A stretch of DNA of 64,000 nucleotides. It comes from an uncultured bacterium (lineage in GTDB: Bacteria; Chlamydiota; Chlamydiia; Chlamydiales; SM23-39). The notes beneath the pieces are model-generated. The model saw only the letters and a list, made by a program, of their open reading frames with translations. It made no database searches and was not told the origin of the DNA. Positions 1 to 64,000 of this stretch are shown here, one piece after another; position 1 is the first letter of the stretch; every line of letters starts with the position of its first letter. The stretch is from positions 1,504,001 through 1,568,000 of the forward strand of contig OY970323.1 of the NCBI GenBank assembly GCA_963716985.1, given 5' to 3'. A program made the translations under genes and the position numbers.

Positions 1-917
1 CAACAATGCAAATGCATTCGATGATTGCAGACCATGCAAACTCCTATTTAAAAACGCGCTGTTCGTTGTGGGGTAGAAAAAAGTGGGAAGTTTGGACCGA
101 TGTGTTTGGAAACTTCTCTCATCAATCAAAGCTGAGAGGAGAGATGGGATTTCATGATGAGACAGGGGGCTTTTTAATCGGGATCGATGCCTGTCCTGTA
201 AAAAATCTGTGTGTTGGCATCGCTACCGCCTATACCCTCACCCATCTGGCATGGAACGAAAATCCCTCCAAAGCAAATATCCAAAATGGCTATGGCATTC
301 TTTATGCCAGCTGGTATTCTAGCCATTTCTTTGTGACATCTTCACTCACTGCCGCCTATGACCACACCCAAGCAAATCGCAGTATTATCCTGTTCACAAG
401 CGATCTCAACCGCACGGCCAAAAGCTCTTTTTCCGGCATAGAAGCGAGCAGCTTTATAGAGATGGACGGCATCTTCCAACAAGGCAGTTTTCAATTCCTC
501 CCTTTTGCCTCTCTCCATTATTGCTACTTGCATCAAAACCATTTTAACGAAAAAGGAGCAATAGGCCTCAACTTGAAAGTGGACGAGGCAAATGCAGACC
601 TTCTTCGCAGCGAGGCGGGATTAAAAGTTTCTTATTGCCACAGGATCAAAGACCGCGAATGGATCCCAAAGCTTGGCATTTCAGTGGTTGAGGAAAACCG
701 TTTTAAAGGCAAATATTATCACGCGGAATTTTTAGAAAATCCCGGCGTCTTTTTTACCGTCAAGGGTCTGCGTCCCAACCATACACTTGTCTCTCCAAAG
801 GCAAGTGTCCAGCTAAAGAAGGGAGAGCACCTTTCCTGGGTTTTGGCATATGAAGGGGAATTTGGATGGAAATACCATAATAACAGAGCCCATTTTTTCA
901 TGAATTATTCCTTCTAG
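1..917 (+). CDS. Autotransporter (Pmp-like) C-terminal beta-barrel domain, 5'-truncated by the window edge
   Basis: Amphipathic beta-strand pattern, typical autotransporter segments (GGFLIGID, FLPFASLHY, LRSEAGLK), terminal Phe (YSF). Confidence 0.8.
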   Translation, partial: TMQMHSMIADHANSYLKTRCSLWGRKKWEVWTDVFGNFSHQSKLRGEMGFHDETGGFLIGIDACPVKNLCVGIATAYTLTHLAWNENPSKANIQNGYGILYASWYSSHFFVTSSLTAAYDHTQANRSIILFTSDLNRTAKSSFSGIEASSFIEMDGIFQQGSFQFLPFASLHYCYLHQNHFNEKGAIGLNLKVDEANADLLRSEAGLKVSYCHRIKDREWIPKLGISVVEENRFKGKYYHAEFLENPGVFFTVKGLRPNHTLVSPKASVQLKKGEHLSWVLAYEGEFGWKYHNNRAHFFMNYSF

Positions 918-1195
918 TGTTCCAGAAAGTATCAGAGATCTTTTCTTCCGCTCGCAACCGCGGCTCCTGAAAAATCTTTCTTTTCTGATCATTAGTGAAT
1001 CCGCCATTCTTGCCGCTTCAAGCGTGAGACAACTATTACGCCGGGTAAAAAATATTTTTTACATTATCGGAAACAAACCTCCTCATGTTTTATAAAATTA
1101 TAATTTTACAAGCGCTCTATTGCAAAATACTTGTTTCTCTTGATAAGATCACTTAATTTAATAAAGAATTTTAAGCAAACAGCAGGGTTTTTAAA

Positions 1196-1936
1196 ATGAC
1201 TACAGCAACTCGTCCCTTCGAAAGTTCTATAAGATGCCGATATGCGGAAATGGAGGCCATGTCCGACAAGAAGCCCCCATTGTTCAAATTACTCGGAAGA
1301 TCTCATGAATTTTTCGTCGAGCCGTCTCCCGAAAGACAAAAAAACTTCATGGTCGCAGAAGAAATCCGACAACATGTGAAGAGCTTAGAGATTTTTTCTG
1401 AAAATTTCCCGGCAAGATATTATGCCGAACATGAGTATTCTTTTCCGGACTTTCTAGACAGGTTTTCAAACCCGCATTGGTATCTTGCAGCCAATCAACG
1501 TGCAAAATGTTGGATTTTATTTAAGGGAAATTCAAGCGCAGCAATACCTGATTTTGAAGATCTGGCAAAGACTGTTGAGGCTGCCCGATGCGGAAATTGT
1601 TTTGAAATGAGCATTGTAAGCTATCTTTATGCATTGAAACAATATGGGGAAAGCTTTCATTTCTCCCTAACGGGTCTTGGAAATCATGTTTTCCTAATTG
1701 TCGGCTCTCCCAGAAAAGAGGCAGCTACAGCGATCCTGCGGGACGATGACTTCATTTGCGACACCTGGGCAGGATCTATCTTTCCTGCGTCTAATCCTGA
1801 GTATTTGATGGATTTTGTGGGTAATATAACCTCTCAATCCATCGACCTTTTCAAGCTGACCTTTGTAACGCATTGGACAAATCCCTTTGTTTTCCGCGGC
1901 TCGAAATATCAAGAGCTTCCCGCGCAGCGGACTTAA
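1196..1936 (+). CDS. Transglutaminase/papain-like Cys-His-Asp protein, putative secreted effector, paralog 1
   Basis: Motifs CGNCFEM, NHVFLIVG, ICDTWAG; highly similar to 2492..3247. Confidence 0.65.
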   Translation: MTTATRPFESSIRCRYAEMEAMSDKKPPLFKLLGRSHEFFVEPSPERQKNFMVAEEIRQHVKSLEIFSENFPARYYAEHEYSFPDFLDRFSNPHWYLAANQRAKCWILFKGNSSAAIPDFEDLAKTVEAARCGNCFEMSIVSYLYALKQYGESFHFSLTGLGNHVFLIVGSPRKEAATAILRDDDFICDTWAGSIFPASNPEYLMDFVGNITSQSIDLFKLTFVTHWTNPFVFRGSKYQELPAQRT

Positions 1937-2000
1937 AACATCTCTGCGAAAAGGTATAAAAACTCACAGAAAAAAGATGACACAGACAATGCAAATACCC

Positions 2001-2165
2001 GGTGTTATCGATCCGGGTAGCCGAACAACGGGAATAGCCATCGTGCGAGAAAATGGAGAGAAGCAAATAGTCCTTTCTTTGATGAAATTGATCCATCGCG
2101 CATCCGGCTACTTTAACATTCAAATGGCTTTTGAGGTTGTACAGGGCGTTCACTTCAAAGATCAT
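2001..2165 (+). pseudogene. iscB: Internally deleted IscB (RRXRR, IS200/IS605 superfamily) remnant
   Basis: IDPGSRTTGIAIVRE (RuvC-I-like) ...LIHR joined directly to RASGYFNIQ..EVVQGVH, which resembles the IscB C-terminus (recognised from memory of the family). Confidence 0.65.
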
Positions 2166-2491
2166 TTCCCTTTCTTTTAATACCACCGCAAGGCCAAAAC
2201 ATTTCCAACCAAACAGAGGAGATGAGTTCCCGGGAGATTGCCAAGGATTACGTTCTCTAACAAAAAAAATTAAAAGTCCTTGATTAACAGTGACTTGGCC
2301 TTTTCCTTGGGAAACTTGCGCTTCATTTATTACCTTCTGGTAATTAAAATATTTAATTACAAAAGGTGGGTATTTTAAAAAACGTCAACAATCTAAATAT
2401 TTTAATTGAATTAATACATTATTTATTATATAATAATATAAAATAAAGTTTCCGGTTAATTAAAATCAAAAATAACCAATAGGAGAAAAAA

Positions 2492-3247
2492 ATGACTACA
2501 GCAATTCGCCCTTTCGAGAGCTCTATAAGTTGCCGATATGCGGAAATGGTGGATGAAAAGGATTTTGCGTCCAAAAGCAAGAATCCGGTGTTCAGCTTAC
2601 TCGGGAGCTCTTGTGAATTTTCCGTCGAGGCGTCTCCTGAAAGACAAAAAAACTTCATGGTCGCAGAAAACATTCGACAACATGTGAAGAGCTTAGGGAT
2701 TTTTTCTCCAAATTTCCCGGCAAGATATTATGTCGATCATGGTTGTTGTTATTCTCTTGAGGATTTTTATGAAAGATGTTTGAATCCGTTTTGGGATCGT
2801 ACAGCTGACCTAATTGTAAAATGTTTGGGTTTATTTAAGGGAAATTCAGGAGCAGCAATACCTGATTTTGAAGATCTGGCAAAGGCTGTTGAGGCTGCCC
2901 GATGCGGAGATTGTTTTGGAATGAGCATTGCAAGCTATATTTATGCATTGAAACAATATGGGGAAAGCTTTCATTTTTCCATAACAGGCCTTAGAAATCA
3001 TTTTTTCCTAATTGTCGGCGCGCCCAGAAAAGAGGCGGACACAGCGGCCCTGCAAGACGATGACTTCATTTGCGACACCTGGGCAGGATCTATTTTTCCT
3101 GCGTCTCATCCTGAGCATTTGATGGATTTTATGGGTACACAATTCTGTCAATCCTTCTCCTATATGCGGACCTTTGTAACGCCTTGGACAAACTCCTTTG
3201 TTTTCCACGGCTCGAAACATCAAGATCTTCCCGCGCAGCGGACTTAA
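2492..3247 (+). CDS. Transglutaminase/papain-like Cys-His-Asp protein, paralog 2
   Basis: CGDCFGM, NHFFLIVG, ICDTWAG; GGAG RBS upstream. Confidence 0.65.
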   Translation: MTTAIRPFESSISCRYAEMVDEKDFASKSKNPVFSLLGSSCEFSVEASPERQKNFMVAENIRQHVKSLGIFSPNFPARYYVDHGCCYSLEDFYERCLNPFWDRTADLIVKCLGLFKGNSGAAIPDFEDLAKAVEAARCGDCFGMSIASYIYALKQYGESFHFSITGLRNHFFLIVGAPRKEADTAALQDDDFICDTWAGSIFPASHPEHLMDFMGTQFCQSFSYMRTFVTPWTNSFVFHGSKHQDLPAQRT

Positions 3248-3271
3248 AACATCTCTGCGAAAAGGGAGGCC

Positions 3272-3991
3272 TTGATTTGCCCCGGCAGGAACGATCACCT
3301 GTTCCATTTATTAGGAACTTCTGTCTCTTGCGGTTTCGAGTATGCGCAGGAAAGACATGCAATCTTAAGCGTTGCCAAAAGCATTCAAGAGTATATCAAC
3401 AGCTTGCACATTCTTTCCGGGAATTTTCCTGCAAGGTTTTATTCCCATCGGTCCTTCTCCGCAAAGGATTTCAACGCCAGACTTTCAGCTCCGGGTGCCA
3501 TTATTGCCTGCATAGAGTTTAAAAAATGTTATGTTTTCATTCGATCGAAGGAAACGTCAGATCCTGCAGATTTTATCAATCTGGCCGATGCCGTTGAAAG
3601 ATACCGATTTGGGAACTGCTTTGCCATGAGCGCACTGAGCTATATTTATGCGCTGAAACAATATGGGGAAAGCTTTTATTTCACTATTAAATACTTGAAT
3701 AATCATGCCTTTTTAATTGTCGGCGCGCCGAGAAAAGAGGATCGGGCACCTCTTCTCAAGGATGATGTTATCTGCGATACTTGGGCAGGATCGGTTTTTC
3801 CTGCTGCATTTGCACGGCAAAAGTTGACGGATTTTTCCGGCCTTGAACCATCGCAGCCCAAACTATGCCAACGCCTACCGCATACGATTGTAAAAGAATG
3901 GGTGGATTCATTCGTTTATTCTGATGCCAAACAGATCCCCCAGCAACTTCCCCCTCAATCCGATGCAATCGTAGAAGAGTTTTCTTTTTAG
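3272..3991 (+). CDS. Transglutaminase/papain-like Cys-His-Asp protein, paralog 3 (start uncertain; same frame as paralog 2)
   Basis: FGNCFAM, NHAFLIVG, ICDTWAG; shares YIYALKQYGESF with paralog 2 (YLYALKQYGESF in paralog 1). Confidence 0.6.
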   Translation: MICPGRNDHLFHLLGTSVSCGFEYAQERHAILSVAKSIQEYINSLHILSGNFPARFYSHRSFSAKDFNARLSAPGAIIACIEFKKCYVFIRSKETSDPADFINLADAVERYRFGNCFAMSALSYIYALKQYGESFYFTIKYLNNHAFLIVGAPRKEDRAPLLKDDVICDTWAGSVFPAAFARQKLTDFSGLEPSQPKLCQRLPHTIVKEWVDSFVYSDAKQIPQQLPPQSDAIVEEFSF

Positions 3992-4437
3992 TGACGATCC
4001 TTAAGAACCTTCCCTTCGAAAAATTAGACTGTAGCAGCGGCAGTACTGAACGGTTTCCAAAGACGCGTAGCATCGGTTCCTCGGAGAGTAGCCATCCCTC
4101 CCGCCAATTTCCGCCCATCCTTCCATAGATGGTTTAGGAGATCTACACCTTTCGGTTCTTGGTCGGATTGGAGGTGTTTTGGACATGAGATTTAATGTTG
4201 CATAGAGCCCATAAGAAGTCATTTCAACTTCTTTTTTCAAAGACGAGACCGGAAAAGCCCAAGGATTCAGCCATGGATTATCCCTAATGATCGAGTGCAT
4301 GGAGAGCTGATTGTTGATTCATGTCGAAAAGATTATCATCCACTTGCAGCATTATGTCAATGAAATTGATTTTTTGCTTATATCGCATCTTAAAATAATT
4401 AAGTTTGTTTTTTATATAAAAAAAATCTCAAAAAGCA

Positions 4438-6192
4438 GCAAGTGCTCATAAAACTGAGGTAAAAAACTTTAAGTTTCTTTGAGCCGCGAGGGAGCTCGCG
4501 ACACGATTACTTGCGACAACCTGGGAATTTTACACAACCCGTTGATTCTGTCTTCAAGATATCCGAAAAAAGTGATTCCAAGCTTACAGCAAGTCTTTTT
4601 TAGGCTTACAAAAGTATCTCGACATTTTTGACCTTCTTCACTACGAGTCCCTCCGGATACTTTCCGCTTAACCACCATCTCTCGAGCATCGGTTTCGGTT
4701 CCATTATTGTGAAGGGGGGTGTCTGGTTTCTCTAATACCCTGAGCAATTCGTCCTTTTTTTCATAAGTTTTTGCCAGCTGTTTGTTTAGGGTGGGACTGA
4801 TGGTTTTCTTTTTTGAGAATAAATTGTCAAAATTCTGCTCGAGAATCAATTTTAGGCTTTCAGAGGGCGCGAGTTTGTATTCCTGCAGCCCCTTGTATAA
4901 ATCCCAAATTTCTCCCCGGACTTGCTCGATTGCTTTGCGTGTTGCTTCGTCAAAGGGAATGAGTTTTCGATAATGCCTCTCCTCATGGATCCAACATAAA
5001 GATCGAACGAAGACATTGAATTGCCCTGCATCATCTCCATGCACTCCAAGATCTCTTGGTATGCCATTTTCTATCAGGCTCGCGAATAGGGCGGCCTCGG
5101 TTACAAGTTTTATGTCGCTTTCTGACTTGATGTTTATTGCGAGTAAAAATTTCTCCCATTCTATTTGATTCATGGATCGATATCGGGCCTGCAAAAGGAG
5201 GTATCCTCCTAACCAACTCGAGGGTTTTAGGGTCTCAATGTAGTCTGCAGTGTCTTCATTGATAAGATATCGAGGAGCCGTCCCATGCAATATCTTGAGA
5301 AAATTTATGCGACTTTTGCTTTCTGTCGACACAATGTAGGTAAAATATTCGTTCCCTATGATCGTCGAGTAGCCATTATGCCCTCGGTGGCGAGCGCCGG
5401 TGTCGTCTACTTTTACTTGTCCTGTAGCTGCTATCCCCGCGGACAATAGCTCGTTCTTTTCCTGATGGAAGGCTTCCTTTCCTTGGATCAAAATATTGCT
5501 CAACTGTCCTTCGGAGATCAATACGCCAATTTCTTTCAACTGTGCAAACAGCAGAGGTTCTGTAATACGACAGCCATAATATTGGTGCAAAACGTAGCTG
5601 ATCAATTGAGGGCCATAATGTCCCTGGATATTTTGCGGCAATTTACCTGTTAAGTAAGTGCCATCAGGCAATTGCCATCGCTCGAGTTCGTATATGGTAT
5701 TGTAAGGCTGAAGAATGATGTCCTGTACGGTAAATTTCTGACATCCTTTGAAGGTAGCTCCTTCGGGAACTGATTCGGGCTTAATGCGACTTCTGGTATG
5801 TATCTCAAGTTTTTTGGTTTTTTTACGTCGAGGATGCATCCCCCTGGAGAGTTTATTTTTGTCGTTTTGCTTATCTTTGCTTTGTTGCCCCTCTAAAGTG
5901 CTGGGAGGAATCTTTGGACGGGGCTTTTGTCCCTTGAGAATTGCAATCTCATCTTTTAGTCGTTGGATTTCTTCGTGCTGAAATGAAATGGTGTTCAAAG
6001 CAATGTCGAGGCGATCTCTTAGGCGTCGATCTTCTTCAGCGAGCTGGGTATTTTGCTCTAAAATTCGTTGAATGAGGTCATTGTTATTCTGCATAAGCAA
6101 GTAAATTTACGATGACGAACGATTAAAGAAAAGATTTATATTTTTTTAGGATCTAAGAATGAGGTATTTACCTCAACTTTTTGAGCACTTGC
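4438..6192 (-). mobile_element. IS66-family element (single-ORF, ISBst12-like), complete
   Basis: TIRs GCAAGTGCTCA..(4438) / ..TGAGCACTTGC(6192); 8-bp target duplication AAAAAGCA at 4430-4437 and 6193-6200. Confidence 0.9.
4469..6100 (-). CDS. IS66-family transposase
   Basis: N-terminal coiled coil, VDDTGARH, LCWIHEERH, PLHNNGTETDAR, RKVSGGTRS motifs. Confidence 0.9.
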   Translation of the reverse strand: MLMQNNNDLIQRILEQNTQLAEEDRRLRDRLDIALNTISFQHEEIQRLKDEIAILKGQKPRPKIPPSTLEGQQSKDKQNDKNKLSRGMHPRRKKTKKLEIHTRSRIKPESVPEGATFKGCQKFTVQDIILQPYNTIYELERWQLPDGTYLTGKLPQNIQGHYGPQLISYVLHQYYGCRITEPLLFAQLKEIGVLISEGQLSNILIQGKEAFHQEKNELLSAGIAATGQVKVDDTGARHRGHNGYSTIIGNEYFTYIVSTESKSRINFLKILHGTAPRYLINEDTADYIETLKPSSWLGGYLLLQARYRSMNQIEWEKFLLAINIKSESDIKLVTEAALFASLIENGIPRDLGVHGDDAGQFNVFVRSLCWIHEERHYRKLIPFDEATRKAIEQVRGEIWDLYKGLQEYKLAPSESLKLILEQNFDNLFSKKKTISPTLNKQLAKTYEKKDELLRVLEKPDTPLHNNGTETDAREMVVKRKVSGGTRSEEGQKCRDTFVSLKKTCCKLGITFFGYLEDRINGLCKIPRLSQVIVSRAPSRLKET

Positions 6193-6552
6193 AAAAAGCA
6201 GACAAACATTAAACATTCTTGTCTAGCAAATCTTCTTGTACATTAGCCGAGGCATCTTATGAAAAACAGAAACTAAATAATCAGCTCTGAGAATGTCTAT
6301 GGAGGAAAATTTTTGATCCCAATCATACTCAAAAAAGAATTCCTCCACCGAATTTTCTGACCCGAAAAAAGATCTAGCGAGAATGAAAAAAACAGCAAAA
6401 TCGCAATTTAATGAAATTTTTAATATACTAACCACATTAATAAAAACATATTTATTTGTTAATATAAATGTATTTCATTGATTTTTAACATCTATTGTTA
6501 TAAGCTTTATACAGACAAACAAGATATCAAAAAAACACTACAAGAAAACAAC

Positions 6553-7479
6553 ATGATTCATTTATTCGGCCGCTCGCGCCAACCCGCTTCTTTCTTTCCT
6601 GCTTGGGTTTCACCTTTTAAGGCGTGCTCGATCGTCAACAGATCCGCTCGAACCATTTTTTCAGGAATTGGCCACCTCTTCCAACTCTCCTCCAAGGGAG
6701 TCTTTAAAATCCTGAAAGACTGCGTTCATCGCCCCAGTGGTTTTTTTTATACCCTCGTAAAAATCGCCGCCGGTTCCTGGCTTTGCCACTTATGCGTTAC
6801 CAGTCCACAATTCCACGAACTGAATCTTGGGGCCCAAACGGGAATGTTTATCGCCGGATGGATCTCCTATCTTGTCATCGACGCCGTTCTCCATTGGTCA
6901 AAAGATACTTTGGGCATTAAAAACCTTCTGCAAAGCGAAAAAAAACCTCTGACAAGGGCCTTTCTTTCCCTTGCGGCGAACGGCTCTATCATGTACGCCC
7001 TACAGATGCCGGGGGGAAATTATGCTTCGATGCTCTTTCAAGGGATCTATACCTATCTACAGACGGCCAACCTTTCCGAAACCTTCATGCAAATGATCGA
7101 CAAAGCAAGATCGACCAACGACATGTTAACGCCCATTACCACACTGCTGCACCACCCATTAACGTTTTTCTGCACGCTTGGCAATTTTATGAAAGATACG
7201 ATCATCAATCCTAAGAGAGCGGCTCTCAATTTCCATCAAGGATTAAGCGCGCTTTTTGAAAAATTCATCAATGCCTACAAAGATAGAAATTGGCGGGAAC
7301 TCTTGGCAAGGGCCATGGCCATTCTCCTGCCCACCATTCTGGCGGCTTCCATCATCCTTTCGATGGCGCTCACCGCAGGCATCTCGACCGCAATGATTAT
7401 TGTAGCCGCTACTTTGGGCCTTTTATGCGCCTATATTTTAACGCAAGCGTGTAACGAACATTGGCCGCGGGATGATTAA
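6553..7479 (+). CDS. Hypothetical membrane protein with a long C-terminal hydrophobic hairpin (possibly Inc-like)
   Basis: Long ORF; ~45-aa hydrophobic stretch near the C-terminus; start chosen at ATG 6553. Confidence 0.5.
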   Translation: MIHLFGRSRQPASFFPAWVSPFKACSIVNRSARTIFSGIGHLFQLSSKGVFKILKDCVHRPSGFFYTLVKIAAGSWLCHLCVTSPQFHELNLGAQTGMFIAGWISYLVIDAVLHWSKDTLGIKNLLQSEKKPLTRAFLSLAANGSIMYALQMPGGNYASMLFQGIYTYLQTANLSETFMQMIDKARSTNDMLTPITTLLHHPLTFFCTLGNFMKDTIINPKRAALNFHQGLSALFEKFINAYKDRNWRELLARAMAILLPTILAASIILSMALTAGISTAMIIVAATLGLLCAYILTQACNEHWPRDD

Positions 7480-9263
7480 GTTTTCTCTCCCACGCATTCT
7501 TTGTAGCTAGCATCTGCTTTATAAACGAGTCCCTTTTCCGGATCCAGAATCACAAACTCTTTCTCTTTGAGAAGGCTCATCGCATGGTCCGCGCGTACGA
7601 TCAGGGAAATATGCAAACTTTTCGCCGCTGCAAGGGCATATTTTTCCGAAGAGGTATCTCCCATATGGTTCTGTAAGATCACGCCGCTTGCGCTGCACAT
7701 TAAGGGAACATAACTTTCATCGCATCGGGGAATGACGAGTATTTTCCCACTGACGTTTTTCACGCTTTTCTTTTCTGCAAATCCACACATGGCCACTCTT
7801 CCCTTCACAGGAGTGCCCACTCCCAAGTAGCCGCGCACGAGAACATGCCCAATGCTCTCCACCATCATCAAATTCGTCGATCCTTTTTTATTAAAAGGAA
7901 CGCCTGCGGTCATCACCACGAGATCGCCAAAAGAGACCAATCCTTTTTGCAAAGCAAACTGGCTCATCAAAGCAAACGCCTCATCGGCATTCTTGCATTT
8001 TTTAGAGAGAAGAGAGCTCACTCCCCATAAATAGGAAAGCTGATGGTAGATCTTTGCGCTCGTCGTGAGCGCGATGATGGGAACTTGCGGGCGGAAACGA
8101 GAAACAAGCCGGGCAGTAAAGCCGCTATGGGTAAAAACAAAGATCGCTTTTGCCCGCGAGCTATAGGCCGTTTTTACCGCAGCGATCGCAACGGAGGAAG
8201 AGACGTCATAATAATCTCCTTTCGCTTCCCTTTCAAAAAAGGAGAGGTAGTCGAAATCCCCTTCCGTTTCCTGAATGATTTTTCGCATCTGAAGAACGGA
8301 CTCAACAGGATATTTGCCCACCGAAGTTTCCGCAGAAAGCATGACCGAAGAGGCGCTATCGTAGATCGCATTGGCAACATCGGAAGCTTCGGCGCGGGTG
8401 GGCCTTGGATTTTGAATCATCGATTCGAGCATCTGGGTAGCGATCACTACGGGCTTGCAGCCCATCGTACTCTTTCGAATCATCATCTTTTGAAGTTTCG
8501 GAACAAGGCTCAAATCAATCTCCACGCCAAGATCCCCTCGGGCCACCATGATCCCATCCGCCACCTCGACAATGGAATCAAAATTTTTGATTCCTTCTTT
8601 ATTTTCGATTTTGGCAATCACGGGAATTTCGTAAGAACACTCCTTTTCGAGAAAATTTTTAATCATCAGAACATGTTCTGCCGAACGCACGAAAGACGCG
8701 GCCACTAAGTCAATGCCGTGTTTACATCCAAATTTAAGATCTTCCATGTCTTTTTCCGACAGGGCCGGCAGATTCAAAATAGCATCGGGAATATTGACCT
8801 TTTTTCCGCTTTTGAGCGCTCCCGGATTTTTGATTTCGACAACAACGCCCCTCTTTGTTTTTTCAACGACGTGCGATTGAATATATCCATCGTCAAACAG
8901 AATGTTCATCCCTTCTTCCACACAGGATAAAACGGAAAAGGGGTCGATCATCGCCTCATCTGCTTTTCCCGAAAACTTCTCCACAAGAATCAAGCGATCC
9001 TTTGGCTTTAGTCGAATCAAATCCTTCTTCACCTTACGGATGCGAATTTCAGGACCCTTTGTATCCAAAAGAATGGCCACGGGCTTTTTGTTCTTTTCAC
9101 GTGCCTTCTTGAGCCTGTTGATGATCTGCAGATGCCAATCATAACTCCCATGGCTAAAGTTCAATCGAGCCACATTCATTCCCGCGTCAATCAACGCGAT
9201 CATCTTCTCCTTGCTGCTGGTCTGAGGGCCCATCGTGCAAATGATCTTTGTGCGTAAAAACAT
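7476..9263 (-). CDS. pyk: Pyruvate kinase with C-terminal PEP-utilising swivel-like extension
   Basis: RTKIICTMGP, ARLNFSHG, DTKGPEIR, MVARGDLGVE, ATQMLESM, PTRAEASDVANA. Confidence 0.97.
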   Translation of the reverse strand: MFLRTKIICTMGPQTSSKEKMIALIDAGMNVARLNFSHGSYDWHLQIINRLKKAREKNKKPVAILLDTKGPEIRIRKVKKDLIRLKPKDRLILVEKFSGKADEAMIDPFSVLSCVEEGMNILFDDGYIQSHVVEKTKRGVVVEIKNPGALKSGKKVNIPDAILNLPALSEKDMEDLKFGCKHGIDLVAASFVRSAEHVLMIKNFLEKECSYEIPVIAKIENKEGIKNFDSIVEVADGIMVARGDLGVEIDLSLVPKLQKMMIRKSTMGCKPVVIATQMLESMIQNPRPTRAEASDVANAIYDSASSVMLSAETSVGKYPVESVLQMRKIIQETEGDFDYLSFFEREAKGDYYDVSSSVAIAAVKTAYSSRAKAIFVFTHSGFTARLVSRFRPQVPIIALTTSAKIYHQLSYLWGVSSLLSKKCKNADEAFALMSQFALQKGLVSFGDLVVMTAGVPFNKKGSTNLMMVESIGHVLVRGYLGVGTPVKGRVAMCGFAEKKSVKNVSGKILVIPRCDESYVPLMCSASGVILQNHMGDTSSEKYALAAAKSLHISLIVRADHAMSLLKEKEFVILDPEKGLVYKADASYKECVGEKT

Positions 9264-9454
9264 CCGGTCTTTCTCCTCTTTTTGGCCTTGGATAAGAACA
9301 TCCTCTTTAAGGAATATTTTATTGTATATCACCTCAGGAGATTTTTTTTTAAAAATTCTCTCTCATTTTCTTTTTTACGTCAGATCGGGGAAGAAAATTG
9401 ATGAGAAATCGCCCGTAGGAATATGATAGTTGTGAAATCAAACATTTTCTTTTT

Positions 9455-12400
9455 GTGTCCCGGCAGCCCATCATTTTAAAAAAAGTAAAAGTTCACAACC
9501 TCAAAGAGGTGTCGCTTCAATTAGATTCCAGAAAGCTCATCGTCTTCACGGGAGTCTCCGGATCGGGAAAATCTTCTTTGGCATTCGACACCATCTTTGT
9601 TGAAGGGCAAAGACGCTATATCGAATCTCTCTCCCACCATGCACGCCGCTTCTTAAAAGAAATGAACAAGCCCGATGCCGAGCTCATCTCCGGCCTTTCC
9701 CCTACCCTTGCCATCGAACAAAAGGGCATACAGAAAAATCCAAGGTCCACAGTGGGCACAATTACGACGATCTATGATTATCTCCGCGTTCTTTATGCCA
9801 GAATCGGCACTCCCCACTGTCCGATAAGCGGAGAGGTGGTCATGCCGCAAAGCCGGGAGAAGATCTTGCAAAAGATCGAAAAAAACTTTTGGCATAAAAA
9901 AATCTATCTCCTCTGCCCGCTTGCGCGAAAAAAAAAGGGCTCCTTTCAAGACGAGTTTGCCGATCTCATCAAACGCGGCTTTACCCGAGTAAGAATCGAC
10001 GGATCGCTCGCCGATCTTACGGAAAAAATAGAGCTCAATAAAAGCTTTTTTCACGACATCGATCTTGTCATCGACCGACTCTACATCGAGGAGAGTTCGA
10101 AAAGCCGGTTTGCAGAATCCACCTTTCTTGCTCTCGAAATGGGGGGCGGCTCCCTCTCTGTTCTCGATATTGAAAAAGAAGAGGAGGTCTCTTTTTCCGA
10201 GCATGCTTTTTCGCAAAAATCCCAACTCTCCTATGGACCATTAGAGCCACAAAATTTTTCCTTCAACCATCCCTTTGGCGCTTGCACGAACTGCCAGGGT
10301 CTTGGAGAAACCTATGAATTTATCTTAGAAAAAATCATCGACCCCAACCTGAGCATTGCCCAAGATTGCTGCATCATCGCCAGCCCCTATCAAACGGTTC
10401 GTTTCGGAAACATCTATCGCAACTTAGGGCAGCTTTATGATTTCGACGTCCATACACCCTGGAAAAATCTCTCGGAAGAGGCAAAAAAGGTATTCCTTTA
10501 TGGCACGGGAAAAAAATGGACCCGGATGATCTTCATCCATCCGGTGACAAAAAAACGGTGGCACCAGTTTGTCTCTTGGAAGGGAGTGGTCCACGAAGCA
10601 TTGCTCCGTTTTTCAGAAGCGAAAAGCGAACTATTTCGAAAAAGGATGCAAGAATTCATGGGCCATGGCCTTTGCCCCTCATGCAAAGGAAGCCGTTTAG
10701 AGACCTATCCTTCGGCAACGACAATCGGAGGGAAAAAGATCCATGAGATCACCGCTCTTTCTTTGGAAGAGGCAAAGCAATTCTTCGAAAATCTTTTCCT
10801 AGACGAGGAAGAAACAATCATCGCAGGCGATCTGATTCGAGAAATACAAAAAAGAATTGCGCTTCTCATCGATGTCGGTCTCTCCTACCTTTCTTTAGAC
10901 CGCTCTTCCCTCTCTTTGAGCGGAGGAGAGGCGCAGAGAGTCAAGCTCTCGGCACAGATTGGATCGGGCCTGATCGGGACTACCTATGTTTTGGACGAGC
11001 CCTCCATCGGGCTTCATCCTGCCGACCACCATCAATTAATCCAGACACTCTTCACCATGAGAGACAAGGGAAATACCATCCTTGTCGTCGAACATGATCG
11101 CGAAACGATCGAAAGCGCCGATATCATTGTAGACGTAGGGCCGCTGGCGGGTAAAAATGGAGGAGAGATCCTCTCCTGCGGATCTCTTCAAGAATTGATC
11201 GAAAATCCCCGATCATTAACGGGCGCCTACCTTTCCGGAAAAAAGAAGTTCACTCCCCCCAAAAAGAGAAAAAAGCCTCCGAAAGAAGCCCTTTGTCTTT
11301 ATGGGGCCTCCCTTCATAATCTAAAAAACGTAAATATTCGTATACCCTTGCAACTCTTCACCTGCGTCACAGGCGTGTCCGGCTCCGGGAAATCCTCCCT
11401 CATCTCCGACACCCTTTTTCCCGCTCTTGCAAACCGACTCCATCAGAGCCATCTTCCTTGCGGGAATTTTCAAAAAATCGAAGGACTCGAGCAGATTGAA
11501 AAAGTCATCTTCGTCGATCAATCTCCGATTGGGAAAAACATTCGGTCCAATCCCGCAACCTATATCAAACTATTCGATGAGATCCGCGATCTTTTTTCCT
11601 CTCTTCCCTCAAGTCAAATCCACGGTTTTGGGGCCGGTCATTTCAGTTTCAACATTCTCGAAGGATCCTGCCCCTATTGCAAAGGGCTTGGGGCTGTCAA
11701 AATCGATATGGACTTCATGGAAGATGTCCTTTCCGAATGCATCCAGTGCAAAGGGAAACGCTTCGAAAAAGAGATCCTTTCGGTCGAATATAAGGGCAAA
11801 AACATCTTCGACATACTCGAGATGGAGGTCGATACCGCCTTGGAGTTTTTCGAAGCGATACCCGGCATTCGAAAAAAGCTATCGCTTCTTCAAGAGGTGG
11901 GGCTCGGATATCTGCGCTTGAGCCAAAGCTCTCCCACTCTCTCCGGCGGCGAGGCGCAGCGCATCAAACTGGCCAAAGAACTCTCTCGTCCTTCCCACGG
12001 AAAAACCCTCTATATCTTTGACGAGCCCACAACAGGCCTGCATTTCTATGATATGGAAAAACTCCTTTCGATCTTTCAAAAGCTTCAGGAAAAGGGAAAT
12101 ACCATTCTCGTCGTCGAGCACAACATGGAACTGGTCCAGATGGCCGATTGGATCATTGAAATGGGGCCCGGCGCGAGCCGCTTGGGAGGATCCGTCATCT
12201 TTGAAGGAAATCCCGAGAAGCTCGCGCAAACAGACACGCCGACCGGGAAAGCCCTTGCCCGCCTCTTCCAAAACAAGAAATTTCAAAAGCCGCCACAAGA
12301 AAAACCGGCACTTCCTATCGAGAATATTTCCATTGTCCATGCACAAACCAACAATCTGCAGCAGATCAATCTTGAAATTCCCCATAACAAAATGACCGTG

Positions 12401-15100
12401 ATCACGGGCCCTTCCGGCTGCGGAAAAAGCTCTTTGGCATTTGATACAATTTATGCCGAAGGGCAAAGACGCTACATCGAGGCGCTGCCTCTCTATATCA
12501 GACAATCTGTCAAACAGATGCAGAAGCCAAAAGTAGAAAAAATCGAAGGGCTCACCCCTTGTATCGCCATTGAACAGAAAAGCCATGGGATCAACCCAAG
12601 AAGCACGGCGGGAACATTAACGGAAACCTACGATCTTTTGCGCCTTCTCTTTGCCCATTTAGGGATCGCTTTTTGTCCCGAGACCAAAGAAAAGATCCAA
12701 ACAATCTCGAAAGAATTTGTCGCTAAAAAAATTCTCGCCTTCCCGCTAAAGACAAAGATCCAAATACTCGCCCCTTTAAAAATTTCTAGAGAAGAGAGTT
12801 TTGAAGAGTTTCAAGAACGTTTGAAAAAAGAGGGTTTTGTACGCGTTCGTTTGAACAAGACCTACTTTGAGCTCGACGACAAAATCCCCTACCAAAAAAA
12901 TCTCAAAAATGAACTCTTTCTCGTCATTGACCGACTCATCGTCCAGGAAAAAATCGAAGCAAGAGTTCTTGAAGCGCTCCAGATGGCCGTAAAGATTTCG
13001 GGAGGAACTCTTTTAATCGACCATGAGGGCGAAGACCTCTTTTTCAACCTCTCCTTTGCTGTGGAAAGCACGGGAAAATCCTATCCTTTAATCACCTCGC
13101 AAACCTTCTCTTTCAATTCTGAGCAGGGAATGTGCACGGAGTGTCAAGGCATCGGAACCATCTATGGGAGCATACTTGCCGCGTCCGAAGAATTCACAAG
13201 CCTTTCTCTCGATGAGATTTTCGCCACATTCTTTGATTTGCCGCCACTGGCGCAAAAACTTGCAAAAGAATATTTTTCCGCTTTTAAGATCGATCTTTTC
13301 ACTCCTTTGTCACAGCTTCCCTCTGAAAAAGTGCAGATCATTCTCAACGGATCTTTTGCGGATTATCCCTACAAAAAGCAGAACATTCAATTTCGCTGGC
13401 AAGGTCTTGAGGTCATACTGTCCCACATGGCCAAACATGGAAAGAAAATCTATCGAGAAGCGCTTGTGCCGCTTATGACGGAAAAAACATGTCCCGTCTG
13501 CGAGGGAGCTCGCCTGAACCCCTTGGCATGTAACGTCCTGATCGAAAATTTTTCCCTCCCCGATCTTTGTTCCCTTTCGATTCAAGAAACTCTTCTCTTT
13601 TTTCAAAAACTCTCCCTCCCAAAAGAGAAGGCCTACCTGCATGAAACCCTGCAACAGCTCATCTTGCATCTGGAATTTCTCTCTGACATTGGTCTTGACT
13701 ATCTTTCTTTGAACCGATCGGCCCCTTCCTTGAGCGGCGGAGAGCTGCAGCGCATCCATATTGCAAGACAGCTCTCTTCCGGCCTGACCTCTTGCACCTA
13801 CATTCTCGATGAACCGACCAGAGGCCTCCATCCGGCCGATAATAGCCTCCTTAATCAGGCGTTGAAAAAACTTAAAAACCTTGAAAACACCATCCTTCTT
13901 GTCGAACATGACCCTCTCACGGTTCAAGAAGCAGATCGAATCGTCGACCTTGGGCCCTATGCCGGAAAAGAGGGGGGAAAAATCATGGCGATCGGATCTT
14001 TAGAAGAAATCAAAAAAGATCCGCACTCTTTGACGGGCGCCTATCTTTCCGGAAGAAAAAAAATTCCTCTGCCAAAACAAAGAAGAAAGGCCACTTCCTT
14101 CATCGAAATCAAACGCGCCACCCTCCATAATCTGAAGAACATCTCCCTTTCCCTCCCCAAAGGAGTGATCACCTGCATCACCGGAGTTTCGGGCTGCGGA
14201 AAGTCCACGCTAATCGAAGACATCTTAAAAAAATCTGCGCTCGAATCTCTGCAAAAGAAAACCGACTCTCTCTCCTATGCTTATGCAGAGATTTCAGGCC
14301 TTTCTTCTTTCGACAGCGTGATTTCTCTCGATCAAACGTCGAGCCACCTTTCCGTCCGCTCCGACGTCGCCTCTTTTAGCGAAATACTCCCTCTCATCCG
14401 CTCCCACTATGCCTCATTAAAACTTGCTCAGGCCAAAGGATTAAAACCCGGCCATTTCAGTTATAACCATCCTCGAGGCGCTTGCAGGGCTTGTTTTGGA
14501 CTGGGGGTTAAAACCACCCATCTGCAATTTTTACCGCCCGTGCAAACCACTTGCGAGCTTTGCCATGGATATAAACTCAACCCCTTAAGCCTTGAAATAG
14601 AGTATCTCGGAAAACATTTGGGACAAGCGCTCGAAATGAGCGTTGCTACAGCGGCAGAATTTTTCTCAAAAATTCCCCGTATTTTTAAAAGAATCAACAT
14701 TCTTTTATCCACAGGACTTGGCTATCTAAAGCTCGGTCAAGAGCTCCCCTCCCTTTCCGGAGGAGAGGTCCAGCGATTGCGCCTGGCCCGCGAGCTCATG
14801 AAATCGACCAAAGGCAAAGCCCTTTATCTCTTTGACGAGCCGACCATCGGTCTTCACAGTGAAGATATTTTGCACCTCCTTCCCATCTTCCATCGGTTGG
14901 CCGACAAGGGCCATACGGTGATCATCATCGAACACAACCTGGATATGATTGCCCAGGCAGACTTTGTAATCGACCTTGGCCCCAAGGGCGGTCTTCATGG
15001 AGGAGAAGTCGTAGCCATCGGCACTCCGGAAGAGCTCGCACAAAGCCCAAATTCCAAAACGGGCCGATACTTAGCACCTCTCTTCTCCTTGCCAAAATAA
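9455..15100 (+). CDS. uvrA: Excinuclease ABC subunit A, tandem-duplicated (chlamydial double-length form)
   Basis: Four Walker A motifs (GVSGSGKSS twice, GPSGCGKSS, GVSGCGKST), four LSGGE signatures, zinc fingers; 1881 aa. Confidence 0.97.
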   Translation: MSRQPIILKKVKVHNLKEVSLQLDSRKLIVFTGVSGSGKSSLAFDTIFVEGQRRYIESLSHHARRFLKEMNKPDAELISGLSPTLAIEQKGIQKNPRSTVGTITTIYDYLRVLYARIGTPHCPISGEVVMPQSREKILQKIEKNFWHKKIYLLCPLARKKKGSFQDEFADLIKRGFTRVRIDGSLADLTEKIELNKSFFHDIDLVIDRLYIEESSKSRFAESTFLALEMGGGSLSVLDIEKEEEVSFSEHAFSQKSQLSYGPLEPQNFSFNHPFGACTNCQGLGETYEFILEKIIDPNLSIAQDCCIIASPYQTVRFGNIYRNLGQLYDFDVHTPWKNLSEEAKKVFLYGTGKKWTRMIFIHPVTKKRWHQFVSWKGVVHEALLRFSEAKSELFRKRMQEFMGHGLCPSCKGSRLETYPSATTIGGKKIHEITALSLEEAKQFFENLFLDEEETIIAGDLIREIQKRIALLIDVGLSYLSLDRSSLSLSGGEAQRVKLSAQIGSGLIGTTYVLDEPSIGLHPADHHQLIQTLFTMRDKGNTILVVEHDRETIESADIIVDVGPLAGKNGGEILSCGSLQELIENPRSLTGAYLSGKKKFTPPKKRKKPPKEALCLYGASLHNLKNVNIRIPLQLFTCVTGVSGSGKSSLISDTLFPALANRLHQSHLPCGNFQKIEGLEQIEKVIFVDQSPIGKNIRSNPATYIKLFDEIRDLFSSLPSSQIHGFGAGHFSFNILEGSCPYCKGLGAVKIDMDFMEDVLSECIQCKGKRFEKEILSVEYKGKNIFDILEMEVDTALEFFEAIPGIRKKLSLLQEVGLGYLRLSQSSPTLSGGEAQRIKLAKELSRPSHGKTLYIFDEPTTGLHFYDMEKLLSIFQKLQEKGNTILVVEHNMELVQMADWIIEMGPGASRLGGSVIFEGNPEKLAQTDTPTGKALARLFQNKKFQKPPQEKPALPIENISIVHAQTNNLQQINLEIPHNKMTVITGPSGCGKSSLAFDTIYAEGQRRYIEALPLYIRQSVKQMQKPKVEKIEGLTPCIAIEQKSHGINPRSTAGTLTETYDLLRLLFAHLGIAFCPETKEKIQTISKEFVAKKILAFPLKTKIQILAPLKISREESFEEFQERLKKEGFVRVRLNKTYFELDDKIPYQKNLKNELFLVIDRLIVQEKIEARVLEALQMAVKISGGTLLIDHEGEDLFFNLSFAVESTGKSYPLITSQTFSFNSEQGMCTECQGIGTIYGSILAASEEFTSLSLDEIFATFFDLPPLAQKLAKEYFSAFKIDLFTPLSQLPSEKVQIILNGSFADYPYKKQNIQFRWQGLEVILSHMAKHGKKIYREALVPLMTEKTCPVCEGARLNPLACNVLIENFSLPDLCSLSIQETLLFFQKLSLPKEKAYLHETLQQLILHLEFLSDIGLDYLSLNRSAPSLSGGELQRIHIARQLSSGLTSCTYILDEPTRGLHPADNSLLNQALKKLKNLENTILLVEHDPLTVQEADRIVDLGPYAGKEGGKIMAIGSLEEIKKDPHSLTGAYLSGRKKIPLPKQRRKATSFIEIKRATLHNLKNISLSLPKGVITCITGVSGCGKSTLIEDILKKSALESLQKKTDSLSYAYAEISGLSSFDSVISLDQTSSHLSVRSDVASFSEILPLIRSHYASLKLAQAKGLKPGHFSYNHPRGACRACFGLGVKTTHLQFLPPVQTTCELCHGYKLNPLSLEIEYLGKHLGQALEMSVATAAEFFSKIPRIFKRINILLSTGLGYLKLGQELPSLSGGEVQRLRLARELMKSTKGKALYLFDEPTIGLHSEDILHLLPIFHRLADKGHTVIIIEHNLDMIAQADFVIDLGPKGGLHGGEVVAIGTPEELAQSPNSKTGRYLAPLFSLPK

Positions 15101-15136
15101 AAAATATTCTTACAATGGCAAAAAAGGAGTTTTTTT

Positions 15137-15451
15137 ATGACGCCTCCCCTGCCCCAAAAAAAAGCCCGGGCCTATTCCCTTGCTTTTATGCTTCTCATTC
15201 TCGCCATCATTACCTATTGGAATGTTTGGTGGCCGGGCGTACTTCTTGCCATCGGCCTTCCTTCCGCCTTAAAACAAGGCTTGATGAAGAAATACGCCGA
15301 TATGAGCGTTTCTCTCATCGTCTTCGTCGGAAGCTTCATCGCGGTGCAGTTTGGCATGGGCGGAAAAATCATTGCCGCCATCCTGCTGTTTTCCGGCTCT
15401 CTTTACGTTTTTATTAAAGAGCTGATGGCAGAAAAGAAAAAAGAGCTTTAA
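15137..15451 (+). CDS. Small multi-pass membrane protein
   Basis: 104 aa, four hydrophobic segments, WWPGVLLAIG motif, AAGGAG RBS. Confidence 0.65.
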   Translation: MTPPLPQKKARAYSLAFMLLILAIITYWNVWWPGVLLAIGLPSALKQGLMKKYADMSVSLIVFVGSFIAVQFGMGGKIIAAILLFSGSLYVFIKELMAEKKKEL

Positions 15452-15492
15452 GACTTCCCAAAAAGAGAAGGTCGCAATCCCCCTCTCTTTTT

Positions 15493-16812
15493 TCATCCCA
15501 ACATGTTTTTCACCAAATGGTCTATGGCATGCACCAAATAGAATGGAACGGATAAAATTCGATTGTGAAAGGATAGGGGCATTTCAGAAATGCGAATGCC
15601 TAAAGGAGCTTTTTTGGCATCCAAAAAGCTTTGCAGCGAACAAAGCCTTCCCGTCGATCCTGCTTTCACTTCTATAGGGATCATTTGCGAATCTACAGTG
15701 ACTACAAAATCAACCTCAGCTTCCGATTTTTCCTTTTCCCAAAAAAGGAGTGAGCGATTTTGATAAGGTTTTGCATAAGCCAAAAGCTCTTGTCCGACAA
15801 ACTGTTCTGCCAAACTACCGGCATTGATTTGGTTGATATCTTTTTCCCAAATATCTTGCGCATCGATTTGGCTAGCCGTTTGTAAAAGGCCAACATCAAG
15901 AAAAAGAAGTTTAAAACGATTTTCTTTCATGTGCGCATGCAAAGGTATGCCGCTTGCCGTTGTGGCAAAAACTTGATGGATAATTCCTGCTTTTGTCAAA
16001 AGTTCAAGAGCAGGTTTTAGATCGCGGGATCTAGACTCTTTGTCAATTTGGACATATTTGACAATTTTTCCCACAAGCGCTGGCGCTTTTTGAAAAAGCA
16101 AATACAAATATTTATGCAGAACCTCTGCAGAATATTTTCCAAAATCACTCGAATAAGCTTGTAAAATCCTCTCGTGAACTTTTTGGCACTCTAAAAATGA
16201 TTCTTTCAATAAATAGCTTGCAATGGCATCCGGCATCCCTCCAATAAAGAAAAACCGTCTTACCCATTTGAGCATCTCTTCATGCTCGAGTGTTGAAAGG
16301 GGTTTTTCCATTGTTGCAGAAGAAATCCGTTCATAGGAAATAGGGGCGGTTGTTTGTAAAAACTCCATAAGAGAAAAAGGGCGCAAATAAAAAAATTCTA
16401 CCCTTCCTACAGGAAAAGAGTAACGCTCATCGTGAAGAAAAAACTCCATGAGCGATCCCGCAGCAATCACATGAAGTTGTGGCATCAATTCTTTAAAATA
16501 TCGCAGACTCGTCAAAGCTTCGGGACATTCTTGAATTTCATCAAGAAATAAAAGAGTTTTTCCCGGAACGATTTTTTTTTGTAGAGCCATCTCGATTTTT
16601 TGTGCTATTTCTTTGGCATCCGGAGTGACAAAACATTTTTTTAGATGTGGATATCTTTCAAAATCGATGATGAGAACTTCATCGAAAAAAGTTTTCCCAA
16701 AGGATTCGATGAGATAACTTTTCCCTACCTGACGAGCTCCTCTAAGAATAAGAGGCAAATGCTCTGGGCTCTTTTTCCAGGCGATGAGATCTTTTTCTAA
16801 AAATCGCTTCAT
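15493..16812 (-). CDS. AAA+ ATPase (AAA_14 + DUF4143 type) with C-terminal PD-(D/E)xK-like motif
   Basis: LRGARQVGKS, LFLDEIQ, AAGSL, GGMP, EVDFV...PIEVKAG. Confidence 0.9.
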   Translation of the reverse strand: MKRFLEKDLIAWKKSPEHLPLILRGARQVGKSYLIESFGKTFFDEVLIIDFERYPHLKKCFVTPDAKEIAQKIEMALQKKIVPGKTLLFLDEIQECPEALTSLRYFKELMPQLHVIAAGSLMEFFLHDERYSFPVGRVEFFYLRPFSLMEFLQTTAPISYERISSATMEKPLSTLEHEEMLKWVRRFFFIGGMPDAIASYLLKESFLECQKVHERILQAYSSDFGKYSAEVLHKYLYLLFQKAPALVGKIVKYVQIDKESRSRDLKPALELLTKAGIIHQVFATTASGIPLHAHMKENRFKLLFLDVGLLQTASQIDAQDIWEKDINQINAGSLAEQFVGQELLAYAKPYQNRSLLFWEKEKSEAEVDFVVTVDSQMIPIEVKAGSTGRLCSLQSFLDAKKAPLGIRISEMPLSFHNRILSVPFYLVHAIDHLVKNMLG

Positions 16813-16845
16813 GTCTTAAAATTACCATTTTTTGGCTATTTTAAC

Positions 16846-16880
16846 TACCTATTTCAGCCAAATTTTGGCGAAAATAGGTA
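16846..16880. promoter_or_regulatory. 35-bp near-perfect palindrome upstream of the AAA gene (candidate operator)
   Basis: TACCTATTTCAGCCAAATTTTGGCGAAAATAGGTA; the half-site TTTCAGCCAAATTT recurs at ~16886. Confidence 0.5.
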
Positions 16881-17052
16881 TGCTTTTCAGCCAAATTTCA
16901 AGACATTAAAGAGATAGGTACCTTATATTTAGCATTTTGCGACGAAATGCAAAAAATTTTTATGATGACGAGCGAGAACACCACCAGCCTCGCGCCGGTG
17001 GATGAAAGCTCGCCATCTCACGAAATCTTCCGTTAAAAGTTCCTTTCTCTCT

Positions 17053-17724
17053 TTAAAAATGTTTTCCAAAACCCATCCCTGCCTTTAACCCACCCGCTTG
17101 GCTTGCGCAGTTTTCATTTCCATGAAGCGGAAGGTAGAGATAGTCAGCAAAAAAATCCAGATAAAGAGAATGGTAGAAAAACCATTGGAATTGGGATTTA
17201 AAAACCCCTCCCCATCGTCGGTAGCGCGTGTGCTTATTGGCAGATTCGCAAGAACTCTGATCGGCAACGTTTAAAAAATAATAGGTGGGCCCTAATCCTA
17301 AAGATAGTTTCAAACAGCGGTTCAGTCGAAATTGATACTTTAGGCCCATGCTCAGAGGAATCAAATGAATTTTCGAGTGGTGGTCTTGGTCGATCGCGCC
17401 TTTTTTGGGAAACCAGCTGATATTGGCCCAAAGATAAAAATTTCGGTGTAGTTTTTGTGCGCTTTCGATTTCATAATCAAGCCGCGCACCTCGATAAATT
17501 TTACGGAAAATAGGAGCGCGCGGATAAAAATAAGCGATACGCAATTCGGTCTCATTGCCAAAATCGCGAATGCGCTTTGAGGGCATTGAAGAGGAGGCCT
17601 TTTCACAAGAAGATTTTGATATAGCGCAAGCGTCCTTCGAATCATTAAAGGAGAAAAAGAGCAGCGCTATGCAGATATTGGCGATGAGAAAAAAGGGGCT
17701 CTTCCGGTTCGAATATTTTTTCAT
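17053..17724 (-). CDS. Small outer-membrane beta-barrel protein
   Basis: Signal peptide, amphipathic strands (LIPLSMGLKYQF, LGLGPTY, LDFFADY), terminal Phe. Confidence 0.75.
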   Translation of the reverse strand: MKKYSNRKSPFFLIANICIALLFFSFNDSKDACAISKSSCEKASSSMPSKRIRDFGNETELRIAYFYPRAPIFRKIYRGARLDYEIESAQKLHRNFYLWANISWFPKKGAIDQDHHSKIHLIPLSMGLKYQFRLNRCLKLSLGLGPTYYFLNVADQSSCESANKHTRYRRWGGVFKSQFQWFFYHSLYLDFFADYLYLPLHGNENCASQAGGLKAGMGFGKHF

Positions 17725-17750
17725 TTTCTAGTTCCTTTTATTTTTTTAGA

Positions 17751-19709
17751 TCATATCGAAACTTTTGCAAAACCACTTGAAATAGTTCCTCCGCTACCTA
17801 TAGAAAAAAGATAGTATGTGTGATGTTTTTTTGGTTCGCAAATAGAGAAACACAAAGGGCCATCGGCGGCGATTTGTGCGACAAAATGAGTTCTTTCTTC
17901 ATCCTGATAAATCAGATAACCAACGGGCGGGATGCCGGACAAAGGGGGCGAAAAACAGATTTTATTATAAAAGCAATCTTGCGTTAAAAATTGTTTGCAA
18001 GTTTGTGAAATCTGGATATTTATGGGCGGTAAAAGAGAAGAAACGGTCAACTGCAACGATTGCATTGCTTGAGGACCGCCGTTGTTATAAGTCATTTGCC
18101 CAAAATAGGTTTGATTGAGCGATGTTCCTGCGCTATTGATAACGGTAAGCGTAACAGTGTAAGGTTGCGATCTTGGAACATATGTATGAGGAGCCGGCCG
18201 AGGAGATGTGGTTGTCAACAAAAGGCTTCCGTCGCCAAAATCCCAAATGTATTTGCTAACGGTTCCTGTCGGCGATAAAGAATCAGAAGCATCAAATTGA
18301 ACAGTTGTGTCATTCAAAAACGAAAAAGACATATAAGCGACGGGCGCCTGGTCGGGTGTGATGCCGGGATTTGTGATTTCGTTTCCAATCGTTTGGGAAG
18401 TTGTTTTTAGGGTGGTGGTGTCAAAAATGATGATCTTTTCCGGAGAAGATCCATTCCCCGCAAAACCTCGAAGACCATCCGGAGTGAGAGAAATGCCATT
18501 GACCAGTTTTGGCGTGGGAATATTTTCCGGCAGCAAAACGGGAGTCGGTCCTGTTAGGTCAATGCGAGAAATGTTTCCACTTTGAGTGTTTGTGACATAA
18601 GCGATGGTGGAATCGGGGGAGGGCAAAATTTGCGGAAAGAAATTTTCCTGGTTCAAGGCAAAACCTGCAAGAGAAACGGGAATTTCGGGGCCCGGAGGAA
18701 CCAAACGAGAGTAAAAAAGAGCTTTGCCGAGAGTATTGTCAAGCACCATGGCGCCAGAGTCATTTGTATTTTGAATGAAAAGATCTTCCCGAGAAAGCTT
18801 TGTGCTTGTATTTGTCGTGGTAAATGCGATCCAAGAAGGATTTTGAAGAGTCTGATCCGTATAATCCCCGATGACAGCCTTCTTAATCGGATCGATGACC
18901 GTGATCGATTTTGAACCAAAGTTGGTGGTGAAAGCCGTCAGCGTTTGAGCGTTGGGCAAAAAGGCAACAGCCACCGGATTTAGCCCACTTTTATATGTCG
19001 ACACATAGCGAGGATTTTCACGATCGGTGATGTCCAATTGAATAATACTGTTGGCTCTATAGTCGCTGATTAAGAGAATATGGCCATCTCCGGGAGAGAT
19101 CGCAAGAGCGATAGGATTTGTTGCCAGCTCTGCAAGTGAAAAGGAAATTGTAGAGTCTTCCGTATTCAAAGCAGTGTTCATAATGGAGAGAGTGCGGCTG
19201 GAGTAATTGACGCAAAATGCAAACTTCCCGTCAGGGGTGACGCTAACAGCCTCGCTTCCGCTGCCGGTGCTGATGGCGGCAATCTTTTCGTCAGTTTTTG
19301 CTTTGAATACATAGACATTACCCTTTCCTCCCCCATTAAAATCAGGAACGAAAGCAAGCCACTCATCTTGGTAAGTGAAGTAGTCGAAAGGATGGTTGGG
19401 CAAAGAGGTTTCATCAGCGGTAACGGTAACACAGACAGTTTCTGGAGAAGAGGGAGGAAGCGCGGTTGCTTTCACCGTGATGGAAGTATCGCCATTTACG
19501 ATAAAATCTTTTGAAGGAACGGAAAAACTTCCAAAATGCACATCCGTTGCTTTGAGAAATGCAGTTCCGGTGATTGTGATCTCAGGGCTCAGAGCTGTTC
19601 TTGAAGGACCAAACGCTTTTGGAGAGATTTTTGTAATGGTGGGCAGTGCCATGATCTGGGTAGATAAAAACAGGCTTGCACAAAAAAACAAAAGTTTCCA
19701 TTTTTCCAT
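17751..19709 (-). CDS. Secreted IPT/TIG + YncE-like beta-propeller + PKD domain protein
   Basis: Signal peptide; ITITGT..VHFG (IPT); repeated VTPDG/ISPG/LTPDG blades; FDASDS..YIWDFGDG..YTVTLTV (PKD). Confidence 0.8.
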   Translation of the reverse strand: MEKWKLLFFCASLFLSTQIMALPTITKISPKAFGPSRTALSPEITITGTAFLKATDVHFGSFSVPSKDFIVNGDTSITVKATALPPSSPETVCVTVTADETSLPNHPFDYFTYQDEWLAFVPDFNGGGKGNVYVFKAKTDEKIAAISTGSGSEAVSVTPDGKFAFCVNYSSRTLSIMNTALNTEDSTISFSLAELATNPIALAISPGDGHILLISDYRANSIIQLDITDRENPRYVSTYKSGLNPVAVAFLPNAQTLTAFTTNFGSKSITVIDPIKKAVIGDYTDQTLQNPSWIAFTTTNTSTKLSREDLFIQNTNDSGAMVLDNTLGKALFYSRLVPPGPEIPVSLAGFALNQENFFPQILPSPDSTIAYVTNTQSGNISRIDLTGPTPVLLPENIPTPKLVNGISLTPDGLRGFAGNGSSPEKIIIFDTTTLKTTSQTIGNEITNPGITPDQAPVAYMSFSFLNDTTVQFDASDSLSPTGTVSKYIWDFGDGSLLLTTTSPRPAPHTYVPRSQPYTVTLTVINSAGTSLNQTYFGQMTYNNGGPQAMQSLQLTVSSLLPPINIQISQTCKQFLTQDCFYNKICFSPPLSGIPPVGYLIYQDEERTHFVAQIAADGPLCFSICEPKKHHTYYLFSIGSGGTISSGFAKVSI

Positions 19710-19920
19710 AAATACCCCGGGTAAAAGACGCTTCCTTAAAAGAACAAATTTTTTAGCATATTCGCAAAAATCTTATACAGAACAAATTTAAAGAAAAATA
19801 ATAATTTTAGAAAAAACTTACGGCCGACAACTTCTTCCGAAAAAAGTCGATCTCTCGCATCTTCCCTTATCTTCAAACTTTTTTCTCATCTTCACAAAGC
19901 CCCAAGCGAGCTCAGGATCT

Positions 19921-21141
19921 CTATCTCTTTCCAAAAATCGCAAGAGCATGAAAATCTGCCAATAATTGCAAAGCAATCAGAATCAGCCCGGTCAAAAAGA
20001 TCACTCCCAAAAGAAGGTTTCCTCCCCTTACCCGATAAGGCGACTCAATCTTTTTCTTTCTGAGACGAAAGACCATCCAAGCGGGCAACACTACATGGGA
20101 AAAGGCCACGCAAATCGCTGCTTTGCCAAGCGCTAAAATGAAACCCTTTGGATAGAAGAAAGCAAATAGAGCCGGAGGAACAAAGGTAAAAAAAGCAATC
20201 GATCCCCTTCCCGAAAGTCTTTTTTGCTTCTTAAAAAAATCAGCTAAAAAATTAAAAAGACCTAAACTGACCCCCAGAAAACAGGTGGTCACTGTGATGT
20301 TGGCAAAGCCGTGAATAGCACTTTCAATCCACTTGTTTTTCAAAAAGGAAGAAAACATGAGCACAAACTCTCCCACAGATCCTTTTTGCAAAGCGAGTTG
20401 CAAAAAACCATCCAGGGGCACAACGCCCATCGTGACTGCCAGCCAAAAAAGATAGAGGACCAGCGTCAAAAAACTACCCCAAAAAAGCACGAATTTTAAC
20501 TGCTTTTTTTCATAATGCAAATACTGGCCCAGCACAGGAATTAAAATGTGGTAGCCAAAAGCACAAAGAAAAATGGGAGCCGCCGCCCACAGATACTTGC
20601 TCGAATGATTGGAAAACGTTAACAGATGTACGTCCACTTTCTGCAAAGAAAGGCCAATGAACAAAATCAAAAGCAGTCCCTTCAAACTAAAGAAAAAGCG
20701 ATTTAAATAATCCACCGCTTGAATTCCATGAAAAACGACAAGCCCAAAGAGGGCGACAAAGAGCAAACTACAGGATTCGCTCGACAGATGGATCTGCATC
20801 TGTTGGAATAATTCATTCAATAAAGACCCTCCCGCAGAAACATACGCGGCAACTAAAGCATAGAGAAGAATCAGATAGCTCAGTACAGTTGCCACCTTTC
20901 CTGGATTTCCCAGCGTTAGAAATGCCATGGAAGAAAAATTGGTTTTGGAAAAGGGAAATGCTAAATTCACTTCTAAAAAAAGAAAACCCGTGATCAGCAT
21001 CAAAAGCCACATAAAGATAAGCAAACAGGAGGCAGCGAAAAAACTTACTCCCGCACTGACCAGAGGAATTGCTAATATCCCTCCTCCTATCAGTGTGCCC
21101 ATGAGAAGAAATACACTTCCGATCATTTTACCGAATTGCAT
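19921..21141 (-). CDS. tyrP: Aromatic amino acid permease (TyrP/Mtr family)
   Basis: GTLIGGGILAIP, LFLEVNL, AFGYH..IP, TTCFLGVSLGL; ~11 TM segments. Confidence 0.9.
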   Translation of the reverse strand: MQFGKMIGSVFLLMGTLIGGGILAIPLVSAGVSFFAASCLLIFMWLLMLITGFLFLEVNLAFPFSKTNFSSMAFLTLGNPGKVATVLSYLILLYALVAAYVSAGGSLLNELFQQMQIHLSSESCSLLFVALFGLVVFHGIQAVDYLNRFFFSLKGLLLILFIGLSLQKVDVHLLTFSNHSSKYLWAAAPIFLCAFGYHILIPVLGQYLHYEKKQLKFVLFWGSFLTLVLYLFWLAVTMGVVPLDGFLQLALQKGSVGEFVLMFSSFLKNKWIESAIHGFANITVTTCFLGVSLGLFNFLADFFKKQKRLSGRGSIAFFTFVPPALFAFFYPKGFILALGKAAICVAFSHVVLPAWMVFRLRKKKIESPYRVRGGNLLLGVIFLTGLILIALQLLADFHALAIFGKR

Positions 21142-21439
21142 AGAACCTCAGTTTTTTGTTTTTTCAACTTCAGATTAAAAATAGTAAATAAAAAATGATG
21201 GCTTCAAGGAGAGTACTGGCTCAAGCGCCAGTAATAATGAGAAAAACAAAGAGAACGGAACCTATGCCCACAAGAATGGGGCAGGTGTTCAACGAGATGG
21301 TGTGTAAATTCTAATGATTCAGAATGGATCATCAACATATCTTACGACTTTTTGCAACTGCTTCTAAATAAGTTCACATGTGGGTCTCCTGTCCATGGTT
21401 ACACAAACTTTCTTTAAACTTGCTCATCACTCTATACTG

Positions 21440-21560
21440 CGCACTCTTCTAAAACGGGATGATCGTCGGTCTTACGACAAACGATCTCACCAATGATGTT
21501 ATCGGTGATGATGCAGACCAAGCTCATAATCGGGCGTTTAGCACCAATGCATTTCCGGCC
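21440..21560. ncRNA. Candidate IS110 bridge/seek RNA (two guide loops); strand not established, + strand suspected
   Basis: Parallel motifs CTTCTAAAacggg...ctCACCAATG and gCTCATAAtcggg...gCACCAATG whose variable parts match the donor end and the target. Confidence 0.7.
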
Positions 21561-21696
21561 TTTAAAGTCGTTGAAAGTTTGCTTGATTACCTGTAAGTTT
21601 TAGTTGATTTTTGTTTTTAGCAAGCTACTAGTGCTCTGTCATAGTTAAAATTTAGGATTATAAGTTTGGCAACGGTCGGCATAAACTCAAGTCAAT

Positions 21697-23124
21697 TTAT
21701 CCTAAAATTAAAGGGTGACAGAGCACTAGCCCATATCCTAGTTCTCGTGCTCGTTTCTGCAATGACAATAGCTGTCTTTCTTTATATGCCTGTTCGTATG
21801 CAGCTTGTCCAACTTCTGTAAAATTTTTGCGCTCTTTCAGCATCGTATACAGAATTTTTGCAAGTTTATGTGCTGCCGCTGTGATCGCTTTTGGAGCACC
21901 GAGTCTTGCTCGCATCCTACGAAAATAGGCGCCAAGGGCTGTTTTGGAGCGGTAAAGGGCATTGGCTGCTAAGCGTAATGCTTGTGCTGCCCTGTTGGCA
22001 GTTGGCTTGGTCTTGCCGCTCAAAATCTTGCCACCGGAAATCTTGTTGCCGGGACAAAGCCCAAGCCAAGAAGCGAAATGTTTCGCACTCGGCCATTTGG
22101 ACATATCCATGCCAATCTCTCCTAGAATTTTTATAATCCCATTCACGTCCAGTCCGGGAATGTCAGTCAAGTTGACGTGAAGAATTCTTTCGAGAGAACC
22201 TTCTGCTTCAAAGTGATATGGACTGAGGTTGTATTTCGTCTTTTTCTGTGTTCCTCGCCCATTTTTACTTGAATGTTCTGCAGGAGTCGATCTTGGAGCC
22301 GGCATATTTTTTTTCGGTTGCGCTTCTTCCCATTTCTTCAGTACTTGCTCTATAGCCTCTTCGCACTCCAAAGCCTGTTGATGGAAAAAATCATAAGCTG
22401 CAAGAGCGTGTTTCAGCGCCAGTAGATGTTCCTCTCGATAGTTGCCATCGAGAGCTTTTGCAATTTCTTTTTCATCTTTTTTGCATCGAGGATCTCGATA
22501 TTTTGCTAAGACTAAGGGAGATCGTTCTCCAGAGACAATCGCTCGTATAATATTCATGCCTGTAGCGCCCGTAATGTCACTCACTACGTGATTGAGTTGG
22601 AGATTCATTTGCACGAGGGCTTTGTGCATCAATTGCACCTGCTGAGAGGCCAATTCAAATAAACGGCTTCTCTGCCTCACATATCCGCGAAGTATGACTC
22701 CTTCATCATCGGGACGAAATGATCCTCTAAGTAATCCGTAGGCGTGTAATTGTTGGATCCATTGGCAATCTTTTACATCGGTTTTTCTACCCGGGACTGT
22801 TTTGAGGTAATATGCATTTACCAATATGACATCTATCCCTGCCTGAGCCAAGATATCGTAAACCGGAATCCAGTATACTCCGGTAGATTCCATTGCTACG
22901 CTCCGGATCTCATTCTGTTGGATCCAGGACAGCATGTTCTTGAGATCCTCTGTGAAGGTTAAATACTCGCGTATTTCTTGGTGCCCATCGGGAAAACCGA
23001 TACAAATGAATACAGAGCTGGCTCCAATGTCTATACCGGCAACACACGGATTTATGGGAGCCAATCTAAAATTAGATGCAGATGCAGGTTGAGTTTTTGG
23101 ATATTTTTTGGTATTTTTTTTCAT
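21697..23124 (-). CDS. IS110-family DEDD recombinase/transposase
   Basis: GIDIG, MESTGVYW, RKTDVKD (DEDD); FASWLGLCP..ISGG (catalytic Ser region); AAAHKLA. Confidence 0.95.
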   Translation of the reverse strand: MKKNTKKYPKTQPASASNFRLAPINPCVAGIDIGASSVFICIGFPDGHQEIREYLTFTEDLKNMLSWIQQNEIRSVAMESTGVYWIPVYDILAQAGIDVILVNAYYLKTVPGRKTDVKDCQWIQQLHAYGLLRGSFRPDDEGVILRGYVRQRSRLFELASQQVQLMHKALVQMNLQLNHVVSDITGATGMNIIRAIVSGERSPLVLAKYRDPRCKKDEKEIAKALDGNYREEHLLALKHALAAYDFFHQQALECEEAIEQVLKKWEEAQPKKNMPAPRSTPAEHSSKNGRGTQKKTKYNLSPYHFEAEGSLERILHVNLTDIPGLDVNGIIKILGEIGMDMSKWPSAKHFASWLGLCPGNKISGGKILSGKTKPTANRAAQALRLAANALYRSKTALGAYFRRMRARLGAPKAITAAAHKLAKILYTMLKERKNFTEVGQAAYEQAYKERQLLSLQKRARELGYGLVLCHPLILG

Positions 23125-23464
23125 GACAAACCTCTTTAGTTGATGTTGTTTCAAATAATCGCGTCGATCATTCTACAGAGGTTTGTCATTTTTTGGGGGT
23201 TTTACCGTATTCTTGTGACCTCACTTATTTTTAGATGTTGCCAGAGACACAGTCCCGGTGAGGAGCTCATAAAGTTGAGGTAAATCCCAATTTTTGGGCT
23301 TTAAGCAACGGTTTATCCATAGAGGACGGAAGCGTTCAAAAAAAGTTTACGCCTCAACTTTATGAGCAGTTGCACTTTTTAGGTATTTTACTCTAAAGTG
23401 AAAAAAAAACAAGGCAGAAAAAAAGAACTCGAACATTTTGATCACTCAATTTGAACGGAGTCAA

Positions 23465-23850
23465 TCAGATCCGGTTTGTGGAATAAATAGCTCCTGGATT
23501 CTCAATAAATTTAGAAACCATTGTAAACTCCCCTTCTCCCTCCTGGGTTAAAGTAACGACCACTTTCTTTGGATAAGAAATAGCTGAAATATGAGTGCCT
23601 CCACAGGGGATTATTGCTTTTCTTCCATCGGGAAATGCGCAATGCCATTCCCTTTTTTCGTGCATATATGCCGTATCAGGAACTACAGATATTTTTATTC
23701 CCTTAGGATGAGCACACCAGTCTAGAAGCTGTTGATTGATATTTGCTTCAACTTGCTTGAATTCAGATTCGCTAAAAAATGCAATACCGTCAAATCCCTC
23801 CTTCCTAAGAGATTTTCCGCATCGATAACGATAGAATACCCATGTTGCAT
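23465..23850 (-). pseudogene. C-terminal fragment of an AlaX-like (alanyl-tRNA editing) hydrolase
   Basis: The frame reads YRYRCGKSLRKEGFD...INQQL..W...REWHC...IPCGGTH; the N-terminal HxxxH part is absent. Confidence 0.6.
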
Positions 23851-23904
23851 AACCTTAAAAACTTCGCAGCCGCGAGCTTTTCAGTCTTTTTAAAAAGTCT
23901 GTTT

Positions 23905-24927
<1,023 letters not shown>

Positions 24928-25102
24928 TCAAAAGACGTTAATGCTAAAAAAATAATATAAAAAAGAGATAAAAACAAGGAGAAGATGGGCAAAGAAAAAT
25001 GGATAAAAAAACTTTGATCTTTTCTTTTTGCCTGCGGCATTAAAATCCTTGATAACTTTCTTGTCTTATGCGAGAAATAGAGCCAAAATCCATTTTTTTT
25101 TC

Positions 25103-27925
25103 ATGGAAAAAGAAACGATTTCTATAGGCTCTTGGACGCTCGGCCCCTACCTGCTGATCAAAACGCTTGGCAAAGGAGGAATGGGAGAGGTCTTTTTAGC
25201 CTTCGACCCGATCTGCAAACGATCGGTTGCCATCAAAAAAATTCGAGATGAGCTTCTGGACAAGCCCAACATCCACGAGCGGTTTTTAAGAGAGGCCAGG
25301 ATCGCGGGCCGGCTAACGCACCCTTCCATCATCCCCATTTTTTCCATCTATTCGGATCCTTCAATGAGCTATTATACAATGCCCCATGTCGAAGGAAAAA
25401 CGCTCAAGGAGCTATTACAAAAATGCAAACAAAAAACAAATAGCAGAGAGCCTCTTTCTCAGGAGGAGTCTCTTCCGGCCCTTGTAAACATTTTTCTTAA
25501 GATCTGCCAGGCCATTGGATATAGCCACTCGAAGGGCATATTGCATCGCGACTTAAAACCCGATAATGTCATCGTCGGAAAATTTGGAGAAGTTCTTCTT
25601 TTTGACTGGGGAATTGCCAAGTCGGTCGACGACAAGGAAAAAGAAGAGCATTGCGAAGATTTTTCCCATACAGAGCCCCTCACAAAACCCGGGAAAATCG
25701 CAGGAACCATCACCTATTTGGCTCCCGAACAGGCTTTTGGACATCCCTCCTCTTATCAAACCGATATCTATGCTCTGGGAGTCATGCTCTATCAGCTATT
25801 AACGCTCAGCTCTCCCTTTCGGAGGACAACCGTTGCCGACCTTCGAAAAAACGCACACAAGGAAAAACTCATCCCTCCCAAAGAGAGAGCTCCCGCTCGA
25901 GAAATCCCTCAGCAACTATCCGAAATTGCCCTCCGATGCCTCGCTTTTCGCAAAGAGAGCCGCTATCAAAAAGTCGAAGATCTCATGATGGATCTGAAAA
26001 AATACATTGAGGGGCAATCCTCTTGGGTCCTCATGACGCATCTGGAGGTCGCAAATGAAAAAGATTGGGGTGTTCATGAAAATATCTTGCTCGCCAAACA
26101 TATTGCACTCACCCGATCCACCGAAATTGCCGAATGGGCCAGTCTGATGGTTTCAAAGGCCTCCTTTACGCCCAACATCAAAATCGAGGCGGAAATCGAA
26201 ATCCAAGAGGAGAGCGAGGGAATCGGTTTTCTGTTAGGGATACCGGAAGAAGGACAAAGAAGAAGCCTGGAAGAGGGCTATTGCCTCTGGTGCGGACCTG
26301 AAAAAAACAAACACTCTTTTCTCTTGCGCTCACAGGTGCTCGTGAAAGAAATTCCGGAACTTTGTCTCTATCCAAAGGCAAAACATCTCGTTTCTATTGA
26401 GCGCATGGACAATCAGATCCAGATTTTCTTCGATGGCGCTTTGATCTCTTCTTACGCAAGCCTTCTTCCCTTAACGGGAACACACGTGGGCCTCTTATGC
26501 AAAGATACGGACTTCCTCCTCCATTCTTTGAAAATTTATTCTGCAAGCGGACCGCTCAAAGTGCATTGCTTGGCCATACCGGACGCCTTTTTCGTGAAAG
26601 GACATTTCGACATCGCCTGCAGCGAATATCGGCGCATTTCCCTCTCTTTTTCCGGACGGGCCGAAGCAAAAGACGCCACCTTTCGCGCAGGTCTTTGCCT
26701 TTTAGAGAGGGCAAAGCGCGCAAAAAGCAAAAGAAAACGCTCCTTTTTTTTCTCTCAAGCTCTCGATGAATTCGAGCATCTGCACGAAACCGCCGAAGCG
26801 CCTCTCAAATATTTAGGAGACTCCATGGTTTACGCCGCCATGAAGGATACGGACGAAGAGGCAAAATGTTTAGAGTTGGCCATTCGGAGATTCGAGAAGC
26901 ATCCTCGCCTGGCGCTTCTTCAAGAACATCTCGCTTTTCGCTGCCATGAAAGCTCCCTTCAAGAAAGAAAAGCTGCCTATCGTTTGATCCTCATCGGCTT
27001 GCAGAACATCCCCCATTTTGCCGAATCCAGAGAAACGAAAAAACTTCTGCAAAGTTTGCAAAACCACTGGGAGGAGCTCTCCTTTTTTGATCCGCTCTCT
27101 TCCACAGAACTCTTTCAAAAAGAATCCTTGATCGTTCGCCTCTCTTTCCGCCTTGCGAAAAAAGAAACGCTCCTCGAACTCATCGAATCGCTGATGCTTT
27201 TTCAAGAAAAATCCTCCCTTTTAGAAGATGCTCTGTTTGGACTTGTCGAGCTTAAGGTTGTAAAAGAGGTGCACAACCTCATTCCCACTCTTTTCTCTCT
27301 TTTCCCAAAACATGACTGGTCCTACCTCTCCAAAATCGTCACATTCCACCTCTCCCCTCAAAGTTTCTCCCCGATCTCTCTGTTTACCAATAACTGGACG
27401 GAAAAAAAAGAGGCCAGACGGGCCTGCATTCATGTCATCGAGGAGCTCTTGATCCGCCAAAACGCAGATTCTTTATCCTTTTTGCTCCCCGCTCTATCTT
27501 CCTCAAATCTTTCCAAGCAAGATCATCCTCTCTTTGACTCCTTTCGCTTGATGTATCTTTTTCTTCAAAAGGATTGGGAAAGCGCGCGAGAAATTTTCCG
27601 CTCTTATCCGACAGAACTACTGAGCGAAGAGAGCTCCCCGTTGCATTTCCTCTATGGCATCTGGCTCTATCGCATCGAAGGGCCAAAGAGCGCCGAGGCG
27701 CACTTTTCCGCAGTGATGGACACTCCCTATCCGAGATCCTCCTCGCTCTTAAGCCATTTTCTTTTGAAAAAAATTTCCTTGAATACCTGGGGCAAAGAGG
27801 CGTTTTTCTGGGAAAAAAGAAAGCTCTTTTGCCAGCTTGCCCTCTTTTATCGATGCATCGAAGATACAAAGAAAGCGCTCCGCTTTCAAAAGCTCTCCCT
27901 CCAGCTTCCGAAAACCACCTTTTGA
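25103..27925 (+). CDS. pknD: Serine/threonine protein kinase, chlamydial PknD type
   Basis: GKGGMGEV, VAIKK, HRDLKPDN, DWG, GTITYLAPE; long C-terminal region; adjacent to valS. Confidence 0.88.
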   Translation: MEKETISIGSWTLGPYLLIKTLGKGGMGEVFLAFDPICKRSVAIKKIRDELLDKPNIHERFLREARIAGRLTHPSIIPIFSIYSDPSMSYYTMPHVEGKTLKELLQKCKQKTNSREPLSQEESLPALVNIFLKICQAIGYSHSKGILHRDLKPDNVIVGKFGEVLLFDWGIAKSVDDKEKEEHCEDFSHTEPLTKPGKIAGTITYLAPEQAFGHPSSYQTDIYALGVMLYQLLTLSSPFRRTTVADLRKNAHKEKLIPPKERAPAREIPQQLSEIALRCLAFRKESRYQKVEDLMMDLKKYIEGQSSWVLMTHLEVANEKDWGVHENILLAKHIALTRSTEIAEWASLMVSKASFTPNIKIEAEIEIQEESEGIGFLLGIPEEGQRRSLEEGYCLWCGPEKNKHSFLLRSQVLVKEIPELCLYPKAKHLVSIERMDNQIQIFFDGALISSYASLLPLTGTHVGLLCKDTDFLLHSLKIYSASGPLKVHCLAIPDAFFVKGHFDIACSEYRRISLSFSGRAEAKDATFRAGLCLLERAKRAKSKRKRSFFFSQALDEFEHLHETAEAPLKYLGDSMVYAAMKDTDEEAKCLELAIRRFEKHPRLALLQEHLAFRCHESSLQERKAAYRLILIGLQNIPHFAESRETKKLLQSLQNHWEELSFFDPLSSTELFQKESLIVRLSFRLAKKETLLELIESLMLFQEKSSLLEDALFGLVELKVVKEVHNLIPTLFSLFPKHDWSYLSKIVTFHLSPQSFSPISLFTNNWTEKKEARRACIHVIEELLIRQNADSLSFLLPALSSSNLSKQDHPLFDSFRLMYLFLQKDWESAREIFRSYPTELLSEESSPLHFLYGIWLYRIEGPKSAEAHFSAVMDTPYPRSSSLLSHFLLKKISLNTWGKEAFFWEKRKLFCQLALFYRCIEDTKKALRFQKLSLQLPKTTF

Positions 27926-27982
27926 CTTCCGCTGCTTTTTTTGCTATTTTTATAAGCGCTCTTTTTTAAAGAAAAAAAAACA

Positions 27983-30838
27983 ATGAAAGAACAAACGAAA
28001 GCCTATATTCCTAAAGAAGTAGAAGAGAAGTGGTACTCTTTTTGGAAAAAAAGTGGATTTTTTCATGCCGATGAAAACTCTTCGAAAAAGAGTTTTTCCA
28101 TCGTTATGCCGCCTCCGAACGTCACCGGCGTTCTCCATATGGGCCATGCATTGGACGATACCATTCAAGACATGCTCATCCGCTATAAAAGAATGAAGGG
28201 GGTTGAAACGCTTTGGATTCCGGGAACCGACCATGCGGGAATCTCCACGCAAACCGTTGTGGAAAAACATCTGTATGCAACGCAAGGCAAAAAACGCAGG
28301 GATTTTTCTCGAGAAGAGTTCCTCTCCCTTATCTGGAAATGGAAAGAAGAAAAACAGGGGCAGATCCTCTCTCAAATTCAAAAATTGGGGGCTTCCTGCG
28401 ACTGGGATCGTCTTCGCTTCACGATGGATGAAAAAAGCAATAAAGCCGTTCGCACAATCTTCAAAAAACTCTTTGACGATGGGTTGATTTATCGCGGCGA
28501 TTATCTCGTCAACTGGGACCCCGTCACTCAGACCGCCCTTTCCGATGATGAGGTAGAGCATGAAGAAAGAGAGTCGCATCTCTGGTATTTCCGCTACCCT
28601 CTCGCAAGCCAAAAAGAAACGATTGTCGTCGCCACGACACGGCCAGAAACCATGCTGGGCGACACGGCCGTCGCCGTCTCTCCCAAAGACCCGCGATACG
28701 CCTCTTTCATCGGCAAGGAAATCCTCCTTCCTCTTACGCAAAGGACCATTCCGATCATCGCCGATCCTGCGGTTGATCCGGAGTTTGGCTCCGGCGCCGT
28801 TAAAATCACTCCGGCCCATGATTTCAATGATTATGAAATGGGAATGCGCCACCATCTTCCCTTGATCAACGTCATGACTCCCGACGGCCGTATTAATGAA
28901 AACGGAAAAGAGTTTTCCGGCCTCACCCTTAGCGCAGCAAGAGTTGCTGTGGTCCAAAAAATGAAGGAGCTGCATCTTCTTGAAAAAATAGAGCCCTATA
29001 AGCTGCGCGTTGGCGTCTCCTATCGGTCCAAAGCAGTGATTGAGCCCTATCTTTCGAAACAATGGTTTGTCAAAATGACGGCTTTTAAGCAGACTCTGAT
29101 CGATGCCGTCAAAAAGAAGGAGGTCACTCTCATTCCTTCCTATTGGGAAGAGACCTATTTTTATTGGATTGAAAACATCCGCGACTGGTGCATCTCTCGG
29201 CAGATCTGGTGGGGCCATCGCATTCCCATCTGGTATTCCAAAAAAGATCCTACAAAAATGATCTGCTATGATGGCGATGACCTTCCCAAAGAGGTAAAAA
29301 AAGATCCCTCCGGCTGGTCCCAAGAGGAAGATGTTCTGGACACCTGGTTTTCTTCCGCTCTTTGGCCCTTTAGCACTCTCGGCTGGCCCGACAAGACAAA
29401 AGAGATCAAACGATTTTATCCCACCTCGGTTCTCGTGACCGGGCATGACATTCTCTTTTTTTGGGTCGCCCGCATGATTTTAATGGGAGAATACGCGTTA
29501 AAAAAGGTTCCCTTCCACAAGGTTTTCATCCATGGGCTCATCTATGGAAAATCCTATTGGCGGCAAGATCCGGACGGCTCCGTCACCTATCTCAAATCCG
29601 AAGAAAAAAAACGTTATGATCAGGGAGAAACGCTCCCCTCCGATGTCTCTTATCGCTGGGAAAAAATGTCCAAATCGAAGGGCAATGTCATCGATCCGAT
29701 CGAAGTCATTCAAGATTATGGGACCGATGCCATGCGTCTTGCGCTTGCGCGCAGTCTGACCCATTCCAGGCAAATCGATCTCGATTACAGGCGTTTTGAG
29801 GAGCACAAAAATTTTGCCAATAAAATTTGGAATGGCGCCAAGTTCGTTCTCATGAACCTCACGTCCTCCGAAAATCCCTCTCTGCCTCCCCTATCCAAAG
29901 AAGCCTTTGCCGAAGGACTCGATCCCTCTCTTTTTACTCTTGACGATCGCTGGATTCTCTCGCTTTTAAGCCGCATGATCCAAGAGATGAATCAATGTTT
30001 TGACGACTTTACCTTCGACCGTGCAACGCAGCTCGTTTACGATTTTTTCTGGAATGATTTCTGCTCCCATTATCTAGAGCTCGTAAAGCCCTTTCTTTTT
30101 GGCAAAATAGGATCTGCAGATGTACGCAAAAACAAGCAAAAGCTAACGCTTATTCTTCTATCCGATTATCTTCGCTCTCTTCATCCCATTGCCCCCTTCA
30201 TTACGGAAGAGATTTTCTCTCTCATCAAAGAACATTTTTCCGCCGCTGTCGTTCATTCCAATGCCGACAAGCGTACGAAAAACACCATCCTTGCGCTCAA
30301 CGCTCCATCGCTTATGATGGCGTCCTATCCCCGGATACTATCTAAAAAAGAAATCAATCCAAAGGCCGAAGAGTCATTTACTTTTCTCTTAAAAATTGTG
30401 TACGCCATTCGCAATATTCGCGCCGAGATGCAGATTCCCCTTGGAGACCGAAGCGACATCCTTCTTTTTGGCAAGACCAAAGATCCCGGTTTTGCCCTCA
30501 TAGAAAAAGAGGAGCACCTCATTGCAGCTCTTGTCAAGATCAACAAGATACAGTTCACGCACGATTCGAGTGCCATTCCGGAAAATGGAGCCATTGCCCT
30601 CATCGATGAACTGAAAATCTATCTGCCCCTTTCGCAAGATCTTCTGAAAAAAGAAAAAGAGCGTCTTCTCAAAGAAAGAGAAAAGGTGCAAAAAGCGCTC
30701 ACCGCTTCCTCTCAGAAATTAAGCTCCAAAGATTTTGTCGACAGGGCTCCTGCCGCCATTGTTCAGAAAGAAAAAGAGCAGTTCAAACTCCTCGAGGAAA
30801 AATACAACGAAATCCAAAAGAAGCTCTCTTCTTTCTAA
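27983..30838 (+). CDS. valS: Valyl-tRNA synthetase
   Basis: PPPNVTGVLHMGH, DWCISRQ, DVLDTWFSS, KMSKS preceded by a ~40-aa insert; C-terminal coiled coil. Confidence 0.98.
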   Translation: MKEQTKAYIPKEVEEKWYSFWKKSGFFHADENSSKKSFSIVMPPPNVTGVLHMGHALDDTIQDMLIRYKRMKGVETLWIPGTDHAGISTQTVVEKHLYATQGKKRRDFSREEFLSLIWKWKEEKQGQILSQIQKLGASCDWDRLRFTMDEKSNKAVRTIFKKLFDDGLIYRGDYLVNWDPVTQTALSDDEVEHEERESHLWYFRYPLASQKETIVVATTRPETMLGDTAVAVSPKDPRYASFIGKEILLPLTQRTIPIIADPAVDPEFGSGAVKITPAHDFNDYEMGMRHHLPLINVMTPDGRINENGKEFSGLTLSAARVAVVQKMKELHLLEKIEPYKLRVGVSYRSKAVIEPYLSKQWFVKMTAFKQTLIDAVKKKEVTLIPSYWEETYFYWIENIRDWCISRQIWWGHRIPIWYSKKDPTKMICYDGDDLPKEVKKDPSGWSQEEDVLDTWFSSALWPFSTLGWPDKTKEIKRFYPTSVLVTGHDILFFWVARMILMGEYALKKVPFHKVFIHGLIYGKSYWRQDPDGSVTYLKSEEKKRYDQGETLPSDVSYRWEKMSKSKGNVIDPIEVIQDYGTDAMRLALARSLTHSRQIDLDYRRFEEHKNFANKIWNGAKFVLMNLTSSENPSLPPLSKEAFAEGLDPSLFTLDDRWILSLLSRMIQEMNQCFDDFTFDRATQLVYDFFWNDFCSHYLELVKPFLFGKIGSADVRKNKQKLTLILLSDYLRSLHPIAPFITEEIFSLIKEHFSAAVVHSNADKRTKNTILALNAPSLMMASYPRILSKKEINPKAEESFTFLLKIVYAIRNIRAEMQIPLGDRSDILLFGKTKDPGFALIEKEEHLIAALVKINKIQFTHDSSAIPENGAIALIDELKIYLPLSQDLLKKEKERLLKEREKVQKALTASSQKLSSKDFVDRAPAAIVQKEKEQFKLLEEKYNEIQKKLSSF

Positions 30839-31061
30839 CCCAATCGAACAGGTTTTGGCCTAAAAATAGAAACGCCTTCTTCCGATGGAACTTCTTATCT
30901 CTGAGCAATCCCCAAAAGCTGCCGCGCCAAAAGTTTGCATCTCCCCTTCATATGATCATCGGAAAGATGCAATTTTCTATTGAGGGCCTCCATCTGAGAT
31001 CGAACAAGTTTCCTGGAGTTTGGACTAATTTCACTCGCTGATGCTCGTAAAATCAGCTCAA

Positions 31062-31112
31062 GCCGGGTAGCCCAAAGGAACTTCCCCTTTAGCCTCCCAC
31101 GGATTTGTGTAC
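31062..31112 (-). other. Isolated group II intron 3'-end (domain VI-like) remnant
   Basis: Minus strand GTGGGAGGCTAAAGGGGAAGTTCCTTTGGGCT-A-CCCGG: hairpin with bulged A; domain V degenerate. Confidence 0.5.
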
Positions 31113-31142
31113 AGGGAAACCGCTTCTTTTGCTAAAAGACCC

Positions 31143-31172
31143 TTGACATTTTGATATCAACAATGATATCAT
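31143..31172 (+). promoter_or_regulatory. sigma66/sigma70 promoter of hicAB with tandem TGATATCA palindromes (candidate HicB operator)
   Basis: TTGACA(31143)-18 nt-TATCAT(31167); TGATATCA occurs twice, between and over the boxes. Confidence 0.7.
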
Positions 31173-31178
31173 ATGAAT

Positions 31179-31408
31179 ATGAGCAAGTGGCAAAAGCTGA
31201 TACAGAAGATCTTGGAGGGAAAAACACCTCCTACGAAGAAGCCGAAAGCGCCCTTTTTCAACTAGGATTTGAGTTACAAATTAGAGGCTCACATCACATA
31301 TTTCGAAAAAAGGGCTATGCCAAGAACGTGTCGATTAAACGCCGCAGCCAACTGTTGCCCTATCAGATGAGGGACTTAAAGGAGGTATTGAGGGATCATG
31401 AATACTAA
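31179..31408 (+). pseudogene. hicA: HicA-family toxin, split by a -1 frameshift at G GGA AAA
   Basis: Frame 0 MSKWQKLIQKILEGK; -1 frame NTSYEEAESALFQLGF..RGSHHIF..LLPYQ. Confidence 0.75.
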
Positions 31409-31781
31409 GAAGAAGTTAGGTTATTATCTCAATCTTGATTGGACATATACCATTGAAACGGAAACGTCTAATGGACATCGATATTTCATTATTAGAGTGA
31501 ATGAACTTCCCGGCGTTTGCACTGATGCGGAAAGCGTCGAAAAAGGCATGCAACTTATCAAAGAAGCAATAGAGGGCGCTGTTGCATTATACCTTAAAAA
31601 TGGAGAACCTGTTCCGGAGCCCATCAAAAAAGCAGACTTCAGGGGAAACATCGCATATCGCACAACAAGCGAGCGTCATTATAGTGTTGCAAAAATGGCA
31701 AAGGAAATGCACAAATCCATAAGCAAAACAATCGATGAACTTGTTGATATTGGCTTAGAAAAAGGGCATTTTGTTTCTTAA
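31398..31781 (+). CDS. hicB: HicB-family antitoxin
   Basis: ELPGVCTDAES..EAIE..LKNGEPVPEP plus C-terminal RHH-like region; overlaps hicA. Confidence 0.85.
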   Translation: MNTKKKLGYYLNLDWTYTIETETSNGHRYFIIRVNELPGVCTDAESVEKGMQLIKEAIEGAVALYLKNGEPVPEPIKKADFRGNIAYRTTSERHYSVAKMAKEMHKSISKTIDELVDIGLEKGHFVS

Positions 31782-31945
31782 AATAGGCCTTTTTGAAGCA
31801 AAAAAACAATACCTGCCTTAAATTTGCCCTATAGAGGGCCCCCAGAGGCAGTTCTATAGCTTTAGACTATCTCTTGCCTGTCTATAGCTAAGATCCTCGA
31901 AGTTTTCGACATCTTTTTTCACCAAAAAACCCGCCACAACTGTGT

Positions 31946-32815
31946 TTATTCTATTTGCAAATGGTCCAATAGCTGAAAAAAGAATTCTGAAGACCAAATA
32001 TCTAGCTTTTGAGGATCGGAAACAAAAGCTCGAACATCTGCTTTCGCACTCTCCCAATCAATGGAGCGAATTTTTTCATGCAACAACTCAATGAGTCGCT
32101 CTCGACTGAACGTTTCTTGTGATCCTAGATTCTTGGCTTGCTTCATACAAGCCTCTAAAGAAGAGATGCAAAGAGGGATGTTGTTATGAATATACCAGAT
32201 TAAATCGTACCAATCTCTTCCTTTCACTCGTCCCTTCCATGCGCGATACAAAATAGCATGCATTTTCCCAGCAAAGAGATCGCTTTTATGTAGTGTCAAA
32301 ACATAAAAAGGGACGGGATTTAAAACGAGCCTATTCTCAAATCGAAAATGGATCGGAGGATCGATATCGATTTCCAGTTTGATATGGATCTCTTCTCTAG
32401 GAGGAAGCTGTTTGGTCTTGGCCTCTTCTCCTAAAGCTATGTAGAGCTGAATGGTATTCATTTTCATGAAAGCAGAAACGATTCCCGTTTCAACACTTTT
32501 CATTTTTTGGGTAACTGTCGTTTGAAATCCAAAAGACAATAGCTCCTTTTTCATGCCTTCAAGAAAGGGGGTAAAATCAAAAGAAGGATCCGGTTTGATC
32601 AAAGAAAAGTCCAAATCCTCACTGAACCGATCCAGACCGTAAAGGACACGCAGTGCCGTACCTCCATAAAAAGCTGCTTTTTCAAAAAAGCCCTGTCTTT
32701 CTAAGCCTAAAAGAGCCGTTTGTTGCAGAACTTCTCTAACTTTTGTCTGCTCTCGTATTTTTGATCTTTCATACCGATCAAGCATGCCCTTGATATTGTC
32801 ATTTGCCCGGCTCAT
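31946..32815 (-). CDS. abiEii: AbiEii-family nucleotidyltransferase toxin (type IV TA / abortive infection)
   Basis: FYGGTALR, RFSEDLDFS, KLEID, AGKMHA, KGRDWYDL. Confidence 0.9.
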   Translation of the reverse strand: MSRANDNIKGMLDRYERSKIREQTKVREVLQQTALLGLERQGFFEKAAFYGGTALRVLYGLDRFSEDLDFSLIKPDPSFDFTPFLEGMKKELLSFGFQTTVTQKMKSVETGIVSAFMKMNTIQLYIALGEEAKTKQLPPREEIHIKLEIDIDPPIHFRFENRLVLNPVPFYVLTLHKSDLFAGKMHAILYRAWKGRVKGRDWYDLIWYIHNNIPLCISSLEACMKQAKNLGSQETFSRERLIELLHEKIRSIDWESAKADVRAFVSDPQKLDIWSSEFFFQLLDHLQIE

Positions 32816-33441
32816 AACAACCCCAAAACATTTACAAGATTAGCCACCGCTTTTGAGCGATAATTTTCTGCTATTTCCAACAAGTGGTTTTTATCCAAAT
32901 TTTTTAGCTGCTCTTTGTCTATCCTTCGCGCTTCCACAAGATCGATCAAAAGATCTTTTTCGCTCAGTTTTTTACTTTTACGATGCACAAGGTCTGCAAG
33001 AGCCTTCTCTGGAGTTGCGATCAAAAATCTCCCAGCGCTGTTTTCCTTCTGATCGATTCCTATGGCATAACGCTGACGGCTCAAATAGGTGTAGTCAAAT
33101 GTTCCAACAGGAGAAGAGACGGTTTGTGATTTACCTACCGATGCACTGGTAACTACATACACACCTTCCGGAATCATTTGATAGTAAGAAAGCGCCCATT
33201 CAAAACTGACATAAGAGGGCCCGTAAAGCAAATTTGCGACTTGTTCGTAAGGCACAGGTTGGTCTTTGATCTTCTCGGCAATCAAAAAGAACCCCTTTTT
33301 TAAGCGGATTAATTCTCCGTTTTTTACCATTCTCGAAATAAAATCATCGGGATTTGTATAGGCCTCAAGAAGTGGTTTGAGATTCTTGCTTTCTATGTAA
33401 GCTGTTGTAGCAAAATTTAATAAAGGATGCATCAAAAACAC
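32812..33441 (-). CDS. abiEi: AbiEi-family antitoxin
   Basis: LIRLKKG, PSYVSFEWALSYY..IPE, IATPEKALAD; 4-nt overlap with the toxin. Confidence 0.85.
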   Translation of the reverse strand: MFLMHPLLNFATTAYIESKNLKPLLEAYTNPDDFISRMVKNGELIRLKKGFFLIAEKIKDQPVPYEQVANLLYGPSYVSFEWALSYYQMIPEGVYVVTSASVGKSQTVSSPVGTFDYTYLSRQRYAIGIDQKENSAGRFLIATPEKALADLVHRKSKKLSEKDLLIDLVEARRIDKEQLKNLDKNHLLEIAENYRSKAVANLVNVLGLL

Positions 33442-33469
33442 TTTTTCTTTTTAATTTTTATTTTACCAG

Positions 33470-33540
33470 AACCTCCAATATTTTTGGAGAATTAAGCAAA
33501 AATAGTGCAAATTATTTCCAAAACCTCCAATTTATTAGAT
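33470..33540. promoter_or_regulatory. Two repeats upstream of abiEi (candidate autoregulatory sites)
   Basis: AACCTCCAAT at 33470 and 33522; the first forms the palindrome CTCCAA-tattt-TTGGAG. Confidence 0.5.
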
Positions 33541-33597
33541 ATTGCAAATCAGTCATTTAAAAGCAGTTAGATTGTAAACAGTTACGATTTTTCTCAG

Positions 33598-34629
33598 ATG
33601 ACTTTAGATTGCCTATTCGGTAAAATGCCCTCTTGTATGAATAGACTTCCCTCGCCCAAAGAGCTCAAACAACTCTATCCTGTAGAAAAAAACGATGAGC
33701 TGTTTCTACAAGAGACAAGAGACAATATTCAAAGGATCCTTCGCGGGGAAAAAAAACAAAAACTCCTCATCGCTGGCCCTTGCTCCATCCATGATGAATC
33801 CTCTACCTTAGAATATGCAGATCGATTTTTAGCGCTCTCGGAAAAGGTAAAAAATTTCTTTTTCGTGCTTCGGTTTTTTATCGAAAAACCAAGAACATCT
33901 CTTGGATGGACAGGCTTTTTGAACGACCCAATGCTCGACGGATCTTGCCGGATAGATCGCGGCCTCATGCTTTCGCGCAAACTCTTAAAAGAGCTTGTGC
34001 AAAAAAAGATTCCTTGCGCAATGGAGTTTTTACACCCCTCTTTCGCACCCTATTTTACCGACCTGGTCTCTTGGGGCGTCATTGGATCGAGAACCAGCTC
34101 CTCGCAAATCCATCGGCAGCTCGCCTCTTCTCTGCCCTTTCCCGTCGGGTTCAAAAACAGCCACTTTGATGCGATCGACATCACCCTGCAAAGCATCCGT
34201 GCAGCAAGATCTTCCCATGTGTTTCCCTCGATCGATGAGGAGGGCAGAATTGTTTCTTGCCGCAGCAAAGGCAATCCCTTTGCCCATGTCGTTCTTCGAG
34301 GCAATCGAGAAGGCCCAAACCATGACGAAAAGAGCATTCATGACCTGCTAAAAAAGAGCGCATCTTTGGGATTTGCCCTTCCGATCATCGTCGATTGCTC
34401 CCATGCAAATTCTTCGAAAAACCTCGAGAGGCAAAAAGAATGTTTCCGACGTGTAGTTTTGCAAAAAAATGAAACGATTTTAGGCTATATGCTCGAAAGC
34501 CATCTTTTTTCCGGCAATCAGAGCCTATCTTCCGGCTCGGCGCAGTATGGCATTTCCGTGACCGATCCCTGCCTCGGCTGGGAGGAGACAAAAGATTTGA
34601 TCCTCGCATGCGCACACTCTATCGCATAA
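33598..34629 (+). CDS. aroG: DAHP synthase, class I-alpha
   Basis: GPCSIHD, EKPRT..GW, IGSRT, PVGFKN, VDCSHANS, YGISVTDPC. Confidence 0.9.
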   Translation: MTLDCLFGKMPSCMNRLPSPKELKQLYPVEKNDELFLQETRDNIQRILRGEKKQKLLIAGPCSIHDESSTLEYADRFLALSEKVKNFFFVLRFFIEKPRTSLGWTGFLNDPMLDGSCRIDRGLMLSRKLLKELVQKKIPCAMEFLHPSFAPYFTDLVSWGVIGSRTSSSQIHRQLASSLPFPVGFKNSHFDAIDITLQSIRAARSSHVFPSIDEEGRIVSCRSKGNPFAHVVLRGNREGPNHDEKSIHDLLKKSASLGFALPIIVDCSHANSSKNLERQKECFRRVVLQKNETILGYMLESHLFSGNQSLSSGSAQYGISVTDPCLGWEETKDLILACAHSIA

Positions 34630-35143
34630 CAGGTTTTTCTTGGTTTTCCTTAGAGGACGGCGTCTCTTCTTCAGGAGCTAGCGTAATGAGCTCCGTCCAG
34701 AACTGGTGCTTCCACGTCTCAAAAAGAGAGCCGTCTTTTCTAAAGACCTGCACGCGATAGGTCAAAATTTTCTTCACGGGATCTTGGGTCGGATTGGGGA
34801 AGAAAAAGCTCACATATCCCCTTCGTCTGTCAATAGGAGCTTCGACCTTTTTCTCTTCGTGATTCCAAAAATGGACCGTGACGAGGATATGGTCCATTTC
34901 GCTAAGGAAAAGAGGGCGAGAGAAATCCCAATTCACAATGATTTTTTGGCCCACCGGGGGGTTCTGTCTTCTTGGATCGGGACTGCCGACAAAATAACTG
35001 GCCAGATCCTTTTCATCCACCCATTCTTGCTGTACATAGAGATGATTTTTATAACAGGAGGAAAAAAGCAGGGCCAAACAAAGCAAAAGAAGACTTTTCA
35101 CGGAGTCGAATCCTATGCTACAATCACTTTCAAACGTTAGCAT
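34619..35143 (-). CDS. Putative lipoprotein (start uncertain)
   Basis: Hydrophobic stretch ending in the lipobox-like LFSSC. Confidence 0.6.
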   Translation of the reverse strand: MLTFESDCSIGFDSVKSLLLLCLALLFSSCYKNHLYVQQEWVDEKDLASYFVGSPDPRRQNPPVGQKIIVNWDFSRPLFLSEMDHILVTVHFWNHEEKKVEAPIDRRRGYVSFFFPNPTQDPVKKILTYRVQVFRKDGSLFETWKHQFWTELITLAPEEETPSSKENQEKPVMR

Positions 35144-35169
35144 GCGATGGGTCTTAAGATCAAATTTTT

Positions 35170-35679
35170 ATGGGAAAAAAGAAAGAAAAAAGCGTCGCTG
35201 TTGCCATCTTTTCTCAGGATCGGAAAAAAGTGCTCCTCATCAAGAGAAGAGATATTCCCGTCTGGGTGCTGCCGGGAGGCGGCATCGAAGAGAAAGAGAC
35301 GCCCGAAGAGTCGGCCCTTCGAGAGCTTGAAGAGGAAACGGGATTCCAAGCAAACATCGTTCGGCTCGTTGGAGAATATTTGCCGATCAATCGTCTCTCT
35401 CGACACACCTATCTCTTTGAATGTTCGATCACGGGAGGACATGCCTGCATAGGAAAGGAGACGAAAGAGATTGCGTTTTATTCCATCGAACATCTTCCAA
35501 AACTCCTGCCGCCCCCCTATCAGGAATGGATTTTTGATGCGCATTTTCCCGCAACAGACAGCTTCAAAAAAGAGCTCAAAAGCATCAATTACAAAACATT
35601 TTTCAAAAATTTGGCCCTTCACCCGCTTCTTGTTTTGCGGTTTGTCTTAAACCGATGCCATATGCACATCAACGATTAA
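35170..35679 (+). CDS. NUDIX hydrolase
   Basis: Nudix box GGGIEEKETPEESALRELEEETG. Confidence 0.9.
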   Translation: MGKKKEKSVAVAIFSQDRKKVLLIKRRDIPVWVLPGGGIEEKETPEESALRELEEETGFQANIVRLVGEYLPINRLSRHTYLFECSITGGHACIGKETKEIAFYSIEHLPKLLPPPYQEWIFDAHFPATDSFKKELKSINYKTFFKNLALHPLLVLRFVLNRCHMHIND

Positions 35680-36155
35680 GAAATATCCGTCAAAAGCGCC
35701 TGCAGATCAAATTCGTGCTGAATCTCTTCTTCGAGTATGTCCAAAATCATCTGATAGGTAATGGGATCCTTGTCCTTGACCTTTTTCAAAAGCTCATTAT
35801 AAGTGACAATCGCACACTGCTCGCCCTTAATGTTCTGCTGCAAGATCTTTTTTACATCGGACGAGAGCGGGGCCTCATAGCCGCAATTGGTTTTTTTGTA
35901 CCAATCTTCGGGCTTGAGAATCGGCTTTCCCTGCAGCTTGACGATCCTCTCTGCGATCTTAGTCGCGTGCTTGAGCTCTTCCTTGGCATGTTCTTCCAAT
36001 TCAGCAGCAACCAAACGACTTTCGGCTCCTTGCACCACTTTTGCACCAATCCAATATTGATAATAGGCCAGCCACTCATCAGCCAGAGCTGCATTCAAAA
36101 GCTCCACGAGCTTCTTCACGTCCATGTCAACAATCTCTACTCCTAAGCTCTTCAT
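35676..36155 (-). CDS. DPS-like (DPSL) ferritin-superfamily protein
   Basis: ADEWLAYYQYW, EELKHA, GEQCAI, EEIQHE di-iron motifs and two Cys (TNCGY, EQCA). Confidence 0.85.
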   Translation of the reverse strand: MKSLGVEIVDMDVKKLVELLNAALADEWLAYYQYWIGAKVVQGAESRLVAAELEEHAKEELKHATKIAERIVKLQGKPILKPEDWYKKTNCGYEAPLSSDVKKILQQNIKGEQCAIVTYNELLKKVKDKDPITYQMILDILEEEIQHEFDLQALLTDIS

Positions 36156-36351
36156 AAAAAACACCCCTTTTTTCAAATTTCTATTTTATCGAAACGAAGC
36201 AACGAACTCAAGATCTGTTGTCTCTCTTACAATTTTTGGACCTTAAAAAAAACAAAAAATCGAAGAAGATTTTTTTTTCTTCTTAAACCAGAAGATGATA
36301 AGATAGGTCTTTCCCAAACAGGTAAAATTTTTTCTAGATATAAATCCACAA

Positions 36352-36400
36352 ATCCAATATCTAGTATCTTAAAAGAGAATTGGGATACTAGATGTTGTGC
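36352..36400 (+). promoter_or_regulatory. Tandem NrdR boxes upstream of nrdD
   Basis: ATCCAATATCTAGTAT (36352) and ATACTAGATGTTGTGC (36385) resemble the acaCwAtATaTwGtgt consensus, 33 bp apart. Confidence 0.7.
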
Positions 36401-36487
36401 CATCCCTCTTATATAAGGACCTGCAGATCCTTGCATAAAAGAGACTCTGCAGGCCAGTGATAACATAAAAAATCGAGGAGTCTTTCT

Positions 36488-38662
36488 ATGAAAAATAAGC
36501 CAAAAGCCGCTCACAAAAAAAATCATGCCTCCCAAGGTTCAGAATTGAAACAGATCCGCAAGCGCACAGGAGAAATCCTGCCCTTTGATGCCCACAAGAT
36601 CACGCTTGCGATCGCAAAAGCCGGAAAAGAAGCGGGAGAGCTGGATGAAAAAGTCGCAAAGACTCTCACAATCAAAGCACTACAACTAATAGAGAAAATA
36701 TCAGCCGAAAACATTCCCACTGTGGAAGAAGTTCAGGATTGCGTCGAAGAAACCCTTTTGAACTCTGCCTACAAAAAAACGGCCAAGGCCTACATCATCT
36801 ATCGAGAGCAGCATGCGAAGATTCGAGAAATTGCCTCCCAGGCAGGAGTCGACCTCATTGATCAATACCTCAACAAACTCGACTGGCAGGTCAAAGAAAA
36901 CAGCAACATGTCCTACTCTCTGCAAGGGCTGCACAACTATGTGGCCTCGGAAACAAGCAAGCTTTATTGGCTCAACAAAATCTATCCCTCCCCTATCAAA
37001 AAAGCCCATATCGAAGGCGCCTTTCACATTCATGATTTAGGGGTTCTTTCCTCCTATTGCGTCGGCTGGGACTTAAAAGATCTTTTGTCGGTCGGCTTCC
37101 AGGGAGTTTCAGGAAAAATACAGAGCAAACCGCCCAAGCATTTGCGCAGCGCTCTTGGCCAAATCGTCAACTTTTTCTACACCCTTCAAGGAGAAGCTGC
37201 GGGAGCACAGGCCTTTTCCAATTTCGACACGCTTCTCGCCCCCTTCATTCGCTATGATAAACTGAACTATGAGCAGGTCAAACAGGCCATGCAAGAGTTC
37301 CTCTTCAATATCAACATTCCCACGCGCGTTGGCTTTCAAACGCCGTTCACCAACATCACGATGGACCTAAAACCCTCTTCCCTCTATGCACAAACTCCCG
37401 TCATCATCGGCGGCGAGATGCAAAAAGAAACCTATGGAGAGTTTCAAGCAGAAATGAACCTCCTCAACCAGGCCTTTTTAGAAGTCATGATGGAGGGAGA
37501 TGCCAAGGGGCGCGTCTTCACCTTCCCCATTCCCACCTACAACATTACAAAAGATTTTGATTGGGAAAATCCAGAGCGCGATCTTCTCTGGAAAGTCACG
37601 GGAAAATATGGCATTCCCTATTTTGCGAATTTCGTAAACTCTGATATGAAGCCGGAAGATACGCGCTCGATGTGCTGCAGGCTCCGGCTCGATCTCTCCC
37701 AGCTCTCCATGCGGGGCGGCGGACTTTTTGGCTCCAATCCCCTCACGGGCTCTATCGGCGTTGTGACCATCAATCTTCCCAGGATCGGATATCTCTCCAG
37801 CAATAAAGAGGAGTTCTTCTCTCGCCTGGGCGATCTTGCAGACATTGCCAAACAAAGTCTCGAGATCAAACGAAAAGTTCTCGAACAGCTCACGGAAACG
37901 AGCCTCTATCCTTACTCAAAATTCTATTTGCGCGCAGTGAAAGAACGCTCGGGCTGCTACTGGAAAAACCATTTTTCCACCATCGGCCTTGTCGGCATGA
38001 ACGAAGCCTGTTTAAATCTTCTTAAAACATCCATTGCCACAGAAGAGGGCAAGGCGTTTGCCGTTGAAGTTCTCGACTTCTTGAGAAACAAGCTCGCCGA
38101 TTTTCAAAAAGAGACGGAAAACTATTACAACTTGGAAGCAACTCCGGCAGAAGGAACGAGCTTTCGCTTGGCGCTCATCGACAAAAAACGCTATCCCGAT
38201 ATCCTCGTGGCCAACGAATCCATGGTCAAAAATGGCGCCGAGCCCTTCTATACCAACTCCACCAACCTTCCCGTCAATCATACCGACGATCTGTTCGAAG
38301 CGCTCAACCACCAAGACGATCTGCAAAAACGCTACACGGGAGGCACCGTTCTTCATGCCTATCTCAACGAGCGCATCGATAACGTGTCTGTGGTCAAAAA
38401 TCTCATTCGAAAAGTCTTCGAAAGCAAATCGCTTCCCTACCTATCTCTGACTCCCACATTCAGCGTTTGCAGCTCTCATGGCTATCTGAACGGAGAACAG
38501 CATTCTTGCCCGCACTGCGGCACCAAATGCGAGATCTATTCGCGAGTGGTCGGCTATTTGCGTCCCGTAGAACAATGGAATGCAGGCAAGCAATCGGAAT
38601 TTGCCATCAAGAAAAACTATAGCATCCCACACAGTGGCCTTTTGCCACAAAACCCTGAATAA
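36488..38662 (+). CDS. nrdD: Anaerobic (class III) ribonucleoside-triphosphate reductase with ATP-cone
   Basis: ATP-cone, HIHDL, SMCCRL, EATPAEG, Zn site C..HGY..CPHC, glycyl loop YSRVVGYLRP. Confidence 0.96.
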   Translation: MKNKPKAAHKKNHASQGSELKQIRKRTGEILPFDAHKITLAIAKAGKEAGELDEKVAKTLTIKALQLIEKISAENIPTVEEVQDCVEETLLNSAYKKTAKAYIIYREQHAKIREIASQAGVDLIDQYLNKLDWQVKENSNMSYSLQGLHNYVASETSKLYWLNKIYPSPIKKAHIEGAFHIHDLGVLSSYCVGWDLKDLLSVGFQGVSGKIQSKPPKHLRSALGQIVNFFYTLQGEAAGAQAFSNFDTLLAPFIRYDKLNYEQVKQAMQEFLFNINIPTRVGFQTPFTNITMDLKPSSLYAQTPVIIGGEMQKETYGEFQAEMNLLNQAFLEVMMEGDAKGRVFTFPIPTYNITKDFDWENPERDLLWKVTGKYGIPYFANFVNSDMKPEDTRSMCCRLRLDLSQLSMRGGGLFGSNPLTGSIGVVTINLPRIGYLSSNKEEFFSRLGDLADIAKQSLEIKRKVLEQLTETSLYPYSKFYLRAVKERSGCYWKNHFSTIGLVGMNEACLNLLKTSIATEEGKAFAVEVLDFLRNKLADFQKETENYYNLEATPAEGTSFRLALIDKKRYPDILVANESMVKNGAEPFYTNSTNLPVNHTDDLFEALNHQDDLQKRYTGGTVLHAYLNERIDNVSVVKNLIRKVFESKSLPYLSLTPTFSVCSSHGYLNGEQHSCPHCGTKCEIYSRVVGYLRPVEQWNAGKQSEFAIKKNYSIPHSGLLPQNPE

Positions 38663-38663
38663 T

Positions 38664-39356
38664 ATGATGAGAATCGGAGCCATTCAGCGTCTTTCATTGA
38701 TTGACTATCCTGGGAAAATCGCAGCCGTGCTTTTTTCCCAGGGCTGCCCCTTCTCTTGCCCCTTTTGCCACAATCCCCATCTCGTCGACTCGAAGCAGTT
38801 CACAAAACCCATCTCCTTGAACGAAGTGAAAAGCTTTCTTTGTTCTAGAAGAAATGAGATTGAAGCGATCGTTTTTTCGGGAGGAGAGCCAACGATCCAC
38901 CTAACTCTTCCTCTCTTGATCCAAGAGGTCAAAGAAATGGGCTTTCTCACCAAATTAGATACGGCAGGGACAAATCCTGAAATGATCGAATCGCTCTTAA
39001 AAAACGATCTTCTCGATTACATTGCCATGGACATCAAAGGTCCGCTTGCCCGCTATGCAGAAATAACAAGAACAGCCTTTCCCTCCGATCACATCGAAAA
39101 AAGCATACGGCTGATTGTAGAGTCGCACATCCCTTATGAATTTCGCTCCACTATCCTTCCATCGCTTCATCAAAAAGAGGATATTCTTGCCATGGCACAA
39201 ATGATATCCCATGCCCGTCTCTATGTGCTCCAAACATTTCGTAATCATGCCACACTCTCTTCCCACTTGAAAAACGCGGCAAGTTTTTCTGAAGAAGATC
39301 TGCTCTTGCTTCAAAAGATGATCTCTCCCTTTGTCCAAGAATGCTACATTCGATAA
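38664..39356 (+). CDS. nrdG: Class III RNR activating radical SAM protein
   Basis: SLIDYPG, GCPFSCPFCHNP, SGGEPT; immediately after nrdD. Confidence 0.93.
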   Translation: MMRIGAIQRLSLIDYPGKIAAVLFSQGCPFSCPFCHNPHLVDSKQFTKPISLNEVKSFLCSRRNEIEAIVFSGGEPTIHLTLPLLIQEVKEMGFLTKLDTAGTNPEMIESLLKNDLLDYIAMDIKGPLARYAEITRTAFPSDHIEKSIRLIVESHIPYEFRSTILPSLHQKEDILAMAQMISHARLYVLQTFRNHATLSSHLKNAASFSEEDLLLLQKMISPFVQECYIR

Positions 39357-39868
39357 AGATAGATCCTCGTTCTTCCAAGATCTTTTGCCTCAATCATTCG
39401 GATGGGAGTCCATCCGCGAAAAGCAAAGGTATGGCTCAAAACATAAGATCCCTTCGGAAGTTCGGCCGTCAGCTTTTCTTTGAGCTTTTCCATAGCCTTT
39501 GGAAAAAGATAGCAAGTCACAAGGCCCGCTTTTGCGAAAGATATCTCAAAAAAATCTTTTCTTTGGATGGACAAGTTCTCTCTTTGCGCCGCTTTTTTCC
39601 AAAGAAGAGACCAAAGATAGGGAACATATGAGAGCTCATAGGCAAAAACTCGGCTCGATGAAAATTTTTTAGAAAGAAAGATGGCCAGATGGCCAAAGCC
39701 GCTTCCCAACTCAAAAATTGTCCCCTCGAATGAAGGGGGCAAAAAAGAGAGCAGCTCTTTTCGCACGCTTCCGGATGTCGGCATGGGGGATATCCCCACC
39801 CGCAAAGTGGTCCAAATAATGGAAAGAGCAGATATCCACAAGACAAGTAGGAAGAAAAAGCAAACCAT
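39344..39868 (-). CDS. SAM-dependent methyltransferase with N-terminal membrane anchor
   Basis: GISPMPT, ELGSGFG, CYLFP, LSHTF. Confidence 0.8.
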   Translation of the reverse strand: MVCFFFLLVLWISALSIIWTTLRVGISPMPTSGSVRKELLSFLPPSFEGTIFELGSGFGHLAIFLSKKFSSSRVFAYELSYVPYLWSLLWKKAAQRENLSIQRKDFFEISFAKAGLVTCYLFPKAMEKLKEKLTAELPKGSYVLSHTFAFRGWTPIRMIEAKDLGRTRIYLYRM

Positions 39869-39971
39869 TGTGTTAAAAATTGTTTTGATCCTTTCCCTTT
39901 TTTGAAGGGGCTCTTTCCTTTAAAAAATAGAGGCTCTTTGAGATAATATCCGCAAAAACACAAATTTTTCT

Positions 39972-41204
39972 ATGAATAAAAAGATCGCGGAGGTTTCTGC
40001 GCCCGCGGGATCATTTGCCTCTCTGCAAGCTGCCATTCAGGCAAGGGCCGATAGCATTTATTTCGGCGTCCACCCCTTGAACATGAGAGCGGGCGCTACG
40101 GATTCTTTTACCTTAAATGACATCGCAAAAATCGCCACGATCTGCCAAAGGGAAGGAATCAAAACCTATCTGGTGCTCAACACCATTCTCTACGATGAAG
40201 ACCTCCGTCTGATGCAGCAAATTTGCAAAAAGGCCAAAGAATCCGACATCTCTGCAATCATCGCCTCGGATATGGCAGCCGTCAGTTATGCAAGATCGCT
40301 CGACCTCTCTGTCCACGCATCCACCCAGCTCAACGTCAGCAATAGAGAATCCCTTCGTTTTTTCGCACAGTTTGTCGATGCATGTATTCTGGCAAGAGAG
40401 CTCACGCTTTCTCAGATCGCTTCGATCTGCCACACGATCGAAAAGGAAAAGATTTGCGGCCCCTCCGGAAAACTTTTACAAATCGAGCTCTTTGCTCATG
40501 GCGCTCTTTGCGTGGCAATTGCCGGCAAATGTTATATGAGCCTTGCGCAGTACAACACCTCCGCCAATCGGGGCGACTGTTTGCAAGCCTGCCGGCGCAA
40601 ATATCGCATAGCAGACGAGGATACGGGACAAGAGCTTCTCATCGATAACCAATACGTTCTGTCTCCCAAAGATCTCTCGACCATCGACATTGTAGACAAA
40701 ATCATCCAAGCAGGCGTTTCGATCCTTAAGATCGAGGGAAGAGGAAGAAGCGCCGAGTATGTCTTCACGGTCGTCAAAACCTACAAAGAAGCTCTCCAAA
40801 GCGTCCAAGAGAAAACATTCGGAGAAGAAAAGCGCCTCCTCTGGAAAGAAGAGCTCAAAAAAGTCTACCATCGGGGTTTTTGGGAAAACGGCTATTATCT
40901 TGGCCATCAACTCGGCGCATGGAGCGCCTCTGCCGGCTCGCAATCGACGGAAAAAAAGATTTTTGTCGGGACCGTCGATCACTACTTTGGAAAATCAAAA
41001 ATTGCCGAAGCTCTGATCGAGCGGGATTCGTTAAAAGAAAACGACACCATTCTCATCATGGGGAATACCACCGGAGCTCTCAGGGCTTCCATTGCAAGCC
41101 TCTACTTTCACTCGCCCAAAGAAGAACAAAAGGTGCGCGTCACCTTTCCCCTCGCAACAAAGGTAAGGAAAAATGACCAGATCTATCTTTTGCAAAAGCG
41201 ATAA
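39972..41204 (+). CDS. Peptidase U32-family Fe-S hydroxylase (TrhP/RlhA-like)
   Basis: APAG, ADSIYFG, HASTQ, LARELTL, HGALC..AGKC..SANRGDCLQACR, LKIEGR. Confidence 0.9.
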   Translation: MNKKIAEVSAPAGSFASLQAAIQARADSIYFGVHPLNMRAGATDSFTLNDIAKIATICQREGIKTYLVLNTILYDEDLRLMQQICKKAKESDISAIIASDMAAVSYARSLDLSVHASTQLNVSNRESLRFFAQFVDACILARELTLSQIASICHTIEKEKICGPSGKLLQIELFAHGALCVAIAGKCYMSLAQYNTSANRGDCLQACRRKYRIADEDTGQELLIDNQYVLSPKDLSTIDIVDKIIQAGVSILKIEGRGRSAEYVFTVVKTYKEALQSVQEKTFGEEKRLLWKEELKKVYHRGFWENGYYLGHQLGAWSASAGSQSTEKKIFVGTVDHYFGKSKIAEALIERDSLKENDTILIMGNTTGALRASIASLYFHSPKEEQKVRVTFPLATKVRKNDQIYLLQKR

Positions 41205-41427
41205 AAAAGCCATTCGAAAAAAGATCGACCTTTTGGACGGCAAGATCATCGCGCTTCTGGAAAAACGCTTTTTTCTTGTTTGCCATCTCAAAGATCTCAA
41301 GAAAAAGATGACGGACAGGGAAAGAGAAAATGAGATCCTTGCAACAATCAATTGCCCGTTCATTCAAGAAGTCTATCGCACGATCTTCACATGCTCCAAA
41401 AAAATGCTCAAGAAAATGAGGGGTTAA
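41173..41427 (+). CDS. Stand-alone chorismate mutase (AroQ type)
   Basis: IRKKIDLLDGKIIALLEKR..KDLK..DRERENEIL..VYRTIF..S pattern. Confidence 0.75.
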   Translation: MTRSIFCKSDKKAIRKKIDLLDGKIIALLEKRFFLVCHLKDLKKKMTDRERENEILATINCPFIQEVYRTIFTCSKKMLKKMRG

Positions 41428-41437
41428 AAAATCTAAG

Positions 41438-42373
41438 ATGGATCCTTATTTTCGCAGCTATAATTCCTATTTGCAAGAGCTTTTCAAAACGCGGGTATAT
41501 AAGATCTCTATCGACGGCGGCTTTTCTTGTCCCAATCGCGACGGGACAAAGGCGGTCGGCGGCTGCATCTATTGCGATGAAAAGGGCTCTTCTTCCCGCA
41601 CGCACTCTTGCGGCGACTCGATTCGAGAGCAGGTGGTGAAAAATATTCAGGTGCGCAAATCCCGCTACAAAGCAGAAAAATTCATAGCCTACTTTCAATC
41701 CTTCTCGAACACCTACGCGCCAGCCACGATGTTAAAAAAACTCTATGATGAGGCCATCTTTTCTTCTCCCGATATCATCGGTCTTTCCATCTCGACCAGG
41801 TCCGACTGCATCGATGAAGAAAAACTCGAGCTAATTGCGAGCTATGAAAAACATCTGCCCTACCTGCAAATCGAATATGGCCTGCAATCCATCCACAACC
41901 GCACATTACATCGCATCAACCGCCAAGAACAGTTCGAGGACTTTCTCTCAGCTCTCTCTTTAACAAGGAAATTCCCCATCCACCTATGCGTGCATGTCAT
42001 TTTGGGCCTTCCGGGAGAAACGAAAGAAGATATGATGCAAACGGCCGAAATGCTTGCAACACTTGCAATCGAGGGGGTAAAGATTCACACGCTCGTTGCC
42101 ATGGAAAAAACGCCTCTTGCAAAGCAGTATCAAGAGGGTCAATGGCAGCCCCTTGGCTTTGAAGAACACATTGCTCTGCTTGCCGACTTTCTGGAAAGAC
42201 TCCCTGCGCATACCATTATCCACCGCCTCTCCGGCAATGGCCATCCACAACATCTCGTAGCTCCTCTCTGGATGAAAGAGAGAAAAAAAGAGATTCTTCC
42301 TTGTCTTACAAAAGAATTTTGTAAAAGAGATACTCGACAGGGATCCCGATCCCCCCCCAGGGAAATTGCATGA
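41438..42373 (+). CDS. TIGR01212 (YhcC-like) radical SAM protein
   Basis: GFSCPNRDG..GGCIYC, AYFQSFSNTY, EYGLQS, HVILGLPGE, GVKIH. Confidence 0.9.
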   Translation: MDPYFRSYNSYLQELFKTRVYKISIDGGFSCPNRDGTKAVGGCIYCDEKGSSSRTHSCGDSIREQVVKNIQVRKSRYKAEKFIAYFQSFSNTYAPATMLKKLYDEAIFSSPDIIGLSISTRSDCIDEEKLELIASYEKHLPYLQIEYGLQSIHNRTLHRINRQEQFEDFLSALSLTRKFPIHLCVHVILGLPGETKEDMMQTAEMLATLAIEGVKIHTLVAMEKTPLAKQYQEGQWQPLGFEEHIALLADFLERLPAHTIIHRLSGNGHPQHLVAPLWMKERKKEILPCLTKEFCKRDTRQGSRSPPREIA

Positions 42374-42477
42374 TAAAGTTCTCGAAAAAACGCTTCATGG
42401 AGAAACGTGATGTTTTGCCGATTCCTTCAAAAAATTGGTCTTACTCCTAGTTAGGCCTAGTACCAGGAGAACTATAT

Positions 42478-42939
42478 CTACGCTGCGGCTTTCCACCCTT
42501 TTGGGGTATCTTTGAAAAGTATCGTATTAGAGTTCAATTGATCTTCCAAATTGGCAATTTTCTTAAGAATTTCTGAGATTTTACCATGTTGATTAACGGT
42601 TTTTTCAGCGTAGAGCAACCTCACCAAAGACTCAGAAGATTTGGGTATATTGGTTTTACCATTTTCCCATCTCCGAATAGCTTGCTCGCTAACTCCCAAC
42701 AAAGAAGCTAAGATATTCTGAGACATCAACATTTCATGCCTAAGAAATCGTAGTTCATCTCCAGACAGATCCTTCTTCAAAGAAACAAGATGCATTCCTA
42801 TAGCGCGATGCAAGCCGTCAAGATCGTGGATAGAAACCGCCTCCCCTCTATCGGTTTTGATAATCTTATAACCATTAGCGAGGTAGATATTATCCAGTCC
42901 ACATTCTTTATACTGGTAAAAACTGTGGTCCATATTCAT
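42478..42939 (-). CDS. Xre-HTH antitoxin (MqsA/HigA-like)
   Basis: YQYKECGLDNIYLANG; LRFLR..MSQ..LA.LLGVS..IRRWENG. Confidence 0.8.
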   Translation of the reverse strand: MNMDHSFYQYKECGLDNIYLANGYKIIKTDRGEAVSIHDLDGLHRAIGMHLVSLKKDLSGDELRFLRHEMLMSQNILASLLGVSEQAIRRWENGKTNIPKSSESLVRLLYAEKTVNQHGKISEILKKIANLEDQLNSNTILFKDTPKGWKAAA

Positions 42940-42944
42940 TCCTC

Positions 42945-43268
42945 CTATATTACGGTGATGACTTCTAAGTAATCCTTTTTAACGACCACAACTACCTGCA
43001 CCGATCTCCCTGCAGTATAACGTGATAGTTTAATTCTCCAATCACCATATTGGTCAAGACTCGGGCCGTCTATACCTTTTCCCGACCTTAACACATCAAA
43101 AACTTGACGCATCGTCACTTTTCTTTCTCTCATACGCTGCTGATTATGAGGGAAATCGAAAAAGACTCTACTCGAATCCTTTGCCATCTCATGCACCACC
43201 CTAACAAACTCCTCCAACGATTGAGGAAGCTCTTTTGGGGTTGGAAAAGAAAACGCTTCACTCATCAC
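42945..43268 (-). CDS. DUF4258-like (RelE-fold) toxin
   Basis: H..QRMRER.V..V..VL..G, C-terminal VITVI; upstream of the HTH gene. Confidence 0.75.
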   Translation of the reverse strand: MMSEAFSFPTPKELPQSLEEFVRVVHEMAKDSSRVFFDFPHNQQRMRERKVTMRQVFDVLRSGKGIDGPSLDQYGDWRIKLSRYTAGRSVQVVVVVKKDYLEVITVI

Positions 43269-43750
43269 AATACCTATATTTTAACACAGAAAAAACAACC
43301 TGTCAATCTGATAGGTATAAATCCTGCCAAATCTTTAATTTACCAGGCAAGATGATAATCGTATTGATTATCAAAACGATAGGATGTTATCAACGCAATA
43401 AACTTGCTATTAATTAGATACAATCTGACTCTACGTGCTCTCCTTTCGGGGCAACAATGATTTGTGCATGAATTTAGCGTTTAGTTTACTCTTCGGGGTT
43501 CTCTTTCGATCTCCTCCAAAATTGCGCGACCTTCTATAGAGTGTTTATAAAGAATTACTTGTCAACGGGCTTCAAAAATTTTCTTGCAATTTCCCTATGA
43601 TTCCCCCAATCCGCTCTTAAGTAAAAACATAAAATTAATTTAAACACTAAATAATATTAAACAAAATCTAGCCTGTTTCTTATTTTCCGTTGCCCAAAAT
43701 CCAATTCTGCTGCTAATATTTCTATTAAAATTTTTGAAAACAAAAGGCTT

Positions 43751-44683
43751 ATGACATCCTCCATTTCCTTTTTTTCTCCCCATCATCTTTCCTCCCTCTG
43801 GCATTTTTCCAGCGCCAAAGAAACGAGAAAGAAGGAGCTCGAGGAGCTTACAAAAAAAGTGGCGCATGACTGCTTCACTGAACTGAGCATAGCTCTTGCC
43901 ATTTGCGGTTTTTCCTGTCTTTTTGTCACATCCCTCTCCGCTATCGCAACCCTCTTGATTGCGACAACCTGCGTTGTGAGTTTCAACGCTCTTTTTCGCT
44001 TCGTTAAACTGCGCGCAACACTCAAGCTCGATAAAGAAGAGCGAATAGGCGCGCAAAAAACCATCTATCGAATGATGGGATGGAATTTTGCCTTTCTGGA
44101 TTCGGGGACAAGAGACATTTTGACCCATGAATTCGGCCATGCTTTTTTCAGCTCTCTCTTCTACAAAAACAGATCGCTAAGCGTTTCTCTTTTTCCTTTT
44201 ATGGGAGGAGTGACGAACTACTTCCCCGAAGCCTTAACGTTTGTCGGAAGCCTCGTTGGAGAAAACGCAGCAGAGCTCATTGTCTCTGCTGCAGGCCCCC
44301 TCACAACGCTCTTCTTTTCGCTCCTTACATTGACCATCGCCCACTTCGTAAAAGAAAGCCATCCACAGCTCAATCAATATTTAAACGCCTGCACTCTCTT
44401 GAGCCTAACGCAACAGATTTTTTATGCGCTTTCCGCTCTTGGGACACCCCTTGAAGAATTGAGTCATGATTTTGTCTATCTATGGGCCATGGGCGGCATC
44501 CACCCCCTAGCTGCCTGTCTTTTTATCTGCCTTGTGCCTTTGATCATAAAAATTATTGTCAGCCAAATCGCGCGGGAAGAGCAAACAGCTCCCTCTCTGA
44601 AGGAAAGAGCGCATCTCTTTTCTACTACCGGCACACTACTCAGAGCTGGTAGAGGAGTAGATCTCTCTACTCCCCCCCATTGA
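43751..44683 (+). CDS. Membrane zinc metallopeptidase (M50B-like); last codons overlap the intron end
   Basis: HEFGH, GGVT, VSAAGP, SHDF; multiple TM segments. Confidence 0.7.
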   Translation: MTSSISFFSPHHLSSLWHFSSAKETRKKELEELTKKVAHDCFTELSIALAICGFSCLFVTSLSAIATLLIATTCVVSFNALFRFVKLRATLKLDKEERIGAQKTIYRMMGWNFAFLDSGTRDILTHEFGHAFFSSLFYKNRSLSVSLFPFMGGVTNYFPEALTFVGSLVGENAAELIVSAAGPLTTLFFSLLTLTIAHFVKESHPQLNQYLNACTLLSLTQQIFYALSALGTPLEELSHDFVYLWAMGGIHPLAACLFICLVPLIIKIIVSQIAREEQTAPSLKERAHLFSTTGTLLRAGRGVDLSTPPH

Positions 44684-45276
44684 GAACCCGGCGTGCCCAA
44701 TTAAGGCAACGGGCTCCTGATACCATCCTTCACTTGACTCGATGGTTAAAACATTTTATGCACTATCTGGGCTTTCGGTAGAGGATGCGCTCTCATGAAC
44801 AGCACAAACTTTTCCCACGTAAAGCTCTTTCGCTGACTACGCCTGTTCAGCCATTTGTACATGATCTTGGTTGCCTCGCATAGAAACTGTTTTACCTGCA
44901 TTATGTTGTGAGAGACTCCGTAATATTGAACGTGCCCTCTCAGTTTCGCAATAAAGGTTTTCCATATTTCCTTGAGTAGCCTTTTATCCTTTTCCTGCCT
45001 GATCCATTCTTTGACTTTTTTTGAGTTTGGTTCGCATGGTTTTGGCTCTCGTTTTCAGTTTGGGTACTACCCATCCCGATCGAGACTTACTCCAGTAAAA
45101 CGTGAATCCCAGAAAATCAAAAGTCTCTTGTTTTACGCCTCTAGCTGCTGCTCTTTTATCAAAAGCGATCAGCTTCGTTTTCTCTTCGTTGAGTTGAAGT
45201 TTAAACTTTTCGAGCCGTTTCCCAAGAGTTTGTCGGATTCTTTGCGCATCTGCTTCTAATTCACAGCATATTACCG
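44645..45276 (-). mobile_element. Group II intron 3' remnant (class E-like): RT C-terminus/maturase, DV and DVI; frameshifted
   Basis: DV GAGCCCGTTGCCTTAATTGGGCACGCCGGGTTC (44684-44716); ORF TFDFLGFT..LRGHVQYYG..WLNRRSQR..PLP; A7 frameshift near 45016-45022. Confidence 0.85.
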
Positions 45277-46274
45277 GTCGAGTAGCGCAGGGGAATCTCA
45301 CCCCCACGCTCTCACGGAACCGTACGGGAGCCTCTCGGCTCATACGGCTCTTATTATTCAGCCGCTGGGAGTACACCCAGTTGCCAGTGAGCAAACAGTT
45401 TGGGTTCTCGTTTTGCGATTTTACCCATCCAGTGTATTGCTCTCCGACTATGGCCTCTCAGTTTCTTGTATTTCCTCGTCGCCCACCTTGCTAGTGTACG
45501 GTTTACCCTTCTGAACGTTGGATACAACTCCGATTTATAGTATTTACCATAGTGGTTAATCCAACCTCTCATGATTGGATTGAACATCCTCGATAAATCT
45601 CCGAGTGTTTTGTCACTGCGCAGATGCATCCGCCAACTTCTCATCGTGCCCGCCATCTTCTTCTTCGCTTTATTACTCACTGCCGGACTGAAATTGACGA
45701 AGTACTTTCCATAACGATTTTTCGATCGTCTGGCTCTAAAAGTATACCCTAGAAAATCGAACTTTTCATTTGGGTATCTCTTTCTTCTATCGTCATCCTT
45801 GCAATAGACGATTTTCGTCTTCTCAGGATGTAATTCCAGTTTGCATTCCGCTAAGCGTTCTGCGATGGCGATCTTTATTTTGTTAGCTTCTGCCTCTGTT
45901 TTGCAATGTACCACTCCATCATCCGCATATCTTTCAAATGGATTTTGTGGATAATTCCTTTTCATCCATACGTCGAATGCATAGTGGAGAAAAAGGTTCG
46001 CCAATAGCGGGCTTATCACACCCCCTTGCGGCGTTCCTTTATCTCGGCCTATAAGCGCTCCTTCCGCATTTTGAGCTGGTGCTTTTAACCACCGCTCTAT
46101 GTACATCAGGATCCACTTACTATCGGTGTGTTTCTTCACAGCTTTCATCACGAGTTCGTGATCCAAATTGTCAAAGAACCCCTTGATATCCAGATCAATA
46201 ACATAGTTGTATCTCCAGCACCTTTCTCGTGCTTTCCCTACCGCTTCTATTGCTGATTTTCCGGGTCTATATCC
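45277..46274 (-). mobile_element. Group II intron (class D-like), 5'-truncated, nested in the previous intron
   Basis: DV GAGCCGTATGAGCCGAGAGGCTCCCGTACGGTTC (45317-45350); DVI ending CTACTCGAC at 45277. Confidence 0.9.
45354..46274 (-). pseudogene. ltrA: Group II intron reverse transcriptase/maturase, N-terminally truncated
   Basis: GYRPGKS, DLDIKGFFD, GTPQGGVISPLLAN, YADD, FDFLGY, FAHW; no endonuclease domain. Confidence 0.9.
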
Positions 46275-46407
46275 AAAGGCTGAATTAGATAAGAATGAGT
46301 ATCAGCTGGGAAAAAAAGTAAGCAACGGGCTGATAAGACTGGTAAATATTGCTTATCGCAAGAGTGATGAAAAGTGGAATTATACGATCATTCCACGCCA
46401 CATATGA
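46275..46407 (+). pseudogene. ISAzo13-family transposase C-terminal fragment
   Basis: KAELDKNEYQLGKKVS...WNYTIIP motif. Confidence 0.7.
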
Positions 46408-46458
46408 GTCGCGGACGAATTTTTTTTCGAAAAATGGGCAAAGAGAATACTAAAATAT

Positions 46459-47504
46459 ACGCGATGTGCGAGTTTTTCAAAGCAAAAAATCACACGTAAA
46501 AAAATAATTGAAAAATGACAAGTCCTTACTGCACACTGTTTTGCGACAAAACAACAACAGGAGTTCAGGACATGTCGATTGATGATTTTATCATAACCAC
46601 CTTTTGTTTGATAGATGATGAGATGAAGAAGGTTCTTGCAGACGAGAAATTTCGTCAAAGAGGTCCCTCGCCTAGATTGAAAGACAGCGAGGTTATTACG
46701 ATGGAGGTCGTTGGAGAATTTTTTGGAATGGACCGTGACAAAACCATTTGGGAATATTTCAAAAGGCACTGGTTGCATTTCTTTCCAAATATTCCTGCAC
46801 GTTCGAATTTTGTCAGGCAAGCGGCCAACCTTCATGTAGTAAAGCGATTGTTACAAGAGAGTTTAGCAACTGACCTACATGCTCTTTCTGATTCATTGCA
46901 CATAATAGACGGGCTTCCTATTCCAGTTTGCAAATTTGCCAGAGCTCACTTTAGCAAAAATTTCAAGGGCGACGCTGCATATGGATATTGTGCTACAAAA
47001 AAAGAGCACTTTTATGGTTTTCGAGGCCATGTTGTCATCAGTTCAATAGGGGTGGTGACAGCAGCTACATTCGCCAAGGCAAACATTGATGAGCGCGATG
47101 TGTGTCCTGAGATTGTGGAAAAAATCGGAGGGCTTTTGTTGGGAGACAAAGGTTTTATACGACCTGGATTGAAAGAGTTGCTCAAAAAACAAGGGTTGTA
47201 CTTGCAAACTTCGCTGAGAGAAAATATGAAAGATGAAAGACCGAAGAAATTTTTGAAATGGCTGGTAGGGACTCGGCGACTGGTTGAAACAGTTATAGGG
47301 CAGCTCAATGATAGATTTCGGATTGAAAAAGTATGGGCGCGAGATTTATGGCATCAATTTTCAAGATTTTGGAGAAAATTACTGGCGCATACTGTCGGCA
47401 TTAAACTTAATGTAAACGCAGGGAACGAGCCTTTACAGTTTGACCAGTTGCTTTGTTCTTAAAAGCATAGGCGATTTTTCGCTTTATAAACTCGCACATC
47501 GCGT
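46459..47504 (+). mobile_element. IS982-family element, complete
   Basis: TIR ACGCGATGTGCGAGTTT / AAACTCGCACATCGCGT; 7-bp duplication AAAATAT (46452-8, 47505-11). Confidence 0.92.
46515..47462 (+). CDS. IS982-family transposase (start may be ATG ~46572)
   Basis: LKDSEVIT, IIDGLPIPVC, YGYCA.K..FYGF, LLGDKGF, RRLVETVIGQL. Confidence 0.9.
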   Translation: MTSPYCTLFCDKTTTGVQDMSIDDFIITTFCLIDDEMKKVLADEKFRQRGPSPRLKDSEVITMEVVGEFFGMDRDKTIWEYFKRHWLHFFPNIPARSNFVRQAANLHVVKRLLQESLATDLHALSDSLHIIDGLPIPVCKFARAHFSKNFKGDAAYGYCATKKEHFYGFRGHVVISSIGVVTAATFAKANIDERDVCPEIVEKIGGLLLGDKGFIRPGLKELLKKQGLYLQTSLRENMKDERPKKFLKWLVGTRRLVETVIGQLNDRFRIEKVWARDLWHQFSRFWRKLLAHTVGIKLNVNAGNEPLQFDQLLCS

Positions 47505-47766
47505 AAAATATTTATTTATAAATCAAGGGGTTGTGCGACTTAAAATTTGGTTCTTCCTTAACTGTCGCAATTGCTCTGCTGCTTCTATAACTGTTGCTTT
47601 AATGGGCTTTGTAGGGTATTTTTTCATGACGCGTCTCCTTATGATTGCGTTTGTTGATAGCTAGCAATTTTAAAGGCGCGTCATTTTTTTAGCTTCATGA
47701 ATCCCCGTTATTTCCTGTGGCGTAGGGCAAAGCCATTGAGGAGCTTACCCACAACCATTATTTCAA

Positions 47767-48066
47767 CTAAGAAGAACGGCGATCTAAATTAAAGTGAACT
47801 AATATCCCCGATATAATCAGCACAGCAATCATTAGAAAAATCGAACAATTCGTGACCATTGGAAGACCTACTACTACGTTTTTTACTGTATACAACAACA
47901 CTAAAGACGTAAAAGCAGCTCCTGCAACATAGGACATCGTTCGAAATATTTTTTCGGCGAGATCTTTCACACGCCTACTAAAAGAATCTGAGCCAAATCC
48001 CAAAAAAGATTTTAAAGAAGGAATAGTAGTTGTGGATTTATGCGAAAAAACTCCAAATACACTCAT
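47767..48066 (-). CDS. Small hydrophobic protein, Inc-like bilobed C-terminus
   Basis: AGGAG RBS, Ser/Thr-rich N-terminus, two adjacent TM segments, low GC. Confidence 0.5.
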   Translation of the reverse strand: MSVFGVFSHKSTTTIPSLKSFLGFGSDSFSRRVKDLAEKIFRTMSYVAGAAFTSLVLLYTVKNVVVGLPMVTNCSIFLMIAVLIISGILVHFNLDRRSS

Positions 48067-48086
48067 AAAATCTCCTATAATAGAAT

Positions 48087-48503
48087 TTAATCTGAAAACA
48101 TGCTTGACAAACTTTTATACAACAAATATGTCCCACATAAAAAACAACCAACAGAACTAATGAATGCCATTGGTTCGCATATATTTCTTAGATCTGTCAG
48201 TTTACAAGCAGATGCACTATAGAAAAATCCCAAAGAAATAGCAAAAAGCGCCACACCACCAAATAATTTGGCAGTATGATTTTGAGGTGGAGATGGTGCC
48301 TCTTTTGCAAAAAAATAATTATAAGCGCCCACTAAGCTTGAACCAATCCCCACTACAACCTGATACCTATCTACAAAATCATTTATCGTTTTAAATGCCG
48401 TCCATGCAACCCTGAAAGCAGTTTTCAATGCATCGAAGATTGTTGCAACGACTATTTCCGTGGGATGCGTTAAAGCTCCTAAACTATTTAACGACACAAC
48501 CAT
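48087..48503 (-). CDS. Small membrane protein, hypothetical
   Basis: GAGG RBS, three hydrophobic segments, low GC. Confidence 0.5.
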   Translation of the reverse strand: MVVSLNSLGALTHPTEIVVATIFDALKTAFRVAWTAFKTINDFVDRYQVVVGIGSSLVGAYNYFFAKEAPSPPQNHTAKLFGGVALFAISLGFFYSASACKLTDLRNICEPMAFISSVGCFLCGTYLLYKSLSSMFSD

Positions 48504-48581
48504 ATGCCCTCGCTTTTTTTAGAATTAGGAAAACTTTTAAAGAGTTTATCTTTAATTAAAAATTTATCTCCACAAATTTTT

Positions 48582-49186
48582 GTAACTTCTCAAAAAGATC
48601 TTGTAACTAGCTAAGGACCAGATGGTAAAACTCGAGATTTTTGATCAATAAGATCTTTCAGGCGAGGAATTCCCTTTGCATTTAAAAGCCTATCTTTCAA
48701 ATAGTCACAAAAACTTACACCTAATTTCATGCAGGTTTTCTTGAGACTGGCAAAGGCGTCTCTTGCTTTGCGGCCAGCTTCACTCCGTGTGCTACCTGAG
48801 ATTTTTCTTCGCTTCGCATATTCACGGATATCCCTTTCGCAGTCATTGTTGTGCAGAGGAATGAACGGATACTGAAGAATAAGCAAGAGCCCTTCTCTTC
48901 TTGATCGAGTATTTGCAAGGAGTGAATTTAGAGCCGCACTTCTATATGCTTTGCCAAAAATTTGATCGAATTTTTCTGATAGCTTTTTCTGCAGAAGAAG
49001 GGTCGGATTTTTCTTATATTTTTTCAGTGCTTCATAGAAATCCCAAATATCCGCACGAACTATTTCGATCTCTGTTTTCTCAGCATCTGACAGAGGAATT
49101 AGTTTTCGATAAAGGCGTTCTTCATGGACCCAGCAGAGTCCATTTAGCAAGATGGCAAATTGTCTAGCAGCATCACTTATCGTAAT
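48582..49186 (-). mobile_element. Truncated IS66-family element (3' third of transposase plus one TIR)
   Basis: TIR GTAACTTCTCAAAAA at 48582; protein closely similar to the C-terminus of 61145..62776; cut off at the IS630 end. Confidence 0.88.
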
Positions 49187-49188
49187 TA

Positions 49189-50306
49189 TTAACCCGACAG
49201 GCAAATAAGAGACTCAAGCAGCGTACTTAACCGCTGAAGCTCGAAACAAATTTCGGATCGTCTCTGGTTCTTTTTGCAGCTTGGCGAGAGTCGAATGCAA
49301 ATGCCCCGATAGTTCCTTCTGATTTCTTGACATCTTTTTCCGATGAGTTCTCCCCTTCACCGTGTTGTTCAGATACTCATCTGGGTTATATTCAGGAGCG
49401 TAGGGAGGAAGAAAAAACAACTCGATTTCATCTTTATGCTTGTTTACCCAGGACTGAACTTTCTTTCCATGATGCACCTTCAGGTTGTCTAGGATCAAAA
49501 ATATCTTTCTGTCTTGGCCTTTGATCAGTCTTCGTAAAAATTTCAGAAAAATTGCAATGTTCATGCCCCCTTCGTAAACCATGAATCGAAGATCTCCTCG
49601 ATTTGTTACGGTTGAGATCATGCTCACTGAAAATCGTTTTCCTTTCTGATTGAGAACAGGAGTTTTTCCCTTCGGCGCATAACTCTTGCCTACCTGGCAA
49701 GTGGAACATACTCTGGCTTCATCCCCCCATTGTATTTCAGCGTTTTCCACTTTTGCGCGAGAGGAAATGGACGGATATTCTTCGTTGAGCCATTTCTCTA
49801 TTCGTTGTGGCTGTCGCTCATAGAAGCGCCCTAAGGGTTTTTGAGCCGTATCGCCCCATGCGCGCAAGTAAGCACCGACCGTGGATTTAGCTAATTTGAT
49901 CCCAAAGCAATGTTGAATGAGATGCTGCACAGACTGCCGAGTCCAAAGTACGAACGACATTTTGAGTTGTTCGGGACATTTATCCGTGATGAATCTTTGA
50001 ATGATTTTGCAGTGAAGAGCCGATAATTTCGCCTGATCTCCGGAGCGCCGGCCTCGACGCTTTTTTTTAAGCCCCGATTCTCCCTTTGTGCGATAAGCAG
50101 TTATCCATCGATAAACCGAAGTTCTTAGCACTCCCAGAGCCTGAGCTGCTTCTTTCACAGGCTTACGATCTACAACGACCATTTTGATGGCACGTCTGCG
50201 AAGAGCTTCCTGTGTGTCTTGACCTAATTTTCTCCTATCGCCTAATTGCATGAAGAATTGCTAACACACTCTTCAATTTTTGTCTCTTATTTGTTTAGCG
50301 GGTTAA
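49189..50306 (-). mobile_element. IS630-family element (CDS 49214..50251)
   Basis: TIR TTAACCCG..CAAATAAGA at both ends, flanked by TA; HTH, WGDE, ILDNLKVH, LPPYAPEYNPDE. Confidence 0.92.
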
Positions 50307-50436
50307 TAATATGCGCTTGTGGCGCACCATGCAATTTTCCCTGCACACTACCGGCTTAAAAAGCGCGAAAGTTTCTTATTTTGCAAACTTGCCAAAATCC
50401 TGTGCAACTTTTATAAGGGTTAAAAAGAGGCAACCG

Positions 50437-51114
50437 ATGCACCATACGATTCCCACCCTTTTTCAGACAGGAACCCTTCCTTCTTTCCTCCAATGTCTTT
50501 ACGAGGGGGATACGGAACTTCAAGTATTGCTCTCTCATGGAGATTTTGGAATTGGAACCTATAATTGTCTTGACGGAGAGCTCATTTTGCTAGATGGGCA
50601 GTTTTATCAGACAAATGAAAACGGAAGGGTGACAAAACCCTCCTTGCAAATGAAAACTCCTTTCAGCAACGTTCTTTTCTTCCAAAAAATAAAGGAACTT
50701 CCCCTGCAACAGATCTCATCTGTTCAAAATTTAGAAAAGGAGCTGTCTCTCCATCTAAAAACAAAAAATTATATCCACGCATTTCGCATCGACGGCAAGT
50801 TTCAGGAGGTCAAAATCCGAAGTGTTCTCAAGCAAAAGGCTCCCTTCCGTCCTTTTCAAAGTCAGCCCCATGCAGTTTCCGAAACGAGTTTGCAAGAAGC
50901 GCGGGGAACCATTTTAGGCCTCCGATTTCCCTCCTATCTGCGCTCTTTAAACGTCGAGGGATACCATTTTCATTTCATCGATGAGAAAAAAGAATACGGC
51001 GGCCATCTTTGTGCCGCAAAAATTGTCAAAGCTGCCGCGCACATCTGTCCGATTGAGAATTTTCAACTCCACCTTCCCGACACGAAAGAATTTCAAAAAA
51101 TGAATTTACCTTGA
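50437..51114 (+). CDS. budA: Alpha-acetolactate decarboxylase
   Basis: HGDFGIGT..LDGE..LDG, TPF, RSV, NVEGYHFHF..GGH. Confidence 0.92.
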   Translation: MHHTIPTLFQTGTLPSFLQCLYEGDTELQVLLSHGDFGIGTYNCLDGELILLDGQFYQTNENGRVTKPSLQMKTPFSNVLFFQKIKELPLQQISSVQNLEKELSLHLKTKNYIHAFRIDGKFQEVKIRSVLKQKAPFRPFQSQPHAVSETSLQEARGTILGLRFPSYLRSLNVEGYHFHFIDEKKEYGGHLCAAKIVKAAAHICPIENFQLHLPDTKEFQKMNLP

Positions 51115-51157
51115 CATTTGATTGCGTTTAAGAAAGATTGAAAAATAAAAATTTGTC

Positions 51158-51823
51158 ATGAAAAAAGCCCTTTTTTTGGTTTTTCTTTTATCCTGCTCTT
51201 TTTTATCGCAGCTGCTTCCATCCACTTCTTTGATCTACGAAGAAAGCATAGGGGAGCAAAAACTCAAAACCACCTATCACATCTCCGAAAAAGATGGCAA
51301 GCGCATCATCGAAAGCGACGATGCAAAAGAGAGCTATTCCATGACATTCTCGACAAACTATCAGATCGAGAAAATGGTCTATTCCTCCAAAGAAAATGAC
51401 AATCAATATCAAATCTCCTTGCAAAACTCCGTCGTCTTTTTTGAAGGAAAAGTCGATGGAAAACAAAGAGCGAAAAGCTTCCCCCTGACCAATAGACCGT
51501 GGATGCAAAATTTTATCTTTGGACTCCTCCCATTTGCAGCATCCAACCAAACCTCCTACTCGTTTTTTATCATTAACACAAAAGATCTTCTGGCCTATCA
51601 AATGCGCGCAAAAAAAATGGAAATGGCAACGATCACCGTCCAAAATCAACCCTACAAAGCGCAGAGGATCGAAATTCGCCTTGCCGGATTTAAGGGGCTT
51701 TTCTGGAAAGCAGAGCTCTGGTTTGATACGGAAACACATCAAATGATCCTCTATCAGACAAACGAAGGGCCCAACACTCCGATGACCACGCTCGAATTTG
51801 TCTCAAAACATCCTTCTTTATAA
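51158..51823 (+). CDS. Exported hypothetical protein
   Basis: Signal peptide; beta-rich body. Confidence 0.65.
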   Translation: MKKALFLVFLLSCSFLSQLLPSTSLIYEESIGEQKLKTTYHISEKDGKRIIESDDAKESYSMTFSTNYQIEKMVYSSKENDNQYQISLQNSVVFFEGKVDGKQRAKSFPLTNRPWMQNFIFGLLPFAASNQTSYSFFIINTKDLLAYQMRAKKMEMATITVQNQPYKAQRIEIRLAGFKGLFWKAELWFDTETHQMILYQTNEGPNTPMTTLEFVSKHPSL

Positions 51824-51867
51824 CTCTCTTTGGTGCTATGTTTATTTTTATTTAACGAGCTTGCTCG

Positions 51868-53007
51868 ATGAAGATCCTGATACTCAAAGAAAAAGACTTC
51901 CCCCAAGAAAAAAGAATTGCCATCACACCTGAAAATGGTAAAAAGCTCAAAGATCTCGGAGCGGATCTTTTGATCCAGCAAGGACTCGGCGAGCATCTCA
52001 ACATTTCCGATGAACAATTTGTCAAAGCCGGATCCACCATTTTTTCCGACCCAATACCCGCTCTTGCTTCGGCCGACATTCTCCTCGGCGTACAAAAACC
52101 TGCCCTAGACACACTCTCCCGATTAAAGAAAGATGCTCTTGTGATCTCATTTCTCGACCCCTATCAAGAAAAAGATCTCGTCCAAGAATTGCTCTCGCGC
52201 GGTCTTTCGTCGATTAGTCTGGAGCTCATGCCCAGAACAACTCTTGCCCAAAAAATGGATGCGTTAAGCTCGCAGGCCAACCTTGCCGGCTACGTTGCGG
52301 TCATCACCGCAGCCTCCCTGCTTCCCAAGATTTTCCCCATGATGACAACTCCCGCAGGAAGTCTTTCTCCCGCCACCGTTTTCATTATCGGAGCGGGCGT
52401 GGCGGGACTGCAGGCCATTGCCACTGCCAGACGCCTCGGTGCTCGCGTAGAGGCCTTCGACACTCGTTCGATTGTGGAAGAACAGGTCAAATCATTAGGT
52501 GCGAAATTCATCAAAATCGATTTGGGAGAAACGCAAGCTACAAAAGAGGGCTACGCAAAGCCATTGACGGAAGAGCAGCTCCAAAAACAGAGAGCTGCAA
52601 TGGAAAACGCCTGTGCAAGTGCCGACGTTGTCATCACAACCGCCCAGACATTTGGGAAAAAAGCGCCTCTGCTCTTGACGCGTAAAAATCTAGAATCGAT
52701 GAAACCTGGCTCCATTCTCATCGATCTTGCCATTGACAGCGGCGGAAACATCGAGGGATCAAAACCCAATGAAATCGTCGAGCTTCATGGAGTCAAGATT
52801 CTCGGGCTTAGCAACCCTGCCAGCAGAGTCGCTCTTCACGCCTCGCAAATGCTCTCTTCCAATCTCGTCCACCTCTTGAATCATTTCTGGGATAAGCAAG
52901 AGAAAAAGTTCCGGCTCAATCTCGAAGATGAAATATTAAAAGGATGCCTATTGACCCACCAAAAGCAGATCATCAACGAAACCATCAAAAAACTTTATTC
53001 TGCATAA
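51868..53007 (+). CDS. pntA: NAD(P) transhydrogenase alpha subunit part 1 (soluble dI)
   Basis: EKRIAITP, AQKMDALSSQANLAGY, GAGVAGLQA, GYAK, DLAIDSGGN; no TM domain. Confidence 0.9.
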   Translation: MKILILKEKDFPQEKRIAITPENGKKLKDLGADLLIQQGLGEHLNISDEQFVKAGSTIFSDPIPALASADILLGVQKPALDTLSRLKKDALVISFLDPYQEKDLVQELLSRGLSSISLELMPRTTLAQKMDALSSQANLAGYVAVITAASLLPKIFPMMTTPAGSLSPATVFIIGAGVAGLQAIATARRLGARVEAFDTRSIVEEQVKSLGAKFIKIDLGETQATKEGYAKPLTEEQLQKQRAAMENACASADVVITTAQTFGKKAPLLLTRKNLESMKPGSILIDLAIDSGGNIEGSKPNEIVELHGVKILGLSNPASRVALHASQMLSSNLVHLLNHFWDKQEKKFRLNLEDEILKGCLLTHQKQIINETIKKLYSA

Positions 53008-53075
53008 GAGTTCTTTAACAAAGCGGCTCTTGCAAATTGGGCCAATCGCCTCTTTGTTTGATAAAGGAGATTTTC

Positions 53076-53585
53076 ATGAACACGTTAGACGCAATTTATA
53101 CTCGCAGAAGCATTCGTAAACTTTCCAATGAAAAAATTGCTCCCGAAATCGTAAATGAGCTACTCAAAGCCGCCATGAGCGCTCCTTCAGCGCATAATGA
53201 GCAGCCCTGGCAATTCATCCTGATTGACGACCCAAAACTTCTTGTCGCAATTCCCAAATTTCATCCCCATTGCGCCATGGCCCCCTCTGCCTCTTTGGGC
53301 ATTTTAATCGCAGGAGACTTAAGAGTTCAAAAAGCCGATGGTCTTTGGCCGCAGAGCTGCTCTGCCGCGACCCAAAACCTTCTTCTCGCTGCCCATGAAA
53401 AAGGTCTTGGGGCCGTATGGACGGGGGTCTATCCCAACGAAGAGAGGATAAAAGGCTTTCAAAAGCTCTTATCTCTTCCCAAAGAGGTCATTCCTTTCTC
53501 TTTCGTTCCCGTTGGACATGCCTTGGAGAAACCCCCTCTGCAAAATCGATTTCTCAAAGAGCGGATCCACCATAATCAATGGTAG
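53076..53585 (+). CDS. Nitroreductase family protein
   Basis: RRSIR, APSAHNEQPW, QNLLLAAH..GLGAVW. Confidence 0.92.
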   Translation: MNTLDAIYTRRSIRKLSNEKIAPEIVNELLKAAMSAPSAHNEQPWQFILIDDPKLLVAIPKFHPHCAMAPSASLGILIAGDLRVQKADGLWPQSCSAATQNLLLAAHEKGLGAVWTGVYPNEERIKGFQKLLSLPKEVIPFSFVPVGHALEKPPLQNRFLKERIHHNQW

Positions 53586-53689
53586 ATTATTAAATCACTA
53601 TGAACTGAAGCTCATAGAATTAAGAAAAATGACTGAAAGTCAAGAACTAAAGTCTTGGACTGAAAATCCAGAGATTTGACTAACGATAT

Positions 53690-53771
53690 GAGACATTAAA
53701 TCTACGTCTTGAGCTTCCCCCTCTTTGAAGCGAAAGACTATCGCCCAATTACCGTTAACATGAAGTAACCA
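53690..53771 (-). pseudogene. HigB/RelE toxin C-terminal remnant
   Basis: Reads WLLHVNGNWAIVFRFKEGEAQDVDL, like the W.I.VNGNWRI.F.F..G...DV family motif. Confidence 0.65.
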
Positions 53772-53787
53772 ATTACATTACATCATG

Positions 53788-54084
53788 TCAACAAATGCTG
53801 CATGTGACTGACTCCCCGAGAACTGACGATAAACGACAGCCCTCTTCTTCTAATCTTCTTTTTTGGGCATCTTTCCCTCCAAAGGCATAGGAGGAAGAGA
53901 GAGATCCATCTTGAAAGACTACGCGATGGCAAGGAATTTGGGAAGGCTCGGGATTCCGATGCAGAGCAAAACCTACAATGCGCGCAGAGGTCTTTGCTTT
54001 TTTTGCAATATCCCCATAGGTGGCAACGCTTCCTTTGGGAATCTTCTTCACCTCTTCATAAATACGATCAAAAACCTTTCCCAT
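53788..54084 (-). CDS. O6-alkylguanine DNA alkyltransferase-family protein (DNA-binding domain only)
   Basis: IPKGSVATYGDIA, ARIVG, IPCHRVV. Confidence 0.88.
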   Translation of the reverse strand: MGKVFDRIYEEVKKIPKGSVATYGDIAKKAKTSARIVGFALHRNPEPSQIPCHRVVFQDGSLSSSYAFGGKDAQKRRLEEEGCRLSSVLGESVTCSIC

Positions 54085-54092
54085 AAGAACTC

Positions 54093-54911
54093 CTATTCAG
54101 AAAATTTAATTTCCTTTCTCCAAGGAAATGAAAAAACAAAGCAAAGAGCTGCAACCAAAATGATCGTAGGCCCCGAAGGAAGATTGGCGTAAAAGGAGAG
54201 AACAAGCCCGAAAAGTGAAAAGATAGAGCCAAAAAGACAGGAGGTGAAAATCATCTTGGCAATCGATCCTGCCCTATGCCGCGCGATCGCGGCCGGAAGA
54301 GTGAGTAGAGCAATGACGAGGATCAGGCCAACGACCTGAATCAGCAAAACAACGATCAAAGCGATCATGCAAAGAAGAAATAGGTAAAAAAACGTCGTGG
54401 GAACGCCCCGAACATAGGCAAATTCCATATCAAAGGAGAGCGCAACGAACTCCTTGTAGAAAAGAGCGACGAAAAAACCAATTGCCGCCGTCAATATCCC
54501 CATAAAAATCAACGATTGGGTAGGGATCATAAGAACATTGCCAAAAAGATAGCTCATCAAATCGCTATACCCCGATGTTTTTGAAAGGAAAAGAATACCG
54601 ACTGCCATGCCGATCGCCCAAAGGGCATTGATCATCACATCTTCATAGTGCTTGATTTTGAGGCTGACAAACCCCAGCGCCAAAGCGACGAAGAGCGCGG
54701 AAGCAACTGCGCCCACTAAGGGACTTGCATGAAGGAAAAAGGCGATCCCCATTCCTCCTAAAATTGCATGGGCGATCCCTCCGGCAATAGAACTCATCTG
54801 CCGAACCACAACAAAGGGCCCCACAATCCCGCAGGCAATGCTTGCGATCATTGCGCCGATCAGGGCATTCATGAGAAATTCATGGGTAAAAAGAAGGGCG
54901 ATAAAGTTCAT
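54093..54911 (-). CDS. znuB: Zn/Mn ABC transporter permease
   Basis: IAHAILGG, YLFGNVL, VVGLILVIALLTLPAA. Confidence 0.9.
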   Translation of the reverse strand: MNFIALLFTHEFLMNALIGAMIASIACGIVGPFVVVRQMSSIAGGIAHAILGGMGIAFFLHASPLVGAVASALFVALALGFVSLKIKHYEDVMINALWAIGMAVGILFLSKTSGYSDLMSYLFGNVLMIPTQSLIFMGILTAAIGFFVALFYKEFVALSFDMEFAYVRGVPTTFFYLFLLCMIALIVVLLIQVVGLILVIALLTLPAAIARHRAGSIAKMIFTSCLFGSIFSLFGLVLSFYANLPSGPTIILVAALCFVFSFPWRKEIKFSE

Positions 54912-55651
54912 TTTTTTTCTCTCGTATGGTGATGGATCAACTGCACGGGCATTTGATAGAGCTCTTCAATTCTTTCCTGCGATAAAGGTGCCGTTTGATG
55001 ACAGATCAGCTTTCGATAAATACAGGCAACTCTTGTGATGTAGTGAGAGATGAAGCCGATATCGTGGGAGACGATCAAAATAGTGTACTGTTGGTTCATT
55101 TCCTTTAATAAATCGAAAAGATTTTCTTCTGCCAGAGGGTCTGTACTACTGGACGGCTCGTCCAAAAGAAGGATCTCCGGGCTCGAAGCGAGCGCCCTTG
55201 CAATCATCACTCGTTGCAGCTCTCCTCCGGAAAGAGTCCCAATTGCCCTTTTTCCCAAATGGGGGATCTGCAATTTTTGCAAAAGCTCTTTTGCAATTTC
55301 TCGGTCTTTTCTCGTGTAATTTCCCATCCATCTCGTTTTTCCGAGACGCCCCATCAAAACCGTCTCTTCGACCGAAATGGGAAAGGTGCGGGAAAAGGTC
55401 TTGAATTGAGGAACGTATCCAATTTTTACGCGCCCCTCTTTTGGAGGCAGGCCCAATACCTTTATGGAGCCGCTATTGGGAGTGAGCAGCCCTAAAATCA
55501 ATTTAAGAAGAGTGCTTTTCCCTCCCCCATTAGGTCCAATGATCCCGAGAAAATCCCCCTTTTCGACACACAGGGAAACATCCTCCAGGACAGGACAGCC
55601 CTCTTCATAAGAAAAGTTCACATTTGTACATTCAATGACCGGTGCTTGCAT
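54908..55651 (-). CDS. znuC: Zn/Mn ABC transporter ATPase
   Basis: GPNGGGKST, LSGGELQR, LLDEP, VSHD. Confidence 0.9.
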   Translation of the reverse strand: MQAPVIECTNVNFSYEEGCPVLEDVSLCVEKGDFLGIIGPNGGGKSTLLKLILGLLTPNSGSIKVLGLPPKEGRVKIGYVPQFKTFSRTFPISVEETVLMGRLGKTRWMGNYTRKDREIAKELLQKLQIPHLGKRAIGTLSGGELQRVMIARALASSPEILLLDEPSSSTDPLAEENLFDLLKEMNQQYTILIVSHDIGFISHYITRVACIYRKLICHQTAPLSQERIEELYQMPVQLIHHHTREKK

Positions 55652-56489
55652 TCGACATAGCCCTTTGTATTTTCGTTGCAACTTTTCGCATATTGGAAAA
55701 ATAATCCTCTTCCAAAGGATCAATTTCTTCTACTCTTCCTTGAAAAGCCAGCGCTACAGCGTCGGCGCTCTTGCGGCTCACTCCTTTTTGAATGAATATG
55801 ACTTGGATGTGTTCTTTTTTGGCAGATTCGATGATCGAGGCCAGATCTTGCAGCGAGGGCTCTTTGCCCTCTCTTTCCAAGGCTACCTCTTCGATCCCAT
55901 AATCCTTGGCAAAATAGTCCCAGGCAGGGTGAACGACATAAAATTTCTCCCCTCTAAGCGGCGCAAGCCGGGACGCGATTTCCCGATCGAGTATCTCAAG
56001 ATCCCGAATGAGACTCTCATAGCCGGATCGGTAGAGCCGCTCATTTGCAGGATCGATTTTACCAATATTTTCTACCATAACTCTTGCAATTTTTTTGGCA
56101 AGACTAGGAGATGTCCAGATATGAAGATCTCTCCCTTCTTCTCCCGGAAAAAGCTCCTTTTGAAGATCGACAAGTGTGATTTTTCGGCTCAAGTGCTGCA
56201 CTTTTTCTATCCATCTTTTTTCAAAGGGAAAGTCGGTAGAAAAATAGAGCTTTGCTTGCATCAAAAGAATCATTTCTTGGGGAGAAATTTCATAGGTTTC
56301 ATGATTCTGCCCCGCATGGACAAGCGCGCTAACCGAAATTTTTCCCTGAACAATGCGCTCGGCAAAACATTTTAAGGGCGCAACGCTTACCATAATCTGC
56401 GAAAGCGGCTCTTTTTTTGGCGTATAGAGATAAAAAAGGGCCATGAGAGCTAAGAGAAAAGCAAGCGTGATTGTAAAAAAAGCCTTCAT
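55632..56489 (-). CDS. znuA: Zn/Mn ABC transporter substrate-binding protein
   Basis: HETYE, DLHIWTSP, HPAWDYF, EGKEPS. Confidence 0.9.
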   Translation of the reverse strand: MKAFFTITLAFLLALMALFYLYTPKKEPLSQIMVSVAPLKCFAERIVQGKISVSALVHAGQNHETYEISPQEMILLMQAKLYFSTDFPFEKRWIEKVQHLSRKITLVDLQKELFPGEEGRDLHIWTSPSLAKKIARVMVENIGKIDPANERLYRSGYESLIRDLEILDREIASRLAPLRGEKFYVVHPAWDYFAKDYGIEEVALEREGKEPSLQDLASIIESAKKEHIQVIFIQKGVSRKSADAVALAFQGRVEEIDPLEEDYFSNMRKVATKIQRAMSNASTGH

Positions 56490-56651
56490 TCAGGAAAAAT
56501 CGAGTTATCGTTGATTAAGATTATCTACAAGAGGAGATTTTCACAAAAGGAAAGTCTGAAGCGATCCGTTCCTAGCTTCTTGCTTTTGGCATCGATTTTC
56601 CTATTTGCATAAATAACAAAAGTTGACGCATGCTTTTCATTCGGGGGCCCT

Positions 56652-57248
56652 ATGATCGAAGTTGAAAAAAAGTTTTTTATCGAAGAAAAGGAGCTTCTTC
56701 TTTTGCAACAGATGGCAACGTTTGTGAAAAAAAAATCTTTTACCGATATCTATTTTGACACGAGCGACTACCGCCTTACCTTAAAAAATATGTGGCTGCG
56801 AAAAAGAGATGATCTGTTCGAGTTAAAAATCGGCCTTAAGGAAAAAAGAGATTTCATCGACCAGTATCTCGAAATCGACAAAGAAGAAGAGATTGCAAAG
56901 AGACTCTCTCTTCCCCTCGCATCCGGCTTAGAAAAAGCTCTTAAAGAGGATGGTTTTTTCCCTTTCTGCACCTTTTCCACCACGCGAACAACCTATCGTC
57001 TGAAAGATCTCACGCTTGATTTCGATATTGCAAACTTCGGCGACATGACCTACCGCGTGATGGAGTGCGAGCTTATCGTCCCTCATGCAGACGACATTCC
57101 CTTGGCAGAGCAAAAAATCCACCACTTTTTACAAGAGCATCAAATCATAAGTGCAAAGCCCGCCCTTGGCAAAATTTCCGTCTACCTTGCGCATAAAAGA
57201 AAAGACCACTACCAAGCACTTGTCGATGCGGGGGTCCTTCATGAATAA
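56652..57248 (+). CDS. CYTH-domain (triphosphate tunnel) protein
   Basis: MIEVEKKF, DIYFD, WLRKR, ECE. Confidence 0.85.
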   Translation: MIEVEKKFFIEEKELLLLQQMATFVKKKSFTDIYFDTSDYRLTLKNMWLRKRDDLFELKIGLKEKRDFIDQYLEIDKEEEIAKRLSLPLASGLEKALKEDGFFPFCTFSTTRTTYRLKDLTLDFDIANFGDMTYRVMECELIVPHADDIPLAEQKIHHFLQEHQIISAKPALGKISVYLAHKRKDHYQALVDAGVLHE

Positions 57249-57687
57249 GGAAACGCCCCCCTGCCTCTGCGCTGTCGGAATCGTCATCTTTCACAATCAG
57301 TGTCTTTTCCTCGAGCGAAAAAAACCACCTCTTCTTTGGTGCCCTCCTTGCGGAAAAATGGAAGGAAAGGAATCGCCTCTCGCATGCGTCAAGCGCGAGG
57401 TCAAAGAAGAAACCGCTCTTGAAGTCGACCCTCTTCTTTGCATCCATGTATGGCGTGGGGTAGTTTTGGGCAATGACGTGCTCAGCTTTTCCTATGTTTG
57501 CAGAGCTTCTTCTTCAAAGGTCACACTTTCCGAGGAGCATTCCGCCTACCAATGGATCGACATTTCCAAACTCTCTTCCTACTCGCTTCCCACCGATTTT
57601 GATCTTTCCCTCTGGCCGCTTTGGATCGAATCGGCGCTTTTTTTTCAAAAAAACAGGGACCGGCTGGAAAAAAAGAGCCATTCATAA
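57241..57687 (+). CDS. NUDIX hydrolase
   Basis: PCGKMEGKESP..REVKEET; LSEEH..W. Confidence 0.8.
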   Translation: MNKETPPCLCAVGIVIFHNQCLFLERKKPPLLWCPPCGKMEGKESPLACVKREVKEETALEVDPLLCIHVWRGVVLGNDVLSFSYVCRASSSKVTLSEEHSAYQWIDISKLSSYSLPTDFDLSLWPLWIESALFFQKNRDRLEKKSHS

Positions 57688-57734
57688 TACATTTTGTGCA
57701 GATTCCTCTCAAAAAAATTTGAATATTTGTTATC

Positions 57735-58319
57735 ATGCATTCTAAAATGGTGGAAAACTTTATGATCGCTGCCCAAATCAAGATTCCTTTCTTTGAACCT
57801 TTAAAAAAGAGTCTATTTTTCTCGGTTCTGCAAATTTTTGGAGCCTCTCTATTGCTGGCTCTTTTTTCTCAAATTTGCATTCCACTCGGGTTTAGTCCCA
57901 TACCGATTACTGGGCAGACATTTGGAATAATGCTGATCGGCGCTACTATGGGAAGCCGCAAAGCTTTTTTTAGCGTTATTGCTTATCTTATTGAAGGAAC
58001 CTTGGGATGCCCTTTTTTTGCAGGCGGAAGTTCTGGACTCATCTGTCTTCTTGGCCCATCAGGAGGATATTGGTTGGGATTTATTTTTCAGGCCTATTTC
58101 GTAGGAAGATTCACCGAAAGGCAAATTTCATTTCAAGGAATAAAAATTTTGTCTATCCTTTTACTCTCCTCCTCTCTTCAATTAGGCCTGGGAGTATTAT
58201 GGCTTTCATTCTTTGTCGGTTTTGGCACAGCCGTAATCATCGGCCTTTTACCATTTCTCTTAGGCGATATTATGAAATCGATCGTTCTAACGCTCTATTT
58301 GAAAAAGCACTATCGATAA
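57735..58319 (+). CDS. bioY: Biotin transporter BioY
   Basis: PIPITGQTF, G.PFFAGG, GPSGGY..GF. Confidence 0.9.
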   Translation: MHSKMVENFMIAAQIKIPFFEPLKKSLFFSVLQIFGASLLLALFSQICIPLGFSPIPITGQTFGIMLIGATMGSRKAFFSVIAYLIEGTLGCPFFAGGSSGLICLLGPSGGYWLGFIFQAYFVGRFTERQISFQGIKILSILLLSSSLQLGLGVLWLSFFVGFGTAVIIGLLPFLLGDIMKSIVLTLYLKKHYR

Positions 58320-58345
58320 AAAAGGCTATTTATTAAAAATTTTTT

Positions 58346-59131
58346 ATGAAAAAAATTCTCATTTACGCCGGATCGGGAGTAAACCCTGTTTGCATAAAGA
58401 CGCTTTTATGGGCTTTGAAGCTTGAAAAACTCGATTCTTTTTACTCTCTCTCTTTGGTCGATCATAACAATTTTCTCGGAACCCAATGGCAAAAAGAGAC
58501 CCATTTGGTCATTTTTCCTGGTGGAAGAGACATCCCCTATCATGACGCATTAAAGGGCGCTGCTAATCGCCAACTTTCTGAGTTCGTTTATCAAGGCGGG
58601 AACTTTCTCGGCATCTGTGCAGGTGGTTATTATGGATGTGCATCGATTGAATTCGAGAAAGGAGGCCCCTTAGAAATTGTACAAGATAGAGAGTTGCAAT
58701 TCTTTCCTGGCATCGCCCGCGGACCTGCCTACGGTCTTGGGAAATTTCGATATCAAAGTGAAAAAGGTTCGCAAATTGCGCAGTTAACTCTTTTTCCATC
58801 ACCCTCTAGCTTAAGTTGCCCCTCTTCCGCCTATTACAATGGCGGATGTTCTTTTGTGAAAGCTGAACAGTATGAGAACGTTTCCATTCTTGCGCAGTAT
58901 GCAAATATCAAAGGCAACCCAGCTGCGATCGTAAAGTGTTGTGTTGGAAAAGGGATTGCAATCCTTTGCGGAGTTCATCCCGAATATAGCGCTTTTTATT
59001 CCGATGCGAAAAATCGCTTCAAAACAAATTTCTTTTTAGCCATGCAAAAAATAGAAAATCAGAGAAGAGCTCTTTTTCAAACAATTTTAAAACTTTTAAG
59101 CTTGCCAAACGGTTCTAAAGAGACTCATTAG
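58346..59131 (+). CDS. BPL_N (biotin-protein ligase N-terminal, GATase-like) protein
   Basis: FPGGRD.PY, GICAGGY, YYNGG, GVHPE; follows bioY. Confidence 0.85.
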   Translation: MKKILIYAGSGVNPVCIKTLLWALKLEKLDSFYSLSLVDHNNFLGTQWQKETHLVIFPGGRDIPYHDALKGAANRQLSEFVYQGGNFLGICAGGYYGCASIEFEKGGPLEIVQDRELQFFPGIARGPAYGLGKFRYQSEKGSQIAQLTLFPSPSSLSCPSSAYYNGGCSFVKAEQYENVSILAQYANIKGNPAAIVKCCVGKGIAILCGVHPEYSAFYSDAKNRFKTNFFLAMQKIENQRRALFQTILKLLSLPNGSKETH

Positions 59132-59141
59132 GAGTTTCTTA

Positions 59142-59477
59142 TCAAGCGAGGCGGGTGCCATTGGGAACTTTTCTCTCGGGAGAGGCAAGGACAACGCTAT
59201 CGCCGAGGATAAATCCGCAAACGAGCACCTCTGAGACAAAAGGGCCGATCCTCTTTGGCGGGAAGTTGACAACGCAAATCACCTGCTTTCCCACAAGATC
59301 TTCCTTTCGGTAGAGTTTTGTGATTTGAGCGCTTGAGCTCTTGACGCCCATTTTCTCTCCCAAATCCACCTGGAGCCGATAGGCGCTTTTTTTTGCCTCG
59401 GGAAACTCTTCTGCCGACACAATCGTTCCTGAAAGAAGGACCACCTTTTCAAAATCACTCCAATGGATCTCATCCAT
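59142..59477 (-). CDS. csaA: CsaA/Trbp111 tRNA-binding OB-fold protein
   Basis: SSAQIT, VVNFPPKRIG..SEVL, VPNG. Confidence 0.88.
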   Translation of the reverse strand: MDEIHWSDFEKVVLLSGTIVSAEEFPEAKKSAYRLQVDLGEKMGVKSSSAQITKLYRKEDLVGKQVICVVNFPPKRIGPFVSEVLVCGFILGDSVVLASPERKVPNGTRLA

Positions 59478-60102
59478 TTGCAAACCCTCCTGAAAAAACA
59501 TCTGACGAGCGAATAAATTTTGCCCCTTTCCTTTTCATATCATTCAATGCCCACTCTTCCTCTTTCTCCCCAGGATAGACGGCGGCTATTGCATCTTGAA
59601 TGACAAAAACCGAAAAGCCCAAAGAGAGCGCATCGAGGACCGAAGAATGGACGCAATATTCCGTTGTAAGTCCCGCAAAATAGAGTGCAAAAAGATCTTT
59701 TTTCAGAAGATACTCAAAAAGATGCGTCGTCTCCCCACCTTCATCAAAAAAAACGCTGTAGCTATCAAATTCCAGATCCCGTCCCTTATAAACAGTAAGT
59801 TCGATCTTTTTTGTGTCCAAATAGGCGCTCACTTCCGCCCCTTTGCTAAACTCTACGCAATGAACCGGCCAAAGCCTCTGTTTCCTGCCATGCACCAGGA
59901 TCGTCTCACCCGCACTCTTTCCATGACGGCTAGCAAAGCTTATGTGATTGCTCGGATGCCAGTCTTGGGAGGCAATGACATGATCGAAAAAAGGAATCAA
60001 GGAATTGATGACGGGGATCAGCTCATCGCCCCCTTTGATTTTTAAAGAGCCGTTTGAAAGAAAATCATTTTGCATGTCAACGATGATGAGTGTTTTGTCC
60101 AC
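59470..60102 (-). CDS. pncA: Nicotinamidase/pyrazinamidase
   Basis: VDMQNDF, QDWHP, WPVHC, KG..DSYS, EYCV. Confidence 0.92.
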   Translation of the reverse strand: MDKTLIIVDMQNDFLSNGSLKIKGGDELIPVINSLIPFFDHVIASQDWHPSNHISFASRHGKSAGETILVHGRKQRLWPVHCVEFSKGAEVSAYLDTKKIELTVYKGRDLEFDSYSVFFDEGGETTHLFEYLLKKDLFALYFAGLTTEYCVHSSVLDALSLGFSVFVIQDAIAAVYPGEKEEEWALNDMKRKGAKFIRSSDVFSGGFANG

Positions 60103-60297
60103 AAAAAACTCTTCCGCTTTTCTTTAAAAAAACCAAGACTAATCGAAGGCAATGAAATTGCCTACATTTTTTCTTGATGAATCGGAAAAATTTCTCGCGG
60201 CTTGTCAAAAAAACCATCTGAATAAAAAATTTCTTGGGTTGGAATTGCGAAAACCATAGACTCCGATTTTTAGGGTTTTTTTAAGAAAAATTTGCTC

Positions 60298-63179
60298 ATG
60301 GACGTTAAGAAAAAAGCGCTCAGTTTTATCATACTCCTTGGCATCGTCAGCTGCTTTGCAGACATTGCCTATGAAGGAGCGAGGAGCATTGTAGGCCCCT
60401 ATCTCTCTCTTTTGGGCGCCACCGGCGCCATTGTCGGCACCGTCGTGGGGTTGGGAGAATTCATCGGGTATAGCCTTCGGGTAGTTTTTGGGTATTGGAG
60501 CGACCGGACACAAAAATATTGGATCATTACCTTCCTTGGCTATGCGATCAATCTCATCGCCGTTCCTCTATTTGCCTTTGCAGGGAGTTGGCAGACGGCC
60601 TCATTTTTGATCATCCTGGAAAGACTCGGCAAAGCCATCCGCTCACCCGCACGAGATGCCATGCTCTCTTATGCTACGAAAGAAGTGGGGCGCGGATGGG
60701 GATTTGCTCTCCATAATGCCATGGATCGGGTCGGTGCAATTGTAGGACCCTTGGTCATTTCTCTGTTTTTTCTTTTCAAGCAGAGCTATTTTTACGCATT
60801 TCTATCTCTTGCCCTTCCCGCCTTCATTGCACTTCTTGTTCTGGGGTTGACTCGTTTCTTCTATCCGAAACCTCAAGAAATGGAAAGCAGCATCTCTTTG
60901 GAAGCCAAAGGGCTGACCCGCGTTTATTGGATCTATATTTTTTCTGTCGGGCTTGTCGCTACGGGATATGCGGATTTTGCCTTCATCGCCTTTCACTTCG
61001 GAAAAACCTCTCTCTTATCTCCGCTCATGATTCCTCTTTTTTACGCAATTGCCACCGGAGCTGACGGAATGACAACGCTCTTCATCGGACGCATCTTTGA
61101 CGTGAAGGGAATTTCGGTAAGTTCTCAAAAACGTCTGGGAAAAACTAAAAACTTGCCGGCGATGCCTGTGATTTTTGTTCAATAAGATCTTTCATCCGGG
61201 GAATTTTTTTTGCATTTACAAGCCTGTCTTTCAAATAGTCACAAAAACTGATGCCTAATTTCATGCAGGTTTTCTTGAGACTTGCAAAAGTGTCTCTGGC
61301 TTTGCGGCCAGCTTCGCTTCGTGTGCCTCCAGAGATCTTTCTCCGCTTTGCATATTCACGGATATCTCTTTCGCAGTCATTGTTATGAAGAGGAATAAAT
61401 GGATACTTAAGGACGAGCAAGAGCCCGTCTTTTCTTGACCGGGTATTCGCAAGAAGTGAATTTATGGCTGCACTTTTGTATGCTTTGCCGAAAATCTGAT
61501 CGAATCGATCTTCAAGAGTTTTCTGCAGGACAAGAGTCGGTTTTTTCTTGTATTCTTTCAGCGCTTCATAAAAATCCCAAATATCTGAACGAACCATTTC
61601 AAGCTCTATTTTTTCAACATCTGATAGAGGAATCAGTTTTCGATAATGACGTTCTTCATGGACCCAACAAAGCCCATTTAGAAAAATTGCAAACTGTCTT
61701 GCAGCATCACTTATCGTAATCAGAAATGGGTTGACTCCTTTTTCCAAAGCCCCGCCTAAAAGAGCCGCTTCAGTAGCAATTCTACGATCTTTTTCAGATT
61801 CGATTTTTTGTTTTTTAAGAAAATTTTCCCAAAAAGCGCTTTCTTGAAATTGTTTACCTTTATGCTTCTCCAGAGCTGCGAGAGATTTTTCTCCAATCCC
61901 ATGCTCGAAAGCATAATTTATGGCCTCTTCCGTTAGAGCATACAATTCTTCCTTGCCCTGCAAGATTTTTAAAAAATTGATTCGACTTTTAGAACCTGTG
62001 CTTTCAAAGTAGGTAAACAAAGGACTGCCGATGGCTGTGCAGTATCCGTTCTTCCCATCGTGTCTTGCACCCGTATCATCTGCATTAAGAAATTTACTGA
62101 AAACCAGGCCGGCTTTGAGAATCTCTTCTTTTTCTTGGTGAAAGCTTTCTTTGTTCTGAATCAGAATATTGCTGAGTTGCGCCGGGGAAATGTCGATTCC
62201 CATTTCATAAAGCTGTTCTAACAAAAGAGGCTCTGTCACATGGCATTGATGATATTGCGAAAGGCAATAAGCAATCAGTTCCGCCCCAAAATGACCTTGT
62301 TGATATTCCGGGGGAAGTTCTCCACGAATACGTGACCCGTCAGGACTCAAATAGACCGCAAGGCGAAATTGTATTTCAAGAGACTCTATGCGGAGATCTT
62401 GAACGTTGTAGGTATCATAGCCCTTAAAAATCGATCCGGCAGGAATATTGTTGGGCAAAACTGTCTTTTGCTCTTTTTTTCTTTGTCTGCGAGAAGAAGA
62501 ACGATGAATATCAGAGTTTTTGGGAGGCGGCTTATTTTTTGCATCATCAGCTGTTCTTGAAGGGGATAATTTTGGCCGTGGTTTTTGACCTTTAAGTTTT
62601 GCAATTTCATCTTTGAGATGAGCGTTTTCTTCCGTCAATTCCTGAATGATCCTAAGGCAAACCTGAAGCAATTCGACCAACTTGTTGATGGTTGGATCTA
62701 GAACAAGATTCTCGGGAATTTCAGGAATTTGCAGTTTCATTCCTGAAATCATATATGGAAATAGCCTTAAAGACAAAATAAAAATTTAAGTTTACTTGAG
62801 GCGTTATGCTTTACCAAGGGTTTTTGAGAACTTACGAATTTCGGTACTGATCCTCATCACCTTTATTTCCTCTCTTTTTGCGCCTCTCGTCTTTTTGGCA
62901 GGTTTTTGGGGAGCTTTGATCGGCATCATTCTCTGGGGCATCGGAATCGGATCCCAAGAAACGGTCATGAAAGCGCTTGTTGCTATTTTTGTCGCCCCGA
63001 ACAAAAGAGCTTCCGCCTATGGTCTTTTGAATTTCGTCTTCGGGTCCCTCTGGTTTATAGGAAGCGCTTTAATGGGTATTCTCTATGATTACTCTCCCCT
63101 CTATGTCGTCCTCTTTTCCCTCTTCACGCAGCTAGCGTCTCTTCCCCTTCTTTTCTGGGTCAAAAGACAAAAAATGTAA
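60298..63179 (+). pseudogene. MFS transporter interrupted by IS66 (60298-61116 + 62844-63179)
   Basis: ERLGKAIRSPARD, MDRVGA motifs; removing the IS and one duplication restores ...KGIS-VLILIT... in frame. Confidence 0.9.
61117..62835 (-). mobile_element. IS66-family element (single ORF 61145..62776), complete
   Basis: TIR GTAAGTTCTCAAAAAC / GTTTTTGAGAACTTAC; 8-bp duplication GAATTTCG (61109-16, 62836-43); DDTGARH, LCWVHEERH, PLHNN motifs. Confidence 0.93.
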
Positions 63180-63279
63180 ACCTTCTTTCTTTCGCAATCA
63201 TTCTCCCAATAAAACGACCTATGTCTTGACGGAAATACCAGTTCCTTTTATTAGGAAATCAGAATCTTTAGGAGATGTT

Positions 63280-64000
63280 ATGCAACGTTTTTCCCTTTTC
63301 TTGATCGCCCTGCTTTTATGGCTGGGAAATCCTCTTTTTTCTTGTACCACTATTCTGGTCACGAGGGAAGCGACTGCCGATGGCTCTTGCTTTGTCACCC
63401 ATTCTGACGATAACGAATTGCAAGATGAACGCATTATCTATGTTCCTGCCCAAGATTACCCCGAAGGGTCCAAAAGAGAGCTCTATCCTTATCTGGAAAA
63501 TTATCCCCGTTATGTAGGCAAAAGCAGAGGGCCGAATTACGAAAACCCCTCCTTCCCTCCAACGGAATCTCTCGGATCGATCGACCAGGTTCCCCACACT
63601 TATGCCTATTTTGACGCTGGCTACGGGATCATGAATGAACACCAGCTTTCCATCGGCGAAAGTACCTGCGTTGCAAAATTTTCTTTCGACCCGGAAAAGG
63701 GCAAGCGCATCATCGACATCGCAGAAATGTCGCGCATTGCTCTCGAGCGCTGCACCAATGCAAAAGATGCGGTCCTGCTCATTGGCCCTCTTGCCGAAAA
63801 ATATGGTTATTATGGCTGGGGAGAATGCCTCTTGATTGCGGATAAGACGGAAGGATGGGTCTTTGAAATCTGCTCGACTCCGAGCGGAACCGGTGCGATC
63901 TGGGTTGCAAAAAAGGTTCCTGACGGGGAGGTTTTTGTGAGCGCAAATGAGTTTCGCATCCGAGAAATCGATCCGAAAGATCCGAACATCCTCTACTCTT
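63280..64000 (+). CDS. C69-family dipeptidase (Ntn hydrolase), exported; runs off the window
   Basis: AGGAG RBS; signal peptide then CTTILV..ATADGS..HSDD; MNEHQLSIGEST; ALERC; GECLLIAD; ANEFRI. Absent from the ORF track because it has no stop in the window. Confidence 0.85.
   Translation, partial: MQRFSLFLIALLLWLGNPLFSCTTILVTREATADGSCFVTHSDDNELQDERIIYVPAQDYPEGSKRELYPYLENYPRYVGKSRGPNYENPSFPPTESLGSIDQVPHTYAYFDAGYGIMNEHQLSIGESTCVAKFSFDPEKGKRIIDIAEMSRIALERCTNAKDAVLLIGPLAEKYGYYGWGECLLIADKTEGWVFEICSTPSGTGAIWVAKKVPDGEVFVSANEFRIREIDPKDPNILYS

Follow-up and report, generated by a model that had tools for sequence, protein, structure and literature searches.

IS4321 and IS5075, which belong to the IS1111 group, reportedly insert in the 38-bp terminal inverted repeats (TIRs) of Tn21-family transposons. 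The target logo of IS4321 is mentioned in the part of PMC11187229 drawn on here, which also describes ISEc21, an IS110-type element aimed at a conserved region within the transposase genes of the IS3 family, and ISMch6, a relative of ISEc21 that was redirected in nature. Other IS110 members, namely ISPpu9, ISPpu10, and ISPa11 (the last from the same part of PMC11187229), target REP sequences. In IS621 (Durrant et al. 2024), as set out in excerpts of PMC11208160, target and donor internal loops each read both DNA strands around a 2-nt CT core, and the longer guide faces the left target.

Here, we investigated an IS110-family element in a 64,000-nucleotide stretch of DNA (the window) from an environmental chlamydia. 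Like IS4321 and IS5075, it is a DEDD IS at a fixed position and orientation in the TIR of another transposon; unlike them, its host repeat is the 22-bp TIR of an IS66-type MITE or IS, and the subterminal inverted repeats of 7-17 bp that characterize the IS1111 subgroup are not significant in the window element, where the best left-end/right-end (LE/RE) match is 8 bp (AAATAAGT), lies at unequal distances from the ends, and has an inverted-match score reached by 24 of 500 shuffles. The transposase, at about 469 amino acids (aa), also falls outside the ∼330-350 aa range given for IS1111-type enzymes in that part of PMC11187229. Two further IS1111 characters are present, namely a long downstream non-coding region and a guide order in which the guide complementary to the top strand is 5′ to the one complementary to the bottom strand. 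The element resembles ISEc21 in being aimed by its RNA at another IS, and the ISEc21/ISMch6 pair (PMC11187229, in the part cited) in natural retargeting by a few guide bases; it differs from ISEc21 in targeting a TIR and not coding sequence, and in having its RNA downstream of the gene. As for ISPpu9/ISPpu10 and, in the cited part of that paper, ISPa11, the landing site is a repeated, non-essential genomic sequence, but here the repeat forms the terminus of a mobile element. The loop architecture and the facing of the longer guide are as in the IS621 excerpts, whereas left-flank sequence here lies on the 3′ side of the loop; this strand order would correspond to that of the IS1111-type seekRNAs in PMC11187229 (in the part cited), given our mapping between the two conventions. 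A search for literature on IS110 elements with IS66 TIRs, or on MITEs in Chlamydiae, returned no title or abstract describing such a case.

The element, its transposase and the insertion site

The element, the repeat that it interrupts, and the IS66-like element elsewhere in the window comprise the following features.

4438-6192, minus strand: full IS66-like element with a single 543-aa ORF, from its TIRs and an 8-bp duplication, AAAAAGCA, on both sides
21347-21353, unstranded: left MITE1 target duplication, ACTTTTT, recurring at 23374-23380
21354-21362, plus strand: outer 9 nt of the MITE1 left TIR (GCAACTG and core CT), severed by the IS110 element, from empty-copy comparison
21363-23267, minus strand: IS110-family element, 1905 bp, from four genome copies with the same termini and empty-site comparison
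21627-21729, unstranded: nested MITE2, 98 bp, TIR CTAGTGCTCTGTCA, present in copies a and b and absent from c and d, with a 5-nt placement ambiguity
21697-23124, minus strand: intact transposase gene, 475 aa, from the ORF and domain matches
23123-23189, minus strand: 5′-UTR hairpin whose 3′ arm holds a Shine-Dalgarno sequence (AAAGAGG) and the ATG; sequence conserved in the relative L045
23268-23373, plus strand: remaining MITE1 (inner 13 nt of the left TIR, interior, and intact right TIR), from empty-copy comparison
23374-23380, unstranded: right MITE1 target duplication, the same 7 bases as at 21347-21353

An earlier, sequence-only reading held that cutting out 21363-23267 yields a 115-bp element with perfect 22-bp inverted ends, flanked by ACTTTTT on both sides and with CT at both IS110 junctions, and our analysis bears out each of these points. 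Positions 21354-21362 (GCAACTGCT) joined to 23268-23280 (CATAAAGTTGAGG) form the reverse complement of 23352-23373 at 22 of 22 positions, and the CT copies lie at 21361-21362 and 23266-23267. The empty copies for which that reading called are also present: BLAST of the restored element against the whole genome returned two uninterrupted copies, 100% identical over 115 bp (G000:C1:1911929-1912043 and 1943670-1943784), in which CATAAAGTTGAGG is contiguous with the outer 9 nt, so that the restored MITE1 is more than a paper reconstruction. The right TIR of the window MITE1 (23352-23373) is an unoccupied target.

MITE1 is a short, non-coding, 115-bp sequence with four copies in the genome, and its TIRs are like those of its IS66-like parent. 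By our count, the MITE1 TIR matches the ends of the element at 4438-6192 at 19 of 22 positions on the left and 20 of 22 on the right, and six IS66-like right ends match MITE1 bases 1-30 at 90% (27/30) in a whole-genome BLAST. The window MITE1, which carries IS110 copy a, has a 7-bp duplication (8 bp if one mismatch is allowed), and the second occupied MITE1, which carries copy b, has a clean 8-bp duplication, TGGTATTG. On these sequence features, MITE1 qualifies as a MITE derived from the IS66-like element at 4438-6192. The latter belongs to the IS66 family by its domain, TIRs, and 8-bp duplication; its 543-aa ORF matches PF03050 (DDE_Tnp_IS66; 4.2e-15, 56.4 bits against a cut-off of 23.1), and, since its NF033517 score of 96.2 bits is under the 180-bit cut-off, it is a divergent member.

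The IS110 transposase matches PF01548 (DEDD_Tnp_IS110; 3.6e-18, 66.3 bits) and PF02371 (1.2e-11, 45.2 bits), both above cut-off, as well as NF033542 ('IS110 family RNA-guided transposase'; 248.7 bits against a cut-off of 140), and its nearest solved structures are the IS621 and ISCro4 transposases, with IS621 the closest by sequence (8wt6 and others). Residues D32, E79, D116, D119, P358, S363, and G364 are invariant among 33 homologues; by comparison with the motif in the cited part of PMC11187229, they would supply the D-E-D-D and G..P....S/T-G positions. The native protein, as in copy c, has 469 aa; MITE2, inserted at CTAG within the last codons of the gene in copies a and b, swaps the last 2 residues and adds 6. 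The 5′-UTR hairpin, to which a function can be ascribed only putatively, also surfaced in an Rfam scan as a chance miRNA-like match.

No inverted repeat is formed by the element ends, TCTAAAT... and ...GAGGAG. Each empty site has one CT and each occupied site a CT at both junctions, in all four copies and the remnant; one CT core is counted with the 1905-bp element, the choice between the two CT copies being arbitrary. The two Pfam domains, the conserved DEDD/SG residues, the absence of TIRs, the core-only duplication, and a structured RNA together place the element in the IS110 family.

Bridge RNA, guides and proposed mechanism

The following parts belong to a structured RNA that is encoded in the non-coding region beyond the 3′ end of the transposase gene.

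21403-21582, minus strand: bridge RNA gene, two stem-loops with internal loops, from folding and RNAalifold
21442-21454, minus strand: donor-loop 3′ strand, UUUUAGAAGAGUG, covarying with the RE end in relatives
21521-21530, minus strand: target-loop 3′ strand, AUUAUGAGCU, from copy comparison and 24 distinct guide/flank pairs
21547-21555, minus strand: target-loop 5′ strand, GAAAUGCAU, from guide/flank covariation in 31 distinct pairs

The RNA is closed by a long-range stem (21573-21582 with 21403-21412), and an RNAalifold consensus of 41 homologues retains two stem-loops with 20 pairs, 12 of which show compensatory changes. An Rfam 15 scan of 21300-23420 at E values up to 1 yielded no bridge-RNA family, its only matches being two miRNA-like hairpins that arose by chance. 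We have considerable confidence that the 1905-bp element is an active or recently active IS110 member, aimed by this 3′-encoded bridge RNA (seekRNA), which is presumably transcribed.

Three of the four guide strands could be assigned. The target-loop 3′ guide reads UUAUGAGC and matches the TIR site G-CT-CATAA (plus strand); its UUAUG and AG equal the left flank and core in the transposase sense (plus strand CT-CATAA), and its pairing partner would be the opposite DNA strand. In the target-loop 5′ strand, AAAUG pairs with the right flank (reverse complement AACTG) at 4 of 5 positions and a conserved C pairs with the core G, such that AAAUG-C would read the right flank and one core base. Together, the two strands would specify approximately AAnTG-CT-CATAA (plus strand), corresponding to bases 3-14 in the MITE1 TIR of 22 bp. 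The donor-loop 3′ strand carries UUUAGA and AG, identical to the element's own right end (TTTAGA) and core, to which it would correspond in donor recognition. The donor-loop 5′ strand is the exception, as inspection by eye against the left end (CTCCTCACC) revealed no consistent register of complementarity; GGUGAG, considered as a guide in this region, was dropped, since UGG(U)GA is a conserved inner stem in the RNAalifold consensus.

In the mechanism that we propose, the DEDD recombinase would be aimed by the bridge RNA. On the model of IS621 and ISEc11/ISEc21, excision would produce a circle joined RE-AG-LE (plus strand GGTGAGGAG-CT-TCTAAAT), which would recombine with the target at its CT core, with nothing excised there and only the core duplicated. 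The junctions, the empty sites, the RNA structure with its covariation, and the covariation of guides with flanks are all observed at this locus or among its relatives; the circle and the order of strand exchange would follow those analogues.

Targeting in the genome and among relatives

Four copies of the element (a-d) with common termini are present in the genome. Copies a and b, which are 100% identical over 1905 bp with the nested MITE2 included, occupy opposite TIRs of two MITE1 copies in the same orientation and position relative to the TIR, with differing flanks and duplications (ACTTTTT versus the 8 bp given above for copy b). Copies c and d are each inserted in unique DNA outside any TIR, at TTTGTTTTG-CT-TATAAGGAT and CGATTGC-CT-CTGAAATTT, respectively. 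The 3′ guides of a/b, c, and d read UUAUGAG, UUAUAAG, and UUCAGAG, and the respective flanks read TTATG-AG, TTATA-AG, and TTCAG-AG; thus the guides of c and d differ from that of a/b by 1 and 2 nt, exactly where their flanks differ. Further, copies a and c differ over the 254-nt 3′ non-coding region by a single base, which faces the sole differing flank position. The match of the target-loop 5′ strand is weak in both c and d (3 of 6 each by our count with the core base, 2 of 5 without it). These retargeted alleles coexist in one genome at 98-99% element identity; the gene of copy c is intact, and copy d is broken by stop codons and a 2.87-kb IS inside it.

The sequence-only reading had the element programmed against IS66-type TIRs. 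This holds insofar as the guide matches the TIR and copies a and b reside there, but not as an exclusive preference, given copies c and d. Insertions elsewhere were named in advance as evidence against the idea, and c and d are in part such insertions; RNA guidance itself is not contradicted by them, since the changes in their guides match those in their flanks. The left TIR of the IS66-like element (GCAAGTG-CT-CATAAAACTGAGG) fits the guides as well as the MITE1 TIR and is unoccupied, as that reading had supposed, and it is empty in all seven copies found in the genome. Two sites reading AAATG-CT-CATAA, at genome positions 1049164 and 1286721, fit the guides perfectly and are both empty as well. 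Since these seven left TIRs and two perfect sites are empty, the guides do not explain why only MITE1 was hit here; 2 of the 8 MITE TIRs are occupied and none of the 9 other sites with an equal or better match to the guides, a difference that is not significant in this one genome (p about 0.2 by our Fisher arithmetic).

The RNA motif was present in 53 of the 162 sources that we examined, with 56 hits that make up 52 distinct rows. In 28 rows, the left end was located by a motif of its own, giving 24 distinct pairs, in which the 3′ guide matched the left flank at a mean of 4.67 of 6 positions versus 2.70 on permutation, a value reached by none of 10,000 permutations. For the 5′ strand and the right flank, 31 distinct pairs gave a mean of 2.77 of 5 versus 1.35, again reached by 0 of 10,000. 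A second register of the 5′ strand, which aligns its last base with the first flank base, was rejected as weaker overall (2.06 of 6 versus 1.59 permuted; 42 of 10,000), although it fits L046 and L053. In 20 of the 28 rows, at least 5 of the 6 guide positions agreed with the left flank, and in the other eight only 1-4 did. Among these eight, L059 and L107 probably reflect a wrong end call; L121 and L122 show a real 1-nt guide/flank mismatch. Moreover, 41 of the 52 distinct rows (our count) repeat the donor-loop 7-mer where the right end is expected, and the donor loop covaries with the RE end (TTTAGG-AG in L041, TTTAAA-AG in L042, TTTGAA-AG in L059, and others).

Two of these relatives occupy the same position of IS66-type TIRs as the window element. 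L045, from a Parachlamydiales MAG (transposase 73% identical), lies at GTAAGTG-CT followed by CATAAAGT in a ∼170-bp element whose far end repeats the same TIR. L123, on a metagenome contig (87% identical), has flanks CTCAACTTTATG-AG and CAGTTGC, which are those of a MITE1-type TIR, and both of its guide strands (AACUG-C and UUAUGAG) match perfectly. L128 has the same 3′ guide, yet is located outside a TIR. Relatives that are ∼50% identical carry the same RNA 5′ of the gene, and, because the motif lies upstream of tnp in 30 of 37 genome loci (our count), RNA location alone does not place the clade. The transposase was not found in any of the 36 same-family genomes searched but was found, at 51% identity, in 1 of 24 genomes from other families in the order; owing to this rarity, orthologous empty sites for copies c and d were not obtained. 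In assembled contigs from four soil and peat metagenome runs, a type of data that drops rare forms, copies b, c, and d appeared with the flanks already known, but neither a new insertion site nor a circle junction was found. Contigs in two runs skip exactly 98 bases (21626 to 21725), which is the form without MITE2, and one contig skips 1905 bases, which is indistinguishable from the two empty MITE1 copies.

These data bear on three other accounts of the locus. Two of the four genome copies and two relatives lie in IS66-type TIRs, and sites fitting the guides equally well or better stay empty, as would be expected if the transposase protein itself recognized the sequence or shape of the TIR and the 3′ region were not a guide. 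We regard this as very improbable, since copies c and d reside in unrelated unique DNA with loop bases that change in step with their flanks, relatives whose targets are quite different obey the same rule of guide and flank, and related IS110/IS1111 elements require RNA by experiment (in the cited parts of PMC11187229 and PMC11208160). The complete identity of copies a and b, including MITE2, might instead mean that the two occupied MITE1 loci are not independent, having arisen by duplication, by gene conversion, or as a composite moved by an IS66 transposase. The MITE1 interior, however, is asymmetric, with copy a in the TIR beside TAAATCCC and copy b in the TIR beside CGTAAAC, and therefore neither locus is derivable from the other by moving or copying a composite; the differing flanks and duplications likewise oppose a common origin, to which we give very little credence.

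It could also be that the guide matches arose after insertion, or that the copies are dead relics, such that nothing is currently programmed. The disruption of copy d, the MITE2 in the last codons of copies a and b, and the lack of a circle junction in the metagenome contigs would all suit relics. Against this, the a/b form moved after gaining MITE2, because identical copies sit at two sites, and copy c retains an intact 469-aa gene; matching after insertion is improbable in two separate copies, and for copy c alone has a chance of ∼0.13% by our arithmetic (1 base in 254, changed to 1 of 3 alternatives). We thus hold this account, too, to be highly unlikely, and retain targeting by the bridge RNA.

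Implications for IS110 targeting

In the window locus, nature provides a clear illustration of a mechanism already known and not a new kind of system, and the IS110 mechanism stands unchanged. Residence in TIRs may provide the IS110 element with a safe harbor, and loss of a working TIR may harm MITE1 by immobilizing it. On a wider reading, which we advance only tentatively, a lineage of chlamydial IS110 elements may keep a bridge RNA programmed against IS66-type terminal repeats in three or more genomes or samples, whose transposases are 73-100% identical, as a long-term parasite of those ends; it may have been retargeted stepwise within one genome (three guide alleles, 1-2 nt apart, each at a matching site); and its clade's RNA module may have moved from 5′ to 3′ of the gene, with homologous ends kept and a loop-strand order opposite to that of IS621.

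IS66-type TIRs and MITEs join the short list of mobile-element ends that serve as IS110-family landing sites. A well-conserved bridge RNA of ∼180 nt, outside Rfam 15, is found in a clade of long (∼465 aa) transposases, within which it occurs on either side of the gene. With empty targets, occupied targets, and three near-identical elements in one genome, the locus constitutes a natural experiment for bridge-RNA targeting, in which guide changes of 1-2 nt track insertion sites, and the rules of specificity and mismatch could therefore be read from nature.

Copies of the IS110 element and their insertion sites

The genome is one contig (G000:C1) of 2,067,739 bp, in which the window occupies 1504001-1568000 and the IS110 element is present as four copies (a being that of the window) and a remnant.

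IS110 copies and associated features (window coordinates where stated, otherwise positions on G000:C1)
Copy a: window 21363-23267; in the left TIR of MITE1, a 115-bp IS66-type MITE
Guide RNA: window 21403-21582, minus strand; target loop and donor loop
MITE2: window 21627-21729; 98-104 bp, TIR CTAGTGCTCTGTCA
Copy b: 414416-416320; 100% identical to a; in another MITE1, flanked by a separate 8-bp duplication, TGGTATTG
Copy c: 790620-792426, 1807 bp; 469-aa gene intact; site TTTGTTTTG-CT-TATAAGGAT
Copy d: 852675-857354; site CGATTGC-CT-CTGAAATTT; broken by stop codons and a 2.87-kb IS
Right-end remnant: 1579719-1579777, 59 bp; adjoins GGTATTCGC after the AG core

The sequence-only reading had placed copy a precisely within a MITE terminus, and this is borne out: (i) GCAACTGCT (21354-21362) and CATAAAGTTGAGG (23268-23280) together restore a TIR that is the reverse complement of 23352-23373 at 22/22 positions, (ii) ACTTTTT lies on either side of MITE1, and (iii) CT is found at each junction of the 1905-bp insert. 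A search of the whole genome located two uninterrupted MITE1 sequences, each 100% identical (1911929-1912043; 1943670-1943784); the 115-bp MITE1 is therefore a real element and more than a reconstruction. A second interrupted MITE1 holds copy b, at the same TIR position and in the same orientation as copy a, but in the opposite TIR; because the MITE1 interior is asymmetric (one side has TAAATCCC, the opposite side CGTAAAC), the two insertions are independent. The flanks of copies a and b agree with a TIR target, whereas copies c and d are surrounded by DNA that is unique in the genome and carry guides with matching differences. The 59-bp remnant marks a fifth, old insertion at a site that is not part of a TIR. 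The split after base 9 of the TIR would plausibly disable that MITE1 end, and landing inside a MITE would plausibly spare host genes.

The MITE1 around copy b itself interrupts another IS110-family transposase gene in its 5' portion (413586-414320; 36% identical, with one TGA stop), giving a three-deep nesting of IS110 in a MITE in another IS110-like element. The IS interrupting copy d (853672-856536, 2865 bp) has ends GTAACCGTCTAATCTA...TAGATTAGACGCTTAC, an 8-bp overlap at the break and at least seven copies in the genome.

Guide RNA strands and flanking sequences

Outside its gene, the element has a 5' untranslated region of 143 nt and a 3' region of 254 nt (MITE2 discounted), the latter forming a pair of stem-loops that contain internal loops and are enclosed by a long-range stem. 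The core in transposase sense is AG (CT on the plus strand). The 3' strand of the target loop reads UUAUGAG(C) in copies a and b, UUAUAAG(C) in copy c and UUCAGAG(C) in copy d, where the left flanks are TTATG-AG, TTATA-AG and TTCAG-AG, respectively; across the 254 nt, copies a and c differ by a single base, which is the guide base that tracks the flank difference. Complementarity of the 5' strand (AAAUG-C in a and c, AAACC-C in d) to the right flank and a single core base covers, by our count, 5/6 positions in a and b and 3/6 in c and d. The 3' strand of the donor loop, UUUAGAAG, corresponds to TTTAGA at the right end of the element itself, followed by the core. We consider it very likely that insertion is RNA-guided and site-specific.

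Metagenomic homologues of the transposase number in the thousands; it was not found in any of the 36 same-family genomes searched. Relatives were sampled at 79 loci from genomes and 79 from metagenomes. The conserved RNA motif was found in 53 of 162 sources, and 41 of these RNAs, when aligned, form the same two stem-loops, with compensatory changes in 12 of 20 pairs; their variable parts are the guide strands. The flanks of these relatives match their guides well above permutation on both strands. With left ends located by their own motif (28 rows, 24 distinct pairs), the 3' target strand matches the left flank at five or more of 6 positions in 20/28 rows, and the mean of 4.67 over distinct pairs (2.70 when permuted) was reached in 0/10,000 permutations. 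Similarly, the 5' strand matches the right flank at a mean of 2.77 of 5 positions vs 1.35 permuted (31 pairs; 0/10,000 reach 2.77). Six rows match at 4/6 (L051, second row; L090, L114, L117, L121 and L122), and the misses at L059 (2/6) and L107 (1/6) are probably wrong end calls. By our count, 41 of 52 distinct rows show the donor-loop 7-mer again where the right end is expected; the loop covaries with that end, as in TTTAGG-AG (L041), TTTAAA-AG (L042) and TTTGAA-AG (L059).

In some relatives (L129, about 300; L131; L051, 465-2170), the target guide CUAGAAG is nearly identical to TTAGA-AG, the right end of the same element. The right end of another copy immediately precedes L129, and L051 contains a head-to-tail pair; elements of this type apparently use their own end as the target and build tandems.

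Recurrent and unoccupied targets

The same 3' guide occurs in three relatives. In L045, from a Parachlamydiales MAG (transposase 73% identical), the site GTAAGTG-CT followed by CATAAAGT lies inside a ~170-bp element whose TIR is repeated at its other end, with no clear target duplication around that element. L123, on a metagenome contig (87% identical), has flanks CTCAACTTTATG-AG and CAGTTGC, a MITE1-type TIR, and both guide strands match them perfectly; the flank of L128 is not a TIR. Since these loci share the guide, UUAUGAG is probably the older form, from which c and d would have arisen by retargeting; this polarity is our inference. The proposal that the element is programmed against IS66 TIRs therefore stands for a recurrent target (a, b, L045 and L123) and falls as to exclusivity (c, d and L128 lie outside TIRs); an ancestral and recurrent, non-exclusive IS66-TIR programme of the lineage is supported.

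The genome holds 44 empty TGCTCATAA sites, of which 6 are MITE1 TIRs and 2 are perfect AAATG-CT-CATAA. Seven more are left TIRs of IS66-like elements, GCAAGTG-CT-CATAAAAC, whose fit to the two guide strands equals that of MITE1, in agreement with the suggestion that this end is an unoccupied target; the right TIR has one mismatch to the guide (CAAAA). By our count, another 14 lie in a further repeat, TGGATCTGTGCTCATAAGAGG, probably a terminus from a different IS family; it ends TGGATCTG-TGCTCATAAGAGGTAGAGG, holds TG-CT-CATAA and is never occupied by IS110 (e.g., 503712, 506824 and 1746620). Occupancy of MITE1 TIRs (2/8) does not differ significantly from that of other equal-or-better sites (0/9). 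The flanking sequences of copies b, c and d recur in metagenome contigs, which also include a form lacking MITE2; neither the circle junction nor a new insertion site was found in them.

Transposase and comparison with known systems

The minus-strand ORF of the insert contains PF01548 and PF02371 domains and matches NF033542 ('IS110 family RNA-guided transposase'); D32, E79, D116 and D119, together with the P....SG motif, do not vary among 33 homologues, and of the solved structures those of the IS621 and ISCro4 transposases are the closest. A strong 5' UTR hairpin (window 23123-23189, minus strand), in which an upstream complement pairs with the Shine-Dalgarno and ATG, is probably a translation damper; it is conserved in L045. 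In copies a and b, a 98-bp MITE2 at CTAG in the last codons changes ...LVAC to ...LVLCHPLILG, while c and d are without it. MITE2, since carried along with the IS110 element, has more than 30 further copies (e.g., 605496-605605 and 64676-64783) and also occurs close to the end of an IS of 2.75-2.87 kb.

The element resembles IS1111-type seekRNA systems (PMC11187229) in having its RNA downstream of the gene and, within the loop, its left-flank strand on the 3' side, whereas IS621 is opposite in both respects; subterminal repeats are not significant here, and the transposase has 469 aa. Downstream-RNA exceptions among IS110-type elements are noted in PMC11187229. By our count, the RNA is upstream in 30 of 37 motif-bearing genome loci, and the end sequences are homologous; therefore, the RNA module has moved within the clade. 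Upstream RNAs occur in relatives of ~50% identity (L046, L051-L054, L065-L075, L108, L111 and others) and downstream RNAs in the 57-100% subclade, the termini (right end ...GTTATTTAGA-AG; left end C[AT]CC.CA) being homologous with the RNA on either side.

PMC11187229 and PMC11208160 describe RNA guidance in IS110 and IS1111 elements with a 2-nt core and targets in other mobile elements, including IS4321/IS5075 in Tn21 TIRs and ISEc21 in IS3 transposase genes, with ISMch6 as a case of natural redirection. The kind of system is thus already known, and this locus adds a new member to it, with a neat record of how guides have been naturally retargeted inside one genome.

What the first reader, a model, noticed from the sequence alone, without database searches (positions are those of the whole stretch)
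21430..21560. Readable candidate bridge RNA with donor and target guides, downstream of and possibly antisense to the recombinase
Seen: the ~330-bp non-coding end holds two parallel modules, [CTTCTAAA]acggg...ct-caccaatg (21446-21495) and [gCTCATAA]tcggg...ag-caccaatg (21522-21549). CTTCTAAA equals the core plus the element's own end (21361-21368). GCTCATAA equals the core plus the target TIR flank. CTCACC (21486-91) is complementary to GGTGAG at the other element end. A TATACT -10-like hexamer (21433) sits just before module 1 on the + strand. Known: bridge RNAs carry separate donor- and target-binding loops. Inference: this is the guide RNA, placed 3' of the recombinase and possibly transcribed convergently, which would be an atypical layout. 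The strand is not proven.
Basis: partly seen in the sequence, partly recalled or inferred. Interest (0 to 1): 0.85.

Follow-up and report, generated by a model that had tools for sequence, protein, structure and literature searches.

The report
Bridge RNA downstream of IS110 recombinase
The stretch encodes the guide ("bridge") RNA of an IS110-family jumping gene, read on the same strand as its recombinase rather than antisense, so it is a good example of a system described in 2024, not a new kind.

Summary
They lie in a 144-nt structured module (window 21421-21564) inside an IS110-family insertion sequence (21363-23265). A covariance model seeded on 12 relatives, without the window, finds this module beside the recombinase gene in 99 places. 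All 99 are on the recombinase's strand: 86 upstream, 13 downstream. Four helices are supported: 22 of 25 pairs change on both sides, and G-U cells outnumber A-C cells 319 to 41. The RNA strand is therefore the window's minus strand.

The target loop carries UUAUGAG-CU, which equals flank + core + first two element bases. The donor loop carries UUUAGA-AG, which equals the element's other end + core. Three guide variants occur among the genome's four copies, and each matches its own insertion junction 9 of 9.

The bridge-RNA reading holds. These parts do not:
- the antisense or convergent transcription;
- the TATACT promoter;
- the claim that the layout is atypical, since a 3' position is the published IS1111-type layout.

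The 3' position is, however, a relocation within a clade whose relatives carry the module 5'. Recognition of the right half of the donor is unresolved. No expression data could be obtained.

The parts
21363..23265 (-). IS110-family insertion sequence (about 1.9 kb including a nested MITE). The core dinucleotide CT (+ strand) is at 21361-21362 and 23266-23267.
   Evidence: Four copies and two empty sites in the same genome define both ends. Copy B is 100% identical over window 21351-23280.
21697..23154 (-). Recombinase gene with DEDD/RuvC-like and Transposase_20 domains. In this copy the MITE changes its last residues. The native stop, seen in MITE-free copy C, corresponds to window 21617-21619.
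   Evidence: Pfam PF01548 3.7e-18 and PF02371 1.3e-11. Distant match to IS621 and ISCro4 transposases in the PDB. Copy C ORF ends ...GLVAC.
21421..21564 (-). Bridge RNA module of 144 nt, read 5'->3' from 21564 down to 21421.
   Evidence: Model R1 was seeded without the window and hits it at 77.2 bits, E 1.8e-14. Covariation, strand, single-sequence fold.
21516..21560 (-). Target-binding loop closed by helix P1 (GGCCG 21556-21560 with UGGUC 21516-21520). It contains the 5' side GAAAUGCAU (21547-21555), hairpin P2 (21531-21546) and the 3' side AUUAUGAGCU (21521-21530).
   Evidence: P1 and P2 pairs 98.0% and 99.8% paired, with changes on both sides.
21521..21529 (-). Long target guide UUAUGAG-CU: 5 nt of left flank, core AG, then the first 2 nt of the element (handshake-like).
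   Evidence: 9 of 9 identity with the junction at + strand 23264-23272. Copies C and D carry UUAUAAG and UUCAGAG, each matching its own flank. The two columns after the core equal the first two element bases in 0.90 and 0.66 of 58 junctions, against 0.62 and 0.26 shuffled.
21547..21555 (-). Short target guide on the 5' side of the target loop (GAAAUGC + AU), complementary to core position 2 plus right-flank positions 1-4 or beyond.
   Evidence: Antidiagonal complementarity of alignment columns 17, 16, 15, 14 with flank positions 1-4 (z 4.4, 4.5, 4.3, 6.1; n = 67). Column 18 pairs with core position 2 in 0.99-1.00. In the window 5 of 7 positions pair.
21424..21511 (-). Donor-binding loop closed by helix P3 (UCAUCAC 21505-21511 with GUGAUGA 21424-21430). 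It contains the 5' side CGAUAACAUCAU (21493-21504), hairpin P4 (21455-21492) and the 3' side UUUUAGAAGAGUG (21442-21454).
   Evidence: All 8 P3 pairs change on both sides; 6 of 7 P4 pairs do. Helices reproduced by the single-sequence fold.
21446..21453 (-). Donor guide UUUAGA-AG: last 6 nt of the element's recombinase-distal end plus the core.
   Evidence: Identical to + strand 21361-21368. Family-wide, the exact 7-mer is found at the far end in 72 of 93 elements against 2.9 swapped.
21632..21729 (.). Nested palindromic MITE of about 98 bp inserted at CTAG in the last codons of the recombinase gene. It is not part of the bridge RNA.
   Evidence: Absent from copies C and D, and more than 30 dispersed copies in the genome. 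Inverted repeat I1.
23266..23380 (.). Palindromic host repeat of about 110 bp whose arms carry the preferred target GCAACTG-CT-CATAAAGTTGAGG. The element sits in one arm.
   Evidence: Four such repeats in the genome give 8 arms: 6 empty targets and 2 occupied. Inverted repeat I5.
23223..23239 (-). Subterminal inverted repeat at the recombinase-proximal end (ACTTATTTTTAGA, 23223-23235), partner of the terminal TCTAAATAAGT at 21363-21373. It overlaps GATGTT (23234-23239), whose complement AACAUC is the 5' side of the donor loop.
   Evidence: Read. Identity of the donor-loop 5' side with this position across the family. Its role is unexplained.

Best explanation
Window 21421-21564, read on the minus strand, encodes the bridge RNA (also called seekRNA) of an IS110-family insertion sequence. 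It lies 3' of the recombinase gene on the same strand and is most likely co-transcribed with it. The RNA has two internal loops. The target loop is closed by helix P1. Its 3' side, UUAUGAG-CU, would pair with the strand opposite the recombinase-sense strand over left flank + core + two element bases. Its 5' side, GAAAUGC, would pair with the sense strand over core position 2 and the right flank. The donor loop is closed by helix P3. Its 3' side, UUUAGA-AG, would pair in the same way with the element's recombinase-distal end plus the core in the excised circle. By holding target and donor together, the RNA would let the DEDD/serine recombinase exchange strands at the shared dinucleotide (AG on the sense strand, CT on the + strand). 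This would insert the element into the arms of a 110-bp palindromic host repeat. Shown here: element boundaries, RNA structure by covariation, strand, and guide-site matches with their co-variation. Inferred by analogy with IS621 and ISEc11: RNA binding by the recombinase, the circular intermediate, and the strand-exchange chemistry.
For: Recombinase domains. Boundaries from empty sites and paralogues. Model R1 was built from 12 relatives without the window; it finds the module at E 1.8e-14 in the window and in 99 places over 98 sources. All 99 are on the recombinase's strand, whether upstream (86) or downstream (13). Structure: 92.3% of 2229 cells paired against 72.7% shuffled; covariation score 0.508 against 0.157 (0 of 500 shuffles) and 0.08-0.10 for slid partners; 22 of 25 pairs change on both sides. 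Strand: 319 G-U/U-G cells against 41 A-C/C-A. The minus-strand fold is -41.3 kcal/mol, z -1.91, and reproduces P1-P4; the plus strand gives z -0.72. Guides: exact 7-mers in 60 of 93 and 72 of 93 elements against 5.6 and 2.9 with swapped guides. Right-flank complementarity z 4.3-6.1; the handshake-like dinucleotide matches in 0.90 and 0.66 against 0.62 and 0.26. Within this genome, copies A and B carry UUAUGAG, copy C UUAUAAG and copy D UUCAGAG. Each is 9 of 9 with its own junction, and copy D also changes the 5'-side base opposite right-flank position 1 in step with its site. The same core dinucleotide occurs in both loops and changes together between clades: AG/AG or AA/AA.
Against: No transcript evidence: no RNA run was listed for this DNA, and that is not evidence either way. 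No promoter-like site precedes the module on the minus strand, so expression rests on assumed read-through from the recombinase gene. In this copy a palindromic MITE lies between the gene and the module. The short 5'-side target guide pairs at only 5 of 7 positions in the window, and family-wide at about 0.61-0.67 per position. No clear guide for the right half of the donor was found: the swapped-partner test gave 4.36 against 3.99, max 4.38. Alignment A4 was fitted to my hand-drawn structure, so pair counts lean towards it. Rows are related, not independent. The flank and element-end columns are circular, because junctions were located by the guide itself, and are not counted as evidence. Rfam has no matching family.
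Confidence: 0.88

Rival explanations
1. One reading: the guide RNA is made from the + strand, convergent with and antisense to the recombinase transcript, starting after the TATACT hexamer at 21433.
For: The motifs can be read on either strand. TATACT resembles a -10 box. Watson-Crick helices are strand-symmetric.
Against: On the + strand the 319 G-U cells would become C-A mismatches. These include a near-invariant G-U closing P1 (84 of 92) and a U-G in P2 (91 of 92). The + strand fold loses P1 and scores z -0.72. The module keeps the recombinase's orientation in 99 of 99 cases, even where it lies upstream of the gene. No promoter-like site includes TATACT.
Confidence: 0.03
2. The two parallel modules are DNA-level binding sites for the recombinase or a host protein (repeated CACCAATG ... 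CCCG motifs), and no RNA takes part.
For: The modules are direct repeats of a conserved motif near an element end. Subterminal repeats in IS ends often bind transposases.
Against: Compensatory changes keep four helices (22 of 25 pairs). The G-U bias is strand-specific, which double-stranded DNA sites do not need. The variable segments track the flanks and ends rather than a fixed protein site. In relatives studied at the bench the non-coding region acts as an RNA supplied in trans (PMC11187229, passages read).
Confidence: 0.05
3. The guide-site matches are chance, or arise after insertion because the flank is copied into the element.
For: The guides are short (7-9 nt). Copies C and D are single observations.
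Against: Swapped-guide controls never reach the observed counts: max 11 against 60, and max 7 against 72. Three different guides each match 9 of 9 in one genome. No mechanism is known for copying a flank into a site about 1.7 kb inside the element.
Confidence: 0.02

Closest known systems
IS621 bridge RNA (IS110 group; Durrant et al. 2024, PMC11208160; Hiraizumi et al. 2024, PMC11208158; passages read)
   Same: DEDD + Tnp recombinase. One RNA with a target loop followed by a donor loop, each an internal loop with one guide per side pairing with opposite DNA strands. [quoted passage not shown] A dinucleotide beside the core in the target loop matches the donor, like a handshake guide. The RNA is on the recombinase's strand.
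   Different: The recombinase is only distantly related (PDB 8wt6, E 9.7e-10, two short stretches) and about 140 aa longer. The RNA is 3' of the gene here, while most relatives have it 5' as in IS621. On the recombinase-sense strand the core reads AG (AA in one clade), not CT. [quoted passage not shown] Equivalently, gene orientation is flipped relative to core polarity. Each loop encloses a hairpin (P2, P4). The right-donor guide was not identified.
IS1111-type seekRNA or bridge RNA, e.g. ISEc11 (Siddiquee et al. 2024, PMC11187229, passages read) and ISPa11 (named in PMC11208160)
   Same: Long non-coding end 3' of the recombinase that gives the guide RNA. Subterminal inverted repeats. Insertion into palindromic repeats or other specific sites without target duplication.
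   Different: IS1111 transposases are given as about 340 aa; this one is about 479. On a quick tree its nearest relatives carry the module 5', so the 3' position looks like a relocation within this family. The inverted repeat at the recombinase-proximal end lies about 30 nt inside the element, not about 7. No IS1111 reference sequence was compared.
ISPpu9 with its Ssr9 small RNA in Pseudomonas putida (PMC12288879; abstract only, seen in the listing)
   Same: IS110-family element inserted into repetitive palindromic sequences, with a small-RNA gene downstream of the transposase gene.
   Different: No sequence comparison was made. The text beyond the abstract was not read.

Membership tests
IS110-family bridge RNA / seekRNA system | Adjacent recombinase with a DEDD (RuvC-like) domain and a Transposase_20 domain | tested here: met
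   PF01548 3.7e-18 and PF02371 1.3e-11. IS621 and ISCro4 transposases are the only PDB matches.
IS110-family bridge RNA / seekRNA system | Structured non-coding RNA in a non-coding end of the element, on the recombinase's strand | tested here: met
   Module in the 254-nt native 3' end. Same strand in 99 of 99. Covariation 0.508 against 0.157. G-U 319 against A-C 41. The transcript itself was not observed.
IS110-family bridge RNA / seekRNA system | Target loop whose two sides match opposite strands of the target on either side of the core | tested here: met
   3' side 9 of 9 with the junction. 5' side complementary to core position 2 and right-flank positions 1-4 family-wide, z 4.3-6.1; 5 of 7 in the window.
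IS110-family bridge RNA / seekRNA system | Donor loop whose two sides match both halves of the joined element ends | tested here: inconclusive
   The half from the recombinase-distal end is met: UUUAGA-AG, 8 of 8 in the window, 72 of 93 family-wide. The other half is not resolved. The 5' side instead equals a stretch about 25 nt inside the element.
IS110-family bridge RNA / seekRNA system | Guides co-vary with natural insertion sites | tested here: met
   Swapped-guide controls. Three guide variants in one genome, each matching its own site.
IS110-family bridge RNA / seekRNA system | The RNA binds the recombinase and is required for recombination | not testable with these tools
   Needs RIP or co-purification and a transposition assay.
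IS1111 group of the IS110 family | Longer non-coding end, with the RNA, downstream of the recombinase gene | tested here: met
   About 110 nt upstream against about 254 nt (native) downstream.
IS1111 group of the IS110 family | Subterminal inverted repeats of 7-17 bp | tested here: inconclusive
   TCTAAATAAGT (21363-21373) and its partner at 23223-23235 form an 11/13-nt repeat with a 2-nt indel. One arm is terminal and the other about 30 nt inside. This spacing differs from that given for IS1111 members.
IS1111 group of the IS110 family | Transposase related over its full length to that of IS1111 (about 340 aa) | not tested
   No IS1111-group reference sequence was at hand. The protein is about 479 aa and its relatives mostly carry the RNA upstream.

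The most novel reading that the evidence does not exclude
This family of long (about 470 aa) recombinases reads its donor in a way not described for IS621. The 5' side of the donor loop is identical to, so would pair with the complement of, a 6-9 nt stretch about 25 nt inside the recombinase-proximal end. That stretch abuts the subterminal inverted repeat and is separated from the core by a conserved hairpin. This would imply a looped-out or three-site donor. Separately, the bridge RNA moved from the 5' end to the 3' end of the element within chlamydia-like bacteria, apart from the classical IS1111 group.
Probability: 0.25. Interest if true: 0.65.

Novelty: new member of a known kind. Interest (0 to 1): 0.42.

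Why it matters
It adds a well-delimited natural bridge-recombinase system from a clade far from IS621. Both ends, empty target sites and the RNA structure are all in hand. One genome holds three natural guide variants, each at its cognate site, which is a small natural retargeting series. The family uses AG or AA rather than CT on the sense strand and puts its long guides on the other side of each loop. Close relatives carry the RNA at either end of the element. The clade could therefore inform how bridge RNAs relocate and how much the loop geometry can vary, both of which matter for engineering. None of this changes the known principle.

Tried and rejected
- Rfam scan at E <= 1 over 20900-23700: no bridge-RNA family. 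The only hit is a chance-level mir-255 match (E 0.37) on the hairpin at the recombinase start.
- RNA-seq holders: none was listed, so no reads were laid.
- Promoter and terminator scan: nothing above shuffles, and nothing at TATACT.
- RNAalifold on the plain MAFFT alignment recovered only P1 and P2, because P3 and P4 were misaligned. I therefore drew the structure by hand and let Infernal realign.
- Search for a right-donor guide:
  - complement of the donor-loop 5' side and P4 arm against the first 16 element bases, with swapped partners, was not significant (4.36 against 3.99, max 4.38);
  - complement against the first 70 bases gave no signal (3 against 2.5);
  - the P4-arm complement is modestly enriched against letter-shuffled ends (11 of 58 against 4.2, max 12, 2 of 500), but its register is not constant.
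- The idea that the donor-loop bases after the core match the right target flank (a second handshake) was not borne out on reading the table.
- The careful tree search did not finish, so only the quick tree was used.
- One search failed because it had too many sources; it was repeated with 98.
- One search failed on a term-syntax error and was not repeated.
- Literature search 'bridge RNA' + 'chlamydia' found one review, seen as a listing only.

Full report
**The observation.**
- CTTCTAAA at 21446-21453 and again at 21361-21368;
- GCTCATAA at 21522-21529;
- caccaatg at 21488-21495 and 21542-21549;
- CTCACC at 21486-21491;
- TATACT at 21433-21438.

GGTGAG is at 23257-23262 and GCTCATAA at 23265-23272.

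**The element.** The ORF 23154->21697 on the minus strand has the DEDD_Tnp_IS110 and Transposase_20 domains. Its only PDB relatives are the IS621 and ISCro4 transposases, both distant.

The window's genome is one contig of 2.07 Mb and holds four copies:
- A, the window copy;
- B, 100% identical to A;
- C, which lacks a nested MITE;
- D, which is broken by an IS66-family element.

Aligning the junctions with two empty sites gives the target GCAACTG-CT-CATAAAGTTGAGG. This sequence lies in the arms of a 110-bp palindromic repeat. The element spans 21363-23265, with CT at both junctions. The genome has eight such arms, six empty and two occupied. Copies C and D sit in other sequences.

A 98-bp palindromic MITE (21632-21729, more than 30 copies genome-wide) landed at CTAG in the last codons of the recombinase gene in copies A and B. 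Without it the protein ends ...GLVAC and the 3' non-coding end is about 254 nt.

**Relatives.** The recombinase was found in 21 of 301 genomes sampled from the same order (G000 included, E <= 1e-20). A scan of one genome per species found 611 confirmed relatives among 619 pattern matches, and 77 loci were kept.

In the recombinase's orientation, the region after the stop codon of the closest relatives shows the same two-module block. In others the block lies before the start codon.

**Structure and strand.**
- I aligned 12 chlamydial-order relatives (A3). The window, L032 and L034 were left out because their 3' parts misaligned.
- I drew four helices by hand and built model R1.
- Over 98 sources (420,575 bases) R1 gave 99 matches at E <= 0.01. 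The window, which was not in the seed, scored 77.2 bits, E 1.8e-14, at 21421-21564 on the minus strand.
- All 99 matches are on the strand of the nearest recombinase match: 86 upstream and 13 downstream.
- The downstream set is the window, eleven loci from genomes of the same order, and one second hit at a contig end that is probably the upstream module of a neighbouring copy.

On the model-fitted alignment A4:
- 92.3% of 2229 cells pair, against 72.7% in shuffles;
- 22 of 25 pairs change on both sides;
- the covariation score is 0.508, against 0.157 in shuffles (0 of 500 reach it) and 0.08-0.10 when partners are slid by 1-3 columns.

This alignment leans towards my structure and its rows are related. 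The slid controls are the fairer comparison.

G-U/U-G cells number 319 against 41 A-C/C-A. One P1 pair is G-U in 84 of 92 rows and one P2 pair is U-G in 91 of 92. On the opposite strand these would be mismatches.

The window's minus strand alone folds at -41.3 kcal/mol (z -1.91, 7 of 200 shuffles as good) into P1-P4. The plus strand gives -32.8 kcal/mol (z -0.72, 49 of 200) and loses P1.

The RNA strand is therefore the recombinase's strand.

**Anatomy in the window** (RNA 5'->3', running from 21564 down):
- P1: GGCCG with UGGUC.
- Target loop, 5' side: GAAAUGCAU.
- Hairpin P2.
- Target loop, 3' side: AUUAUGAGCU.
- P3: UCAUCAC with GUGAUGA.
- Donor loop, 5' side: CGAUAACAUCAU.
- Hairpin P4, which begins UGGUGAG.
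- Donor loop, 3' side: UUUUAGAAGAGUG.

They are scaffold, not guides.

**Guides.** All sequences here are in the recombinase's orientation. The junction at the recombinase-proximal end reads TTTATG-AG-CTCCTC. The other junction reads TTTAGA-AG-CAGTTG.
- The target-loop 3' side, UUAUGAG-CU, equals 5 flank bases + core + the first 2 element bases.
- The donor-loop 3' side, UUUAGA-AG, equals the last 6 element bases + core.

Family-wide, 93 of the 99 hits had both guide columns filled. Of these:
- the exact target 7-mer lies within 300 nt upstream in 60, against a mean of 5.6 (max 11) when guides are swapped;
- the donor 7-mer lies at the far end in 72, against 2.9 (max 7).

I then took junctions located by these 7-mers, so the guide columns themselves are circular and are not counted. 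Three results are independent of that:
- the two columns after the core in the target loop equal the first two element bases in 0.90 and 0.66 of 58 junctions, against 0.62 and 0.26;
- the 5' side of the target loop is complementary to right-flank positions 1-4 (obs 0.61-0.67 against 0.36-0.49; z 4.3-6.1; n = 67);
- its next base pairs with core position 2 (0.99-1.00).

The core changes together in both loops between clades: AG/AG or AA/AA.

Within this genome:

| Copy | Target-loop guide | Its own flank |
|---|---|---|
| A, B | UUAUGAG | TTATGAG |
| C | UUAUAAG | TTATAAG |
| D | UUCAGAG | TTCAGAG |

Copy D's 5' side also changes G->C opposite a C->G change at right-flank position 1.

[quoted passage not shown] The core is CT on the strand that carries the RNA and the gene. 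A dinucleotide next to the core on the 3' side is a handshake guide (passages read).

Here the long guide that equals the sense strand is on the 3' side, and the sense-strand core is AG or AA. If the + strand is taken as 'top', the core is CT and the geometry is exactly that of IS621, handshake-like dinucleotide included. The genes are then on the bottom strand. I could not see the figures of the six other bridge RNAs in PMC11208160, so I cannot say whether this arrangement is already drawn there.

**Layout.** A 3' RNA is the published IS1111-type layout, so the placement is not atypical for the family as a whole.

Within this clade it is the minority state. The quick IQ-TREE used 77 of the 99 rows; partial, interrupted and duplicate rows were dropped, and the careful search did not finish. 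On it the downstream-RNA elements fall into two well-supported clades, window+L032+L033+L034 and L039-L042. One long-branch row (L050) and the doubtful contig-end hit (L128) also carry the label. Other elements from the same order (L035, L036, L061) carry the RNA upstream. Both layouts keep homologous ends, namely the terminal TTATTTAG.AG and an inner AAATAA repeat. So the module moved, not the crossover point.

**Unresolved.** No clear guide for the right half of the donor was found.

It lies, however, in the 5' arm of P4, and it is only weakly enriched family-wide: 11 of 58 against 4.2, with 2 of 500 shuffles as high.

Unexpectedly, the 5' side of the donor loop is identical to a 6-9 nt stretch about 21-30 nt inside the recombinase-proximal end (about 51 nt in L046 and L047), next to the subterminal repeat. 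In the window this is AACAUC, which appears on the + strand as GATGTT at 23234-23239. Runs of at least 6 nt occur in 13 of 57 elements, against 3.1 with swapped partners (max 11, 0 of 500). The complement shows nothing. Between the core and this stretch most relatives have a hairpin. I have no tested explanation for this.

**Expression.** No RNA run was listed. The promoter scan found nothing at TATACT and nothing ahead of the module on the minus strand. Co-transcription with the recombinase gene is an inference from the published systems.

**Verdict.** This is a real bridge RNA of a known kind. The strand is corrected to minus, and the 3' position is ordinary for the family at large but derived within this clade.

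Noticed in passing
window 21632-21729: A palindromic MITE of about 98 bp (31-nt arms) sits at a CTAG in the last codons of the recombinase gene of copies A and B. It replaces the C-terminal ...AC with ...LCHPLILG and separates the gene from its bridge RNA. More than 30 copies are dispersed in the genome, some in tandem.
   Followed up: partly
window 23123-23189: A 17-nt inverted repeat (94% complementary) pairs ATGACAAACCTCTTTAG with CTACAGAGGTTTGTCAT across the likely Shine-Dalgarno and ATG of the recombinase. It would hide the start site in the mRNA. Relatives L039, L041 and L042 have an equivalent repeat. It gave the chance-level mir-255 hit.
   Followed up: no
window 23266-23380; genome C1:1911928-1912037, 1943663-1943778, 414316-414418: Four copies of a 110-bp element with 22-bp perfect terminal inverted repeats (GCAACTGCTCATAAAGTTGAGG...). 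It serves as the landing pad of this IS. Its own nature (REP-like or MITE) was not examined.
   Followed up: partly
genome C1:852665-857356 (locus L138): Copy D of the IS is split by a 2.9-kb IS66-family element (DDE_Tnp_IS66 1.2e-77, TnpB_IS66 3.4e-28).
   Followed up: yes
genome C1:1579719-1579779: A solo 61-bp fragment (95% identity) of the recombinase-distal end of the IS, with no recombinase gene nearby.
   Followed up: no
loci L075, L093, L132, L069, L125: In several other bacteria two copies of related elements lie head to tail within 2 kb, giving two model hits per locus. Such tandems could be intermediates for moving the RNA module from one end to the other.
   Followed up: no
loci L039-L043 (flanks after the element end): In one chlamydial clade the right target flank is a G+C-rich hairpin of terminator type (for example TGCGGCGATTATTCGCCGC). 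The first 20-25 nt of these elements are themselves a similar hairpin.
   Followed up: no
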